Below are positions 1-64,000 of a DNA stretch of 64,000 bases, piece by piece. The translations under genes and the position numbers were made by a program. Origin of the DNA: an uncultured Nitrospiraceae bacterium (GTDB lineage Bacteria > Nitrospirota > Nitrospiria > Nitrospirales > Nitrospiraceae); assembly GCA_963730935.1 (NCBI GenBank), contig CAVSTP010000004.1, positions 1,504,001 through 1,568,000 on the forward strand, read 5' to 3'. A model generated the notes under the pieces. It saw only the letters and a program-made list of their open reading frames with translations, had not been told where the DNA came from and ran no database searches. Every line of letters starts with the position of its first letter. Position 1 is the stretch's first letter.

Positions 1-636
1 GAGGATCTCCGTCTTGCGCACTAACGCCGCGACGCAGCGGTCTTGTTCTTCGGCGCTGACGGCCCGGGCGATGACAAAGGCCAGGGCTTCCCGACTGTCG
101 TAAGACGCCTGTAACAGCCGAGAACGAAAATAGCCGAGACCGGCAGGATCCACCCAGGGATAATGTTGTTCCCAGGCGGTAATGCGCGTCGACAAGAGCG
201 CCGGCGCAAACAATTCGGTCAGCGAAGCGGCCACCGCTTCGACCAATGTCGCATCTCTCACGAGCGTCACATAGGCATCGCACGCAAAGCGCACGCCGGG
301 CAACACGAGAGACGGCATATCCGACAGGGTGCTGTCCGATATTCCAACCGCGTGTGCGAGCCGCCGCCAGAGGGTCAAGCCGCCTATTACCCATTCATCG
401 CCATCCTGATCATGGAGTCTTTGTGCCCACACACGACGGAACTCGGGGTCCTCTGACTTCGCGAGGATCAGGGCATCTTTGATGGGAATACGGGTTTGAT
501 AGTAATAGCGGTTCAACACCCATTGCTGGAGTTGGTGGGGTGTCAGTTTCCCCTCATGCATCAGCACATGGAACGGATGCTCGTGGTGATAGCGTTGCAA
601 TCCTTGATGCCGTAAGCGTTCTTCAAACGCGGTCAT
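1..636 (-). CDS. pqqC: Pyrroloquinoline-quinone synthase PqqC (3' end runs off the window)
   Basis: Not in the ORF track. Manual translation gives [32 protein letters not shown]...[17 protein letters not shown]...[13 protein letters not shown]...YFRSRL, which are typical PqqC motifs. The start overlaps the pqqB stop (ATGA). Confidence 0.95.
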
Positions 637-1550
637 AACACGAGCTCCATTCCATCGTACGCGACCTCCACCCCCGCTTGTTCTGTTTGGCACCGCTCAG
701 GTGAATCGTCCCGTAAAATAGGATTCGTATTGTTGATGTGGATCACAATCCGACGTGAGCGGGACTTCTCGAGCACTGACAGGCTGCCGTTGGACCCGGC
801 TAATGGCCAATGGGCCATATCACGCGCCTTCTTTTTGCCTATGCCGAGAGCGACCAATTCGTCGTCCGACCAAAACGTGCCATCGAACAAGAGACAATCG
901 GCGGTCTCCATGATTCGTTCAACTTCTGGATTGCTCGCACCGACGCAGGGGGCATAGCCGAGGCATGGTCCACCCGTCGTCTCGCTCATGAGCAGCGCGA
1001 TATTGTCTCCAAGCTGTGGCCCAACCTGGTCTTCCAAATAGAGCGGGACTTTTCCAGGAACGGGGATCGGGGTGACGACCAGTTGGCTTGATCGGTGGTC
1101 AGCGGTGAGCAGCGTGTGGTTTCCGTACAGTTTTAATTCATGCCAAGTCACCTGTCCCGAAGTCTGGTTCAGCGCACGATAGAAGCGGTTCTCAGCTGTG
1201 ACGGCTTGGCGTACTGGCTCAGTCGCATAGATCTGCAAGGGCTGGGATTCCCGAAGAGACAGTAGGCCAAGGCACTGGTCCAGATCGCCATTGGTCAAAA
1301 TGATGCCGGCGATGGGAGAGTCGCGCAGGGCCCGAGGATGCAAAGGAGGGAAGCCCGCCAATTGTGCGCTGATCTCCGGCGTGGCATGAATCAGAAACCA
1401 GTTGCCGTCGCTATCGCACAACGCAATGCACGCCTGTCTTCGCGGAGCGACGGCGATGGTGCCCGCGCGCAGGCCGGCGCAGTTCGGGCAGCCGCAGTTC
1501 CATTGCGGAAATCCACCGCCGGCTGCCGAGCCCAAGACATGAATTCGCAC
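633..1550 (-). CDS. pqqB: PQQ biosynthesis protein PqqB (metallo-beta-lactamase fold)
   Basis: Motifs [39 protein letters not shown] and VAYDGME; lies between pqqA and pqqC. Confidence 0.96.
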
Positions 1551-1556
1551 GCTGAG

Positions 1557-1706
1557 TCATGCCTCATTCGGAAGGGATAGAGGATCATCACCCGGCCGGA
1601 TGGCGTCTTCAGGCCTCGGAGCTCGCTCCTCGAAGTCGTCCTGATAGCCTCCGATTTCGGCGCTCATGTTGATCTCGGTATAGGCGGGTGTAGTCCAGGG
1701 AACCAT
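1557..1706 (-). CDS. pqqA: PqqA-like precursor peptide, 49 aa, with C-terminal extension
   Basis: MVPWTTPAYTEINMSAEIGGYQDDFEER...: WxxP leader and ExxxY core. GAGGAAGG RBS upstream of the ATG at 1706; immediately upstream of pqqB. Confidence 0.88.
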   Translation of the reverse strand: MVPWTTPAYTEINMSAEIGGYQDDFEERAPRPEDAIRPGDDPLSLPNEA

Positions 1707-1820
1707 AAAAACCTTCCTCGCTATCTCAGTGGGGTCGTACTGGGAGGTATCGTACGGCCACGTGATACCTAATGAAACCCAGCGAATCCCTAGGTGGGTT
1801 TCGGCTGGATAGGCCTTCCT

Positions 1821-2028
1821 GCTCACGCGAGGGGTAAAACCACAGTGCGGCGTCACTACTTGGCTCCGCAACTTGGTCCGTTCCAGACTGCGTCTGAACG
1901 AACCTTCGCACAGTGCGTCTCGCCATCGCCAAAAGGCGATCGCAGTGACAGCGCGCTGCCCCCCTCGCAAGTCGCAGGCAAGGCACTATCCACCTCGTGG
2001 GCAGAGGAAACAAGCGAGCTTGGAAGGG
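1821..2028 (-). repeat. Dispersed structured repeat, family A (copy 1), plus short motif C
   Basis: The reverse complement matches 32622-32795; the ~72-bp core 1859-1931 vs 32686-32758 has two mismatches by eye. Confidence 0.85.
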
Positions 2029-2180
2029 TCGCCGCGGGTCCTGTCGTCGATCCCAGCTCGTGCTCGCACCCCGCCCGGTGTAGGGATGCGCGAGCAAGCG
2101 ATCGCCGCCACCCGCAACGAGCAGTGAAGGGGTCAAAGGGCATGGTATCTAACTGCGGGCACCTCGTGACAAGCCGCGTC

Positions 2181-2450
2181 CCGGGTGAACGATTGCAAAG
2201 CAATCGGTGGGTTGGTGGGTGAAAACAACGAGGCTGGGTGGGCGGGTGAGAAACGGCCGCCCAGACCGACGCCACCCGAGATCGCGATAGCGCCCACAAC
2301 TCACCGCCGGTCGCGTGAAGACTCGACCGTGCACCTTTATGGGAAAGGGGCACGAGCCGCTTGGGAACAGGGTGAGTGCCGGGTAAACGATTGCAAAGCA
2401 ATCGGTGGGTCGGTGAGTGAAAAAGGACTGCCCAGGATTGGGCCGGTGAG
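2181..2450 (+). repeat. Two copies of REP-like family B (GATTGC-AAA-GCAATC-GGTGGGT...GTGAAAA)
   Basis: Copies at ~2181-2255 and ~2379-2450; related copies at 41631-41709 and 61991-62064. Confidence 0.8.
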
Positions 2451-2616
2451 ACTGGCGCGCAGTAGGAGATCAATCCAGTCCGCCCCACAGGGAGAACGAG
2501 CGAGCTTGGAAGGAGTATTGTCATCGCCGAGAAAGAAAGGGGACAGGCTACATTTCCCGTCGGCTTCGTCGCCCAGAGAGAGTAGCCTGTCCGTTTTCTC
2601 GAGCTCGCTCTTGCTC

Positions 2617-2937
2617 TTACGGTGCTGTCATCGTAAAGGGCTCTGTTCTCTCCGACGGCCTTGTCGCAACGGGCGGCGGTATCACGATTGGACCCGTTCC
2701 CTTCACTTCTGCTCCATATTCATCTTCTGAAAGTTCACTCACCTCCGCAGAGTGTAAAATGACGGTGCTTCTCGTCCTGTCATCCTTAAACTTGACCCCT
2801 CCGCTCCTCTCGTCGATGTCTGTGGTGTAGTAGGTCTTGCCGGAGCCGGGATCCGTCACACGATAGTAATGGGAACACCCGACCACCATCAGGCTCAACA
2901 CGCATATTAGTAGGACTCTGCTCATATGTGTGTTCAT
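2617..2937 (-). CDS. Small hypothetical lipoprotein
   Basis: GAGAGG RBS before the ATG at 2937; hydrophobic signal ending in a VVGC lipobox. Confidence 0.7.
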   Translation of the reverse strand: MNTHMSRVLLICVLSLMVVGCSHYYRVTDPGSGKTYYTTDIDERSGGVKFKDDRTRSTVILHSAEVSELSEDEYGAEVKGTGPIVIPPPVATRPSERTEPFTMTAP

Positions 2938-2989
2938 ACATCCGTCCTCTCTTAACGATAGCTCGCCATCGCCCTCTTCTCCTTCTACT

Positions 2990-3940
2990 TTATGAGAGGG
3001 GGATGCGGCTTTTGTTGCTGGCCAACCACGTCTCAAAAGTTTGAAGCGACGGGTTGAGGCCGCGGGCAATGGCAGGATTGCGCGGGCCGCAGAAGACCTC
3101 CTGGAAGTCGCGCTTGAACTGGAACATGTTGCCCAGATCTTCCGCGCCCGGAAATCCGAACTTCCGATAGGCCTCCGGAGACACATCGTTGTACCGCACC
3201 TCTTGCCCCAGGGCCTTCGTCAGCGCGGCAGCCATCTGTCCCCCCGTCAGATGCTCGCCGGCGATCCCGACCGTCTTCCCGATGAACTCTTTGCCCTTCT
3301 TGAAAATCGCGAGGGCGGACTTGCCGATATCGTCGACGGCGATTCCGGGGAGCTTCTTATCCCCCATGGGATAGGTCAGTGCGAGCTTGCCGTCTGGCCC
3401 TTTCTTGGGCCCCAGGCCGAAGAAAATCAGGTTCTCCCAGTAGAATGAGGTCAGCAGCAACGTCGTCGGCACGCCGAGCTCGGTAAACAGGTGATCCGCC
3501 TCTCCCTTGGCGTCGAAGTGCGCCACCTTGTACTTGCCCATCAGCGTCGGCATCCGGTTATCGCTGAGAGGCACCCACCGCCTGGTGTCCTCGAGCGTGG
3601 ACCAGATGACATGCTGGAGATTGGTCTGCTTCGCCGCCTGCGCCATGTTTTTCGCCTGGGCCAGTTCCTTCTCCGGCGAGAAGTGTTCCCAGAAGTTGGT
3701 GAGCAAAAACGCGCCATACGCACCGGCGAATGCCCGCTTTAGCGATTCGACGTCATCCAGATCGGCCGCGACCACCTCGGCGCCGAGCTTCTTGAGCTCC
3801 TTGCCCTTGTCAGAATCCACCTTGCGCGTCAGCGCGCGCACCGCGAAACCGCTGCTTGGATCGTTCAGGATGGCACGCACCAACCCGCCGCCCTGCGCTC
3901 CGGTGGCACCAACGACGGCAATGATCTTTTTCTCACTCAT
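2990..3940 (-). CDS. NmrA/HSCARG family NAD(P)-binding protein
   Basis: VVGATGAQGG Rossmann motif, HFDAKGE and SFYWEN. Confidence 0.9.
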   Translation of the reverse strand: MSEKKIIAVVGATGAQGGGLVRAILNDPSSGFAVRALTRKVDSDKGKELKKLGAEVVAADLDDVESLKRAFAGAYGAFLLTNFWEHFSPEKELAQAKNMAQAAKQTNLQHVIWSTLEDTRRWVPLSDNRMPTLMGKYKVAHFDAKGEADHLFTELGVPTTLLLTSFYWENLIFFGLGPKKGPDGKLALTYPMGDKKLPGIAVDDIGKSALAIFKKGKEFIGKTVGIAGEHLTGGQMAAALTKALGQEVRYNDVSPEAYRKFGFPGAEDLGNMFQFKRDFQEVFCGPRNPAIARGLNPSLQTFETWLASNKSRIPLS

Positions 3941-4024
3941 GGCTGCTCCCTCCCCTCTTTCAGATTTGAACCCTCAAATCGCAAACTGCAAATTCAATAA
4001 AGCTCCTTCCAAGCTTGCTCGTAC

Positions 4025-4324
4025 TCAACGGTGAGCCAAGGGCGGCAGGCCGATGTGTGCATGGTCATGGGCTGCCTGCTGTCTGCTCGTGGACTCAGAC
4101 CATATGGCCTTTCTCCTCACGAAGTACCATATCGAGGAGAAAATGAGGCCGACATTTCCCACCACAAAGGCCCAAGATCCCACATACAGTGCCAAAATCA
4201 CGAAAGCGGCATCGAAGGATCCTAGCGTCTCCACGACCAGGATATTCAGCCCCCCACCCATGACCACCAGAGCAGTGGCTATTTCCATGGTTCGTAAGAT
4301 GTTCTTTTGTGTTTGAGTGTTCAT
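4025..4324 (-). CDS. Small hypothetical membrane protein (2 TM)
   Basis: AAAGGGG RBS, ATG at 4324, two hydrophobic segments. Confidence 0.55.
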   Translation of the reverse strand: MNTQTQKNILRTMEIATALVVMGGGLNILVVETLGSFDAAFVILALYVGSWAFVVGNVGLIFSSIWYFVRRKAIWSESTSRQQAAHDHAHIGLPPLAHR

Positions 4325-4658
4325 GGGGGCCCCCTTTCTACCGGCGATCGGCCTTGAAACTCGTTGGCGTCCCGCCAACCTCTTCACCGTATAGAGAGCC
4401 ATCTGAGCATATCGCGTTCCACAGGAACCATCGGTAGGCCAGAGTCAGCGATGTCGTTGATTCTGGAGGGGGTTCGGCGATTTCGGTCGTTACGGTCGTT
4501 AGAAGTAGCAAAGGAAGAAATTAGCGGTGACGAAGAGAATCTGCCGATCTAACGGCGCGCTGCCGATAGGTCGGCGCCCTACAGAGCGAGGAAGGAAACG
4601 AGTTTCCGTGTCGAGCACTTGAGAGACTTAGGTAGAAGGCGCCGTCCACCTCCTGATA

Positions 4659-4883
4659 CTAGTCCCCCCTCCGCAGTTGCTCTAGGTAGGTAGCCGTCTC
4701 GCAATCCTTCAATCGCAACTCTCGATACGCCTGTAAGTTCGTAATCTGAATCTCAAGGATATGTAGTTGCGATCTCGCCAGCTGCAAGTCAAGGTCGGTA
4801 AGACCTTCACTATCTTTGTGCAACAGATGAAACAACTGCTGGCTGCGATGGAGAAAGTCGGTAAGAGCCTTTCGTGTATTCAT
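4659..4883 (-). CDS. Small hypothetical helical protein
   Basis: ORF with amphipathic Leu periodicity; start codon uncertain. Confidence 0.4.
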   Translation of the reverse strand: MNTRKALTDFLHRSQQLFHLLHKDSEGLTDLDLQLARSQLHILEIQITNLQAYRELRLKDCETATYLEQLRRGD

Positions 4884-5170
4884 AATGAGCGCTGAAAATA
4901 CTCGTGTTTGTAGCCTCACTGCACTCGGAAAACCCCTAAATAAGTGTTACGTCGAGATTAAGAAAGTGTGGAGGGATGCAGCTGACCACAGCGGCGAACA
5001 AGTCTATGTACAAGGGCGCCAGGAGAAGACAGACTGTCAGAACTGACAGGCGACCTTTGAAGTTCAACTGTGGGATTATCGTTTCTTCTGAATTGATCCG
5101 ACAAACCGATCAACCGCACGAACTCCACGCAGTTCATTCCACGTATCTGGGACGAAACAGAGGTGACAAG

Positions 5171-6256
5171 ATGAAGGCGACGCAATTGCTACACAATCTC
5201 GGTCAGAGTCTCTGGCTCGACAACATTACCCGTGATCTGCTGACCAGCGGCACCTTGAAATCCTACATCGACGACCTGTCGGTGACCGGGCTCACCTCGA
5301 ATCCCACGATCTTCGACCATGCCATTAAAAACAGCGCCGCCTATGACGCGGCAATCAGTGAAAAGCTGAGCAAGGGCAAATCGGGAGAGATACTGTTTTA
5401 CGAGTTGGCAATGGACGACATCACCCGTGCGGCGGATCTCTTCCGACCGATTTACGACCGGACTGACGGCGTGGATGGCTGGGTCTCGCTGGAGGTCTCG
5501 CCGTTGCTGGCGCACGACACCTCGAAGACACTTGAGGCGGCCAAAGACCTCCAGGGACGGGCCGGACGGCCAAACCTGTTTATCAAGATCCCCGGAACGA
5601 AAGAGGGCTTGCCTGCCATCGAGGAGGCGATCTTTGCCGGCATTCCGATCAACGTCACGCTCCTCTTCTCCCGCGAGCAGTATCTGGCGGCGGCAGACGC
5701 CTTTCTGCGCGGCATCGAGCGGCGCATCGAGAAGGGACTCAACCCCAGCGTCCCCTCCGTGGCCTCACTCTTCATCAGTCGGTGGGATGCGGCGGTGGCA
5801 GGAACAGTCCCGGCCCCGCTGCAGAACCATCTCGGAATCGCGATGGCCAAGCGGACCTACAAGGCCTACAGGGAGCTGCTGGGCTCGAGCCGGTGGCAGC
5901 GTTCATTTAACGACGGCGCACGTCCCCAACGCCTGCTCTGGGCCAGTACGGGAACGAAAGATCCCAAGGCGTCGGATGTCCTGTATATCAAGTCCCTGGC
6001 TGCGCCGTTTACGGTGAATACGATGCCGGAGAATACCTTGAAAGCGCTCGCCGACCATGGCCAACTGGACACCATCCTGCCGGCCGACGGAGGCGATGCC
6101 GAATGGATCCTCGCGGAATTCGCAAACCTGGGCATCGACGTCGATGCGCTGGCAACTCGGCTTCAGGATGAAGGGGCGAAGTCGTTCGTGAAATCATGGG
6201 AAGAGCTCATGTCAGTGATCTCGTCCAAGAGCGCCGTGCTCAAAAAGGCCGGCTAG
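5171..6256 (+). CDS. tal: Transaldolase
   Basis: GQSLWLDNI, GLTSNPTIF, NLFIKIPGT, INVTLLFS and RLLWASTGTK; start placed at ATG 5171 after GAGG. Confidence 0.95.
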   Translation: MKATQLLHNLGQSLWLDNITRDLLTSGTLKSYIDDLSVTGLTSNPTIFDHAIKNSAAYDAAISEKLSKGKSGEILFYELAMDDITRAADLFRPIYDRTDGVDGWVSLEVSPLLAHDTSKTLEAAKDLQGRAGRPNLFIKIPGTKEGLPAIEEAIFAGIPINVTLLFSREQYLAAADAFLRGIERRIEKGLNPSVPSVASLFISRWDAAVAGTVPAPLQNHLGIAMAKRTYKAYRELLGSSRWQRSFNDGARPQRLLWASTGTKDPKASDVLYIKSLAAPFTVNTMPENTLKALADHGQLDTILPADGGDAEWILAEFANLGIDVDALATRLQDEGAKSFVKSWEELMSVISSKSAVLKKAG

Positions 6257-6292
6257 ACAGTCCGGTAGACGCGTGACAACAAAGGAGAGCTT

Positions 6293-7309
6293 ATGCAAAT
6301 CGGCATGATCGGGCTTGGAAGGATGGGCGCAAACATGGTGCGGCGGCTGCTGAAGGGCGGTCAACAGTGCATGGTCTTTGACCGATCGTCCAAGGCCGTG
6401 GAGGAATTGGTTCAAGAGAAAGCCATCGGGGCCAGTTCGCTAGCGGACTTAGTAAAGAAGTTGGACAAACCGCGGGCGGTCTGGCTGATGGTCCCGGCAG
6501 CCGTCGTGGACCAGACGATCGCCGACCTCCTGCCCCATCTTGAAGCGGAAGACATCCTCATCGACGGTGGAAACTCCTATTACGTGGACGATATCCGGCG
6601 CGCGAAGGAACTCGCCGCGAAGCGCATCGCCTACGTGGACGTCGGGACAAGCGGTGGTGTGTGGGGGTTGGAACGTGGTTACTGCATGATGATCGGCGGT
6701 CCGACGCCAGTGGTGCAGCGGCTCGATCGGATCTTCTCGACGCTGGCACCCGGCGCGGGTGACGTGCCGCGCACGCCCGGTCGGGAGAAATTGGGCGGCA
6801 CCGCCGAACAAGGCTATCTGCACTGCGGGCCGGCCGGCGCGGGCCATTTTGTGAAGATGGTCCACAATGGGATTGAGTACGGTCTGATGGCGGCCTACGC
6901 CGAGGGGCTGGGCATCTTGCGCAACGCCAACATCGGCAAACAACAACATACGATCGATGCGGAGACCACGCCGCTGCGCAACCCGGAACATTATCAGTAT
7001 GATTTCAATCTGCGCGATATTGCCGAGGTCTGGCGCCGCGGCAGCGTGATTGCCTCGTGGCTGCTGGATTTGACAGCCACCGGACTCGTGAAAGATTCCG
7101 ATCTTTCCCAATTTTCCGGCCGTGTCTCCGACTCCGGCGAAGGCCGATGGACCGTCAAGGCGGCGATCGACGAGGCCGTGCCGATCCCCGTCCTCTCTGC
7201 CGCGTTGTATCAGCGGTTCGCTTCCCGTGGCGAAGCCGAGTACGAGGATCGGGTCCTGTCAGCCATGCGCTACGGGTTCGGCGGGCATGTGGAAGTGAAG
7301 GGGAAATGA
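6293..7309 (+). CDS. gnd: 6-phosphogluconate dehydrogenase, decarboxylating (short type)
   Basis: GLGRMG, DGGNS, DVGTSGG and [23 protein letters not shown]. Confidence 0.95.
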
Positions 7310-7321
7310 CATGCGGGAAGG

Positions 7322-8707
7322 ATGTTGATGATGGACGATTCACACTCCGATGCGCTCGTCTTCTTCGGGGCCACGGGCGATCTGGCCTATAGGAAAATCT
7401 TTCCGTCCCTGCAGAGCCTGGTGAAACGGGGTCGCCTCGACGTGCCGGTCATCGGCGTCGCCAAAGCCGGCTGGACCCTGGAGCAGCTCCGCGCGCGGGC
7501 CCGCGAGAGTATCGAGAAGCACGGAGGCATCGATGCGGCGGCGTTCGAGAAGCTCAATAGATTGCTGCGGTATGTGGATGGCGACTACCGGGACCCCGCT
7601 ACCTTTGAGGCAATCCGCAAAGCGCTCAACGGGGCATCGCGGCCGACTCATTACTTGGCCATCCCGCCTGTGCTGTTCGAAACGGTCATCGACCAATTGG
7701 CGAAGGCGGGCGAGGCGCATGACGCGCGCGTGGTCGTCGAAAAGCCGTTCGGGACCGATCTTGACTCCGCCAAGGAGCTCAACGGCATTCTCTTGAAGAG
7801 CTTCGATGAAACCGCCATCTACCGCATCGATCATTACCTGGGCAAGCGCCCGGTGCACAACTTGCTCTTCTTCCGGTTCTCCAACACCTTCCTGGAGTCG
7901 TTTTGGAACCGCCACCTGGTGGAGAGCGTGCAGATCACCATGGCCGAGGACTTTGGGATCCAGGGCCGAGGCGCGTTCTATGACGGCACCGGCACGCTCC
8001 GCGACGTGGTCCAGAATCATCTCTTCCAGGTGCTGGCCTACCTGACCATGGAGCCTCCGGTCAAAACAGACAGCGAGTCGATCAGGGATGAAAAGGTCAA
8101 GATCCTCCGCGCGATTCCTCCCCTCGAGCCCGCGAACATCGTCCGCGGACAGTTTCGGGGTTATCGGCAGGAGAACGGCGTGGCCTCAGACTCGCAAATG
8201 GAAACGTTCGTCGCCCTACGCCTGCACATCAATTCGTGGCGCTGGCAAGGCGTCCCCTTCTACATCCGCGCCGGAAAAAATCTGCCGGTGACCTGCACGG
8301 AAATCATCGTCCGCTTGCGGCGGCCTCCGTCGGTGTTTGCGACATCCTCTTCTGCGCCGAATTATTTCCGTTTCAGGATCAGCCCGGAGGTGACCATCGC
8401 GTTCGGTACGACGGTCATGGACCGTGAGGAGAAGATGCTCGGACAAATGGTGGAAATGGTGGCGAGCCACTGGCCCGGCACTGAGGACACGGACGCGTAT
8501 GCCCGGGTCCTTGGAGACGCGATGGCCGGCGATGCCACGCTGTTTGCCCGGGAGGACTATGTGGAGGAAGCGTGGCGTATCGTCGATCCCGTCCTGAAGG
8601 CACAGACTCCAGTATACGAATACAATCCGAACACGTGGGGACCGAATGAGGTCAATCTGTTGGTGTCGCCGGCCGGAGGCTGGCAGGACCCTGTCATGAC
8701 CAGCTGA
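7322..8707 (+). CDS. zwf: Glucose-6-phosphate 1-dehydrogenase
   Basis: FGATGDLA, EKPFG, RIDHYLGK and RWQGVPFYIRAGK. Confidence 0.96.
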   Translation: MLMMDDSHSDALVFFGATGDLAYRKIFPSLQSLVKRGRLDVPVIGVAKAGWTLEQLRARARESIEKHGGIDAAAFEKLNRLLRYVDGDYRDPATFEAIRKALNGASRPTHYLAIPPVLFETVIDQLAKAGEAHDARVVVEKPFGTDLDSAKELNGILLKSFDETAIYRIDHYLGKRPVHNLLFFRFSNTFLESFWNRHLVESVQITMAEDFGIQGRGAFYDGTGTLRDVVQNHLFQVLAYLTMEPPVKTDSESIRDEKVKILRAIPPLEPANIVRGQFRGYRQENGVASDSQMETFVALRLHINSWRWQGVPFYIRAGKNLPVTCTEIIVRLRRPPSVFATSSSAPNYFRFRISPEVTIAFGTTVMDREEKMLGQMVEMVASHWPGTEDTDAYARVLGDAMAGDATLFAREDYVEEAWRIVDPVLKAQTPVYEYNPNTWGPNEVNLLVSPAGGWQDPVMTS

Positions 8708-8735
8708 TGTTGATCGAAGGTGGTCGTTCCTTCGT

Positions 8736-9428
8736 TCATCTTCGGGATGCCGGTCTTTGATGGTTTGCCCCCAAATTGATCTTCCGAAGGTCCTCTTCAA
8801 AAGCCATGAACACCTGTTCGAGGCCTTGATTCCAAGCCAGCGTGAGCCCCTCAGGAGAGGTATCGGTCATCTCCACCATTTGATGATAGTCGCGCTGAAA
8901 CAGAATGGCCGTCCGGGTCGGGTTATCTTCGATCAAGACCATGCGGATCCCGACGACCGCTTTCCGCCTGTCCTTTTGACGGTAGTCCCCGTAGAGGTCC
9001 GTCACCGTTCCCTCCAACCGATGGGTCGCGTCAATGTAGCTGGACGCCGCCACGACATGTTCGAAGAGCTGGGCATTGATGAGCCAGTTCTGCGCCTGTT
9101 GGGTCAGCATCGTGCTGGGCGGCACAAACCACTGATTGTAGAAATCGGATTCGTACCGTGTGTCGTCCGTCCGATAGACGAGCTCTTGCCCTTGAAAGGC
9201 AGGTGAGACCACAAATCGCCGCACTTCCAGGACGGTCCCGGCCACAGGCGCACCGGATTCGAGTTGCCTGGTCACGTCCAGCGCATAGTACTGTCTCTCT
9301 GGATTGCTCTTGGCTAAGTTGACACAGCTGCTCAGCACCAGGAGCGCCAGAAGCAGCACCCCGTTCACTGAGACGAAGAATCTGCGGGACCTACCGCCTT
9401 CCGGCTTTCGCATGTGATGGTGGCTCAC
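8736..9428 (-). CDS. ABC-type transport auxiliary lipoprotein (PqiC-like)
   Basis: LSSC lipobox, YYAL...LVYR...YNQW..PP pattern; downstream of the MlaD gene. True start may lie further in. Confidence 0.8.
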   Translation of the reverse strand: MSHHHMRKPEGGRSRRFFVSVNGVLLLALLVLSSCVNLAKSNPERQYYALDVTRQLESGAPVAGTVLEVRRFVVSPAFQGQELVYRTDDTRYESDFYNQWFVPPSTMLTQQAQNWLINAQLFEHVVAASSYIDATHRLEGTVTDLYGDYRQKDRRKAVVGIRMVLIEDNPTRTAILFQRDYHQMVEMTDTSPEGLTLAWNQGLEQVFMAFEEDLRKINLGANHQRPASRR

Positions 9429-10377
9429 CCAAGATCACTTGAGATGGATATCGCTTGGCATTCGTCATCAATTCTCTGAGGTCTGCTGACACGACGCGAA
9501 GATTCCCCAGGATTTCGTCGATGTCTTGGCTTTTGCCGGCGATGAGATGGTCCACCCGCCGGACCGTGCTATCCAGTCGCATCACGGCGCTGGGCAATTG
9601 CTTCGACGCGAGTGACAGTTCTGAGGCTGTTGCCGCCGCATCGGACAGAATCCTCTGGATGTTGGGGTTGCTCAGGAGACTCCGAGCTTGGTGGAGTGCA
9701 CCCTGCACCTCAGCCAAGGCCTGTCCGGCCTGGGCACTCAGCTGCTTCATATCTGTGTCATCCGCCACTCTGGTCATTGAGACGATCAGCCTGTCCAGAT
9801 CAGCCGTGACCTTATGGATCTGTGCCTGCTCCAAGTCTTTGGCAATCCTGTTCAAGGCTGCGCCGAGCACGGTGACGGTACTGCGTCCAGACGGCACATA
9901 GAGTGTTTTGGGCGTCCATGCGATCGGGAGAGGCGGATAGTCTTTTGGATCATAGTAATCGGCTTCCAGGAAGACCACGCCGGTCACACCTTGTGATGTC
10001 AGCCGAACCCTGAGCCCCTCCTCAACCCGCCGCACGAGCTCACCCCGCCTTTCATCTTCCGACCGGCCCGGAAACAGGTCTTTGATGCCAACCCGCACGA
10101 GAATATAGGTGCCGTATCGAAAGAGGTCTTCTTCGCTGAGCTCTTTGTAGTGATTTCTCACGAAACCAATGTGCTCGACGCTTCCGATCGTCACACCACG
10201 AAATCTGAGCGGCGCGCCGATGCTGAGTCCCTGCACTGATTCATCGAAATAGCTTTCAACCCAAATTTTCTCTTCGAAGAGCGAACCAACACCGAGGACA
10301 ATCACTACAACCACGGCAAGGAGGATGCCGCCGACCGTAAACACCCCGATCTTGAAGTAGTGAGCTTTGGCGCTCAT
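9391..10377 (-). CDS. MlaD/MCE family protein
   Basis: N-terminal TM, ESVQGLSIGAPLRFRGVTIGSV MCE motif, helical C-terminus. Confidence 0.9.
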   Translation of the reverse strand: MSAKAHYFKIGVFTVGGILLAVVVVIVLGVGSLFEEKIWVESYFDESVQGLSIGAPLRFRGVTIGSVEHIGFVRNHYKELSEEDLFRYGTYILVRVGIKDLFPGRSEDERRGELVRRVEEGLRVRLTSQGVTGVVFLEADYYDPKDYPPLPIAWTPKTLYVPSGRSTVTVLGAALNRIAKDLEQAQIHKVTADLDRLIVSMTRVADDTDMKQLSAQAGQALAEVQGALHQARSLLSNPNIQRILSDAAATASELSLASKQLPSAVMRLDSTVRRVDHLIAGKSQDIDEILGNLRVVSADLRELMTNAKRYPSQVILGEPPSHAKAGRR

Positions 10378-11186
10378 GTGTGTGTTCCTTTAACAGTTTC
10401 GCCCGTGGCCTTGCCTGTCCCTGTCGATGCTTGCCGGTTAAAGAATTGTGTCACCCACGGATTCGTCGAGCGTTCGCGCAGTTCCTGAGGCCTTCCCGTC
10501 GCCACAATCTTCTTCACTCGCTTGTCCAACATGATCACCCGATCGGCAATGGTGTAAATACTCGCCAACTCGTGCGTCACCACCACAAACGTCACCGCGA
10601 GATTGCGGGCAAGGCCGAGAATCAACTGGTCCAAGTCCGCCGAGGTGATCGGATCGAGGCCGGCGGATGGCTCGTCGAGAAAGAGAATCGCCGGTTCCAG
10701 CGCCATCGCGCGCGCGATCGCCGCCCGCTTTTGCATGCCTCCGCTGATCTCGGCGGGCATGTAGTCCGTGAAGCCTTCCAACCCCACCAATTTTAACTTC
10801 ATCAGAGCGATGAGATTCATCGCCTCAAGCGGAAGATCGGTGAACTCCTCTAACGGCAAACGGACATTTTCCAGGAGAGTCATGGACCCAAACAGCGCGC
10901 CCATTTGATACATGACGCCGATGTTCCTGAGGATCTTGGTGCGTTGTTCTCCCTCGGCCGTGACGATGTCCTCGTCCTGAATCAGGATGCGACCCGTGAC
11001 CGGCTGATGGAGGCCGATCATGTGTTTCAGCAAGGTGCTCTTCCCGGATCCAGACCCGCCCAGAATGACGAATACTTCTCCACGATAGACCTCAAAAGAG
11101 ATGTCGTCGATCACCACCGAGCCCTCGAACCCCCCGGTCATGTGCTGGACGCTGATGATGGGATCCTGTGTGGTCACGCTCGTCAC
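10374..11186 (-). CDS. ABC transporter ATP-binding protein (MlaF-like)
   Basis: Walker A GGSGSGKS, signature ISGGMQKR, DEPSAGLDP. Confidence 0.92.
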   Translation of the reverse strand: MTSVTTQDPIISVQHMTGGFEGSVVIDDISFEVYRGEVFVILGGSGSGKSTLLKHMIGLHQPVTGRILIQDEDIVTAEGEQRTKILRNIGVMYQMGALFGSMTLLENVRLPLEEFTDLPLEAMNLIALMKLKLVGLEGFTDYMPAEISGGMQKRAAIARAMALEPAILFLDEPSAGLDPITSADLDQLILGLARNLAVTFVVVTHELASIYTIADRVIMLDKRVKKIVATGRPQELRERSTNPWVTQFFNRQASTGTGKATGETVKGTHT

Positions 11187-12331
11187 ACTCCCAGCGCATA
11201 GAAGAGGACCGCAAACACACCATCGACGATCGCAATGAGCACGATGCCGCTCACGACGGCACTGGTGGTAGATTGGCCGACCCCGCTGGCATCCGACGCC
11301 GTCTGAAGGCCGCGCAGGCAGCCGATGCCGGCCACCACGATGCCGTAGACCAAGGACTTGACCAGCCCGCCGAGGAAGTCCCCTACGGTCACCGCTGAAA
11401 GGATCTGATTGATGTAGGTGATCAGCGGAAACCCCAGCGACAGCATCACCAGTGCCCCTCCAATCAACCCAAACAGATTCGCGAATACGCTCAGGATGGG
11501 GGTCATGCTCACCGCCGCCAGGACACGAGGCACCACGAGAAATCGAACCGGTTCAAGCCCCATCGTGACGAGGGCATCGATCTCTTCCCTGACCTTCATG
11601 GTGCCGAGCTCGGCGGCGAATGCCGACCCGGACCGGCCGGCCAGTACAATGGCGGTGATCAGGGGACCCATCTCTCGAAGCATCGAGACGCCAACGAGGT
11701 TTGCGACGAAGATCTCCGCCCCGAAGCGGCGCATCGGAATCGCCGACTGAAACGCCAGGATGAGTCCCAGCAGAAACCCAACCAACGCAATGATCGGGAG
11801 TGCGTCAACGCCAGCCCGTTCCGCACTGAGCCAGGCATCCGACCATCGAACCAGACGTGGATGCCGAGCGGCACGCAACAGCGCCGCCATGAGCTCACCG
11901 ACGAAGGTCAACAGCACCTGGACGTCTTGCCAGATTCCGATTGTAAAGTGGCCAACTTGTTCAACGAGCGAGAGCGGCTCGCGGTGTTTTCCTGTCGGCG
12001 CTTCTCGTGGGACGTCTCCATAGAGATCAAGCAGGCGGCGGAACTCCTCCTTGAGCCCACGAATCGTCACGTGCCCCCCGGTCCCGGCCTGGTGCTGCTG
12101 AAGTTTGACGAAGAAAGCGGCACCCGCGCCATCGCAGTAGCTCACGTCCGAGGCATCAATGACGACCTCGACCGGTCTCGACTGCTCGAGCACGTGCAGG
12201 GCCTGCCTCCACAACCGTCCGGTGGAATTTGTATCTATGTGTCCAGTGATGAGGAGGGTCAGGATGGCTCGATCGTGCGAGAGCCGAGTCTCAAGCGAGC
12301 CGGTCGGGTGAACAGTAGCGGCACCGTTCAT
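11183..12331 (-). CDS. MlaE family permease with N-terminal STAS domain
   Basis: LREMGPLITAIVLAGRSGSAFAAELGTMKVREEIDAL; STAS-like N-terminus. Confidence 0.92.
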   Translation of the reverse strand: MNGAATVHPTGSLETRLSHDRAILTLLITGHIDTNSTGRLWRQALHVLEQSRPVEVVIDASDVSYCDGAGAAFFVKLQQHQAGTGGHVTIRGLKEEFRRLLDLYGDVPREAPTGKHREPLSLVEQVGHFTIGIWQDVQVLLTFVGELMAALLRAARHPRLVRWSDAWLSAERAGVDALPIIALVGFLLGLILAFQSAIPMRRFGAEIFVANLVGVSMLREMGPLITAIVLAGRSGSAFAAELGTMKVREEIDALVTMGLEPVRFLVVPRVLAAVSMTPILSVFANLFGLIGGALVMLSLGFPLITYINQILSAVTVGDFLGGLVKSLVYGIVVAGIGCLRGLQTASDASGVGQSTTSAVVSGIVLIAIVDGVFAVLFYALGV

Positions 12332-12385
12332 GACAGCAGACCTATTTATAGGACGAACGTTCTTTCCATTAATGCTGAAAACGCT

Positions 12386-12841
12386 CTATTTCATCTGCGT
12401 CATCTCAACATAATAATGATGGCCGTCATTGAGTGCGGCTTCGAGCACCAACACCGGGGTGCCGGCCTTATTATGAAGCGTTATGGTGCCGGTCCCTCTG
12501 CCACTGGTTCCCGAAACTTGGCCGTTGAGAATTGTGAGGGTGCCGGTCCCTAAGAATAAGCCGGATCCCGATCCCTCATCGCTGATAAAGTTAAAGTGTC
12601 CCCGCTCATTGATGACCATGAGGACTTGCGCATGGTCCCGCATATCCGGCATCCGTTTACTCAATCCTTCCCATTTGCCGGCCACCTGCGTAAACGTGGT
12701 AATGGGAACGATCTTCGATTCAGACCGGCTCTGCATAGTCCCGCAGCCGAAGATCACTGCCGCACACAATGCCAGCGTGAAGATCATCAGTCCTTTCATC
12801 ACATTCACCATTGTCATTCTATTGACCGCCAGTTGGGCCAT
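12386..12841 (-). CDS. Hypothetical lipoprotein
   Basis: Signal with IFGC lipobox and a beta-rich body; follows the efflux operon. Confidence 0.6.
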   Translation of the reverse strand: MAQLAVNRMTMVNVMKGLMIFTLALCAAVIFGCGTMQSRSESKIVPITTFTQVAGKWEGLSKRMPDMRDHAQVLMVINERGHFNFISDEGSGSGLFLGTGTLTILNGQVSGTSGRGTGTITLHNKAGTPVLVLEAALNDGHHYYVEMTQMK

Positions 12842-14270
12842 TCATCGCTGTTTTCTCCGTGGCCGGCGTCGGCGACCATCCTCCCCCCAGGGCTTTATAG
12901 AGTTGGACCACCGACACGAGATGTAGGCGGCGCGTAGAGGCCAGCGAAAGTTCGGCGTCAAAAAGGTTTCGCTGCGCGATGAGCACATCCAGATAATTCG
13001 CGATCCCGCCAGTGTAGCGCAGATTCGCCAGATGCAATGCCGACTGCAGCGCCTTGACTTGCTTTTCCTGTGCCCTCACCTGTTCAACGGCGGTCGTCAC
13101 CGCCACCAACGCATCCTCCACTTCTCTGAAGGCAACAAGGATCGTCTGTTCGTATTGGGCAACGGCCTGGCCCGCTTGAGCCTGCGACGCCTCCTGTTGA
13201 AACCCTAAAATCTGCGCATTGAAGAGCGGACCGGCCACGCTGGCCCCTGCCACCCCGAAAAAGGTTTCGTTGGCCACCAGATGGTTCAACTGGGGACTGG
13301 CAATACCCAGAATGCCGGTGATGCTGAGCTTGGGAAATCGGTCGGCCTTGGCCTGTCCTATCCTTGCGGTCGCGGCGGCCAATTGTTGCTCTGCTTGGAT
13401 GACATCTGGACGGCGCTGCAACAGCTCTGAGGGAAGGCCGGCCGGCACGAGCGGCGGCATCATTTGTTCGGTCAGGGCGCGCCCCCTCGTGATTCGAGCG
13501 GGATTCCTCCCCAGTAAGACGCTGATTTCGTTTTCCTTCTGCACCATCTGCCGCTTCAACTCGGCGATGCGAGCCGCGGCATTCGCCTGTTCGGCTTCGA
13601 ACTGATCGACATCCAGTTGATTGATGTAGCCCACCCGGAACCGCGCCTTGGCAAGTTTCACGGACTCATCCCACGCTCCCAACGTCCGCGTAGCGATTTC
13701 GAGCTGCAGGTCGAACTGCCGGAGTTCGAAATAGGCTTGAGCCACTCCGCCCACGATCTGAAGGATAATCGCTCTGCGGTTCTCTTCCCGGGCGAGCAAG
13801 TCTCCCAGGGCGGCCTCATTGGAGCGGCGGATCCGTCCCCAGATATCGAGTTCCCAAGCGAGATTGCCCTGGACATAGTAGTTGAACGGGTTGGGGAATC
13901 CGGGGAAGGCGACATTTCTCGTGTTGCCGAAGCCCGGCGCGTTGACCACCGCATTCATCTGCGGAGCAAAATCGGTTTTGGCGATGAGCATCCGTGCGGC
14001 AAATTCGTCCACGGTCGCCACCGTCCGTTTGAGATCCTTGTTTTCCTCCAGTGCGACGCGGATCAGCCTTTGGAGTTCCTCATCACGATAGAGTTCCCAC
14101 CACGGAACGTTGGCCAGAGACTGCACATCTTTTTGTGCCTCGGCCATCCGGAAGGAGTCGGACACGGGGATGTCGGGGCGGGAGTAGTCCGGACCGACCT
14201 TGCAGGAGGCAAGTACCAACAGCAGTCCGAGCAAGAGTACGCGGTGGATGATGGAAGACATATTCCTCAC
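12819..14270 (-). CDS. RND efflux outer-membrane lipoprotein (NodT/OprM family)
   Basis: LASCKVGPDY, WELDIWGRIRR, PSELLQRRPDV and LYKALGGGW. Confidence 0.95.
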   Translation of the reverse strand: MRNMSSIIHRVLLLGLLLVLASCKVGPDYSRPDIPVSDSFRMAEAQKDVQSLANVPWWELYRDEELQRLIRVALEENKDLKRTVATVDEFAARMLIAKTDFAPQMNAVVNAPGFGNTRNVAFPGFPNPFNYYVQGNLAWELDIWGRIRRSNEAALGDLLAREENRRAIILQIVGGVAQAYFELRQFDLQLEIATRTLGAWDESVKLAKARFRVGYINQLDVDQFEAEQANAAARIAELKRQMVQKENEISVLLGRNPARITRGRALTEQMMPPLVPAGLPSELLQRRPDVIQAEQQLAAATARIGQAKADRFPKLSITGILGIASPQLNHLVANETFFGVAGASVAGPLFNAQILGFQQEASQAQAGQAVAQYEQTILVAFREVEDALVAVTTAVEQVRAQEKQVKALQSALHLANLRYTGGIANYLDVLIAQRNLFDAELSLASTRRLHLVSVVQLYKALGGGWSPTPATEKTAMNGPTGGQ

Positions 14271-14300
14271 CTCCCGGTTAGCCCAGAGGGGAATACTCGG

Positions 14301-17300
14301 TCAGACGGTCTTCTCGGCGACAGGCCTCTCGCGGGGCACTACCGGCGGCTCGACCACCGCCGAACCGAGGACCCACTGGTTCATTTTTCCGATGAGCACA
14401 AAGAACAGGGGCACGAAAAAGATGGCGAGGAATGTCGCCGCCAGCATGCCGCCAAGCACCCCGGTGCCGATGGATCGCCGGCTGGCGGCGCCGGCACCAG
14501 TGGCGATCACGAGCGGCAGGACGCCAAGAATGAAGGCCATCGAGGTCATGATAATGGGACGGAAGCGCAGCCGGGCGGCCTCGACGGCCGACTCGATCAG
14601 CGGGCGGCCCTGGTGGTATTGCTGGCTGGCAAATTCGACGATCAGAATCGCATTCTTCGCCGACAGTCCGATCAGCGTGACGAGCCCGATCTGGAAGTAG
14701 ATGTCGTTATTCATGCCGCGCAGCCACACCGCCGACAAAGCGCCGAAGACTCCGAATGGCACCGCGAGAATCACGGCAAAGGGCACCGTCCAACTTTCGT
14801 ACTGCGCCGCGAGGACCAGAAATACCATCAGGAGACCAAACGCGAATGCGAGAACCGATTGGGTCCCCGCCTTTCGTTCCTGGAAAGAAATCCCGCTCCA
14901 GTCGATCCGATACCCCTGCGGCACCAATACCTCCTCTGCCACCCGCTGAAGCGCATCCAGGGTTTGTCCCGAACTGGAGCCCGGACTCGAGGCGCCGAGG
15001 ACCAGGGCCGTATTGAACCCATTGAAATGCGTCACCGGATCGGGGCCGCTCGTTGATTCGGTGCTCACCACGGTGTCGAGCGGAATCATGGCATGGCCTT
15101 GGCCCTGACTGTTCGTCGCCCGGACATAAATTTTCGAGATGTCCTGCGGCGCCGAGCGATATTGGGCTTCCGCTTCGGTTTGCACCCGATAGACCCGCCC
15201 AAATTTCACGAAGTCGTTGATATAGAAATTCCCGAAGTAGGCTTGCATCGTATCGAAGACTTCCGAGATCGGGATCCCGAGGGCTTTGGCACGGTCGCGG
15301 TTGATCGTGGCGTACAATCGAGGCGCGGTTACTCGAAAGCTGGTGCTGATGCCGCCGATCGCCGGGTCTTGCTTGGCCTTGGCCACGAACTCCTTGGTCA
15401 CGGCTGCGAATTTCTTGAAATCCCCTCCGCTCGGATCCTGGATCTGGACGGAGAACCCGCCCGTCGCGCCGAGGCCACGGATCGACGGAGGGTTGAAGGC
15501 CAATACGACTGCGTCGCGGAATTTCCCGAATTCCCGAAAGGCCCCAGCGATCAGCGCCTTCGCATGCAGTTGCGGGTCCTTCCGTTTATCCCATGGCATA
15601 AGCGGCACAAAGGTCGTCGCCATGTAGGTCCCACGGGTATTGAAGACGAAATTTTGACCGACCAGTGCATTTGTGCCGTATACGGCCGGATTCGAGAGAA
15701 AGAATCCTTCGACTTTGTCCATCACGGCGAGGGTCCGTTTCTTCGAGGCACCATCAGGAAGCTGAGCTACCACGATGATGTAGCCTTGGTCTTCGTCAGG
15801 CAAAAAGCCCGAGGGTGTGACGCGGAACAGCGCCAGCGCCACCAACGCGACAATGCCGAACAAGGCGAGCGAGAAGAGCGTGCGTGCGATGGTGTGACCG
15901 ACGGCGCCGGCATAGCGCGTTTGGCCCCACACGAAGAATCGATTGAAGTGTGCGAAAAATCCTTTCCTCGCGCTATGACGCGGTTTGAGGATTAAGGCGC
16001 ACAGCGCCGGACTCAGCGTCAACGCCACGAAGCCGGAGATCATGACGGAGATCGCGATGGTAATCGCGAATTGCTTATACAGCTGGCCGGTAATGCCGCC
16101 TAAGAATCCTACCGGGACAAAGACCGCGCAGAGGACCAGCACGATGGCAATCACCGGGCCGGTCACTTCCTCCATGGCCTTTTTCGCTGCTTCCTTGGGT
16201 GACAGGCCGTCTTCGATGTGACGCTCGACGTTCTCGACCACGACGATAGCGTCGTCCACCACGATGCCGATCGCCAGGATCATGCCGAACAGCGTCAGCG
16301 TATTAATGGAGAAGCCCAGCGCAGACATGCCGGCAAATGTCCCGATGAGTGAGACGGGCACTGCCACCGCCGGGATCAGCGTCGCACGCCAGGACTGTAA
16401 AAAAAGATACACGACGAGGATGACCAGGATCATCGCATCGCGCAAAGTCTTGACGACCTCTTCAATCGACACTTCGATAAATCGTGTCGTGTCATAGGGG
16501 ACGTCGTACGTCACGCCGGGTGGGAAGGTCTTCGCCAATTCATCCATCCGCTGGCGGACTTGTCTGATGGTGTCGAGGGCGTTAAACCCCGGCGCCAAAA
16601 ATGTGACGAGTAGGGCCGTGGGTTTTCCCTTGTACCGCCCATCCAGGTCGTACGATTGCGCGCCGAGTTCAATCCTGGCCACATCTTTCAAGCGGATCAT
16701 GGAACCGTTGGGCATGGCCCGAACGATCATCTCCTCGAAGTCCTTCACCTCCGTCAGACGGCCGCGCGTAATGATTGGAATCGTGAGCTCGTTCTGTTGC
16801 GGCGTGGGCTCTCGCCCGATCAAGCCTGCCGGAAAGTCCCGGTTCTGTTCCCGGACAACGCCGACAATGTCGCTGGGAGTGAGATTGAGTTGCGCCATGC
16901 GCACCGAGTCGAGAACCACCCGCATGCTGTAGTTCTGCTGCCCGAAGATATAGGCGTCGCCCACGCCCGGGATACGCTTGATGTCGTCGACGAGACGGAC
17001 CGTCGCGTAGTTCGCGAGAAAAAACGCATCGTACTTGGGATCGGTCGACTGGAGGATCAAGACGCCCAACAGATCGGTCGAAAGTTTCTTGACCGTGACC
17101 CCCTGACGAATGACTTCCGGCGGGAGTTGAGGCTCTGCCAGCTTCTCCCGGTTCTGGGCCTGGACCTGTGCGATGTCGATGTTGGTGCTGATCTCGAACG
17201 TCAGCCGGAGGGTCATGTGGCCGTCATTGGTGCTGGTCGAGTCGTAGTAGAGGAGGTTGTCGATGCCGGGAATCTGCAGCTCAATGACACGGGCGACGGA

Positions 17301-17480
17301 ATCGGCCACGGTCTCAGCGCTGGCACCGGGGTAATCGGCGTCGATCTGGACGACAGGAGGCGTTATCTGGGGAAACTGCGCGATGGGCAGGGTCACCATC
17401 GCCACGAGGCCGATCACCACAATCACGATCGAGAGGACCGAGGCAAAGATCGGCCGATCGATGAAAAACCGCGGGCTCAT
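14301..17480 (-). CDS. RND efflux transporter, HAE1/AcrB family
   Basis: FFIDRPIFA, GIVVDDAIVVVENVER, AKNAILIVEFA and RFRPIIMTS. Confidence 0.97.
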   Translation of the reverse strand: MSPRFFIDRPIFASVLSIVIVVIGLVAMVTLPIAQFPQITPPVVQIDADYPGASAETVADSVARVIELQIPGIDNLLYYDSTSTNDGHMTLRLTFEISTNIDIAQVQAQNREKLAEPQLPPEVIRQGVTVKKLSTDLLGVLILQSTDPKYDAFFLANYATVRLVDDIKRIPGVGDAYIFGQQNYSMRVVLDSVRMAQLNLTPSDIVGVVREQNRDFPAGLIGREPTPQQNELTIPIITRGRLTEVKDFEEMIVRAMPNGSMIRLKDVARIELGAQSYDLDGRYKGKPTALLVTFLAPGFNALDTIRQVRQRMDELAKTFPPGVTYDVPYDTTRFIEVSIEEVVKTLRDAMILVILVVYLFLQSWRATLIPAVAVPVSLIGTFAGMSALGFSINTLTLFGMILAIGIVVDDAIVVVENVERHIEDGLSPKEAAKKAMEEVTGPVIAIVLVLCAVFVPVGFLGGITGQLYKQFAITIAISVMISGFVALTLSPALCALILKPRHSARKGFFAHFNRFFVWGQTRYAGAVGHTIARTLFSLALFGIVALVALALFRVTPSGFLPDEDQGYIIVVAQLPDGASKKRTLAVMDKVEGFFLSNPAVYGTNALVGQNFVFNTRGTYMATTFVPLMPWDKRKDPQLHAKALIAGAFREFGKFRDAVVLAFNPPSIRGLGATGGFSVQIQDPSGGDFKKFAAVTKEFVAKAKQDPAIGGISTSFRVTAPRLYATINRDRAKALGIPISEVFDTMQAYFGNFYINDFVKFGRVYRVQTEAEAQYRSAPQDISKIYVRATNSQGQGHAMIPLDTVVSTESTSGPDPVTHFNGFNTALVLGASSPGSSSGQTLDALQRVAEEVLVPQGYRIDWSGISFQERKAGTQSVLAFAFGLLMVFLVLAAQYESWTVPFAVILAVPFGVFGALSAVWLRGMNNDIYFQIGLVTLIGLSAKNAILIVEFASQQYHQGRPLIESAVEAARLRFRPIIMTSMAFILGVLPLVIATGAGAASRRSIGTGVLGGMLAATFLAIFFVPLFFVLIGKMNQWVLGSAVVEPPVVPRERPVAEKTV

Positions 17481-18679
17481 TTGGACGCTTCGGACGCTTC
17501 GTTTTTCTTTGGCCCTGAGGCTTGAGTCCCCGACGGTTCGACCTCAACCGGTACCGGCTTCACGGTCGAATCGGGGATGATGCGTTGCAGACTATCAACG
17601 ACCACCTGTTCCCCGGAGGCCAAACCTTCTTCCACGAGCCATTGGTTTCCTTGCCAGACGGTCGCCTTGACCTCTCGGATCTCCACTTTGTTGTCGGCAC
17701 TCACGACATACACGATCGGGCCTTTCGGCCCTTGCAGCACGGCTCGTTGTGGAATGAGCATCACGCTACTCCTCGAGACCCCATGAAAACGGACCGTCAC
17801 GAACTGACCGGGAATGATGATGCCGTCACGATTGGGGAACGTGACACGACCCGACCGTTCGCCGGTGTCGCTGCGCAGTCCCACATCGAGCAGATCCAGC
17901 GTGCCTTCCTCCGCATACTTGCTGCCATTGAGAAAAATGAGCGTGCCTGTCAGTTTGTAGATGCCGGGATGCTGGATCTTCTTGGCGGCAATATCCTCGC
18001 GCCGCTTGATCAAAAACGCCTCCGGGGCATTGACGACGACATACATCGGATCGATCTGATGGATGATCGTCAGCAAATCGGTCTGCGCGGAGACCAAACG
18101 GCCTTCATACACGCGTGTTCGCTCGACCAATCCCGTAATCGGCGCCACGATGACCGTGTTGTTAAGATCAAACTTGGCTTTGATCAAATCGCCTTTGGCG
18201 GTGTCCAGGGCGGCCTTGGCTGATAGTTCTTCCGCCACCGCATCGTCGTAGTCCTTTTGACTGACGGCGTGCTCTTCCAAGAGCGGCTTCACGCGCGCCA
18301 GGTTTTGCCTGGCCTGCACGAGGCGCGCCTCAGACTGGGACACTCGGCCCGTGGCACTGGCCGCCGCTGCGCGGAATGGCACCTCATCGATTCGATAGAG
18401 CCGATCGCCCTTCTTGATGTCTCTCCCCTCCTGGAAGTACCGCTCTTGGATGATGCCCGTCACCTGCGATCGAATTTCTACGATTCGCGACGCTTCGGCT
18501 TGACCGATGAACTCCGGCTCGTCGGGGACTGAAGTAGGTGTCACCGTCAGTACCCCGATTTCCGGCACCGGAGGGGCGGGTGACGACTGGACTTCTCCTT
18601 TACAGCCCGAGAGATACAGGGAGGCCCCGAAAATCAACGTCCACACGGCTAGAGATCGAATGGTGTGATTGGTGTTCAC
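17477..18679 (-). CDS. RND efflux membrane-fusion (periplasmic adaptor) lipoprotein
   Basis: LSGC lipobox, EIRSQVTGII and IVAPITG. Start placed at GTG 18679; the longer N-terminal extension in the track looks non-coding. Confidence 0.9.
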   Translation of the reverse strand: MNTNHTIRSLAVWTLIFGASLYLSGCKGEVQSSPAPPVPEIGVLTVTPTSVPDEPEFIGQAEASRIVEIRSQVTGIIQERYFQEGRDIKKGDRLYRIDEVPFRAAAASATGRVSQSEARLVQARQNLARVKPLLEEHAVSQKDYDDAVAEELSAKAALDTAKGDLIKAKFDLNNTVIVAPITGLVERTRVYEGRLVSAQTDLLTIIHQIDPMYVVVNAPEAFLIKRREDIAAKKIQHPGIYKLTGTLIFLNGSKYAEEGTLDLLDVGLRSDTGERSGRVTFPNRDGIIIPGQFVTVRFHGVSRSSVMLIPQRAVLQGPKGPIVYVVSADNKVEIREVKATVWQGNQWLVEEGLASGEQVVVDSLQRIIPDSTVKPVPVEVEPSGTQASGPKKNEASEASK

Positions 18680-18887
18680 CTTCTGGCCTTGCAAGAGCGC
18701 AGACCGCTTGAATTCATTGAGCACACGCGCAGGACTTGTGCGAGGGGGCGGTGGTAAGGCCGGTGATGACGGGAAAGACCGATGGGGGAGGGTGACTGAC
18801 CCTTTGGCGTCTGCCATAGACGAGCCGCCTCCAGTCACGGGATGATCAGTATTACACAACGTACGATGCACTGCCCCTGTCAATTCT

Positions 18888-18935
18888 GACAGGTCATTAA
18901 CCACGCATCCGGACAGGTCATTAACCACGCATCCG
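18888..18935. repeat. Perfect 24-bp tandem duplication GACAGGTCATTAACCACGCATCCG x2
   Basis: Read directly: 18888-18911 and 18912-18935. Confidence 0.95.
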
Positions 18936-19154
18936 CGAGAAGTTCTGCTGTCTCGCTGGCGACGAACTGTCGGCGCGCCGCCGAACGATCGGCAGATGAT
19001 GCTGCTGTTCGGCATGACAGGGTCGAAGGATGTTCATTGAAAGCCCGCGTTCTGTAATGGTTTTCCCGCTTTTCGAGTATCGGTTGATGGAGGAATGATC
19101 GTTGCCTTACTTTCTGCGTAGAACATCGAATCGCACAAGAGGAAGGAGGACGCC

Positions 19155-19322
19155 ATGAGATGGGAACTGTTTACATGGATTTTGGCAGGAGGGGTCTTTA
19201 GCATGCTCTGGTTTCTCTATCTTTCGATCGCACAGGACCACAAACACAGGACGGCGTTGGCCCAGTATTTTAGACGGCATCGGACCCATCGTCACCGTGA
19301 TGGCTCTATTGCAAACGCATGA
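19155..19322 (+). CDS. Small single-pass membrane protein (55 aa)
   Basis: Below the ORF-track cutoff. AGGAGG RBS; MRWELFTWILAGGVFSMLWFLYLSIAQDHKHRTALAQYFRRHRTHRHRDGSIANA. Confidence 0.55.
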   Translation: MRWELFTWILAGGVFSMLWFLYLSIAQDHKHRTALAQYFRRHRTHRHRDGSIANA

Positions 19323-19366
19323 TCGTTGGGAGGACAGTGTAAAGGCTCATCTGAGATGTAGAGCGT

Positions 19367-20797
19367 ATGAATCCAGGTGAATTACAAAAACTTCCGTTGT
19401 TCGCCGGGCTCTCGCCCGAAGAAAGTGCTTGCCTCGAACAGGGCGAAGAGATCGCCGTGGCCTCCGGCGAGATCATCGCGAGAGAAGGGGATCCCGCCAC
19501 CTATTTTTACGTGATTCTCGAAGGAGAGATCCGCGTCAGTAAGACCTATGGGAATCAAAAGGTCGTGATGGCCGTCCATACAGCCGGAAAGTTCTTCGGT
19601 GAGGTGCCGTTGCTGCTGGACATGCCCTATTTCGTCGATGGGCAAGCGCGGACGCCATGCCGGCTGTTGCGGTATTCCAAGGACCAGTTCTGGTCCCTGA
19701 TGAGCATGTGTCCGTCCGCCGCAAAGGAAATCTTGCGAACCATGGCGGCAAGGCTGCGGGGATTGGAGGGATTTTCTCAACGACGCGAAAAACTGGTCTC
19801 GCTCGGCACGATGGCGGCCGGCCTCGCCCATGAGCTGAACAATCCCGCTGCCGCGGCACGCCGCGCGGCCGATGAGTTGCTCACCGTCGCAGGGGGCCTA
19901 CCCCTTCTCGCCTGTCGTCTGAATAAACAACAGCTCTCGACCGCCCAATCCGACACGGTCGCGCAGATCCAGCGTGAGCTTGCTTCCAGACCTCGTCCGA
20001 TGCCCCTCGATCCGCTGACCCGAACCGATCGAGAAGAAGAGATGCTCGCGTGGCTTGAACAGCACCGGATCACCGATGCATGGAAACTCGCCAGCATCCT
20101 GGTGAATGCCGGTCTTGATCGAGGGTGGGTAGAGAGAATTGGCAAGCACTTTCCTCAGGAGGCGCTCGGCGATGTGCTGGGATGGATGACAGGTACCCTG
20201 TCGTTACAGGAGCTGACCCGACAGGTTGAACGGAGCACCGGCCGCATTGCGGAATTGGTCACCGCGGTGAAGTCCTATTCGTACGAGGGCCGCGCACCGG
20301 TACAGGAGATCGACATCCACGAAGGCCTCGAGAGCACGCTCACCATGCTGTCTCATAAACTCAAAGGGGTCACGCTGATCCGCGACTATGATCGGTCGCT
20401 CCCGCTGATTCCCGCCTACGGTACGGAGCTCAATCAGGTATGGACAAATCTTATCGATAATGCGATCGATGCCGTGAACGGACAGGGAGAGGTCCGAATC
20501 CGCACGCGGCGTGAGGATGACCAACTTGTCGTGGAGATCCACGATAACGGACCGGGCATCCCGGAAGACGTTCGCGCCCACCTCTTTGAGCCGTTTTTTA
20601 CCACCAAGGGGGTTGGAAAGGGGACGGGACTCGGGTTGATCATCAGCTATCGCATCGTGGGTGATCGCCACCACGGAGAGCTGGAGTTTGAATCGCAGCC
20701 CGGACACACCGTGTTCCTTGCCCACTTGCCGATGACGCGCAAAGCGCTGGAGCCGTCGGCCATGGCCAACGAACCGCCCGAAGAGACTGTCCTGTGA
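19367..20797 (+). CDS. Cytoplasmic histidine kinase with N-terminal cNMP-binding domain
   Basis: cNMP fold (FFGEVPLL), H-box AHELNNP, NLIDNAIDA, DNGPGIP and FFTTKGVGKGTGLGL. Confidence 0.92.
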   Translation: MNPGELQKLPLFAGLSPEESACLEQGEEIAVASGEIIAREGDPATYFYVILEGEIRVSKTYGNQKVVMAVHTAGKFFGEVPLLLDMPYFVDGQARTPCRLLRYSKDQFWSLMSMCPSAAKEILRTMAARLRGLEGFSQRREKLVSLGTMAAGLAHELNNPAAAARRAADELLTVAGGLPLLACRLNKQQLSTAQSDTVAQIQRELASRPRPMPLDPLTRTDREEEMLAWLEQHRITDAWKLASILVNAGLDRGWVERIGKHFPQEALGDVLGWMTGTLSLQELTRQVERSTGRIAELVTAVKSYSYEGRAPVQEIDIHEGLESTLTMLSHKLKGVTLIRDYDRSLPLIPAYGTELNQVWTNLIDNAIDAVNGQGEVRIRTRREDDQLVVEIHDNGPGIPEDVRAHLFEPFFTTKGVGKGTGLGLIISYRIVGDRHHGELEFESQPGHTVFLAHLPMTRKALEPSAMANEPPEETVL

Positions 20798-22452
20798 AAC
20801 CCTTTCTAGTCACAGTGGATGACGATCCGGAAGTGTCGCGCGCCGTCGAGCGGGATCTCCGTCGCAAATATGGAGGAGAGTACCGGATACTCAGGGCGGA
20901 GTCTGGGTCAGAGGCGCTCACCTCGCTGGAGCAGCTCAAGCTGCGGAATGATACGGTCGCCCTGTTCTTGGCGGACCAGCGGATGCCCCAGATGACCGGC
21001 GTGGAATTTTTAGAACGGGCCATTGGCCTCTATCCCGAAGCGAAACGAGCCTTACTGACGGCGTATGCCGATACGGATGCGGCCATCCGCGCCATTAACG
21101 ACGCGCAGGTTGACTACTATTTGTTGAAGCCCTGGCACCCGCCTGAAGAGCGCTTGTACCCGGTCATCGATGACCTCTTAGACGACTGGCATGGCTCCTT
21201 TAAGATGCCGTTTCACGGGATCCGAGTGCTGGGTCACCGCTGGTCGCCCCAGACGCATCAGATCAAAGAATTTCTCGGCCGAAACCAAGTGCCCTATCAA
21301 TGGCTCGACATTGAGAAAGATGCCGAGACGCGTTCCCTGCTCCAGTCTGCGCATGCCACTGAAGAGCAGCTGCCCGTGGTCGTGTTTCCAGACGGCACAT
21401 CCCTGATTCAACCGACCACGTCCCAAGTGGCAGAAAAAGTCGGCTTTCGCATGAAGGCCGAACAGCCGTTCTATGACCTCATCGTCATTGGCGCTGGACC
21501 AGCCGGCTTGGCCGCTGCTGTCTATGGGGGATCTGAAGGGCTCAAGACCGTGTTGATCGAACGTGAAGCACCGGGTGGACAGGCCGGTATGAGCTCCAGG
21601 ATTGAGAACTATCTGGGGTTTCCGGCTGGTCTCAGTGGCCAGGATCTTGCTCGACGTGCCTTGACGCAAGCGCAGCGATTCGGCGTCGAACTCTTGAATC
21701 CTCAGGAGGCCGTCAGTCTTCGCGTGGCGGGCCCCGCGCGCATCGTGACACTGTCAGATGGCAGTGAACTCAGCGGGAAAACGGTGCTCATTACCACGGG
21801 AGTGTCCTATCGGACGCTGAACGTCCCTGGAGTCCAGCCCTTGACCGGCGCGGGGGTCTACTATGGCGCCGGGATGGCCGAGGCTGTCGCGTGCAAGGGC
21901 GAGGATGTCATTGTTGTGGGCGGAGCCAATTCTGCCGGGCAGGCGGCCGTCTATTTTGCGCGGTACGCTCGGCAAGTGACGATGCTCGTTCGCGGCGACT
22001 CCCTCACGCAAACCATGTCGCATTATTTGATCGAGCGTCTCAAACAAACCTCGAATATCGTCGTCGAGACCAGTGTGGAAGTGGCAGAGGCCCACGGCAC
22101 GTCGCGACTGGAGTCGCTGGTGCTCCAAGACACCAAAACGAATCAGCGCCGGACAGTGAGGGCACAGTCGTTGTTTATTCTCATCGGCGCGTTGCCGCAC
22201 ACCGACTGGCTCGGTGAAACCGTCCTTCGGGATGAGCATGGGTTTCTCGTCTCCGGTCCCGATTTACTGCGGGACGGCTGTTTACCGTCAAGCTGGCCGC
22301 TCGCTCGAGCGCCGCACTTGTTCGAAACGAGCGTCCCGGGCGTCTTCGTGGCCGGCGATGCGCGCCATGGCTCGATCAAACGAGTGGCATCCGGCGTCGG
22401 TGAGGGCACGATTGCCGAAAAGATGATCGAACGCTATTTAGACGAGGTGTAG
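20794..22452 (+). CDS. Response-regulator receiver / thioredoxin-reductase-like FAD oxidoreductase fusion
   Basis: REC domain (VDDD, ADQRMP, KPW), then GAGPAG, SRIENYLGFP, GGANSAGQ and ETSVPGVFVAGD. GTGA overlap with the kinase. Confidence 0.92.
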   Translation: MKPFLVTVDDDPEVSRAVERDLRRKYGGEYRILRAESGSEALTSLEQLKLRNDTVALFLADQRMPQMTGVEFLERAIGLYPEAKRALLTAYADTDAAIRAINDAQVDYYLLKPWHPPEERLYPVIDDLLDDWHGSFKMPFHGIRVLGHRWSPQTHQIKEFLGRNQVPYQWLDIEKDAETRSLLQSAHATEEQLPVVVFPDGTSLIQPTTSQVAEKVGFRMKAEQPFYDLIVIGAGPAGLAAAVYGGSEGLKTVLIEREAPGGQAGMSSRIENYLGFPAGLSGQDLARRALTQAQRFGVELLNPQEAVSLRVAGPARIVTLSDGSELSGKTVLITTGVSYRTLNVPGVQPLTGAGVYYGAGMAEAVACKGEDVIVVGGANSAGQAAVYFARYARQVTMLVRGDSLTQTMSHYLIERLKQTSNIVVETSVEVAEAHGTSRLESLVLQDTKTNQRRTVRAQSLFILIGALPHTDWLGETVLRDEHGFLVSGPDLLRDGCLPSSWPLARAPHLFETSVPGVFVAGDARHGSIKRVASGVGEGTIAEKMIERYLDEV

Positions 22453-22463
22453 AAGGAACGACG

Positions 22464-23003
22464 ATGGCCGAGCGACGTGGTCATCCCGAACTCGTGATTA
22501 CCGATCACGATCACGTGCAAGGAGCCCTTGCAGCTCCAGTCACGTTGGTGGAATACGGCGATTTTGAATGCCCCTACTCACGCGAGGCGGTCAAGACGAT
22601 TCAGGTCTTGCAGCGTGAGTTCGGCGCTGAGCTTCGATTTGTGTTCCGTCATTTTCCTCTCGCAGACAAACATCCACATGCCATACAGGCGTCGGAAGCG
22701 TCCGAAGCAGCCGCCGCACAGGGAGATTTTTGGACGATGTATATCATGTTGTTTGCTCACCAATGGGAACTTGATCACAGCAATCTGATGGACTATGCGG
22801 GGCGGCTTGAGCTGGATAAGGCGACTTTCGGCGAGGCGCTCAAGACGCACAAGTATTTCGATCGCGTCAGAGCCGATGTGGCCACAGGCCGTCAACATGG
22901 CGTGACCGGGACGCCGACGTTTTTTGTCAACGGCCACCGGCACGATGGCGATGATGACGTACGTGCATTAACGAGCGCAATTCGGAAAGTGCTCAGTGTG
23001 TAG
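22464..23003 (+). CDS. DsbA-family thioredoxin-fold protein (CPYS)
   Basis: VEYGDFECPYS, FRHFPL and GVTGTPTFFVNG. Confidence 0.88.
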   Translation: MAERRGHPELVITDHDHVQGALAAPVTLVEYGDFECPYSREAVKTIQVLQREFGAELRFVFRHFPLADKHPHAIQASEASEAAAAQGDFWTMYIMLFAHQWELDHSNLMDYAGRLELDKATFGEALKTHKYFDRVRADVATGRQHGVTGTPTFFVNGHRHDGDDDVRALTSAIRKVLSV

Positions 23004-23023
23004 CCGCAAAGACGGATAATGGT

Positions 23024-23998
23024 ATGGAACAGGCGCTGGAGTTTCTTCTCCGTCACATCGAGCTGGTGTTATTCCTGACCGTCCTCGCGGAACAGATCGG
23101 CTTTCCCATTCCGGCGATTCCGGTACTGCTGGCAGCCGGAGCCGTTGCGGGCGATCAACAAGCGAGTCTGATCGTGCTCACCGCGCTCTCCGTCGCCGCA
23201 TGCCTGCTCGGTGACATGGTGTGGTTTGAACTAGGACGTCATCGGGGGCGACAAACACTCACCCTGTTGTGCCGGATTGCTCTGGAGCCAGACGCTTGTG
23301 TCAGACGCACGGAGAATTTCTTTTTGATCCATGGGGTCCGAGCGCTGATTCTCGCCAAGTTCATCCCCGGGTTGAGCACACTCGCACCGGCACTAGCTGG
23401 TCTCTTCAAAATCTCGATCGGACGATTCTTGCTGTTCAATGGCGCCGGCGCGCTGATTTGGAGCTTTTCCTTTCTGTTGCTCGGCTATGTGTTCAGCGAT
23501 CAGATCAGTTATGTGGCCGAACTGGCAATGCATTTCGGGAAGACGGCGACGGCGGTCATCGCCATGGGGCTGGTTGGATATGTGCTCTATAAATATGTGC
23601 ACAGGCAAAAACTTTTGAGAGAGCTTCGCGTGGCTCGGATCAGCCCGAGCGAGCTCAAGCAACTGATGGACGATGGCCATCAATCAGTTGTGGTCGATTT
23701 GCGCGGCACATTGGACCATGTCGCCGACCCTTATACGATCCCAGGCGCTCTGCGTATCTCCGCCGAAGAACTCGAGCAACGCCATCACGATATTCCCAGA
23801 GACCGTGACGTCATTTTGTTCTGTGCCTGTCCAAACGAGGCCACCGCGGCGCGGATGGCGTTGATGCTGAAACGGAGAGGGATTACCCGTGTCCGACCGC
23901 TTGCCGGCGGCATCGACGCGTGGCGTGAACTGGCCTATCCGCTAGAACTGGTGGTCTCAAAAGAAGCTGCCGTCGTGGCTGCCGAGCTACAGACGTGA
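23024..23998 (+). CDS. DedA/VTT membrane domain fused to a rhodanese domain
   Basis: EQIGFPIP and AKFIPG DedA motifs; IPGA...FCACPNE...LAGGIDAW rhodanese. Confidence 0.9.
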   Translation: MEQALEFLLRHIELVLFLTVLAEQIGFPIPAIPVLLAAGAVAGDQQASLIVLTALSVAACLLGDMVWFELGRHRGRQTLTLLCRIALEPDACVRRTENFFLIHGVRALILAKFIPGLSTLAPALAGLFKISIGRFLLFNGAGALIWSFSFLLLGYVFSDQISYVAELAMHFGKTATAVIAMGLVGYVLYKYVHRQKLLRELRVARISPSELKQLMDDGHQSVVVDLRGTLDHVADPYTIPGALRISAEELEQRHHDIPRDRDVILFCACPNEATAARMALMLKRRGITRVRPLAGGIDAWRELAYPLELVVSKEAAVVAAELQT

Positions 23999-24052
23999 GA
24001 CATGAGGTCGCGGGGTGGCGTGCATGATCCGCTGTAGCGGTCCCGTCTAATG

Positions 24053-24440
24053 GTCCTCCCAAGCTCGCTCGTTTCCGTAGGGTGAGATCAGCTTCGAAGA
24101 AAAGAAGGGATCGGCGCAGACCAAACCATTCTTACCTATTGAGGAAGGTGGTGGACTAGTTGCGACCTGCGAGGGATGCATGGCCTGTCGGTGCGGTCGC
24201 CATTCTCACCCGCCCAACCCTGGGCGCGCCAAGACGCGCCCTTTTCCCAGGCGGCGATGGCGAGACGCCTTGTTCGAAGGTCCGTTCCAATGATCCTTCC
24301 CAGCTTGCTTGTACGACTTTCCTCAGGGTGGGCTAGGTTGCTTCCAACTGCGCGCTTCGACGAGCACCGCCTATCTAAAAATACGATTGGTCTGGTGTGC
24401 GCGTTGGGCGAGCAAGGAAGCTGCCTAGCCTACCCATTCA
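24053..24440 (+). repeat. Mosaic intergenic repeat region (degenerate family A plus motif C copies)
   Basis: TGCGACCTGCGAGGG and GGCGATGGCGAGACGC...CGAAGGTCCGTTC match family A; motif C-like sequences at ~24055-24072 and ~24295-24312. Confidence 0.65.
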
Positions 24441-24589
24441 TTATTTGCGGAGCCAAGCAGCAACAGGCGCATGCGGTTTCCCCCGAACTGGGAGCAATAG
24501 GTCACCACCTTCCGATCCGCTTGGCTCCGTTTATTTTGTTTTGCGCTCGCCCTCTGCACTGAGTAAGATGGACCTAACACGAGGGCGGC

Positions 24590-27271
24590 ATGAGCGACGA
24601 CGAAACTCCTCGACCCCAGTCCGATTCCGATCCCGAAGAAACCCGCGAGTGGCTGGATTCCCTTGAGTACGTGCTCAAGGCGAAGGGCGCCGACCGGGCC
24701 ACCTATCTCTTTGAGCGTCTCCGCGAGCGGCTCGGCGCCAGCGGCGCCCAGGTCTCCGCTCCATTCAATACGCCGTATATCAACACCATCCCGGCCGCCC
24801 AGGAGCCGCCCTACCCCGGGAATCTGGAAATCGAACGGCGCATCCGGAGCCTCATCCGCTGGAACGCGATGGCGATGGTGGTCAAGGCCAACAAGCAGCA
24901 CCCTGGCATCGGCGGCCATATTTCGACCTTCGCCTCGGCGGCCACCCTCTATGAAGTCGCATTCCACCACTTTCTTCACGGCAAGGACGCCCCGCAGGGC
25001 GGCGATCAGGTTTATTTCCAGGGCCATGGGGCGCCGGGGGTCTATGCGCGCGGGTACGTCGAAGGCCGCCTCCCTGAGGAAGCGCTGCATCACTTCCGCC
25101 GCGAAGTGAGCGGTGAACAAGGCCTATCCTCCTATCCCCACCCCTGGCTCCTCCCCGATTATTGGGAATTTCCCACCGTGTCGATGGGACTCGCCCCCAT
25201 CATGTCGATCTACCAGGCGCGTTTTAACCGCTATCTCCACGACCGCGGGCTCAAAGATACGAGCGCGCAGCGGGTGTGGGCCTTCGTCGGAGACGGCGAA
25301 ACCGACGAGCCGGAAAGTCTCGGCGCGATTACGCTGGCCTCCCGCGAGCGGCTGGACAATTTGATCTGGGTCGTGAACTGCAACCTCCAACGCCTCGATG
25401 GACCGGTCCGCGGGAACGGCAAAATCATTCAGGAGCTGGAAGCCATCTTCCGCGGGGCCGGTTGGAACGTGATCAAGGTGATCTGGGGCAGGCACTGGGA
25501 TCCGTTGCTGGCGCAGGACGACGAAGGCCTGCTGGTGAAGCGGATGGGCGAGGTGGTGGACGGCTGGTATCAGAAGTACACGGTGGAAGGCGGCGCGTTC
25601 GCGCGAACCCACTTCTTCGGCGCCGATCCGCGCCTGCTGAAGCTGGTTGAGACCTATTCGGACGAGCAGATCCACAAGATGCTGCGCGGGGGCCATGACC
25701 CGCGCAAAGTCTATGCGGCCTACAAAGCTGCAATAGAGCACAAGGGCCAGCCCACCGTGATCCTGGCAAAAACCATCAAAGGCTACGGCTTGGGAGAAGC
25801 GGGCGAAGGGCGCAACGTCACCCATCAGCAAAAAAAGATGAACGAGCACGAGCTGCGAGAGTTCCGCACGCGGTTCGGCGTTCCGGTGTCGGACGATCAG
25901 CTCGGCTCCACGCCGTTCTTCCGCCCTCCGACCGGCAGTCCGGAGGCTGCCTACCTCGTCGAGCGACGCAAAGCCATGGGCGGTCCGCTTCCGGAACGGC
26001 GGGTGAAGGTCGAGTCGCTCGAAACGCCGGCGCTCGAGGCGTTCAAGGAATTCATCGAGGGCTCGGGAGATCGCGCGGTCTCCACTACGATGGGATTCGC
26101 GCGCATGCTGGGACGCCTGCTCGCCATGAAAGATTTCGGGAAGCATCTCGTCCCGATCATCCCCGACGAAGCGCGGACGTTCGGCCTCGAGGCGCTCTTC
26201 CGCCAGTATGGGATTTATTCGCACATCGGCCAGCTCTATGAACCGGTCGACAAAAGTTCGCTGCTCTATTACTTCGAAGCGAAAAACGGCCAGATCCTGG
26301 AGGAAGGCATCACCGAAGCGGGCGCGCTGTCGTCGTTCATTGCCGCTGGATCGGCCTATGCGACGCACGCGCTCAACACGATCCCCTTCTACATTTTTTA
26401 CTCGATGTTCGGGTTTCAGCGCGTCGGCGATCTGATCTGGGCCGCCTCCGACATGCGAGCCCGCGGCTTTCTCTTGGGGGCGACGGCCGGGCGGACGACC
26501 TTGGAAGGCGAAGGCCTGCAGCACCAGGACGGGCACAGTCATCTGCTGGCGAGCGCCTTTCCCACCATAGTCGCCTACGATCCGGCCTTTATGTTCGAGC
26601 TTGCGGTCATTCTGCAGGACGGGCTGAAGCGCATGTATCAGGATCAAGAAGAGCTGTCCTATTACATCACGCTCTACAACGAGTCTTATCCAATGCCCCC
26701 GATGCCGGCGAATGCGGAAGAAGGGATCCGCGAAGGGATGTACCGCTTCCGGCCTGCGCCGGAAAAGGGCAAGCACCGCGCGCATCTCCTGGCGAGCGGC
26801 CCGCTCGTCAATGAGGCGCTCAAGGCGCAGGAGCTGCTGCTGCAGCGCTACGGCGTGGCGGCGGACGTGTGGAGCGTGACGAGTTACAAAACGCTGCGGG
26901 TCAAGACGCTCGAGGCCGAGCGCTGGAACCTGTGGCATCCGGATGAGCCGCCGCGCGTCAGCTATCTCCAGAAGATCGTGCAGCGGTTCGACGGCCCCTG
27001 CGTGGCGGTGAGCGATTATGTCCGGTTGGTCAGCCAGCAAATCAGTCCGTGGATACCGGGCGGCTTGCTGGCACTAGGAACCGATGGATTCGGCCGGAGC
27101 GATACACGCAAGGCGCTGCGCCGGTTCTTCGAAATCGATGCCGAGCATTTGGCCGTTGCGACGTTGTACGCGTTGCATCAGCAGGGCGCGAAGATCACGG
27201 CAAAGACCGTGCGGCAGGCTGCGCAGGATCTGGGCTTGGCGCCGGACGACATGGCGCCCTGGCAGCGATAG
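24590..27271 (+). CDS. aceE: Pyruvate dehydrogenase E1, homodimeric type
   Basis: DPEETREWL, GLSSYPHPW, GDGETDEPES...NCNLQRLDG and EGLQHQDG. Confidence 0.96.
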   Translation: MSDDETPRPQSDSDPEETREWLDSLEYVLKAKGADRATYLFERLRERLGASGAQVSAPFNTPYINTIPAAQEPPYPGNLEIERRIRSLIRWNAMAMVVKANKQHPGIGGHISTFASAATLYEVAFHHFLHGKDAPQGGDQVYFQGHGAPGVYARGYVEGRLPEEALHHFRREVSGEQGLSSYPHPWLLPDYWEFPTVSMGLAPIMSIYQARFNRYLHDRGLKDTSAQRVWAFVGDGETDEPESLGAITLASRERLDNLIWVVNCNLQRLDGPVRGNGKIIQELEAIFRGAGWNVIKVIWGRHWDPLLAQDDEGLLVKRMGEVVDGWYQKYTVEGGAFARTHFFGADPRLLKLVETYSDEQIHKMLRGGHDPRKVYAAYKAAIEHKGQPTVILAKTIKGYGLGEAGEGRNVTHQQKKMNEHELREFRTRFGVPVSDDQLGSTPFFRPPTGSPEAAYLVERRKAMGGPLPERRVKVESLETPALEAFKEFIEGSGDRAVSTTMGFARMLGRLLAMKDFGKHLVPIIPDEARTFGLEALFRQYGIYSHIGQLYEPVDKSSLLYYFEAKNGQILEEGITEAGALSSFIAAGSAYATHALNTIPFYIFYSMFGFQRVGDLIWAASDMRARGFLLGATAGRTTLEGEGLQHQDGHSHLLASAFPTIVAYDPAFMFELAVILQDGLKRMYQDQEELSYYITLYNESYPMPPMPANAEEGIREGMYRFRPAPEKGKHRAHLLASGPLVNEALKAQELLLQRYGVAADVWSVTSYKTLRVKTLEAERWNLWHPDEPPRVSYLQKIVQRFDGPCVAVSDYVRLVSQQISPWIPGGLLALGTDGFGRSDTRKALRRFFEIDAEHLAVATLYALHQQGAKITAKTVRQAAQDLGLAPDDMAPWQR

Positions 27272-27322
27272 CACGGCTGTTGATTAGGACCGCTCCGCGA
27301 ACTTCTCGAAGGATGAATAGCC

Positions 27323-28789
<1,467 letters not shown>

Positions 28790-28804
28790 CTGAGCAAGTC
28801 ATCT

Positions 28805-30220
28805 ATGGCGGATTCGCGCTACGACGTGGCGGTGATCGGCGGAGGGCCGGGCGGGTATGCCGCGGCCTTCCAGGCAGCGGATCTCGGCTTGCGCACCGCC
28901 TTGATCGATCAGGACGCGCAACTGGGCGGCGTCTGTCTCCTGCGCGGCTGTATTCCTTCGAAGGCCTTGCTGCATGCGGCCCGCCTGATCACCGACGCGG
29001 AAGATGCGCAGGGCTGGGGCATTCAATTTGAGAAGCCGAAAGTCGATCTCGAGGCGTTGCGCCGCCGGACGCAAGCGATCATTGGCAAGCTGACCAAAGG
29101 CGTTCAGACCCTGGCGGCCAGCCGCAAGGTGGACGTGATCAAAGCGCGCGCGACGTTTAAGAATGCTGCGACGCTCGCGCTGTCGGGTGACGGACCGCGT
29201 GAAATTTCATTCGCCCATGCGATCCTTGCCACCGGCTCGCGGCCGGCGATGCCTCCCTCGCTCAAGGTCGACGACCCTCGCGTGATGGATTCGACGAGCG
29301 CGCTGGACTTGCCGCAGATTCCTGGACGCCTGCTGGTCGTCGGCGGCGGCTACATCGGCCTGGAATTGGGCACCGTGTATCAGGCGCTCGGCTCCGAGGT
29401 GACGCTGGTCGAAGCCCTGCCGCATTTGCTCAACGGTGCGGACCCCGATCTCGTGCGACCGCTGCAACTGCGCATGCAGCGGCGGTTCAAGGCCATCAAA
29501 CTCACCACAAAAGTCGAAAAACTCGAGCCCCGCAAGGACGGCATCGCCGTGACCTGCACGGGGCCTGACGGCACTACCAAGGACGTGTTCGACCGCGTGC
29601 TCATCGCCGTCGGACGGAAGCCCAACACAGAGCAGTTGGGGCTGGAACAGACGAAGATTGGAGTATCCAAGCAGGGTTTCATCCAGGTCGATCGGCAGAT
29701 GCGGACGGCCGAACCGAGCATCTTCGCGATCGGTGATGTGGTTGGCGAGCCGATGCTCGCGCATAAAGCCTCGCATGAAGGCCTGATCGCCGCGCGAGTG
29801 ATCGCCGGTCAACAAGCGGCGTTCGATGCGACGATTCCAGCCGTCATCTTTACCGATCCTGAGATAGCTTGGTGCGGACTCACGGAAGAGGCGGCCAAAG
29901 CCTCCGGGCAAGCCGTGACGATCGTGCGGTTCCCGTGGGCAGCCTCAGGCCGCGCCACCACGTTGGGACGCAACGACGGCTTGACGAAATTGGTGCTGGA
30001 TGCGGAATCGGGCCGTGTGCTCGGTGTGGGGATCTGCGGTGCCGGCGCTGGCGAGCTGATCGCAGAAGGCGTGCTGGCGGTTGAACTGGGCGCAGTTGCC
30101 GAAGACGTCGCCGCGTCGATTCACCCCCACCCGACCTTGAGCGAGACGGTCATGGAAGCGGCCGAAGCGTTCCACGGCCAGCCTACCCATCTCTACCTCT
30201 CGAAGACCTCAAAGCGGTAA
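28805..30220 (+). CDS. lpdA: Dihydrolipoamide dehydrogenase E3
   Basis: GGGPGG, GGVCLLRGCIPSK and HPHPTLSE. Confidence 0.96.
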   Translation: MADSRYDVAVIGGGPGGYAAAFQAADLGLRTALIDQDAQLGGVCLLRGCIPSKALLHAARLITDAEDAQGWGIQFEKPKVDLEALRRRTQAIIGKLTKGVQTLAASRKVDVIKARATFKNAATLALSGDGPREISFAHAILATGSRPAMPPSLKVDDPRVMDSTSALDLPQIPGRLLVVGGGYIGLELGTVYQALGSEVTLVEALPHLLNGADPDLVRPLQLRMQRRFKAIKLTTKVEKLEPRKDGIAVTCTGPDGTTKDVFDRVLIAVGRKPNTEQLGLEQTKIGVSKQGFIQVDRQMRTAEPSIFAIGDVVGEPMLAHKASHEGLIAARVIAGQQAAFDATIPAVIFTDPEIAWCGLTEEAAKASGQAVTIVRFPWAASGRATTLGRNDGLTKLVLDAESGRVLGVGICGAGAGELIAEGVLAVELGAVAEDVAASIHPHPTLSETVMEAAEAFHGQPTHLYLSKTSKR

Positions 30221-30224
30221 CGCC

Positions 30225-30395
30225 GTGCGTGCACTCCGCCTGCTGAATTTGACCCTGCCCTCTCTGGTGGAAAATCTCGCGCTGGACGACGCCTTGATAG
30301 AAGAACTCGATGAGTGCGGCGGCGATCCGGTCCTGCGCTTTCGGGAGAGAACCATACCCGCCGGGTTACGCCGAAACTACCATCTCTGTTGCTGA
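30225..30395 (+). pseudogene. Truncated N-terminal fragment of a lipoate-protein ligase A family gene
   Basis: Manual translation MRALRLLNLTLPSLVENLALDDALIEELDECGGDPVLRFR, then an unrelated tail and stop. Resembles the ENLALDEAL...VLRFW start of LplA-like proteins; directly after lpdA. Confidence 0.7.
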
Positions 30396-30404
30396 GGAGG
30401 AATC

Positions 30405-30644
30405 ATGAAGAAGCTCGATTCCCGGAGCCGTGTGACGAAGAAACCAGCGGCTGCGTCAAAGGTGAGCGATAACACTGCCGATTTACGTCAGCAGTTGGAG
30501 GATTTGTCCGAGAAGATCGACCTCGTCCTGCCGGAAGTCACGGCTCGTGTCGCCGCGCTGGAGCATCTCCTCCGTGAAAAACAGCTCGTCACCAGGCAAG
30601 ATCTAGTTTCGGCGAGAAGCTTCGTCCGTCTGCAAGAAGAATAA
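30405..30644 (+). CDS. Small hypothetical coiled-coil protein
   Basis: GAGGAGG RBS and heptad pattern. Confidence 0.6.
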   Translation: MKKLDSRSRVTKKPAAASKVSDNTADLRQQLEDLSEKIDLVLPEVTARVAALEHLLREKQLVTRQDLVSARSFVRLQEE

Positions 30645-30645
30645 T

Positions 30646-30886
30646 GAGGCACAGGCGGTGTCTCCGTGCTCCCGAGCTTCGGCTCGACAATAGTCTCTCA
30701 TTTGTTCGACGCCGAAACTCGTTCCATTCATCGCTTCGCGTAAATGGAACAGCGGACATCGGCATCGCCAGCCCAGGGCTGGTCGCATCTGATCAACAAG
30801 TGTGGTGCCCGAGCCATCAGCAAAGTCGCAGGCAAGACACCACCTCTGCCTAGTCGGGAAAGAGGACAACGAGCAAGCTCGGAATG
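30646..30886. repeat. Fold-back intergenic element sharing the end of family A and motif C
   Basis: Inverted repeat AGGCACAGGCGGTGTCT / AGACACCACCTCTGCCT. AAGTCGCAGGCAAG...GAGG..AACGAGCAAGCTCGGAA resembles 1969-2026. Confidence 0.55.
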
Positions 30887-31018
30887 AACATTATGATTTT
30901 CTCCCCACGCATCTAAGTTTATGTTTACGTCTTCATCACGGATGTGTCTGGGTTCTCGCGAGATCTCGCACATATCGCCGGAGGATTTTACGGAATCCGC
31001 CGCTGCTGGTGATCATCG

Positions 31019-31720
31019 ATGAGTGACCAAGCGCAACCACAGGCACGACTGATGACCCGCCTCGAGCGCTGGGCGAAGTTGTCGTTGTTGCCGCCAGTCG
31101 GCGCCGCGCTGGTGTGGGGCATCGCGGCGACTATGCGCCTCGAGACGCGCGGCCAGGAAGAGGTCGACGCCGTCTATCGGAGCGGAGGCCACATTATCCT
31201 CGCGTTCTGGCATGCCCAACAACTCATGATCCCGTCGGGGTATCGCGGAACGGGAGCCCATGTTCTGATCAGTCAGCACGGGGATGGCGAGATCATTGCC
31301 CGCATCATTGCACGCTTCGGTCATGAGGCGGTTCGAGGCTCGAGCACCCGAGGCGGAGCTGGTGCTCTCCGCGCGCTGATCAAGCTAGGACGCGCCGGTA
31401 AGGATCTGGTCGTGACCCCCGATGGACCGAAAGGGCCACGACAGGTGGTAAAGCTGGGCATTGTGCAACTGGCGAAAGCCACCGGACTGCCGATTGTCCC
31501 CTTAGCCTTTGCCTGCTCGACCAAGAAACTCTTCTCGAGCTGGGATCACTTTATGGTCCCCTATCCCTTCTCAAGGGGTTTGTTTCTCTATGGGAAGCCG
31601 ATGTTCGTGTCGCGGGAATGCGACGATCTCGCGCTCGAAGCCGACCGCCTTGGGCTCGAGACGGAACTCAATCGGCTGACGGACGAGGCTGAACATGCGG
31701 TGACACATACACACGCGTGA
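31019..31720 (+). CDS. Lysophospholipid acyltransferase-like protein (DUF374)
   Basis: AFWH, ISQHGDGE, VRGSSTRGG, TPDGPKGP and SWDHFMVPYPFSR. Confidence 0.88.
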   Translation: MSDQAQPQARLMTRLERWAKLSLLPPVGAALVWGIAATMRLETRGQEEVDAVYRSGGHIILAFWHAQQLMIPSGYRGTGAHVLISQHGDGEIIARIIARFGHEAVRGSSTRGGAGALRALIKLGRAGKDLVVTPDGPKGPRQVVKLGIVQLAKATGLPIVPLAFACSTKKLFSSWDHFMVPYPFSRGLFLYGKPMFVSRECDDLALEADRLGLETELNRLTDEAEHAVTHTHA

Positions 31721-31876
31721 GACACCGTTCGTGATTACGTCTTTTCATATGTCCCATACACTTCCAAGCTTTAAGTTAAACAATCGAGCGAACTCCTGAT
31801 TGGTGCCGAAGCAGGGGAGCGACCATCCCCGTGCAGATCAACCTACTATTCCACAATTTCAACCCCTGACGCCCCG

Positions 31877-32434
31877 TTACGCCGCTACCCACCGCTTGTC
31901 GAAGTAATGGGCTTCCGGCGGCGTCGGCTGTACGACCGTGGCCTGGGGGCCTTTATCGCCCGGTTCGACGTTCAGGCTCACTTCCATGCCGTCCATTTGC
32001 TCGAAGGCGGCATCACGCACCGCATTCTTGTGAAAATACACTTCAGTCCCATCCTCGAGCGTAATGAAGCCGTAATCTTCTCCGGGAAACAGCTGCGTCA
32101 CAATCCCCCGCTCGGGCGGCTCGCTGACATAGATCTCATGTGATGTCCGCTTTTCGCGGATTCTGTCCAGCTCGAGTCCCAGCGCGTCGAACGTCAGGCG
32201 GATGGATTCATCGAACGTCTCCTGGTGCTTCGCGGCCGTGATCGTATGCCCAGGGATCTGCACGACGAGGAGCACGCTGTGAGAATCGGCGGGCTTGCGG
32301 TGATCGTGCTTTGTGAGCGTGACGCGGATATGCGTGATCTCATGATTCCGATGTAAATCAGCCACCCGCGATTCGATGTCGGACCGCCACTCGGCTCTAA
32401 GAGCGGTTTGTCGTCCTTCAATTTCCAGATCCAT
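31877..32434 (-). CDS. HPF/RaiA-family domain fused to a cold-shock domain
   Basis: HPF-like N-terminus; C-terminal YGFI...VYFHKNAV...GDKGPQA CSD motifs; GGAGAGGAG RBS. Confidence 0.88.
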   Translation of the reverse strand: MDLEIEGRQTALRAEWRSDIESRVADLHRNHEITHIRVTLTKHDHRKPADSHSVLLVVQIPGHTITAAKHQETFDESIRLTFDALGLELDRIREKRTSHEIYVSEPPERGIVTQLFPGEDYGFITLEDGTEVYFHKNAVRDAAFEQMDGMEVSLNVEPGDKGPQATVVQPTPPEAHYFDKRWVAA

Positions 32435-32621
32435 GCTGGACTCCTCTCCTACAATAAATAAAATAGTGGCCGGAGATATCCGCCATTAACGCTCCCGCGT
32501 CTGAATAAAGAAAACTAGCATCATCCCTGGCAGGAATCGTGACGGCCCTAGCGTGAGGAGCCGTGAGAAAAGGATTTGTTGTGAGAGGATAGGGAAGCGC
32601 CCGTTCGTCAAGAGTCTTGAG

Positions 32622-32795
32622 GAGGCGGATAGTGGACCTAGCTGCGACTTGCGAGGGTGCAGGGCGCTATCGTTGTGTTCGCTAATGGCGATGGCGAGAC
32701 GCACTGTCCGAAGGTTCGTTCAGGCGCAGTCTGGAACGGACCAAGTTGCGGAGCCAAGCATCGATAGCGCCATGCGGTTTCACCCTCGCTGGAGC
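32622..32795 (+). repeat. Dispersed structured repeat, family A (copy 2)
   Basis: Matches the reverse complement of 1821-1996. Confidence 0.85.
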
Positions 32796-32810
32796 AAGCG
32801 GTCCACCGCG

Positions 32811-33659
32811 TCACATCTTCACCCTATCTCCACGCTTCACTATCCCGCCCTGGATCACCTTCGCATAGACCCCGACATTTCCCTCGTTCTGCTGGACGGC
32901 TGTCCGGAGGATGCCGTTGTCTTTGGGCAGATCTCCCTGCGCCAGCGTCGTCATGACGCAGCGGCCGCAAGGGCCGGTGATGGTGAGATGCACCTCGCCG
33001 ACCTTGATCGTCTTGCCGACCCAGGACTGCTCGACGAAGCCATTCGTCCCTTCCGGTGTGTCGACCAGAATGTTGGGACGAAAGCGCTGCGGCTCGAAGC
33101 GGCCCTTCGAATAGGCGGTGTGCAATTTGATCAGCGTGGCGATCGTGATCAGGTGGATCGTGGCGCCGTCGAAAAACGTACCCCGAGGGAGCGTGAAGTC
33201 CGTCACCGCGTCCCGATAGTCGAGGCCATCTATATCGGGCCAATATTGCTCGGCCTTACCGGCCCATGCAGCAGGTAACGTCGCATGGACGCCGCTCATC
33301 CAGCCGCGGTCGGCTACCGCAAGGATCACGGGCCTCTTCAAGGCCTTGGAGAGAATCTGGTGACAGTCGCGCGCGGTGCTTTCCGTATTGGAGCCGTCGT
33401 GCAGCGCGATACGAACGGCTGGAGGCGCGGCGCCCTTTTTCGGCGGGTCGGTGAAGGCTGCCTTGCAGCCGAAGAGCATCGGCCACTTGACCGGGTTCTT
33501 CGCAGACGCCGCCTTGCCTTCGGCCACGTCGATCAGCGCGTAGACCCGATCACCCAGCAGGCCGTGCTGTGTCATCTCGGCTTCCGATAGCTCCTCGCCC
33601 TGCATTGACTTGACCGGATACCGCCACAGGGAGGCGACTTTACCCAGTTCGGCCGTCAT
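32811..33659 (-). CDS. MOSC domain protein
   Basis: LWRYPVKSMQGE, GDRVYAL, RFRPNI and PCGRCVMTT. Confidence 0.92.
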   Translation of the reverse strand: MTAELGKVASLWRYPVKSMQGEELSEAEMTQHGLLGDRVYALIDVAEGKAASAKNPVKWPMLFGCKAAFTDPPKKGAAPPAVRIALHDGSNTESTARDCHQILSKALKRPVILAVADRGWMSGVHATLPAAWAGKAEQYWPDIDGLDYRDAVTDFTLPRGTFFDGATIHLITIATLIKLHTAYSKGRFEPQRFRPNILVDTPEGTNGFVEQSWVGKTIKVGEVHLTITGPCGRCVMTTLAQGDLPKDNGILRTAVQQNEGNVGVYAKVIQGGIVKRGDRVKM

Positions 33660-33686
33660 GTAGCTCTCCTAAATGAAGTTCAGAAA

Positions 33687-35060
33687 TCATAGCACGGAGG
33701 ACCGTTTTGGAACAGACTCAGGGTCGTCGGATGCCTGCTTGCTTTCCAATTCATGAAGCAGGATGGCCACTAACATGTCGCTCATCACGTTCACGCCCGA
33801 GCGCACGCGCGCAAGGATCCAATCAACCGACATGATCAGCGGAATGGCGGCGGCGATGACCTGGTTCGGAAGCCCCGCGGCCGAAAGCACGAGCGGCAGG
33901 ACGATCAGTCCGGCTTCAGGAATGCCCGCCACACCGACGCCCGCCATGATGGAGGCGAGGACGATCAGGAGTTGATGTCCCATCGAAAGCTCGTAGCCGA
34001 GCGCCTGCGCGAGAAAAAGGGCTGCCATTGCTTCATAGAGGGTGACCCCGTCGTTGTTGAGGTTGGTGCCGACGCAGGCGGCGAGCCTCGCCGATTGCGG
34101 CGACACGCCCATGCGGTCCAGGCTGCGGAGCGTGACCGGCACGGTGGCGAGGCTGCTGTTGCAGGAAATGGCCGTCATAATCGCGTCGACACCGCGGCCG
34201 AAATAGATGCGGGGCGGTTTCTTGCCGACCAACCAGGCAACGAGTGGGTAGTAGACGAATGCGTGCACCGACAGACCGACCAGAATGGCCACGAGAAAAA
34301 TCCAGAGCGCAGAAAACACCCCCAATCCAACCCGGCCCACAATAGAGGCCAACACGCCGAACACGGCGAACGGCACAAGCTGGATAATCCACCACAGAAT
34401 ACGGACAAGCCAGCGATAGATGCTTCCAACCGCATGGACCAACGGTTCCATCGGTCCGCGATCGTCATCCTCGGGGCCGCGCAGACGCCGCAGCAACGCG
34501 CCAAGTACCAGGGCCAGGATCACGACGCCGATGACGTTGTTGGTCGTAAAGGGCTGGAGCATCGTGCGCGGGATGTAGGAAGCGATTTCCTCGAGCGGAT
34601 GGCCGTTGGCAGCAAGGCCACCAGCGGGGGATAACGCGGAGCCTGGCGTAAGATTGAGCAATTCGTCGACGTGGCCCCGCCAGGTGAGGCCCGGCTGCCA
34701 GCTGTTCATGATGACGAGGCCGATCCCCATCGCAACCGAGACGTTGATCAAGCAGATGAGGATCAGCCGCGTGCCCTGCCGCAGCGGGAGGACCGTCGTG
34801 AGAAAAGCATCGAGGACGGCAAAGAAGATGAGAGGGATCGCAAGGGTCTTGAGCAACAGGATGACGACCATCCCCAGCTGGCCCAGCTGTTCGTTGCGCA
34901 GACCACCTGCATAGGGCTCCTGGCCGAACAGGGCGCCGACGATGGTGCCGCAAATGACGGCGATCACCACCTGGGTGTAGAGCGGCAGGCGGAAGCGAAA
35001 AAAGGTGGCACGGGCGCCGGGGGAAGCGGCTGGTATCTGCGGCTGATCGGGAGTGCTCAC
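33687..35060 (-). CDS. Dicarboxylate/amino acid:cation symporter (DAACS)
   Basis: SCNSSLATVP, GTNLNNDG, AGIPEAG and DWILARVRSGVNVMSD. Confidence 0.9.
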   Translation of the reverse strand: MSTPDQPQIPAASPGARATFFRFRLPLYTQVVIAVICGTIVGALFGQEPYAGGLRNEQLGQLGMVVILLLKTLAIPLIFFAVLDAFLTTVLPLRQGTRLILICLINVSVAMGIGLVIMNSWQPGLTWRGHVDELLNLTPGSALSPAGGLAANGHPLEEIASYIPRTMLQPFTTNNVIGVVILALVLGALLRRLRGPEDDDRGPMEPLVHAVGSIYRWLVRILWWIIQLVPFAVFGVLASIVGRVGLGVFSALWIFLVAILVGLSVHAFVYYPLVAWLVGKKPPRIYFGRGVDAIMTAISCNSSLATVPVTLRSLDRMGVSPQSARLAACVGTNLNNDGVTLYEAMAALFLAQALGYELSMGHQLLIVLASIMAGVGVAGIPEAGLIVLPLVLSAAGLPNQVIAAAIPLIMSVDWILARVRSGVNVMSDMLVAILLHELESKQASDDPESVPKRSSVL

Positions 35061-35120
35061 GTGCGGGGCCGCATCATACCAGATTTCATGTCCATATTTA
35101 TCTGTGGCGAGCCTGGTTAT

Positions 35121-35747
35121 TCAGATTTTTGGAATGCGGAGAGTTTTGCTAATCATGAGGCTGCCGGAGAGAACAAAAAGCAAAGACAATGGATGCAGTT
35201 CCCAGGGACCAAACATCCAGACGCCCCAATAGACTTCATCGCCCAGCCTCCCCTGCCAGCCGGCCAGCGCCAGGACGGCCGTCAGCAGAAAAGTCGTTGG
35301 AATCGGCGTGCCTTCGAAATAGGCGACCTTGTCGCTGCCTTCAGAAAGACGCTCGGCAGTGACGTTGTAGCGCGCGAGCCGGCTCACCCCGCAGCAGACG
35401 AAATAGATCAGCGCCAGCCAATCCCACGTTCCCCGAAGGCCTGCGGCAAAGCCGAGCGTCGCCGGCGCAAGCCCGAACGAGATGATGTCGGCGAGCGAAT
35501 CAAGCTCCCGGCCCAGGGCAGAATGCGTGTGCCGCCAGCGCGCGACACGCCCGTCCAGCCAGTCGAAGACGAGAGCAGCCGGCGTGAGCGCCGCAGCGGT
35601 GAAGTAGTGAGCCGACGAGTGGCTGCCCATATAGAGCATAGCGCATAGAACCGCCGCCACCCCGCATGCCGCATTGGCCAGCGTGAGCACATCGGCCAGA
35701 TGAAACTCGCGGATCATGGAAAAATGCTTGGGACGAAGAGTCGCCAT
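35121..35747 (-). CDS. CDP-alcohol phosphatidyltransferase (PssA-like)
   Basis: DWLDGRVAR...GRELDSLADIISFG motif, RLARYN and FEGTPIP. Confidence 0.9.
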   Translation of the reverse strand: MATLRPKHFSMIREFHLADVLTLANAACGVAAVLCAMLYMGSHSSAHYFTAAALTPAALVFDWLDGRVARWRHTHSALGRELDSLADIISFGLAPATLGFAAGLRGTWDWLALIYFVCCGVSRLARYNVTAERLSEGSDKVAYFEGTPIPTTFLLTAVLALAGWQGRLGDEVYWGVWMFGPWELHPLSLLFVLSGSLMISKTLRIPKI

Positions 35748-36110
35748 GAGAAAACCGTACGCGGGATTTATGGAAATGTCCAGAATCTGATAGGTGGGAA
35801 GAAGAAGAAAGTAGCGAAAGCACCAACGGATGCTCAATAAGGAAGGGGCGAAGAGGAGCAGAGAGGTCTGGAGTTCTCATTAGGATGAGGAGAGACTTTG
35901 GCGGGTTTGACGCCTCGGAGCTGCAAACTGAACCGGACGGAAAGGCAAATAGTACACTGACCTCCCATGCGGCTGATAAGACATCCAGACGCTCGGATAA
36001 GACTCCCAGTACTTGATTCCCCTATAGTCCGCGGCATGTCATCGCACCGGCGATGTGAAACCCTGTCCGATCGAGATCACGCTCGATCCGGCATCACGAG
36101 GAGGCACGTC

Positions 36111-37289
36111 ATGCTACCGCTCAGACTCTTGTTGGTCACTCTTGGTTTGTTGGTCTTGTGGGCATCGCCCGCATCGGCCGAACTGCTGGCCCTATTGAAC
36201 TATGAGAGCAAACCGGGTCAACCGGTCCGGCGCGAAGGGATCGCCATCATGGAGATCGATCCCGAATCACCGGACTTCGGGAAAATCCTGATGGATATCC
36301 CGCTCCCGTCCGATGTCGTCGCCCATCATATCTTTTTCAACCGCGACAAGAGCAAGGCGTACATCACGTCCTTGGGGAAGAGCATTCTGCTTGTCGTAGA
36401 TCTCACCAAGTTCCCGTATCGTCTGCGCACCATTGATGTCCCGGATTGCCAGGTCAACGAGGATCTCGTTGTCTCGGAAGATAACAAGACCTGGTTCCTC
36501 ACCTGCATGGGTTCGAGCAATGTCGTGATGGGGGATGCACAAACTGATAAGCCGATCAAGACGATCAGCTCGTCCGAAGCGGCCGCGTTCATCCTGTATC
36601 CGCACGGCATTGCAATTCACAACGGCATCGATCGGGTGCTCGTTACCAGCACGGTCAAGCCGGATATGTCGGATCAGGGTGACACGGTGACCGTGCTGGA
36701 GGCGAAGACCGGGAAGGTCCTGTCGACGCACAAGGTGGCATCAAAGCCATCGCCCGCGAAATCCGCCCCCGTCGAAGTCATGTTTTCGCCCTATTCGAAC
36801 CCGCCGGTGGTGCACATTACCAATATGCTTGAGGGCACCTTGTGGGCCGGGGTCTGGGATCCGAAGACGAAGGCCTTCACGTTCAATCAGGTCGACGACT
36901 TCGGCGCGAAGGAACAGGGAATGCCGTTGGAGATGCTGTACAACAAGCAGGGGGACCGCCTCTTCGTTACCACGGCCAAGACGGGATTCGTGAATCTTTA
37001 TGACAACAGCGAGCCACGTCAGCCGAAGTTCATTAAAGCCATTCCCTCAGCACCCGGTGCCCATCATAGCGTGCTCTCGCCGGATGAGCGGTACCTGTTC
37101 GTTCAGAATAGCTTTCTCAATCTGGAAGGCATGAGCGACGGATCCATCACGGTGATCGATCTGAAGAATGACAAGGTACTGGGCAGCATCGATACCTTGA
37201 AATCTGCCGGGTACAACCCGAATTGCATCATGCTGCTGCCGAATCATTTTCAGAACAGAGGATTGCGGGCGAACGTTCATCTCCATTAG
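36111..37289 (+). CDS. Secreted beta-propeller protein (YncE-like / SBP56-like)
   Basis: GAGGAGG RBS, signal peptide ending ASA, repeated beta-blade pattern, IDPESPDFGKI...AHH motif. Confidence 0.75.
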   Translation: MLPLRLLLVTLGLLVLWASPASAELLALLNYESKPGQPVRREGIAIMEIDPESPDFGKILMDIPLPSDVVAHHIFFNRDKSKAYITSLGKSILLVVDLTKFPYRLRTIDVPDCQVNEDLVVSEDNKTWFLTCMGSSNVVMGDAQTDKPIKTISSSEAAAFILYPHGIAIHNGIDRVLVTSTVKPDMSDQGDTVTVLEAKTGKVLSTHKVASKPSPAKSAPVEVMFSPYSNPPVVHITNMLEGTLWAGVWDPKTKAFTFNQVDDFGAKEQGMPLEMLYNKQGDRLFVTTAKTGFVNLYDNSEPRQPKFIKAIPSAPGAHHSVLSPDERYLFVQNSFLNLEGMSDGSITVIDLKNDKVLGSIDTLKSAGYNPNCIMLLPNHFQNRGLRANVHLH

Positions 37290-37345
37290 CGCGCTTGCAG
37301 GGGCAGGAAGCGGCTGGCCGCCGGTCGGCGGCCAGCCGCGATCAG

Positions 37346-37945
37346 TCAATTCGGTTTGACGACGAGGTGGCCGCGCCGGTTTTGCTGATAGCAGGACTCG
37401 CTGCGGTCATTACAAAACGGGCGCTCCTTGCCATAAGACACGCCGACCAGGCGTTCGCGCTTGATGCCGAGATCGTTCAGGTAGTTAAGAATCACCTTGG
37501 CCCGCTTCTCAGCGAGTACGAAATTGTAGGTCGAGCTGCCGCGCTCATCGCAATGCCCCTCCACTTTCAACTGGGCGGCTGGGTGGCTGCGCAGCCATTC
37601 GGCGTTGCGGCTCAGGACCTGTCGGCCTTCCTCGCTGATTGTCCAACTGTCGTATCCGAAGTAGACATCGCGGAGACCCGCGGCCGCGGTCGCGGCCTGC
37701 TCCGCCCGTACTTCGTCCATTTGCCGTCTGGCGGTCGCGGGGTCATTCTTGGCCACCGCAATGCCGGAACTCAGCCGCTCCGTGCCTGCCGGATCGTCCA
37801 AGGACAAGTTGGGCAGCGGTTCTTGAACCGGCGCACGGGAGGCGCCTGTCGTGCGCCCATCTGACTGGACCGATTTCTTCGAACATCCCGCCGTCCACAT
37901 GGCCATGCAGCCCACCATCAGTAGACAGATTATTCGACAAGTCAT
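37346..37945 (-). CDS. pal: Peptidoglycan-associated lipoprotein (Pal/OmpA family)
   Basis: TAGC lipobox, VYFGYD, EGHCDERG, VSYGKERP and NRR; GGAGGGAG RBS. Confidence 0.85.
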   Translation of the reverse strand: MTCRIICLLMVGCMAMWTAGCSKKSVQSDGRTTGASRAPVQEPLPNLSLDDPAGTERLSSGIAVAKNDPATARRQMDEVRAEQAATAAAGLRDVYFGYDSWTISEEGRQVLSRNAEWLRSHPAAQLKVEGHCDERGSSTYNFVLAEKRAKVILNYLNDLGIKRERLVGVSYGKERPFCNDRSESCYQQNRRGHLVVKPN

Positions 37946-38095
37946 ACTCCCTCCTTGGTGAACATCACGAAACGGCTCCGCCCCAATGCCCACGGGTCTT
38001 TTCGTTCCGTGCCGGCCAGAGTGTATCAATTTAGGCGCCTCTGGGCAATACGCTAAGCAATGTTTGTTAAGAATTGGTGAAGTCATCCGCCTCCA

Positions 38096-39016
38096 TTACT
38101 TCTGCGTATGGGCAAACATCCGTTTGGGCACATCGAATGCGAATCGCAATTGGACTGCCCAGTATTCCTGGATGAGCGTGCCCGGTTTATCTGTCGAGAG
38201 ATCCTGCTCGCGATAGACACTTATTTCGTAGTTGTCTTTGAAACGAAAGGCGAGACCGACAATCCAATCCAATTCAGTGGGTCTCAGCTTGTTGCTCAAT
38301 TCACGGTCGGTAAAGAAATTCACGTCGCCGTAGAGCACGAACATGTTCTTGTACAAATCGAAGTCAGCGTGAGCCACATACCGAAACAGCGCCCTTCCGG
38401 TATTGTCCGGTCGAGCGAAATAGCTGCTGTTATGAAACAACCAGCCAAATCCCGCATACGCATTCAAATTTTGGTGAGGGAAGTACTTGCGCCACCACGA
38501 AAAATCATCGGCGGCGTGAAGGTTACCGGTCCCTAGTACATCGGCATACGCTTGCTTGAGGCCGCTCTTGTCGATGGGAGCATCGCGTTCATACTGAATG
38601 CGCCACCCCCACCGATCGATCAGACCGGTCAAGGCATACGCCATATCCCACTCGCTGAGTATGATCCACCCGTTCGTGCGATCAGAAAAGAAGTTTTGAT
38701 CTGTGTAGAACGTGAGGTACTGCTTGTAGAGGTCGACCTCAAGATGGGCCATATAGCGCATTCCGACGAGGCCGGTGTTGTCCGGACGAGCGGCAAACGT
38801 TGGATTCGATACAAAAGGTGCAGCGAGGAGGTAGCCGCCGAATAAGGTTTCCTCGGCCTCGCGCGCCTCCTCGCCTTGTTTCTCCATCGAGGGCAGCGGG
38901 CGGCCATATTTTTCTAATCCATAGGCAGATGACAGCCCGGCACACCAGGAAAGAACTACGAAGCAGAGGATTCTGCTAAGGCCGGATCGATGTAATGAAA
39001 CAGTCGCGAGCATCAT
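38096..39016 (-). CDS. Hypothetical exported protein, probable outer-membrane beta-barrel with internal duplication
   Basis: Signal peptide, aromatic alternating strands, two ARPDNTG...RYxAH..DLYK...NFFxDR repeats. Start uncertain. Confidence 0.65.
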   Translation of the reverse strand: MMLATVSLHRSGLSRILCFVVLSWCAGLSSAYGLEKYGRPLPSMEKQGEEAREAEETLFGGYLLAAPFVSNPTFAARPDNTGLVGMRYMAHLEVDLYKQYLTFYTDQNFFSDRTNGWIILSEWDMAYALTGLIDRWGWRIQYERDAPIDKSGLKQAYADVLGTGNLHAADDFSWWRKYFPHQNLNAYAGFGWLFHNSSYFARPDNTGRALFRYVAHADFDLYKNMFVLYGDVNFFTDRELSNKLRPTELDWIVGLAFRFKDNYEISVYREQDLSTDKPGTLIQEYWAVQLRFAFDVPKRMFAHTQK

Positions 39017-39228
39017 GGCTGCGTCCTTAAGCCCATCCGCATGGACTGGGCCGGTGGCAGCCATCATGTTATCTGGTCACACCATGAAGGGGACAGCTGC
39101 CGAAGACACACAGCAAGGCGAAGAACCAATTCCGTTTAAGCGGCTACCGTCGGGATCCATTCCATTCATCCGTAAATGAATAAGAATTTAGTCATACCGA
39201 TGGCCTGTACCGGATTTGCTACAGGTTG

Positions 39229-39621
39229 TCAATGAGGAAGTTCTGACTGCAGGCAACCCACAAAGATGTCCTCGCAGTGATCGTATTCAGTTCCGTCTGG
39301 CACTGGCCGAAATTCCACCCCCGTGATCTCGTCCTTTTCGAGGAGCAGGCTGGCCCAACATCCATGGTGTTCCTGGGCAATGCTGCCCTTTAAAAATGGG
39401 CGGGACTCCTCGAACATGGACGCCTCCTTGTAATAACGGAAGACGACACCTTGCCCGTAGGGCACTTCTCGCAGGGGCGTGCCAGCGCATTGAAGAAGCT
39501 CTGCTCGAGTTTTTCCGACGAGGCGTTTTGCCGTTGGATTATCGGTTTTCATCTCCGGCGCACCTGACACGCATCCACTGAAGAGAACAATGAGGACGGC
39601 AGATGCACGCAGGACGAACAT
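39229..39621 (-). CDS. Hypothetical lipoprotein
   Basis: FSGC lipobox and four further Cys. Confidence 0.65.
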   Translation of the reverse strand: MFVLRASAVLIVLFSGCVSGAPEMKTDNPTAKRLVGKTRAELLQCAGTPLREVPYGQGVVFRYYKEASMFEESRPFLKGSIAQEHHGCWASLLLEKDEITGVEFRPVPDGTEYDHCEDIFVGCLQSELPH

Positions 39622-39897
39622 AGGACCTTACTTCCTGCCGATAGTTCGTGGAGCGCTAGAGTAAGCTAAATGCAGTGGCGACACAAACCATAGCTTCCGG
39701 AATGAATCCGGCGCAGCCGGCCAGAGCGAGGAGTCCCAGACCGAACAGCTATGGGACCCGGGGACCAGACCTGTAGGTCTGCCGAGTCATGCCGAAGAAT
39801 ACCCTAGGAAAATCTGAAAGAAAAGCCGCAAACTGGGAGCCGTTGTTTGCGGTAGGGGGAAGAACTTTGCTATAGTCCGCGCCGGAGCGACAAGGCG

Positions 39898-40152
39898 ATG
39901 GGATTAGAGCCCAACTATATCGTGGTGGACGGCCAGACCTTCACCAAGGCCAAACTCGCCCTCGACAATCACGTCTACAAGAATTGTCACATCGACGACT
40001 GTGATCTGTATTATAGCGGTGGACAGTACGAGCTGCTCGATACCCACATCACCAATTCACGGCTGATCCTTAACCATCCCGCCAAGGGCATCTACAACGC
40101 GCTGCAGATCTTCCGGATGAAGTCGCCGGGTTCGCGGATTGTCTACGAGTGA
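39898..40152 (+). CDS. Small hypothetical protein
   Basis: Strong coding-like codon usage; possible TTGCGG-N18-TATAGT promoter upstream. Confidence 0.65.
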   Translation: MGLEPNYIVVDGQTFTKAKLALDNHVYKNCHIDDCDLYYSGGQYELLDTHITNSRLILNHPAKGIYNALQIFRMKSPGSRIVYE

Positions 40153-40200
40153 AATCCGCTGTAGGAACTCAATCTCAAATTTCAGATCTGCGTGCTGGCG

Positions 40201-41553
40201 CTAGGACGTCTGCCGATTGCCCGCTGTCGCCAACGCCCAGACTTCGGCCGCTGCCCTGATACCGCTTTCCACCGCTCCATTCATATAGCCCTGCCACGTG
40301 ATGCTGGTGTGCTCGCCCGCGAACAGCAGGCGGCCATGCGGACGGGCCAGCCAGGGCCGCCAGACGGGATCGAACGAAGGGTCGAAATAGGCGTACCCGC
40401 CTTGAGCCCACGAGTCGTGCTCCCACGTGACGTGGTGACTGTGGAGGAGTGCAGCCTCGTCCGGCTTCAGCCAGTCGAGGGCATGCACCAATCCCTGCAC
40501 GCCTTCCTGCGCCAGAATCTTTTGGGTATCTTCGCTCGCCTGCCCGCCCGCCATGAGCGTCAGAATGCCCGCCGGGCCGCGCTGTTCCTCATTCGCGTCC
40601 CAGATCGCGCCGGTCGGCGCATCGGTGCCGTACGCAGACGAGCGACCCTTGCGCTTCCAGAAGCGCCGGTCGAACTGTAAAAGACTCTTCGTGACCCGGC
40701 CGTACCTCAACCGTTCAAATACTTTCGCCTGCTCGAGCGGCAGGTCCGGTGTGATCTCGATGGCGTGCAGCGTGGTCACCGGCACGGCCAGGATCACATA
40801 GTCCGCGTTCAGCTGCGTCCGATCCCCGCCAGCCCGCTCGACTGTGGTACACACCGACGTCTGGTTGTCATGGACCGCGCGCGCTGTCGTATTGAGATGC
40901 AATGCCTCGCCCAGTTCCACAGCCATGGCCTTCGGCAGCCGGTCGTTTCCGCCTTCGATGCGCCCTGCCGGTTCTGCTCCAGGCGCCTCTGAGGCGAGTT
41001 GTTCGATCAGCACCAGCAGGGAAAGGTCTTCTGGATCGGCGAGAAAGAAGCCGCGCAGACCGCGGACCATCGCGCGCATGTTCCCGTCGGCGTGGACCTC
41101 ATCGAGCCATTGCGCGACCGATCTCTGGGCGATGCTCCTGACGACGGCACTTTCCCAACGCTGCTCCGCCCGCCGATAGGCTTCGATCAACGGCTTCGCG
41201 TGGTCGACGATCGGCTTCCACGCCCGCTCCCCTTTCATCGGACGGCCGTGAATTTTCCCTCTACCCTTGTCGCGCACGAACGAAAACCCCTGCCGCAAAA
41301 TCGTGCGCACGGGCAGATCGTACTGGTCGGCGAGCCGCCGGATGTCTTCCTGCGCGTGGTCAATGAAGTCGCCACCGGCCTCTGCATGCTGGCCTTTGGC
41401 AAAGCCATCGCGAATCGTCAGCACTCGTCCGCCGACGCGGTCTCGCGCCTCCACGACCGTCACGCGTGCGCCGTCCTTCCTGAGACGGACGGCGGCGGAG
41501 AGCCCAGCGAGTCCGGCGCCGACGACGAGAACGGATGTGCCGTTGAGACGCAT
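40201..41553 (-). CDS. Flavin monoamine oxidase family protein
   Basis: GAGLAG, EARDRVGGR and FAGEHTS...GYMNGAVESG. Confidence 0.92.
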   Translation of the reverse strand: MRLNGTSVLVVGAGLAGLSAAVRLRKDGARVTVVEARDRVGGRVLTIRDGFAKGQHAEAGGDFIDHAQEDIRRLADQYDLPVRTILRQGFSFVRDKGRGKIHGRPMKGERAWKPIVDHAKPLIEAYRRAEQRWESAVVRSIAQRSVAQWLDEVHADGNMRAMVRGLRGFFLADPEDLSLLVLIEQLASEAPGAEPAGRIEGGNDRLPKAMAVELGEALHLNTTARAVHDNQTSVCTTVERAGGDRTQLNADYVILAVPVTTLHAIEITPDLPLEQAKVFERLRYGRVTKSLLQFDRRFWKRKGRSSAYGTDAPTGAIWDANEEQRGPAGILTLMAGGQASEDTQKILAQEGVQGLVHALDWLKPDEAALLHSHHVTWEHDSWAQGGYAYFDPSFDPVWRPWLARPHGRLLFAGEHTSITWQGYMNGAVESGIRAAAEVWALATAGNRQTS

Positions 41554-41630
41554 GCGGATAGCCTACCCCGCAGTCTCACGGTCCGCCAGAGCCTGGTTCC
41601 CTAGGTGCCCGATCGCGGATCGGAGCGTGT

Positions 41631-41709
41631 CGGGTAATCGATTGCGAGGCAATCGGTGGGTCGGGTGGGTGGAAAGAGTCGACCGCGGTTGGGTGGGTGA
41701 AAAAACGAC
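41631..41709 (+). repeat. REP-like family B copy
   Basis: CGATTGCGAGGCAATCGGTGGGTCGGGTGGGTGGAAA...GGGTGGGTGAAAAAACG. Confidence 0.8.
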
Positions 41710-41784
41710 TTTGGGCAGGCTGGCCCCAAAATGCTTGTTCTGTAAGGACAAAATCTTGGAGGGGTAGGGGGACCGGCGCAACAG

Positions 41785-43035
41785 CTACTTCACGACCGGG
41801 ATGTTCTCGGACTTCTTCACAATGTCGATCGGCTGGAAGACGGGATCGGATGCGCCTTTGGAGGACTCAGCCTCGATGCGTTGCAGGAATGCTGCAGGAC
41901 CTGAGATTGGCGCGTAGCTCAACGTGGCCTCGACATCGAAGGTCCGCGTGTCCTTCGGCGTGGGGAAGGTGAAGGTTTCGACGCGCAATTCTTCCGGCTT
42001 CAACACCGTATCCTCGACAACCTTCACGGCTTCAAAGTCGAACATGGTGTTCTGGCCCTTCGCGTCCTGAAAGACCCTGCCATAGACACGCTTCTCCGCA
42101 AAGACCGTCCTGAGATTCTTGCCCTTGATGTCCAGCTGCAGCACGACGGTCGCCCAGGCCGGGTGGGTCGTCGGAAGATTGTGGGGTACGAGGCTCTGCA
42201 CTTTGACCGCCACGGTCGTTTTATCGCCCTCGATCTTCGTCTCGATGTCGAGCTTGGCCGCTTCCTGCCGTAACTTGCCGATACGTCCGGGGAACGTGTG
42301 ATTGGCCACGGTCCGTTTCTTTTCCCCATTCGCCGATTCTCCGGTCTGCTCCGGCATGTGACAGGACTGGCACTCCTTCCCCGACTTGATGGCTTTGCTT
42401 TGATCCCAATTGCCGAGCAGGTCGTTCGTTTTGCCGAGATTGGCCCCCGCCGGCACCGCCTGGTGGCAGTTCAAGCAGAGATCGGATTTGTGAAACAGTC
42501 CCAGCTCCATCGACTGATGGGCGAGGTTCTGGGCGAAATCCTTGTAGGGGCCATACAGCGTCTTGCTGCCCGCAGGTTCATATTTGGGCTCCGGCGGCTG
42601 CTTCGTGCGGTCCACCTGCTTGATGAGGTGGCACTGCGAACAGGCGACGCCGTCCATCTGCGGATCGCCCGACTTGGCCTGATCGATGAAGAACTGGACT
42701 TTATCGGGGAATTCGCGCACATGCGGCGCATGGCAGCGGAAGCACAGCGCCTTGTCCTTGCCGGCAGGCGACGCCAAAAACGCGTCGAGCGAGGCACGGA
42801 ATGCGGGCGAATGGATCGACCGCGACAAGGGAGAGGTCTCCCACTCTTCGAAGACGCGCTCATGGCAGCGTTTGCACTTGTTGGAATTCGGGAAGGCCTT
42901 GTCCATCGTGATGGGCGCTTTGCCGTCCTGCTGCGCCAACAGCCGGTCACCCCACAGATGCGAGGCCGCGCCGCCGAGCAGCACGACGCCGGCCACAACA
43001 ATTGACAGACCTGCCTTTTGCAGCACGCTTCGCAT
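41785..43035 (-). CDS. Periplasmic penta-heme cytochrome c (c554/c552-like)
   Basis: Signal peptide; CKRCH, CFRCH, CSQCH, CLNCH and CQSCH. Confidence 0.9.
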   Translation of the reverse strand: MRSVLQKAGLSIVVAGVVLLGGAASHLWGDRLLAQQDGKAPITMDKAFPNSNKCKRCHERVFEEWETSPLSRSIHSPAFRASLDAFLASPAGKDKALCFRCHAPHVREFPDKVQFFIDQAKSGDPQMDGVACSQCHLIKQVDRTKQPPEPKYEPAGSKTLYGPYKDFAQNLAHQSMELGLFHKSDLCLNCHQAVPAGANLGKTNDLLGNWDQSKAIKSGKECQSCHMPEQTGESANGEKKRTVANHTFPGRIGKLRQEAAKLDIETKIEGDKTTVAVKVQSLVPHNLPTTHPAWATVVLQLDIKGKNLRTVFAEKRVYGRVFQDAKGQNTMFDFEAVKVVEDTVLKPEELRVETFTFPTPKDTRTFDVEATLSYAPISGPAAFLQRIEAESSKGASDPVFQPIDIVKKSENIPVVK

Positions 43036-43047
43036 TCCCTTCTGCCT

Positions 43048-44337
43048 TCAGAGAGTCTTCGCCCGGTAGGTCAGTATACGAGGCTGCGTGTACTCGTCGA
43101 AAATCTTCTTGGCGGTCTCTCGCTCTTTGTCATCTTTGAGAGTCGCGAGATATTTGGCTTTCAGGGCCGGCTCTGCCGTTGGAATCAGGCTGTAGCTCAA
43201 CACCGCCTCCACGGAGGCGGGAGTCGCGCCGGCCGGAACTGCGAATGAGAACGGCACCTTTCTCGTGTTCCCGCCTTTGATGAACGGATCCGGAATCGGC
43301 CCGCGAAGAATCTTCTCGTAGGGAAGCCCGAAGTGCTTGGTCTCCTGCGCCAGCACCTTGCCCTGCGCATCCTTGACGGTAATGGCCAAATCGAATTGCT
43401 TGAGCACCGGGTCGCCGTCCGGGAAGCTGTGTGGCAAGCTGCCGACCTTGACCAGCGCCGTGCCTTCGACTTTCTCGGCGGACTTGCTGCTGTCGATGTC
43501 GATGCGGGGCATCCACTCGGCCTGAAGGTTACGGTTCTTGAGCAGGATGCCCGGGATCACGACACCCCGGAAATAATGGCGGCCGATCGAACGCGTCATG
43601 GCGCCCCGCTTCGAGGTCGAACTGCCTGTGGACTGCTCCATGTGACAATCCTGACAAATCGTGCCCTGCAGGATTTCTCCCGGCAGATCCTTTTGCGTGA
43701 CGTCTTTCACCTTGTCGAAATGGCAGGAGGCGCAGTAATTGGCGCCGCGGAACAACGGCACCTGCACCGCCTCATGAACGAGATTCTCCTCCGGATCGGC
43801 ATAGGGGCCGTGCATGGTCTTGCCCGGCTCGATCTTGAACGTGGGCGGCGGGCCATTGGTGCTTTCCTTGATCAGATGACAGGACGCGCAGCCGATGCCT
43901 TCGATCTGCGGCTTCCCGGAGATGACCTGTGCGGCGATTTTTTCGGCGTACTGCGGGAACACCGTCGTCGACGGTACATGGCAGGAGAGGCAGCGCTTGC
44001 GTTCGTCCGCCGTGGGATTCGTCTGCAGCCACACACCGAGCACGGTGCGGAACACCGCCGATTCCAGCGAGGTGCCGTGCAGCAAGGCGGCGTCCACCCG
44101 GCCGAAGGTCTTGAGGTCGGGGGTTTGCTCCCTCGCGCCTTTCCATTCTTCATAGTGCCGGTCGTGACATTGCTTGCATTCCTCGGAACGGATGAAGACC
44201 TTCTCGATCTCATCGACCCACTTTTCCGGGCTCTGGCCGTTGGCCTTCTGCGCCACCGCCCCGTCTTGGTAGAAGACCATGACGCCAAGCAGGAGCAGGG
44301 CTATGCACGTTGCGACTATGGGTCGTCTTGTCAACAT
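43048..44337 (-). CDS. Periplasmic penta-heme cytochrome c, paralogue of the downstream gene
   Basis: Signal peptide; CKQCH, CLSCH, CASCH, CASCH and CQDCH. Confidence 0.9.
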   Translation of the reverse strand: MLTRRPIVATCIALLLLGVMVFYQDGAVAQKANGQSPEKWVDEIEKVFIRSEECKQCHDRHYEEWKGAREQTPDLKTFGRVDAALLHGTSLESAVFRTVLGVWLQTNPTADERKRCLSCHVPSTTVFPQYAEKIAAQVISGKPQIEGIGCASCHLIKESTNGPPPTFKIEPGKTMHGPYADPEENLVHEAVQVPLFRGANYCASCHFDKVKDVTQKDLPGEILQGTICQDCHMEQSTGSSTSKRGAMTRSIGRHYFRGVVIPGILLKNRNLQAEWMPRIDIDSSKSAEKVEGTALVKVGSLPHSFPDGDPVLKQFDLAITVKDAQGKVLAQETKHFGLPYEKILRGPIPDPFIKGGNTRKVPFSFAVPAGATPASVEAVLSYSLIPTAEPALKAKYLATLKDDKERETAKKIFDEYTQPRILTYRAKTL

Positions 44338-44356
44338 TCGTCTGAACGTGCGAGTC

Positions 44357-44866
44357 CTAGTCTCGCCTACAGCCTACAAAGTGAAAGTTAACACCCCAGC
44401 CGACGGGGTCGCCCGGGTCGGCCGGCTCGTAGGTGCCGACCGTGAAGTTGCATTCGTTCATGGCTTTCTTGATGTGCCGTCCGAAATCGAGCATGGTCTT
44501 GACTTCCTTCTTGTCGATTTCCTTGATGACGGACCGCACCTTGATCCCCGCGTAGTCGGCGCGAGAATTGCCAATGACTTCGAACACTGCCACGCCTTGG
44601 GGGCGCTGCAGTTTCAATTCCTTCTGGATCTCTTCGTCGACCTCGCCGACGACGACGCCGAAGTCTTCCCCAAGCTTGGTCGCCTCGTCCACCGTCATAC
44701 CGTCGGCCCCTTCGTTCGCCGTTTGTCCCGGAAGCGGGCTTCCCAGCAGACCGAAGAATACCCCACACACAACAAGGGCCCTTCCCCAACGAAGGGCCCT
44801 CGTGGTGACCTGCACGAAACTCTTGCGATGTTCCCCCAAGGTCGGCGCCTCGCGAAGCCCGATCAC
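44357..44866 (-). CDS. Exported PDZ-domain protein
   Basis: FGVVVGEV...GVAVFEVIGNSRADYAGIKVRSVIKEID PDZ pattern; start uncertain. Confidence 0.75.
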   Translation of the reverse strand: MIGLREAPTLGEHRKSFVQVTTRALRWGRALVVCGVFFGLLGSPLPGQTANEGADGMTVDEATKLGEDFGVVVGEVDEEIQKELKLQRPQGVAVFEVIGNSRADYAGIKVRSVIKEIDKKEVKTMLDFGRHIKKAMNECNFTVGTYEPADPGDPVGWGVNFHFVGCRRD

Positions 44867-44902
44867 CCGCGCGATGGTTTCTCGTTCATCACACCATGAA
44901 AC

Positions 44903-45733
44903 CTAGATTTTCGCAATCGGATCAATGACCAACTGAAACCACGGCGCCACCGCTTTTTGACCGTTCCGCTCCTTGTTTTCCCCGTTCCAGACCGCGAAGG
45001 CGACGGTTTGCACGCGCCCGGGAATCAGTTTGGCCTCGTTGTCCTGCTCTTCGCGCGCCGAGTGGCCGGCGCATCACCACATGCCAGACCCCGTCCTTCC
45101 AGGTCGCCTTGCCCTGCACCCGCCCCTGCTTCTCCTTCGTCGTCAACGTGCTGAATCCGCCGCCGATCAGGTCTTCCACCGAGGACACGCGGCGCGGGAT
45201 CACCTCGAAGGTTCGCACGCCTTCCCGCTGCTTATCGGTGCTTCGGGCGGCCCGCCGGTCGATGTCGCTCTGCCAATCGGCCTTCCAGTGCCAGATATTG
45301 ATGTAGTGGTCGAGTTGGCCCATGCAGAAGAACGCCGGCGCATCGCCGAGCGGAAGGCCAATCGCCACCCCGTCGCGGAACGTGCCGGGCGTCAACCGAT
45401 CATTCTTCGTGTTGTCCTGCCATTCCAACAGAAACGCGATATCGCTCCCGTTGTGGATGGACCGGACGCTCAAGGCGCGCGCGGTTGGCTCCGGCCAGAC
45501 AGGCCTGGTGATCACCTGGCCGCTCAACGGCAGCGTCATCGGGGGAACCTTTGCCCAGGTAGGATCCTCGGGGTCGTCGGCAGGTCGCCCTCGATCAGAT
45601 GGGCGCGGATCACCATGCCTTCGGAGCTCACGAGCGGAATGCCCATGCCGCCCAACACCGCGGCCGACACAAGAATGCAGGAGAAGAGGAAGAGCAGAGA
45701 GCGGGGGGGGTTCTTGGTCGTCTTGCGCAGCAT
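44903..45733 (-). pseudogene. NxrC/EbdC-like heme b subunit paralogue interrupted by two frameshifts (or sequencing errors)
   Basis: Three segments in alternating frames join into one protein matching 51440-52393: PLSGQVIT, FFCMGQ, SSVEDL..GFSTLTT and AFAVWNGENKERNGQK. Shifts at ~45570 and ~45052. Confidence 0.85.
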
Positions 45734-45856
45734 GCTCATGTCCTGGTTGACCAAGCCGAGAGCCGGCGGAAACAGCCTGCGGACCGTCCAGAGGCGGCCG
45801 CCGATGTCACCATACCACAAAACACTTGAGCGACCAATGAACGCGGATTCGGGTTT

Positions 45857-47110
45857 CTACCAGAGACGCACGCGCCGGATCTTGTTCTCGCCGCGCTCGC
45901 AGATGTAGAGGTGCCCGACGGAATCCAAAGCAAGCCCGACCGGAGAATTGACGACCGCCTCGACGCCCAGCAGGCCGTCGCCGTGCTTGAGCGTGCCGGC
46001 GGATTCCTTGGCGACGAACCGGGCCGCGCCGCAGCCGCCCATGTTCTTGTCATCGTAGCCGCTGTCGCCGTTCCCCGCCACGGTGGTGATGATGCCGGTG
46101 GCCGCATCGACTTTGCGCACGCGATGGTTCATCGTGTCGGACACGTACAGATTGTCCTGTGCGTCGAAGACGACGGCCTCTGGCGCATGGAGCATCGCGC
46201 GGGTCGCCGGCTTGTCGTCGCCATCGTAGCCGTAGCGGCAGACGCCGGCGAGCGTGGAAATCACGCCCGTCTTCCGATCGATCTTGCGAACTCGGTTGCT
46301 GCCCTTGTCGACGATCACGACGTCGCCCTTCCCGTCCACCGCAATGCCGACGACGTCGTAGAGGCGGGCCTCCATCGCGGGCTTGCCGTCATCCAGATAC
46401 ATCGACATGTCGAGGCCGTCCGAGCAGACCGGCATGAGCCAGCCGTGATCGTCGCTGAAATCAATGCCGATGGCGTCGCCCGAGAGGACCACGAGGTTGC
46501 GGGCCACGAGCGGCTGCTCGCGTGCATCATCTTCGGCGGACCAGGCGCCGGCAATCGTCGTCACCAGGCCCGTGCGGGGGTCGTAGCAGCGGATCTTGTG
46601 GGCCTGCGTGTCGGCGATGTACAGCACGTCGTCTTTGTCGAAGGCCATGGCCGAGGGCCACGTGAGATTGACCTCGAGCGCCGGACCGTCGCCGTTAAAT
46701 CCATGCTGGCCGGTGCCGACGATCGTGGTGATCACGCCGGTGTCGCGGTCGACTTTGCGGATGCGGTTGCTGCCGGAGTCGCAGATGTAGAGATGGTTCT
46801 GGGAATCGAAGGCGAGGTCGAGCGGCAGATAGAGACCCGCTTCACCGCAGGGCCCCTCGTCGCCGCTGTAGCAGGTTTCACCGATGCCGGCGAAATTGTG
46901 CAGCGTGCCCTCTTGAAGGTCGACGCGCCTGATGCGGTCTGACCCGGACTCGGCAAAATAGAACCAGCGCTCGTGCTTGTCGAGCGCAGCATGGTGCGGC
47001 AGCGGAATGCCGGCCTTGACCGCGCGTTTGCCGTCTCCGGTGCTGCGCGCCTTGCCGTTTCCCGCAAAGGTCTCGATGTACCCGAGGGCGAGCTGAAGTG
47101 CTGTGTCCAT
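45857..47110 (-). CDS. NHL-repeat beta-propeller protein
   Basis: Repeated LYIxDxxNxRIRKVD..TGIITTVAGxG..GYxGD units. Confidence 0.9.
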   Translation of the reverse strand: MDTALQLALGYIETFAGNGKARSTGDGKRAVKAGIPLPHHAALDKHERWFYFAESGSDRIRRVDLQEGTLHNFAGIGETCYSGDEGPCGEAGLYLPLDLAFDSQNHLYICDSGSNRIRKVDRDTGVITTIVGTGQHGFNGDGPALEVNLTWPSAMAFDKDDVLYIADTQAHKIRCYDPRTGLVTTIAGAWSAEDDAREQPLVARNLVVLSGDAIGIDFSDDHGWLMPVCSDGLDMSMYLDDGKPAMEARLYDVVGIAVDGKGDVVIVDKGSNRVRKIDRKTGVISTLAGVCRYGYDGDDKPATRAMLHAPEAVVFDAQDNLYVSDTMNHRVRKVDAATGIITTVAGNGDSGYDDKNMGGCGAARFVAKESAGTLKHGDGLLGVEAVVNSPVGLALDSVGHLYICERGENKIRRVRLW

Positions 47111-47133
47111 GGCGTCCTGATCCGTCGCGCCGC

Positions 47134-47400
47134 TTAGGCGCGGGTCGCCGGCTGCGCGGTCGGCTGTTCAACGGCCGGCGCCGTGTTCGACTGGATGGAC
47201 GCCTGAGGCGCCGCCATCTGCTGCTGGGCCGCGGCTTCTGCCTCGGCTTCGATAGCGTCCGCTTCATGCACCGACTTCTTGAAGCCCTTGATGGCCTTCC
47301 CGAGTCCTTCTCCCAGCTGCGGCAGCTTGCCCGCACCGAAAATGATCAAAACGATGAAGAGGATCAGGATCAGCTCTGTAAATCCCATACTCCCAAACAT
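47134..47400 (-). CDS. tatA: Twin-arginine translocase TatA/E subunit
   Basis: [50 protein letters not shown]. Confidence 0.95.
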
Positions 47401-47425
47401 GGTGTGTTCCTCCGGTAAGAGTGAA

Positions 47426-48226
47426 TCAGGATGCGCTCGTTTTACTCCGTTTGGCAAAGCGTTCTTTCAACCGCTGACGCGCCTGCTCGGCCTGTTCGAA
47501 CATTTTGCACTTGTCATAGACGCTGATCAGATTGTAGTAGGCCAGGGGCTCGTCCGCATTGTGCTCGACGGCGTCTTCCATGACCTTGATCGCCAGGTCC
47601 GATTTCTTGTGAATGAGGGCCAGCTCCATCAGCTTGAAACTGCCCTCGAGATGCTTGGGATCCAGCTCGAGCGTGCGGAGATAGCACTGGATCGCCGCAT
47701 CGATCGTGTTGTAGTCGGAGACCTGGGGATTGTCGAGCTCGACGTAGATGCCCGCAAGATTGTACCAGGCCATCGGGTCGTCCGGCGTGATCTCGACCAG
47801 CCGTTCATAAAAGCCCTTGGCGTCCATATACTTTTTCTTGTCGGCGCAGAGCCGGCCCAGGTTGAAGAGCGCCAGCACGTCGTGCGGGAACACGTCCAGC
47901 GCGCGCTTGAACTCAGCTTCGGCTTCATCCGCCATGTTCTTGGTCGCGTAGATCGTGCCGAGATTCGAGTAGTACATGGCGAGTGAGCGGTTCATTTCCG
48001 CCCGGATACCTTCCGCCATTTCAATCGACTTCTTCACTTCGACCAAGGCGTCGTCCAACCGGCCCTTGCTGAAATAGAGCTCACCCAGACGGCAACGGGC
48101 TTGAAAATCGTCCGGCTCGGCGGCCAGCAGCTTTTCAATTTCGATGATTTCCTCATCCGGGTTCAACGGCTGATCGCCAGGATCCACTGCTGCCCTGCTC
48201 TGCTCCGATGACGTGGTTTCGTCCAT
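47426..48226 (-). CDS. Tetratricopeptide repeat protein
   Basis: Repeated AxxNLGxxY...A..P helical pairs. Confidence 0.9.
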
Positions 48227-48257
48227 GACAAGCCCCTATGGCAAAAGATTACACAGG

Positions 48258-49374
48258 TTACACATGTCCGCCGACCAACGAATCGGACGTTCTCATCACC
48301 GCCTGGTCCGCCACGGAGTCGGACGCATCGCGCCGGTAGCGGTCCATCGTCAACAACATGACACCCAAGACGACCATCAGCGTCAAATTCGAGTACAAGA
48401 GGGCATAGCCCGCGATAAACATGAGCCCCAGGCCGTAGCCCGCCAGCCGCCCCATGGTCAGCAGCTTGATCACAGTGTAGGACCAACACAGAAGGCCGGC
48501 CATATACAGCGCGAACGGAAGATAAAAGGTGTATCCCATCCCGAACTGGAAAATCCACCCGATGCCGTCCGCGGCCTTGCGGATGTTATTGGCAAGCGCC
48601 GGGTTGTATTGATTGAGCAGATAATCCAGGAAGAACATCGAGACGAAGATTGCCGCAGCCGTGCTCCAGAACCAGATGGCACGGTGCCGCTGGCGCTGAT
48701 TGCGCGACCGGAACGACACGCCCCGCCCGTACGCCCAGAAGACCAGAATGCTGGCAAGCACCATGAAGGCTTCACCGGCCCGGTGCGCTTCGTACACCAT
48801 CGGCGGCGCGACTACGGTCCCTGACAAAACTGAAGAAGGTGGAGACGATCTGGTAATAGAGCCATCCCCCGATGCCCAAAAGATAGGTGATGCCAAGGAG
48901 CCGGTGCGACCGGTCGTGATGCGTCGACAGATATTCGCTCATCAGCAGGACGATCGCCGAGAGGGCCACGGTGTTGTAAATGGCCGAGCCGAGCATGGAC
49001 GGCGGCACAAACAGAAATCCGATCGTCAGCAGCAGCAATAGCGCAATGCAGGGTGCGATGAAGCGGGTCAATCCGGTGAACCCGCGGGCGGCCAGCCGAT
49101 TCGCCATACCGACCGTGAGGCCGAGAAACAACAGAATCGCAACGACGTTTAGGAGCCACTGCCCGACTTCGGTCAGAGCCGTAAAGGTCGGGATGATCCA
49201 CTGGTGATCGGCGGCCAGCTTGCTCAGGTGCATGCCGAGCCGGGACACCAGCCGGTAGAGGATCAACTCGAGGAAGGCGACCAAGAGCACGAGCTTGATC
49301 GTGTACTGGAAGAGGAGCGGCTGATCGCTCAGCCTTCCGGTGATGCGTTCGATGGTGGTTGCAGTTGCCGGCAC
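48258..49374 (-). pseudogene. Polytopic membrane protein (~371 aa) split by one frameshift (or sequencing error)
   Basis: ORFs 48772-49374 and 48258-48896 overlap. Removing one base near 48822 gives a continuous ...STFFSF-x-GTVVAPPMVYEAHRAGE... hydrophobic protein. Confidence 0.7.
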
Positions 49375-49397
49375 GAATGCTCCGACGATGGTTAAAA

Positions 49398-49427
49398 ATT
49401 ATACCGACCGGCAAAAAAACCGGTCAA
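49398..49427 (-). promoter_or_regulatory. Sigma-70-type promoter TTGACC-N18-TATAAT overlapped by the palindrome GACCGG-N8-CCGGTC
   Basis: Read on the minus strand just upstream of the membrane-protein gene. Confidence 0.6.
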
Positions 49428-49443
49428 CCCTGCCCGCCTTCAG

Positions 49444-51225
49444 TTACGACTGTGCCGCGGAGACCGCGCCCCGCTCTTCCGCCTTGGCCCGTGCGATGTA
49501 CAGCAGCCCGTCCGCCATCGAGTAGTTGAACGGCAGCTCGCACACCACTTCGCTGATTTTTTCGTACACGTGCTGATAGAGCCGCTCGGCCTCGTCGGGC
49601 GTCATGCCTTCCTGTACTTCGTAGAAGAACCCGAGGCTCAGATCTTCGGCCGATGGCCGCATGATCCGCCGGATGCCGTAGCCGCCCGGATCGCTCATGA
49701 TCGGCGCTTCCTTCTCGAGATCGAACAGGCAGGGCTGGCAGGAGAAGCCGTAGGACTCGTTCAGCTTCTTGTTCTCCACGATGAAATTCATCGTCTCCAG
49801 CGCTTCCTCTTCCTTCTCGGTCGGGAAGCCGACGATGATGTAGCAGTGCACGGCCATGCCGAGATCGACGCAGTCGCTTGCGATCCGCCGCACCCACTCC
49901 TGCTGGATGCCCTTCTTCATGAAATCCATAATCCGCTGATTGAACGACTCGAGGCCGAAGACGATTTTCAGGCAGCCGGCGTCCCGCATGGAGGCGAGCA
50001 GTTCGCGCGTCAGATGCTTCTCGAAGCGCATCTCGCACGTCCACCTCACGTCGAGCCGGCGCTCGATCATCTGCAGGCAGAGCCGCTTGGTCGGCGACAG
50101 CGCGAAGCATTCATCGGTAAAGAAGAAGTTCCGCACGCCGTAGCGCTGCTTGAGCCATTCCAGTTCCTCGATCGTGCGGCCCGGCTCCTTCTGCCGGAAA
50201 TTCTGGTGGTCCAGCGTCAAGGCGCAGAACGCGCAGTCCTTGTAGTAACAGCCGCGGGAGAACTGCACGGGCAGCACCGGCTCGGGCGAGAGATAGCGGC
50301 CCAACGGGAAGCCGTCGTAGTTGGGCGCGGGCAATTGATTGACGTTCTCCGAATAAAACGGCTGGTTCACCTGGATCTTGCCGTTCTGGCGGTAGATTAA
50401 GTTGGGGACCTGGCTGAAATCCTTCTTTCCTGCCATCTGGTTCACCAGTTCGAGCAAGGCGGTCTCCCCTTCGAAGACCACGATGTCGTCGGTGATGTCG
50501 AAGAGATTGGGACAGCGGCGGAGATTGTCGACCAGTCGCGTGAAGATGCTGCCGCCGATCGTCAGATGGATGTCGGGCGCCGTTTCCTTAATGAGCCGGC
50601 AGAGCGTGAGGCCCGGAATGATCTGCGAGGTGGCCGTGATGGAGACCCCGATCAGTTCCGGACGGTCGGCGATGATCGAAGGGAGGAAGCGTTCGCGGAA
50701 CAGCTTAATGTATGGATTCTGCTGCTCGTCGCGGATGACCTTCATCAAGTCCTTGGACGAGTAAATGGAATACGTGCTGAATTGATTGTCGACCACCGTG
50801 AGCCGCGTCGGGAAGTAGACCGTGGACAGCACTTCGAGCCACTTGTCGATCAAAAAGAGGCTTTCCCGGTAGGCTTCCATGTCGTAGAAGCCCTCGCTGC
50901 GAAGCGTATCCTTCGCCAATTCAATGCGGTCGATCAGATAGGGAAACCGGTCGAGGGATTCGGTGACTCTCGCCAGATGCTCGGCGCTGCCTGGGCCCGT
51001 TTCACCGGCCCGTTCCCGCTCAAGCGCCTGTTTCTTGTCGAGCAATTCCTGATACAGCCCGGCGCCATAGGATTTAGTGACGACCTCATCGAGGAGTTCG
51101 ATCCCCAGATCGCGCTGAGTCACATTGGTCACACCGGCCTGGGCAAGGAAGCCTGTCAGCGAGGGTAGACTGAGATAGGGTTGAGACGGATGCCAGGTCG
51201 GTGGAAAAAGCAGTGAGACTTTCAT
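49444..51225 (-). CDS. B12-binding domain radical SAM protein
   Basis: LLFPP...PYLSLPSL N-terminus, IGGS, FEGE, SRGCYYKDCAFC (Cx4Cx2C), GLES and IVGFPTE. Confidence 0.9.
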   Translation of the reverse strand: MKVSLLFPPTWHPSQPYLSLPSLTGFLAQAGVTNVTQRDLGIELLDEVVTKSYGAGLYQELLDKKQALERERAGETGPGSAEHLARVTESLDRFPYLIDRIELAKDTLRSEGFYDMEAYRESLFLIDKWLEVLSTVYFPTRLTVVDNQFSTYSIYSSKDLMKVIRDEQQNPYIKLFRERFLPSIIADRPELIGVSITATSQIIPGLTLCRLIKETAPDIHLTIGGSIFTRLVDNLRRCPNLFDITDDIVVFEGETALLELVNQMAGKKDFSQVPNLIYRQNGKIQVNQPFYSENVNQLPAPNYDGFPLGRYLSPEPVLPVQFSRGCYYKDCAFCALTLDHQNFRQKEPGRTIEELEWLKQRYGVRNFFFTDECFALSPTKRLCLQMIERRLDVRWTCEMRFEKHLTRELLASMRDAGCLKIVFGLESFNQRIMDFMKKGIQQEWVRRIASDCVDLGMAVHCYIIVGFPTEKEEEALETMNFIVENKKLNESYGFSCQPCLFDLEKEAPIMSDPGGYGIRRIMRPSAEDLSLGFFYEVQEGMTPDEAERLYQHVYEKISEVVCELPFNYSMADGLLYIARAKAEERGAVSAAQS

Positions 51226-51349
51226 GCCTAATCTCTACCGAGAGAATTGAAAAATAAGATAAATCTCGAAAGATATGGACCTAATTTTATACACTCCGCC
51301 CCCGCGCAAATGCAACCCTCTCCGCGGCGCAAAAGCGCTCCCATAAATA

Positions 51350-51382
51350 GAAAAGCCCCAGTTCGGAGAACTGGGGCTTTTC
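51350..51382 (-). terminator. Rho-independent terminator after the nxrC-like gene
   Basis: 14-bp perfect stem GAAAAGCCCCAGTT / AACTGGGGCTTTTC. Confidence 0.85.
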
Positions 51383-51439
51383 ATCGGGATGGCTGCTCCA
51401 CCCTGAAGGGATGGAACATGGTCACTCAACCCGTTCAGC

Positions 51440-52393
51440 TCACGGAAGTTTGAGCGTGAACCAGGTGGAGAGCGCCTTCATGCCGTTACGCTCGATATTG
51501 TTGCCGTCCCACACCGCGAACGCGATGGGCACGGACATTCCTGCCTTGAACTGCGTGTCGTTCGCATCGCCTGTTTCCATCGAACGCTTCACGACTATGC
51601 GCCAGGTCGGGCCGCTATAGCCGCCGCCCTTGACTGAACCGGCTGGCTCCCACACGCCATTCCCGATCACGTCCTGATGGGCTTGGGTGGTCAAGGTGCT
51701 GAAGCCGTTGGCGTTCAGATCCTCAACGGAGCTCACACGCAGGGTCGGATCCGACATGATGTTGCCTGACCAAATGCCGGGATTGAAGGGTCCAAGGCTG
51801 CGGCCGATCCGGTCCGGATAGGTCACACCGCCGGCGGGCTCTTCAAAGTAGTAATCCCAGAATATGCCGGGATATTGATCGTCCACATCCCAGAGGCCCG
51901 CACTGTCCTTGCCGAGGTCCTTTTGCCATTCCGCGTTCCACCGCCAGATGTTGGTGGTCCCGCCAGACTGCCCCATGCACTGGAACGGCGGCGCACCCGA
52001 GGTATTCACTGGGAACATGATCGCGGCCTGGTCACGGAAGTCCTGTGGACCAATCGTCGTATCGTTCTTGGTCTGATCGCTCCACTCGACGCGCAACCCG
52101 ACTTCCTTCCCGTTGCTCATGGCCTTCACGAACACCGACTTCACCGAGATGTTCGGGTGCATTGGCGTGGTGATCAATTGGCCGCTCAATGGCACGATGA
52201 CACCGGGAACGCTCTCCCACACAGGGTTCGCCCCATCCATCGGGATGGGCCCCTTGACCGCCTTCGCCGGGATGGTCACCGGTTGGCTGACGGCCAACGG
52301 TACCTGCCCAATCGTCAACATCACGCCAACGATCAGGGCAGAGAGAAGAATGCCAAACACCACAGACTTGTTGTGTGTCTGCACTACTCTCAT
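51440..52393 (-). CDS. nxrC: DMSO reductase type II heme b (gamma) subunit, NxrC/EbdC-like
   Basis: N-terminal TM/signal, EWSDQT...FRDQAA, CMGQ and AFAVWDG..ERNGMK (Met/Lys heme-ligand pattern); next to a TorD chaperone. Confidence 0.8.
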   Translation of the reverse strand: MRVVQTHNKSVVFGILLSALIVGVMLTIGQVPLAVSQPVTIPAKAVKGPIPMDGANPVWESVPGVIVPLSGQLITTPMHPNISVKSVFVKAMSNGKEVGLRVEWSDQTKNDTTIGPQDFRDQAAIMFPVNTSGAPPFQCMGQSGGTTNIWRWNAEWQKDLGKDSAGLWDVDDQYPGIFWDYYFEEPAGGVTYPDRIGRSLGPFNPGIWSGNIMSDPTLRVSSVEDLNANGFSTLTTQAHQDVIGNGVWEPAGSVKGGGYSGPTWRIVVKRSMETGDANDTQFKAGMSVPIAFAVWDGNNIERNGMKALSTWFTLKLP

Positions 52394-52476
52394 GGACTAT
52401 GCCCTCCTCTCGATTAAATGATTAAGATTGACCCAAAATTGCTGCATAAAAGCGAACACCGACTCAACACGAAGCG

Positions 52477-53439
52477 CTAGGCGGTCCCGACTGGCCCCCC
52501 TTCCTCCTTGTCCTTGTCCTTTTGATCCATGAAATTCTGCGCGCCTGTTTCGTTCAACAAGAGATTCAACTCGTTGCCTTGATCCTGCGCACCGCACTCA
52601 TAGGTCTGTCCCTCGGGCGCATTGAACGTGGCCGGACGATAATCAGTTTCTGAATAGGTCTGCGGAGTCACACCGAGGAACGCCGCTTCAAAATCCATCC
52701 AGTCGCTCATCAGCTCCGCCACATGCTTGAAGAGACCGGAGTCCGCCTTCTTGATCAGCATCCGGCAGAACAGAGGCACCCAGCGCCCGATATGATTCTT
52801 CACGAACTTCTTTTGGGCATCGACGACGATTTGCGTCTTTTCGGCGCCGTCATGGCAGCGCGAGTAGGATTCTTTGTAGGCCAGGAAGTGCATGAACTCA
52901 AATTCGACACTCAGATGATCGAGCCGCTCGTGGATATCTTTGGAGAGCTCGACGCCGAACGCCTTATAGAAGCCGGCAATGTCGCCCATGACGTGGGATT
53001 GCGCAAAGACGTGATCGTTACCGAACAGCGTTTCGTAGGGTGGACAGTCGAGCGTGATGACGTTGCTGAACACGCGCCGGTGTTCGGCCTGCAGCTCACT
53101 CAATTGCCAATTCACACACTCGGAGGCGATCAGTTTTTCGATCTGGTCGAACTGCTTGCGCATCAACGCCAGCCTTTGCTTGGCCCGGTCCCCTCCGGTC
53201 CCGTCGAGGGCGGTCTCCAAAGCATCGAGGGCTGCGCGCCCGTCTTCCACGAACTCGCCGCACTGCAAATAGTCGAGAAATTCGTCGTCTTCCGGGTAGA
53301 GCAGGCTCCAGGAAACGAGGAGATAGAGCTTGCTGCGGTTGAGTGCACGTTCGACTGCGGGGGAATCTTTGATCGGGGGATTCGGAATGACAGCGGCTGC
53401 GGATTGTGTAGAACCTTGTACCGACTGCTTACTCGTCAT
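52477..53439 (-). CDS. TorD/DmsD family molybdoenzyme chaperone
   Basis: CPPYET, DIAGFY, ERLDHLSVEFEFM and HIGRW; GAGGAG RBS. Confidence 0.9.
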   Translation of the reverse strand: MTSKQSVQGSTQSAAAVIPNPPIKDSPAVERALNRSKLYLLVSWSLLYPEDDEFLDYLQCGEFVEDGRAALDALETALDGTGGDRAKQRLALMRKQFDQIEKLIASECVNWQLSELQAEHRRVFSNVITLDCPPYETLFGNDHVFAQSHVMGDIAGFYKAFGVELSKDIHERLDHLSVEFEFMHFLAYKESYSRCHDGAEKTQIVVDAQKKFVKNHIGRWVPLFCRMLIKKADSGLFKHVAELMSDWMDFEAAFLGVTPQTYSETDYRPATFNAPEGQTYECGAQDQGNELNLLLNETGAQNFMDQKDKDKEEGGPVGTA

Positions 53440-53522
53440 GAGAATATGCTCCTCACTTTGACCCCGTTGCCGTGAAACATTTCTTCGGCAACTTCGGTCA
53501 AACCAGTGGCGAAAGCCTGGGT

Positions 53523-53551
53523 ATGATAGGTAAAGGTCAAAAACTTGTCAA
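53523..53551 (-). promoter_or_regulatory. Near-consensus sigma-70 promoter TTGACA-N17-TATCAT for the chaperone-nxrC operon
   Basis: -35 at 53551-53546 and -10 at 53528-53523 on the minus strand. Confidence 0.75.
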
Positions 53552-53664
53552 GCACCGATTCTGACTCTTCCATCACCATTAATTCGGACTGCTTCTTCAG
53601 AGAAATCGGGGGTTATGGTGTAAGGGACCGCTTACGGTCTTGGCTCATTTCCACCAGTGACTTG

Positions 53665-54261
53665 CTAACGGGAGGCCGGCTCCATCGAACGAAAGGGCGT
53701 TATTTTGATGGCGATGTGATCGTTAACCGTGCGGCAGACGTGCTCGCACATGCCGCATCCTACACAACGTTCAACCGCCACTACAAGCCGCTGTGTACCA
53801 AAATCCATGTCCAGTGCATCCGTGGGACATTTCGACACACAAGCATGACACCCCTGCCCCGCCGTGCAGAGTCGATGGTTCACGACGGCCACCCCCATCC
53901 GGACGTCCTGCGTTCCTGCAACCGGCAGCAAGGCTTCGGTCGCACAGGCGGCAATGCAGGGCATGTCGTCGCAGAGGTAGCAAGGCACCTGGTCGGGGAA
54001 AATCACGGGTGTGCCGTCGGGGTGCAACACAATCGAGTCATGCGGGCAGGCTTTCACACAGTCGCTGCACTTGGTACAACGCTCGAAAAACAGCGCTTCG
54101 CTGACCGCGCCAGGCGGCCGCAGCCAATCCGTCCGCACGGGAGGCGCCGGCTTCTCGGGCGCCGCGTCCACATGAGCGGCATATTCCTTCGCCGCCTTCG
54201 CGACCGAGAGGACGGAGTCCTTGAAAAAGTCGCGTCGTCCGTATTTCGGATCTGTAGCCAC
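53665..54261 (-). CDS. NapG/MauM-like 4Fe-4S ferredoxin
   Basis: RRDFFK N-terminus, LRPPGA, four Cys groups (CTKCSDCVKACP, CYLC..CIAAC, C..CHACVSKCP, CVGCGMCEHVC). Confidence 0.88.
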   Translation of the reverse strand: MATDPKYGRRDFFKDSVLSVAKAAKEYAAHVDAAPEKPAPPVRTDWLRPPGAVSEALFFERCTKCSDCVKACPHDSIVLHPDGTPVIFPDQVPCYLCDDMPCIAACATEALLPVAGTQDVRMGVAVVNHRLCTAGQGCHACVSKCPTDALDMDFGTQRLVVAVERCVGCGMCEHVCRTVNDHIAIKITPFRSMEPASR

Positions 54262-54299
54262 GGTTTAGTATTGTTGTTCTTCAGTAGTTGGTCAAAAAG

Positions 54300-54472
54300 G
54301 GCACCAGCAAACCCGGCGCGAGCGAAAGGTCCGAGGAGGTACATACCACGCTTCGCTTGACCCGCTCGCTTCGATCAAATGCGAGCGGATAGGTACTTTG
54401 CCTCCAGCTAATTCGTACGTCGAGGCCTTGAGCGAAGCGAGAACGAAGCTCGCGACCTTTTTCACCATCTGC
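54300..54472. repeat. Palindrome-rich intergenic element; 3' part related to 62106-62163
   Basis: ACGTCGAG...GCGAAGCGAGAACGAAGCTCGCGACCTTTTTCACCA vs ACGTCGAG...GCGATGCGAGCACGCAGCTGGAGGCCTTTTTCAACA; internal hairpin CCGCTCGC/GCGAGCGG. Confidence 0.6.
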
Positions 54473-54474
54473 TT

Positions 54475-55473
54475 CTACATGACGCCGTCGGCGCGGAGCT
54501 TATACACCTCGACACAGCGGTCGCAGGCGCCGAACTCGACGTCCCAGCCCGGGTGATTTTCGCGGATGAAATCCAGCACATAGGATTCGATCTTGCTCCC
54601 CATGTCCTCGACCCAGGAATAGGTCGGGAAGCGGCACAACGGGCACGGGAAGCCGGGCATCAGCATGACCTTGTTTTCGGTCTCCGGCACTTCGCCGCCT
54701 TCGACGTCGACAGCGCGGTCCATGACCCGCAAGGTGTCCGTCGCCATTTCGATCAATTCTGCGTGCGTGAAGAAGCTCGTCAGCCACAAGCCTTCGAAGA
54801 CGGATTTGAGCTGCAGAGCGGGAATTTTCCGGTACCACGACCGGAATTCCTTGAAGCGGTCTTCTTTCCGGAGCATCGGTTCCTTGCCGGCGGCCGTCAA
54901 CCGGCTATCGACGCTCAAGCTCCAGAGGATGCGGTAGCGGTGGAGGATGAGGGTTTCTTCGCCGGGGTTCAGCCCGACCTTGGTATCGGGATCGTAGCCG
55001 AAGACCGGATCCAGCATGTCTGAAATGTGCATGAGCTCATGCCGGCAATACCGTGTCAGCGCCGGATCATAAAATCGCCGGGGGATGAGCTTGATCCCGA
55101 TGCCCTTCAGGCCCTTCTCTTCGAACTGCCTCGCCAGATCGTGCTCGACCGATCCCCATTTGCGCAGGATGTCCACGCCTTCCTGATCTTCCTTGAGCAC
55201 GCCTTTGACGAGCACGATGCCGACCCTATCTTTGACGAGCGGATACTCGTTGAATGCATCGCGGATAATGTCGCTGAACCCCCAGGTACCGAAGAGATAC
55301 TGGTAGAGCTTCTTGAACTCGCTTTCCCGATCGTCGAGCGTGAACTTTTCGTAGATCGGATCCGCCAGTTCGTGGAACTCCTTATAGTAGGTGGGGTCCC
55401 CTTCCCGTTCGGTTTTTTCCACGAACGAGTCGATCACTTCCTGCAGCAAAGCAGGCTGAAAACGCAGTTCCAT
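54475..55473 (-). CDS. Hypothetical protein with HExxH motif and C-terminal CxxC...CxxC
   Basis: RHELMH, CPLC and CDRC; strong coding bias. Confidence 0.8.
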   Translation of the reverse strand: MELRFQPALLQEVIDSFVEKTEREGDPTYYKEFHELADPIYEKFTLDDRESEFKKLYQYLFGTWGFSDIIRDAFNEYPLVKDRVGIVLVKGVLKEDQEGVDILRKWGSVEHDLARQFEEKGLKGIGIKLIPRRFYDPALTRYCRHELMHISDMLDPVFGYDPDTKVGLNPGEETLILHRYRILWSLSVDSRLTAAGKEPMLRKEDRFKEFRSWYRKIPALQLKSVFEGLWLTSFFTHAELIEMATDTLRVMDRAVDVEGGEVPETENKVMLMPGFPCPLCRFPTYSWVEDMGSKIESYVLDFIRENHPGWDVEFGACDRCVEVYKLRADGVM

Positions 55474-55546
55474 ATCAGCCTCGGTTTTCCGGTCTTGGGG
55501 CCGCTTTCCCCAGTCGTGGTGCGGTGTGGACGGCGCGCCGAGCGGC

Positions 55547-55623
55547 TTGACTTGGCGCCGTAGCTTCTCTTACGATCTCCAAATCGACCGCAAATTATAC
55601 TGGCTAGAAACGGCGATTTGCAA
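55547..55623. promoter_or_regulatory. Opposed sigma-70-like promoters (+ TTGACT-N18-TACGAT; - TTGCAA-N18-TATAAT)
   Basis: Read directly in the divergent intergenic region. Confidence 0.5.
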
Positions 55624-55678
55624 TCAAGCCTGTCGTCGCCGGCCGGTTGACCAAGAAGGATTCGGCAAGGTACCACCC

Positions 55679-56773
55679 ATGACACAACCAAGCGCCTCCT
55701 CGACCGTTCCCGCACAGCCTTCAGCTCCGGCCGCTGCTCCGACGGGTCCGATTGACTCGCTCGAATATTGGACCGCGGGCGCCCGTGAAGTCCGAACATT
55801 CCGCGGACATTCGCACGGCGTCTGGTCCGTTGCGTTTGCGCCGGACGGCTTGACGCTCGCCAGCGCCGGCGTCGACCGTCTCGTCCGGATCTGGGACATT
55901 GAGACCGGCCGGCTGCTTCGGTCGCTGCGCGGCCATACCCATGATATCCGCGCCGTCCTCTACACGCCGGACGGTCAGTCGTTGGCCACGGGCAGCGAAG
56001 ACCGGACGATCCGCTTGTGGAATCCCAAGACCGGCGAACCGTTGAAACTGCTCTTCACCCGCTACGATCACAATATCTGCAGCCTCTCGCTATCTCCCGA
56101 CGGCTTGATGCTGGCGCGAGGCAGCCACAACAAGGACATCAAGATCTGGGAAGTCACGACCGGAACCGAGTTGATGACCTTGCTGGGCAAAGACCAGTAC
56201 GATCACCATTGGTCGGTCTGCGTGGCGTTCTCACCCGACGGCCGCCATCTGGCCAGCGGCATGGACATCGGCAAGATCAAGATCTGGGAAGTCCTGCCCA
56301 GCGGCGAAGAGAAGGTCCTACACAACGGACACTGGCAGGAAACCCAGGAAGACTCGACCGAGACGCGCGGCTATTTCATCGAGGACGACGGCGGATTCCA
56401 AAAACCGATGGACTATTGGATCGGGGCCATGACCTTCACGCCTGACGGCAAGTACCTCATCACCGGCAGCCGCGATCAGACAATCAAAATATTCGAAATG
56501 CCGGAGGGGCTCGAGCAGCGAACGTTGAAGGGCCATGGAGGCTGGATCCGCTCGCTGATCGTCACAGCAGACGGCAAAGTCCTCATCAGCGCGGCCGACG
56601 ACAACACCATCCGGTTCTGGGATCTGAAATCCGGTCGCTGCTTCCGCACGCTCAAGGGTCACACAGGCGGCGTACGGGGCGTGGCGCTTTCCGCGGACGG
56701 CCTCCGGCTGGCAAGTGCGTCCTGGGACCGGACGGTGAAATTGTGGGAAGGCGGAGCGGAGCCCACAGAGTAA
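55679..56773 (+). CDS. WD40 repeat protein
   Basis: Seven GH...V..VAFSPDG..LASGS.D.TIRLWD-type repeats; start placed at ATG 55679. Confidence 0.93.
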   Translation: MTQPSASSTVPAQPSAPAAAPTGPIDSLEYWTAGAREVRTFRGHSHGVWSVAFAPDGLTLASAGVDRLVRIWDIETGRLLRSLRGHTHDIRAVLYTPDGQSLATGSEDRTIRLWNPKTGEPLKLLFTRYDHNICSLSLSPDGLMLARGSHNKDIKIWEVTTGTELMTLLGKDQYDHHWSVCVAFSPDGRHLASGMDIGKIKIWEVLPSGEEKVLHNGHWQETQEDSTETRGYFIEDDGGFQKPMDYWIGAMTFTPDGKYLITGSRDQTIKIFEMPEGLEQRTLKGHGGWIRSLIVTADGKVLISAADDNTIRFWDLKSGRCFRTLKGHTGGVRGVALSADGLRLASASWDRTVKLWEGGAEPTE

Positions 56774-56777
56774 AAGA

Positions 56778-56884
56778 GCGCGGGTCCTGTCGCGGCGAAC
56801 AGCCCCACCGTGCTCGCACCCCCGCCCGGTGTGGGGTCCCCCGTTGCGCGCGGTCGGGCGCCCCGTTCGCCACGCCACCCGCGC
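56778..56884. repeat. GC-rich nested hairpin (REP/MITE-like) right after the WD40 stop
   Basis: Nested pairs GCGCGGGT/ACCCGCGC, GGCGAAC/GTTCGCC, GCCC/GGGC and ACCGTGC/GCGCGGT. Confidence 0.6.
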
Positions 56885-56984
56885 GAATTGAAAAGCCTCA
56901 ACGGGCTAGTTAAGAGGCGAGAGGTCATGCGTCCATCGCAGGTCGCAGCCAGTTTCACCATCTACACCCTACACCCGTTCACCT

Positions 56985-57041
56985 GAAAAATAGAGAGGCG
57001 ACAGGCCGCTTGAAGCCTGTCGCCTTTTCTATGTTCGTTTT
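56985..57041. terminator. Probable bidirectional intrinsic terminator
   Basis: AAAAATAGAGAGGCGACAGGC-loop-GCCTGTCGCCTTTTCTAT; lies between convergent genes. Confidence 0.8.
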
Positions 57042-57070
57042 CTTCTCCTCTCTTGGAAGATTGTGCAGAG

Positions 57071-57268
57071 GCACCAACTGAAAAGCTGAGCGACTTCATC
57101 GGAGAAACCGGGACCCGCCGAGACTGTGCCGAGAAGGAAAGCTGGAACTGACCGACGCGCCACGGTCTGATTAAGACCGTGGCGGAGAGAATTCCAGAAG
57201 GAGTTCCGCTCGGCACAGTCCGGAGGGGTGGTTTCGGGAGATGGGAAGCAAAGGTTTTCGGTTGGCGT
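57071..57268. ncRNA. Candidate structured non-coding RNA (long rod-like fold-back)
   Basis: About ten nested helices around the apical loop GATTA (57169-57173), including GACTGTGCCGAG/CTCGGCACAGTC and CGCCACGGTCT/AGACCGTGGCG. Confidence 0.5.
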
Positions 57269-57293
57269 TAAGCAGCTCGGTATTTCATCTGCG

Positions 57294-58742
57294 TCACTTT
57301 GGCTCGTCTTCCTCCGGCTCGTCTTTGGCGGAGGGGATGCCGTAGCGCTTGCACTTCTCCCAGAGCGCTTTTCGAGAGAGTCCCAGTATCTTCGACGCGG
57401 TCGTGCGGCTGCCTTCCACTTTTTCCAGCACCGAAAGGATGTACTCCTTCTCGAACTCCTCCCGCGCCGCCATGAGCGAATTCAATGGGCGCTCCGCCCG
57501 CTTCTGTCCCGTTAAGCCTTCGCTGCAAAATCCACAAGTGTCTTGGGGGACGCCGCCGGTGAAGGGACAGGTCTGAAAGCCGCACAAGTCCTGTGGCTGC
57601 ACCGGTTCGCGGTCGCGTCCCAGCGCCACGGCCCGCTCGATCATGTTCTCGAGTTCCCGCACGTTACCTGGGAACGAATAGCGCAGCAGCAGCTCCCGTG
57701 AGGCCGGCGAAAAGCCTTTCAGTTTCTTGTTCATCTTGACCGAACAGGTCTGCAGCACGTGGTCGGCGATGACCATGATGTCTTCCTGCCGCTTTCTCAA
57801 TGGTGGAATCACGACCTGGACGACGTTCAAGCGGTAGAACAAATCCTCGCGGAACCGTCCCATCGACACTTCCTTGCGTAAATCCTTTTGCGTGGCGCAC
57901 ACCAGGCGGACATCGACGTCGATCGTTTCGTTGCCCCCGACCCGCTCGAATTTGCGTTCCTGCAGCACCCGCAGCAGCTTGACCTGGACGACCGGGGAAA
58001 TCTCACCGATCTCGTCGAGAAACAGCGTGCCGCGATGGGCCAACTCGAACCGCCCTCGCCGTTGCCGCAAGGCGCCGGTGAACGCGCCCTTTTCATGGCC
58101 GAACAACTCCGCTTCCAACAGCGTCTCCGGCAACGCCGCGCAACTCACTTTGATGAGCGGATGCTGACTGCGGACACTGTTCTGATGAATGGCATTGGCA
58201 ACCAGCTCTTTTCCCGTCCCGCTCTCGCCCAGGATCAGGATCGTCGAATCGGTACCCGCGACGGTCTTGATCTTGTCCAGCACGCCACGCATCTGGCTGT
58301 TCGTGCCGAGAATGCCGTTGAAGCAAAACTTGCTCTCCAACGCTTCCTTCAGGTCCTGGTTCTCGCGGCGCAATGCGATAACGCGGCCGACCCGCTCGAC
58401 GATCAAGAGGAGCTCGTCCATTTGGAAGGGCTTCGTGATGTAGTCGAAGGCGCCCAGCTTCATGGCGCCGACCGCGGATTCCACCGACCCGTGGGCCGTG
58501 ATCATGACGACCTCGGTCTCGGGCGACTTGTCCTTCGTGGCCTTGAGGACCGTGAGCCCATCCGCGCCTGGCAACCGCAGATCGGTGATGACGAGATCGA
58601 ACGGCTTCTGGTGAAGCACCTCGAGGCCTTCCGTGCCCGACGCTGCAGCGTGGACGTCATAGCCGACAGCCTCCAGGGCGTCGACCATCGATAGCCGCAT
58701 GAGGGGCTCGTCGTCGACCAAAAGGATGGCCATCCCCTTCAT
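57294..58742 (-). CDS. Sigma-54-dependent response regulator (REC-AAA+-Fis HTH, NtrC family)
   Basis: VDDE, DLRLP, GESGTGKE, GAFTGA, FLDEIGE, PGNVRELEN and HTH; ATGA-coupled to the kinase. Confidence 0.95.
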   Translation of the reverse strand: MKGMAILLVDDEPLMRLSMVDALEAVGYDVHAAASGTEGLEVLHQKPFDLVITDLRLPGADGLTVLKATKDKSPETEVVMITAHGSVESAVGAMKLGAFDYITKPFQMDELLLIVERVGRVIALRRENQDLKEALESKFCFNGILGTNSQMRGVLDKIKTVAGTDSTILILGESGTGKELVANAIHQNSVRSQHPLIKVSCAALPETLLEAELFGHEKGAFTGALRQRRGRFELAHRGTLFLDEIGEISPVVQVKLLRVLQERKFERVGGNETIDVDVRLVCATQKDLRKEVSMGRFREDLFYRLNVVQVVIPPLRKRQEDIMVIADHVLQTCSVKMNKKLKGFSPASRELLLRYSFPGNVRELENMIERAVALGRDREPVQPQDLCGFQTCPFTGGVPQDTCGFCSEGLTGQKRAERPLNSLMAAREEFEKEYILSVLEKVEGSRTTASKILGLSRKALWEKCKRYGIPSAKDEPEEDEPK

Positions 58743-61700
58743 GACACTCTTTCCACCAACGACCGCTCTCTCGACAACGGTAGACATAAGGTAAATGTGG
58801 TTCCTTTCCCGACTTCGCTCTCCACCAGAATCTTACCACCATGCCGCTCTGCAATGCCGAGACTCACCGAGAGCCCCAGCCCCGTCCCCTCGCCTTCATT
58901 CTTCGTCGTGAAAAACGGATCGAAGATGCGCGGCAGCACTGTCGGCGGAATGCCGGAGCCGGTATCGCTGACATCGACCCGACACACGCCCTCGGCGACC
59001 GACGTCTGGATCGTCAGCACGCCGCCACCTTTCATGGCTTGCACAGCGTTCAGAATCAGGTTCATCAAGACCTGCTCGATCATATGCCGATCCACCATGA
59101 GGCTCAGCGAGGCGGGCCCCAGCAGCGTTTCGAGCCGGATAAGATTCGGCGCGAACAAGTGGTTCGTCAGCACGAGCACGCGGTCGACGATCTGATTGAT
59201 GTCGGTGGAGCTGAACTCGGGCTCGTGCTGTTGCGAAAAATCGAGCAGCTGCCGCACGATCTTCTGGACCCGCCGGACGCCGTCCTCCATCGACACCCAG
59301 TATTCTTCTTGACGCGCCGGGGAAAGGGTGCCTTTGCGCAGGTTATAGAGACAGTTCAGGATACCGGCGAGCGGGTTGTTGATTTCATGCGCGACCCCGG
59401 CAGCCAGTTTTCCGACGGATGCCAGCTTCTCGGAATTCCGAATCTGCTGCTCCAGCTTCTTGGTGTCGGTCATGTCGCGGGCGATGCCGAGCACGCCCAG
59501 AATTTCTCCCTCGGCGCCGTGCAGCGGAGACACGCTGACCATCACTGTGCGGGGTTCTCCCATCCGCGTCACCACTTCCACCTCGTAAACCTGCTTAGCA
59601 CCGATGTCGAGCGTATTCTTGAGGCGGCGGCCCCGATGGCGGCGAGACAACAGCGAGAGATAGGGACGGCCGAGCAGATCGTCCTTGCGATAGCCCCAGA
59701 CATTCACCTTGCTGTTGACGTAGGTGAACCGTTGCTCGGTGTCGAGAGTGTAGATCACGTCATTCGCGTTCTCGAGCAGATTTTCCAGGTATTGCTTGGT
59801 TTCTTCGATTTCCCGCGTCCGTTCCCGGACCTTGATTTCGAGTTCTTCTCGGTAGGTTTGGAGCTGCCGTTCCAGTCTCTTGCGGTCGGTAATGTCGCGC
59901 ATTTGCACCATCACCAGGACCTGCCCAGAGCCGGCCACGCGAATCAAATCCATTTCAACGGGCGTCTCGTATCCCTCGGCGTTGTAGACCGTGATTTCCT
60001 GCGTAGGCACCTGCCGTTGCCCGGTCCCGATTTCGGCCAACCATCCGGCGAGAGCCTCCCGGTGCGACGGCACGACGACGTCGTACATGCTGCCTCCGAC
60101 CACCTTCGACTCGGCATAGCCGAGCGCCTGCTCCTCGCGCTTATTGACCGCGACGACCGTCCCCGCCGCGTTGACCATGAACACGGAATCGGCGACCAGA
60201 TCGAAGAGCGCTTTGTAGCGGGCCTGGGAGGCGACCAGTTCCTGCGTGCGTTCGGAGACGGCCTGCTCCAACCCCGACGTGTAATGCTGCAGTTCCTGTT
60301 CGAGCCGATGACGCTCGGTCACGTCGCGCACGAAGGCACGGGAATGGACGAGGCCCCCGCGCTCCTGATCGAAGAGCGCCGTCGCGTGAATTTCCACGTC
60401 AATGGGGCGCCCGTCCTTGGCGAGCAGGACGGTTTCCATCGTGCTCTGCCCTTGAGAGACGAGCCGCTCGAGGTATTGCAGCACCCGAGACTCCTGCCCT
60501 CGCGGTACCACATCCCACAGCTTCATCATGAGCATTTCTGTCAGCTGATAGCCCAGCTTGTCGAGACCAGTCTTGTTCACGTGGACAAATCGGCCGCTGC
60601 GGTCCAGCTGGTAAATCATTTCGGGAGAATGCTCGATCAGATCGCGATATTTCTCTTCGAGGGCCCGGACTTCCCCCATCCGCTGTTCGATCTGCCCGAA
60701 AGACCGCTGAAGATTCGAAGCCATTTGATTGAAGGCGTCGGCCAAGGCCTCGATTTCATCGCCGGTCTTGAGTTCCAACCTCCGTTCAAGCCGGCCGCTG
60801 CCGATTTCCTGCACGCCGCCGTGTAGCAATTGAATCGGCCGGGCGATCCATCGCGCTGCCAAAAGACCCGTTCCCCAAAGCACGGCTAGGACCGCGAGCC
60901 CATACAGCAGGACCTTCGCCACGAGATCGCTCAGCGGCGCAAATGTTTCCTTGGGGTCCTGGCGGACGACCGTCACCCAGTGCTTGCCGCCAATGCTGCC
61001 GGCGGCCAACGGCTGACTGAACCGCACGGGTGCAAAACCGAGCAGTGAGTCCTTGCTGCCGTGCGTATCGTCGGCAGCGACGGTCCAACCGGACTTGAGC
61101 GTGCCCAGCACGTTGATGAACTCCGGCTTCACCGAATGTTCTTCAGGCGCCAGGATCGGACAGATAACGGGGGTGCCGTCAGAGGTGAAGAGCATGGCGT
61201 GACCGGTCGATCCGATCGTAACGTCCGCGATCGAATGGAACAACGTGTCGCGCCGGAGCAGAACCGTCACCGCACCGATGACCGATTTCTGCAGATCGTC
61301 CAAAATCGGCGCCGCGACCACCACGACGTGGGTGCCGAACGACGGGTCGAACATGATCTCGCTGACGTAGGGCTGTTGGCTGCTGCCCTTGACCACGGCC
61401 TGCCACCAGGGCGCCTTGCCATAGAAATACTCCACCTGGGGAATCGAGCTGACGACGAGCGCCCCTTGCTGATCGGTCACCAAGATGCCGACGTAATCAG
61501 ATTTCCTGATGTCGTGCCAGCGGATCAGATAGTTGGTCACGATGCGGTTGATGAACAGGGGAAACTCGCTGCGCTTGTCCCGCTGCTTCCAGCGTTGCTG
61601 CCAGTCCTTGATCATCTCCTGGATGCGGTGAGGATCTTTGTCTTCGTAGGTCCGATTGGCTTCGCTGACGGCGGTGCGCAGAAAGGGCGTGGTGGCGAGC

Positions 61701-61918
61701 TGCTGCCCCTCGTTCATCACGCGAGTGACGTGCATTTCGATCCGGCGGGCGGCGTCGACCGCGACTTCCTTGAAGCTCGTGCCGGTCGTGTCCCGCAGGG
61801 CGCGGCGCTCTTCGAGATAGGTCAGAGCGAGGAGGAACGTGAGCGGCAGAAACCCGACCATCACGATCGCCATGATGATCTTGCGCTGGAGACTGTGAGA
61901 ACGACTCCAGAATGCCAT
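58739..61918 (-). CDS. Membrane sensor histidine kinase (Cache-HAMP-3xPAS-HisKA-HATPase)
   Basis: Two TMs, HAMP (DEIEALADAFNQM), three PAS repeats, AHEINNPL and G-boxes. Confidence 0.93.
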   Translation of the reverse strand: MAFWSRSHSLQRKIIMAIVMVGFLPLTFLLALTYLEERRALRDTTGTSFKEVAVDAARRIEMHVTRVMNEGQQLATTPFLRTAVSEANRTYEDKDPHRIQEMIKDWQQRWKQRDKRSEFPLFINRIVTNYLIRWHDIRKSDYVGILVTDQQGALVVSSIPQVEYFYGKAPWWQAVVKGSSQQPYVSEIMFDPSFGTHVVVVAAPILDDLQKSVIGAVTVLLRRDTLFHSIADVTIGSTGHAMLFTSDGTPVICPILAPEEHSVKPEFINVLGTLKSGWTVAADDTHGSKDSLLGFAPVRFSQPLAAGSIGGKHWVTVVRQDPKETFAPLSDLVAKVLLYGLAVLAVLWGTGLLAARWIARPIQLLHGGVQEIGSGRLERRLELKTGDEIEALADAFNQMASNLQRSFGQIEQRMGEVRALEEKYRDLIEHSPEMIYQLDRSGRFVHVNKTGLDKLGYQLTEMLMMKLWDVVPRGQESRVLQYLERLVSQGQSTMETVLLAKDGRPIDVEIHATALFDQERGGLVHSRAFVRDVTERHRLEQELQHYTSGLEQAVSERTQELVASQARYKALFDLVADSVFMVNAAGTVVAVNKREEQALGYAESKVVGGSMYDVVVPSHREALAGWLAEIGTGQRQVPTQEITVYNAEGYETPVEMDLIRVAGSGQVLVMVQMRDITDRKRLERQLQTYREELEIKVRERTREIEETKQYLENLLENANDVIYTLDTEQRFTYVNSKVNVWGYRKDDLLGRPYLSLLSRRHRGRRLKNTLDIGAKQVYEVEVVTRMGEPRTVMVSVSPLHGAEGEILGVLGIARDMTDTKKLEQQIRNSEKLASVGKLAAGVAHEINNPLAGILNCLYNLRKGTLSPARQEEYWVSMEDGVRRVQKIVRQLLDFSQQHEPEFSSTDINQIVDRVLVLTNHLFAPNLIRLETLLGPASLSLMVDRHMIEQVLMNLILNAVQAMKGGGVLTIQTSVAEGVCRVDVSDTGSGIPPTVLPRIFDPFFTTKNEGEGTGLGLSVSLGIAERHGGKILVESEVGKGTTFTLCLPLSRERSLVERVS

Positions 61919-61990
61919 GATCGCTCCGCCTAGGCCAGAAAGCCTAGTTTCCTTCGCGACTATCTTACATGGTGTTCAAAAAGCGCGTCT

Positions 61991-62163
61991 ATCTCACCCG
62001 CCCGCCCTGCGCAATCGTTTTTCACCCGGCCCACCCACCGATTGCTTCGCAACCGACTACCCGGTGACATGCGCTGTGCCCAACTCACCCGCGCAGACCT
62101 GGCGTGCCAACGTCGAGTGTCTGCGCGATGCGAGCACGCAGCTGGAGGCCTTTTTCAACACCA
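61991..62163 (-). repeat. REP-like family B copy (inverted) joined to the element shared with 54417-54468
   Basis: TTTTTCACCCGGCCCACCCACCGATTGCTTCGCAACCG. Confidence 0.75.
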
Positions 62164-62165
62164 TG

Positions 62166-63083
62166 TCATGCCCGCTTCAAGAGGCGTCCGGCCCCGCCGG
62201 GCCACAACAATAGCAGTGGGCTCGCCACAAACACGGATGAATAGGTGCCGAAAATGACCCCCCAGAGTAGCGCCAGCGAGAAGTCATGGAGCACCTCCCC
62301 CCCGGCTAGGGTCAACGGAATGAGGACCAGCACAACGGTCAAACTCGTGACGATCGTGCGGCTCAGCACCTGATTGATCGCATTATTGATCATGGTCTCT
62401 TCCTGCTCGCGGCGCCGGAGACGCAGGTTTTCCCTGATGCGATCGAACACGACCACCGTATCCGTGAGCGAATAGCCCGCCAGCGTCAGGAGCGCCGTCA
62501 CCACGAGTAGCGTGATTTCCTTGTCGAGAAGATAGAAGGCGCCCAGCACGGCGAGCACGTCGTGAAAGGTCGCCAGTGCCGCGGCCACTCCGAACCGCAA
62601 TTCAAAGCGCGCCGCGATGTACAGGATGATGCCCGCGAACGAGATCACGATGGCCACCAGCGCATCGGATTGGAGCTTCTTGCCGATCGTGGGACCAATC
62701 TCTGTACTGGATTCCACCACGAACTTGTTGCTTGGAAATTCCTTGGAGAAAATGGATACGACCTTTTCCGCCGTTTTCTCCTCAATGGTCGTCGACGCCT
62801 TCACCCGGATGAGCAGCTTGTTCTCCTGACCGAATTCCTGGAGTTCGGCATCGGCCAGGCCGTTGGACTCAAGCGCCTTTCTGGCGTCTTCGATCCGGAT
62901 GGACTGATCGAACTTCAACTGCACCGCCGTCCCGCCCGCAAAGTCGATGCCGAGGTTGGCCTGCCCACGGGCGATCTGAATCAATGCGAGGACGCCCAGG
63001 ACCACCATGATGCCGGAAAACAGAAACGCATAGCGGCGCTTGCCCATGAAATCAACATTGGTCTTCCCGAGAATTTCTAACAT
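62166..63083 (-). CDS. secF: Protein translocase subunit SecF
   Basis: GIDFAGG, IGPTIG, FHDV, GYSLTDTVVVFDRIRE and GTYSS. Confidence 0.96.
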   Translation of the reverse strand: MLEILGKTNVDFMGKRRYAFLFSGIMVVLGVLALIQIARGQANLGIDFAGGTAVQLKFDQSIRIEDARKALESNGLADAELQEFGQENKLLIRVKASTTIEEKTAEKVVSIFSKEFPSNKFVVESSTEIGPTIGKKLQSDALVAIVISFAGIILYIAARFELRFGVAAALATFHDVLAVLGAFYLLDKEITLLVVTALLTLAGYSLTDTVVVFDRIRENLRLRRREQEETMINNAINQVLSRTIVTSLTVVLVLIPLTLAGGEVLHDFSLALLWGVIFGTYSSVFVASPLLLLWPGGAGRLLKRA

Positions 63084-63162
63084 GCAGGCTCCTTCAAGTT
63101 CGGCGCCCAGCGCCGAGATCCCAAAATCCCGGATCTCAGATAAAGACTCGTAACGAGTGACC

Positions 63163-64000
63163 CTAGATGCTCAACTGCTCGACTTTATGGCGTTGGTTGA
63201 TGATGTCGAAAATGACCTTGGTGCCCACCAGGGCCGTAAACAGATTGATCGCGATACCGAGACACAGCGTGACGGCAAATCCCTTGATCGGCCCGGTTCC
63301 GAACAGAAAGAGGGCGACGCCCGTAATGAGCGTCGTCACGTGCGAATCGACGATGGTGTACAAGGCCTTTTCGTAGCCTCCGTCCACAGCCAGCCGGACG
63401 CCCTTTCCGCTTCGCAGTTCTTCACGGATCCGCTCGAAAATCAGTACGTTCGAATCGACGCCCATGCCGATGGTCAGCACGATGCCGGCGATGCCCGGCA
63501 GGGTGAGGGTCGCCGACAGGGCCGACAATGCTCCCATCAGGCAGATCAGATTGAGGATCAGCGCGAAGTCGGCAACCACGCCCGAGAGCCGGTAGTAGAC
63601 CACCATAAACAGCATCACCATCGCGCCAGCAATCAACGTGGCCCGCACGCCTTTTTCGATCGAATCCTTGCCCAAGGACGGCCCAACGGTGAGATCCTGG
63701 ATGATCTTCAGCGGTGCCGGCAGCGCGCCTGCGCGCAACACGATCGCCAGATCGTTAGCCTCTTGCGTCGTAAACGTGCCGGTGATTTGCGCACGGCCGC
63801 CGCTGATGCGTTCCTGGATGACCGGAGCCGAATAGATCGTGTTGTCCAACACGATGGCCATCCGCTTTTTGACGTTTTCGCTCGTGATACGATCGAACTC
63901 GCGTCCGCCCTTCCCATCGAACGTGATGGAGACGTACGGATCGTTGAACTGCCCGATGGACACACGGGCATCGCTGAGCACGTCGCCGGTCAGCATCACC
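63163..64000 (-). CDS. secD: Protein translocase subunit SecD (5' part outside the window)
   Basis: [32 protein letters not shown] and [10 protein letters not shown]. Confidence 0.96.

Follow-up and report, generated by a model that had tools for sequence, protein, structure and literature searches.

An intact pqqABCDE operon of an uncultured Nitrospiraceae bacterium encodes PqqB and PqqC proteins that have lost histidines found at the active sites of the model enzymes, and it probably makes ordinary PQQ through active sites in which these changes are tolerated or compensated. Continued production of the ordinary cofactor is likely because the changes are old, common to many relatives and independently arisen. 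The PQQ would likely serve a co-encoded dehydrogenase that is predicted to depend on both PQQ and lanthanides. The window, that is, the whole stretch of DNA analysed, is 64,000 nucleotides long (contig positions 1504001-1568000) and belongs to a 4.05 Mb genome that is 99.9% complete and whose nearest named homologues are Nitrospira proteins. The operon lies at the beginning of the window and continues beyond it (window positions unless the contig is named):

1557..1706, minus strand: pqqA, a precursor peptide of 49 aa with a W-x-x-P leader, an ExxxY core (EIGGY) and an acidic stretch added at the C terminus
633..1550, minus strand: pqqB, 305 aa with a GTG start, recognised by TIGR02108 (363.5, cut-off 245), alignment to 4Z5Y and column conservation
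1..636, minus strand: pqqC, the first 212 of its 244 codons inside the window and its end at contig position 1503902 (TIGR02111 285.2, cut-off 240)
contig 1503939-1503661, minus strand, beyond the window: pqqD (TIGR03859 69.2, cut-off 46)
contig 1503654-1502569, minus strand, beyond the window: pqqE (NCBIfam 474.9, cut-off 381.35)
contig 1502553-1501435, minus strand, beyond the window: gene for a PQQ six-bladed dehydrogenase (the client), a 372-aa beta-propeller (PF07995 66.1, cut-off 25)

The pqqA gene (1706-1557) had been overlooked in the initial annotation. Its product falls slightly below the family cut-offs (PF08042, 19.0 bits against 21.1; TIGR02107, 18.2 against 20), is a short precursor with the ExxxY element, and has a like peptide 5′ of pqqB in most related loci. 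The pqqB, pqqC, pqqD and pqqE genes are co-located and score above their family cut-offs, PqqD falling below that of a second model (NF002535, 56.8 against 101). Neighbouring genes from pqqA to the client gene overlap or lie about 20 bases apart at most, and each of them is single-copy in the genome. The pqqB and pqqC reading frames, which overlap at TTATGA, contain no stops or frameshifts, in keeping with the initial description of them as otherwise intact. No PqqF protease scores above the cut-off in the genome, which has two M16 matches far below the cut-off and four TldD/PmbA matches at other places; in known PQQ producers a dedicated protease, PqqF, is optional.

The search upstream of pqqA yielded neither a promoter-like site nor a match to Rfam. 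This region holds a non-coding dispersed repeat (window 1807-2030 and 2356-2465), the core of which (1860-1900) has 19 more copies of 81-256 bp at 66-86% identity, 11 of them in C4:1.38-1.54 Mb, as well as a direct repeat of 57 nt (2169-2225 and 2367-2423); the repeat region likewise has no Rfam match. A few kb upstream, at window 4976-8707, transaldolase-, 6-phosphogluconate-dehydrogenase- and glucose-6-phosphate-dehydrogenase-like ORFs, recognised by motif reading only, stand in a row that may be linked to sugar-acid use. An ORF for a WYL-domain-like regulator is found at contig C4:1491347-1492372, and a similar ORF adjoins the operon in locus L027.

The substituted positions are the following:

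1275..1277, minus strand: PqqB Gln92 (CAG), aligned through the solved structure 4Z5Y to the His of the Asp-His pair (His93 of P. putida PqqB)
1386..1388, minus strand: PqqB His55 (CAT), which replaces the conserved Asn of NASPD and accompanies Gln92
1431..1433, minus strand: PqqB Ala40, the third position that tracks the 55/92 swap
406..408, minus strand: PqqC Gln77 (CAG), in the context QRLHDQDG, aligned to Klebsiella His84 (K. pneumoniae PqqC, 1OTV)
193..195, minus strand: PqqC Leu148 (TTG), aligned to Klebsiella His154 (1OTV), with Met or Leu across the clade

The initial annotation had read His-to-Gln changes in both proteins, at codons 1277-1275 and 408-406, and the gap of a second PqqC histidine in the segment FAPALLSTR, and the CAG codons and the alignments to 4Z5Y and 1OTV bear it out on each count; it had overlooked the Asn55-to-His change of PqqB. 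Contigs, rather than raw reads, from four sequencing runs of four studies, one of which is possibly the source sample, show no difference at either Gln codon: DNA runs X2 and X5 and RNA-library run X15 cover both codons and RNA-library run X17 covers that of PqqB, the RNA-library contigs indicating presence and not level or strand. Because the contigs agree at the covered codons, sequencing error is ruled out. Nor is Gln there by chance, since it occupies the PqqB site in 20/58 Nitrospirales operons and the PqqC site in 20/58, and both CAG and CAA are used at each (12 and 8; 14 and 6).

Of 301 Nitrospiraceae genomes, 54 have a PqqC, a weak match in G080 being set aside, and their operons make up the 58-operon set together with those of three named loci and of a single genome from a different family. 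When residues 55 and 92 of PqqB and 84 of PqqC (Klebsiella numbering) are read together, 24 of the operons are Asn-His/His, 13 His-Gln/His, 12 Asn-His/Gln, seven His-Gln/Gln and one Gly-His/Gln, with one unreadable, and all four PqqB/PqqC His/Gln combinations are represented. On FastTree trees of 65 and 63 rows, with seven non-Nitrospira loci included, the PqqB swap needs one change (PqqB tree) or two (PqqE tree), and the PqqC His/Gln state needs a minimum of 10 on both, against a mean of 18 and a minimum of 13 for shuffled labels. Across five to six independent pairs the PqqB state almost never differs, which amounts to no coupling. The idea that the Asp-Gln variants of the two proteins co-occur as a clade is thus not borne out. 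Judged from these trees, the PqqB Gln92 is one old event, the two Gln substitutions arose separately as variants of particular lineages and not as one coordinated redesign, and this genome happens to combine the old swap in PqqB with one of the numerous changes at the PqqC site. Among 201 myxobacterial genomes sampled, five carry a true PqqC.

In the Klebsiella PqqC, His84 is, as we take it, the proposed acid, and His154, Tyr175 and Arg179 presumably constitute the O2 core. The H84N and H84A variants reportedly still form PQQ, several-fold more slowly, and H154N is said to yield no PQQ and to stall at quinoid/quinol intermediates, yet to oxidise PQQH2 with H2O2. Of the 21 pocket positions tabulated for the Nitrospirales proteins, 18 show no variation in the 57-58 readable sequences; the substrate-pocket Arg, Lys, Tyr and Glu residues and His24 are in place, and position 83 carries Asp in 57 sequences and Glu in one. 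The His154 site is occupied by Met in 54 and Leu in three of the 57 readable sequences (Leu148 in this genome), never by His, and by Met, Leu or Ile in 120/120 nearest homologues. Position 84 is His or Gln only in the 58 operons and the 120 homologues, Gln being present in 20/58 and 51/120 (Gln77 in this genome) but in just 1/27 His154-bearing Gammaproteobacteria. That gammaproteobacterial sample, counted without L132 (G566) and L144 (a duplicate of the genome of L039), has His154 in 27/27 and His84 in 26/27; the PqqC of L140 (G552) combines His154 with Ala-Gln at Asp83-His84. As His and Gln are the only residues seen and lie one base apart, position 84 may represent a kept hydrogen bond and not a kept acid. 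On the alignments, the clade-wide loss of His154 is the background on which His84-to-Gln changes are frequent, an association that is not independent evidence because the samples are separate clades.

These patterns would also suit a PqqC that, lacking His154, cyclises AHQQ and stops at a quinol or PQQH2. The last oxidations would then fall to H2O2, to non-enzymatic chemistry, or to the client and the respiratory chain once the intermediate has been passed on, and the need for the His84 acid would be relaxed. The absence of His154 throughout the clade and its nearest homologues, the frequency of Gln at position 84 on that background, and the reported stalling of Klebsiella H154N, with its oxidation of PQQH2 by H2O2, are all in line with such a route. 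We nevertheless consider this, the strongest of the alternatives, unlikely: the Tyr175 and Arg179 equivalents, presumably the rest of the O2 core, are invariant, and no conserved oxidase or peroxide-forming gene emerged when the ORFs of 40 loci were clustered. Production of ordinary PQQ by PqqC itself, the reading that we prefer, has to accommodate the reported failure of H154N to make PQQ and the near-complete retention of both histidines in the gammaproteobacterial sample.

A histidine two residues upstream of Gln77 (His75), which the initial annotation had put forward as a possible rewiring, does not follow the substitution, occurring in 5/20 Gln and 7/38 His sequences of Nitrospirales. It was rejected as a compensator among the homologues too (33/51 Gln against 53/69 His; independent pairs p=1), as was His214, for which a raw association (18/20 Gln against 17/38 His) is gone in independent pairs. 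No replacement residue for His154 is common to all His154-less PqqCs, Arg49 being found in 64/66 and not in Streptomyces. Both Streptomyces loci compared (2/2) have Leu or Met in place of His154, and in Streptomyces griseofuscus the His154-less PqqC is part of a pqqACDEB block inside a polyketide (PKS) cluster with a PQQ-propeller gene. That cluster was matched, by gene order and accession series and not by sequence comparison, to the lankacidin cluster of S. rochei, where the pqq genes are called crucial for lankacidin (PMC3570484, in the text available). The literature search, thin on subscription journals and primary biochemistry, produced no account of these natural PqqB/PqqC variants and no characterised PQQ producer whose PqqC lacks both His84 and His154, and the available parts of PMC11951088, PMC11002830, PMC7296167 and 10.1101/2020.05.19.103440 contain nothing on these residues. 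In the accessible text of PMC2294125, PqqC His154 moves into the site upon binding, and the enzyme is product-inhibited and single-turnover in vitro; on account of the latter two properties, a lower rate of the chemical step might cost little.

The identity of the product points to PQQ itself because of the linkage and contact residues of the client, the canonical alcohol dehydrogenases that adjoin some of these operons and the lack of an extra tailoring enzyme. The client is present in 47/54 pqqC-positive versus 1/247 pqqC-negative Nitrospiraceae genomes, and is unlinked in a few. It has nine PQQ-contact residues, of which Arg51, His272, His299, Trp302, Asn303 and Arg341 were placed by HMMER alignment to 6JT5 and His143, Arg195 and Asn196 by motif; all nine occur in 23/24 full-length clients, four double-Gln genomes included, the 24th being cut by a stop. 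The contacts for three carboxylates and both quinone oxygens, which the nine residues bind in CcPDH (PMC6881789, in the text available), are kept in every state combination sampled. The client also carries an N-terminal signal-like peptide and the NGRD…D lanthanide motif (Asn214-Gly-Arg-Asp217…Asp226), the latter in 24/24. A purified homologue with this motif is described as binding PQQ and preferring La in the accessible portion of bioRxiv 10.64898/2026.07.10.737718, the main text of which, as available, never names Nitrospira and the supplements of which may list Nitrospirota. The client is accordingly annotated here as a predicted exported six-bladed, PQQ- and lanthanide-dependent periplasmic dehydrogenase. 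Two further GSDH-family genes were noted, a second in L021 (C5:7274-8156) that appears split into two frames and a third (C2:460076-461116) that is intact and has no NGRD motif.

In L029, which is of the His55/Gln92 type, and in G233, the gene immediately 5′ of the His154-less operon encodes a canonical eight-bladed alcohol dehydrogenase of the PQQ-dependent kind (TIGR03075, above cut-off). Eight-bladed quinoproteins were rejected as the main client for being too rare in the family: they occur in 9/301 Nitrospiraceae genomes at E≤1e-20, five of them above the cut-off, and none was found in this genome (G000). The clustering of ORFs from 40 loci gave no conserved extra tailoring enzyme and turned up one permease, the small ArsP_1-type gene (PF03773) that stands between pqqE and the dehydrogenase gene in many relatives (L025:4207-4707; L030:8038-8547), though not in G000, with a possible role in metal transport. 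The initial annotation had raised a PQQ variant or another product cross-linked between the Glu and Tyr of ExxxY, and such a product might be suspected from three histidines changed at once in this genome and from a precursor with an atypical acidic tail and scores slightly below the PqqA cut-offs. It is very unlikely in view of a canonical ExxxY precursor, changes that are uncoupled across 58 operons, clients with unaltered PQQ contacts, canonical quinoprotein alcohol dehydrogenases next to such operons and no conserved tailoring gene. The finding gives no indication of a new cofactor.

For PqqB we take Asp92, His93 and His269 to be the metal triad, His93 being one of three iron ligands. In MBL-fold enzymes generally, a motif-1 residue hydrogen-bonds the histidine at the 93 position. 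The Nitrospira protein retains Asp91 and His271 as the triad equivalents, with Gln92 for the histidine, as well as Asp223, His247, CxCxxC (Cys19, Cys21, Cys24) and Asn274, so that the structural Zn motif, CxCxxC plus Asn272 (PMC2294125, in the text available), is complete. Across 150 PqqB cluster representatives Asp91 is found in 146, Asp223 in 143, His247 in 141, His271 in 142 and His93 in 118; with one exception at most, the 120 near homologues have Asp91, Asp223 and His247. At the His93 site, 120 PqqBs of the acetic-acid-bacterium type have Thr (54), Ala (46), Ser (17) or another residue (3). The description of the substituted positions as normally conserved therefore holds for model Proteobacteria and lapses beyond them, His93 occurring in 118/150 representatives and in 0/120 of the acetic-acid-bacterium type. 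Since the Asp-His-His triad is missing from 31/149 readable representatives and from 120/120 acetic-acid-bacterium types, it is not family-defining.

Position 92 is closely tied to position 55. In the 58 Nitrospirales operons Gln92 occurs with His55 in 20/20 and Asn55 with His92 in 36/36, and residue 40 is Glu or Asp in all 36 of the latter and Thr, Ala or Ser in all 20 of the former. Among the 120 nearest homologues the 55/92 pairs are His/Gln in 97, Asn/His in 15, Asn/Gln in three, Gly/Gln in three, Gly/His in one and a gap in one, giving six Gln92 proteins without His55. In 145 readable representatives, residue 55 is other than Asn or Asp in 1/114 with His92 versus 10/31 without (Fisher p 5e-7, kin not being independent), and when 471 sequences are pooled in one alignment, columns 55 and 92 are mutual best mutual-information partners, at a rank (11 of 39,113 pairs) inflated by the richness of that alignment in Nitrospira. 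The specific pairing of His55 and Gln92 suggests a maintained site. The 55-92 contact and the metal geometry are inferred, a model of PqqB from its single sequence having too low a confidence (pLDDT 38.7) to be of use.

A PqqB without catalytic iron, acting as carrier or scaffold only while hydroxylation is supplied otherwise, might be suspected from the loss of a presumed iron ligand, and we think it highly improbable given that Asp91, Asp223, His247 and His271 are retained and that the 55/92 pairing speaks for a maintained site. A function as carrier has been proposed for the cavity next to H93 and H269 (PMC2294125, in the part available). His93-less PqqBs of the acetic-acid-bacterium type include ones named Gluconacetobacter diazotrophicus PA1 5, Acetobacter and Komagataeibacter, and PQQB_GLUOX (AAW60758.1), from the known producer Gluconobacter oxydans, has Ala at this site. 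The accessible texts report, by secondary citation, that the G. oxydans pqq operon is functional in E. coli (PMC11858353) and that pqqB overexpression in G. oxydans gives the largest PQQ gain (PMC7936290), and state that A. pasteurianus, whose own PqqB is outside the sequences compared, makes PQQ (PMC11858353, PMC7936290). Because these PqqBs are without CxCxxC, they may work differently and are no proof that the Nitrospira PqqB is active. Of the re-wired chemistry that the initial annotation had entertained, the PqqB Asn55His/His92Gln pair and the clade-wide loss of PqqC His154 remain, whereas coupled Gln changes and the upstream PqqC histidine fall away.

With pairs of dS >2 or <0.05 left out, NG86 dN/dS medians for the seven double-Gln operons are 0.19 for PqqB (18 pairs), 0.18 for PqqC (21), 0.18 for PqqE (17) and 0.15 for the client (6), within a range of 0.10-0.25, and those for the Asn-His/His group are 0.14, 0.14, 0.13 and 0.13, respectively; the slight rise is equal for PqqE and is seen at lower dS. 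The earlier suggestion of decay is rejected because the operon is intact, has dN/dS near 0.18 and is kept in 58 operons. A decaying operon, or codons that are assembly errors, is scarcely credible, since the slightly higher dN/dS of the double-Gln group has to be set against the freedom from stops and frameshifts, dN/dS values no higher than 0.25, the use of both Gln codons and the agreement among contigs of four runs, two of them RNA-library.

From the genes, residues, selection and linkage described above, the activities and geometry behind ordinary PQQ synthesis may be pictured as follows. PqqE and PqqD, whose genes are present and whose chemistry is that of the known pathway, would cross-link Glu to Tyr within the EIGGY peptide, and a general protease, perhaps encoded among the TldD/PmbA and M16 genes elsewhere in the absence of a PqqF above cut-off, would trim the product. 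PqqB would hydroxylate it, the near-invariant Asp91, Asp223 and His271 serving to bind the iron. The ligand at position 92 would be optional: here the amide oxygen of Gln would stand in for His, and His55 for Asn55 as its hydrogen-bond partner. In PqqC, ring closure and AHQQ oxidation would rely on the retained equivalents of His24, Arg50, Tyr53, Lys60, Arg80, Tyr128, Glu147, Arg157, Tyr175, Arg179 and Lys214, with Leu/Met154 providing a non-polar O2 pocket and Gln84 serving as a hydrogen-bond partner only, water being the proton donor, probably at a slower rate. The finished PQQ would be taken up as cofactor by the exported six-bladed enzyme.

What is known of how PqqB and PqqC work comes from few proteobacterial enzymes, and natural enzymes without His93, His84 and His154 offer a ready way of finding out which residues are needed for iron binding and for cofactor-free O2 activation. 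The pairing of operon and client in about a fifth of the sampled Nitrospiraceae points to a candidate periplasmic oxidation in nitrite oxidisers, and their co-distribution suggests lanthanide-dependent organic oxidation in these organisms. It is possible, if rather doubtful, that the implications reach further: a broadly distributed subfamily of PqqC (Nitrospirota, some Myxococcota, Gammaproteobacteria and Streptomyces) might finish PQQ without either Klebsiella catalytic His by another oxidant route, the Nitrospira PqqB might hold its iron in an Asp/Gln/His site rebuilt by the His55/Gln92 swap, and the supply of a lanthanide-dependent periplasmic dehydrogenase might give nitrite oxidisers an unrecognised organic-substrate metabolism.

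Set beside known systems, the Nitrospira PqqB resembles the solved proteins (P. putida 4Z5Y/6E13; M. extorquens 4Z7R; TIGR02108) in its fold-level sequence match (E 4e-78), its CxCxxC and its equivalents of Asp92, Asp221, His240, His269 and Asn272, and differs from them, both species being Asn55/His93, in having Gln at His93, His at Asn55 and a small residue at 40. It shares the missing His93 with acetic-acid-bacterium PqqB (PQQB_GLUOX) of PQQ-making organisms, which unlike it has Asn55, no CxCxxC and small residues rather than Gln. PqqC matches the Klebsiella PQQ synthase (EC 1.3.3.11; 1OTV/1OTW; TIGR02111) at 18/21 pocket positions, including the Tyr175, Arg157, Arg179, Glu147, His24 and Lys214 equivalents, and the Nitrospirales clade departs from it by Leu/Met at 154 throughout and Gln at 84 in about a third; the engineered Klebsiella H154S entry 3HML is likewise without His154, having Ser there. 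The client shows weak overall similarity to solved six-bladed structures (E about 1e-6), and has in common with the PQQ six-bladed (AA12-like) dehydrogenases, CcPDH 6JWF and the bacterial PQQ-6β-Ln cluster 4, the nine contacts, the NGRD…D motif and the signal-like peptide. As a whole, the operon is unlike the known pqqABCDE operons of Klebsiella pneumoniae, Pseudomonas putida, Methylorubrum extorquens and Gluconobacter oxydans in its 49-aa acidic-tailed precursor, in having no pqqF above cut-off and in the six-bladed, not eight-bladed, dehydrogenase next to it, and like them in the A-B-C-D-E set and order, the ExxxY precursor and B, C, D and E proteins above equivalog cut-offs.
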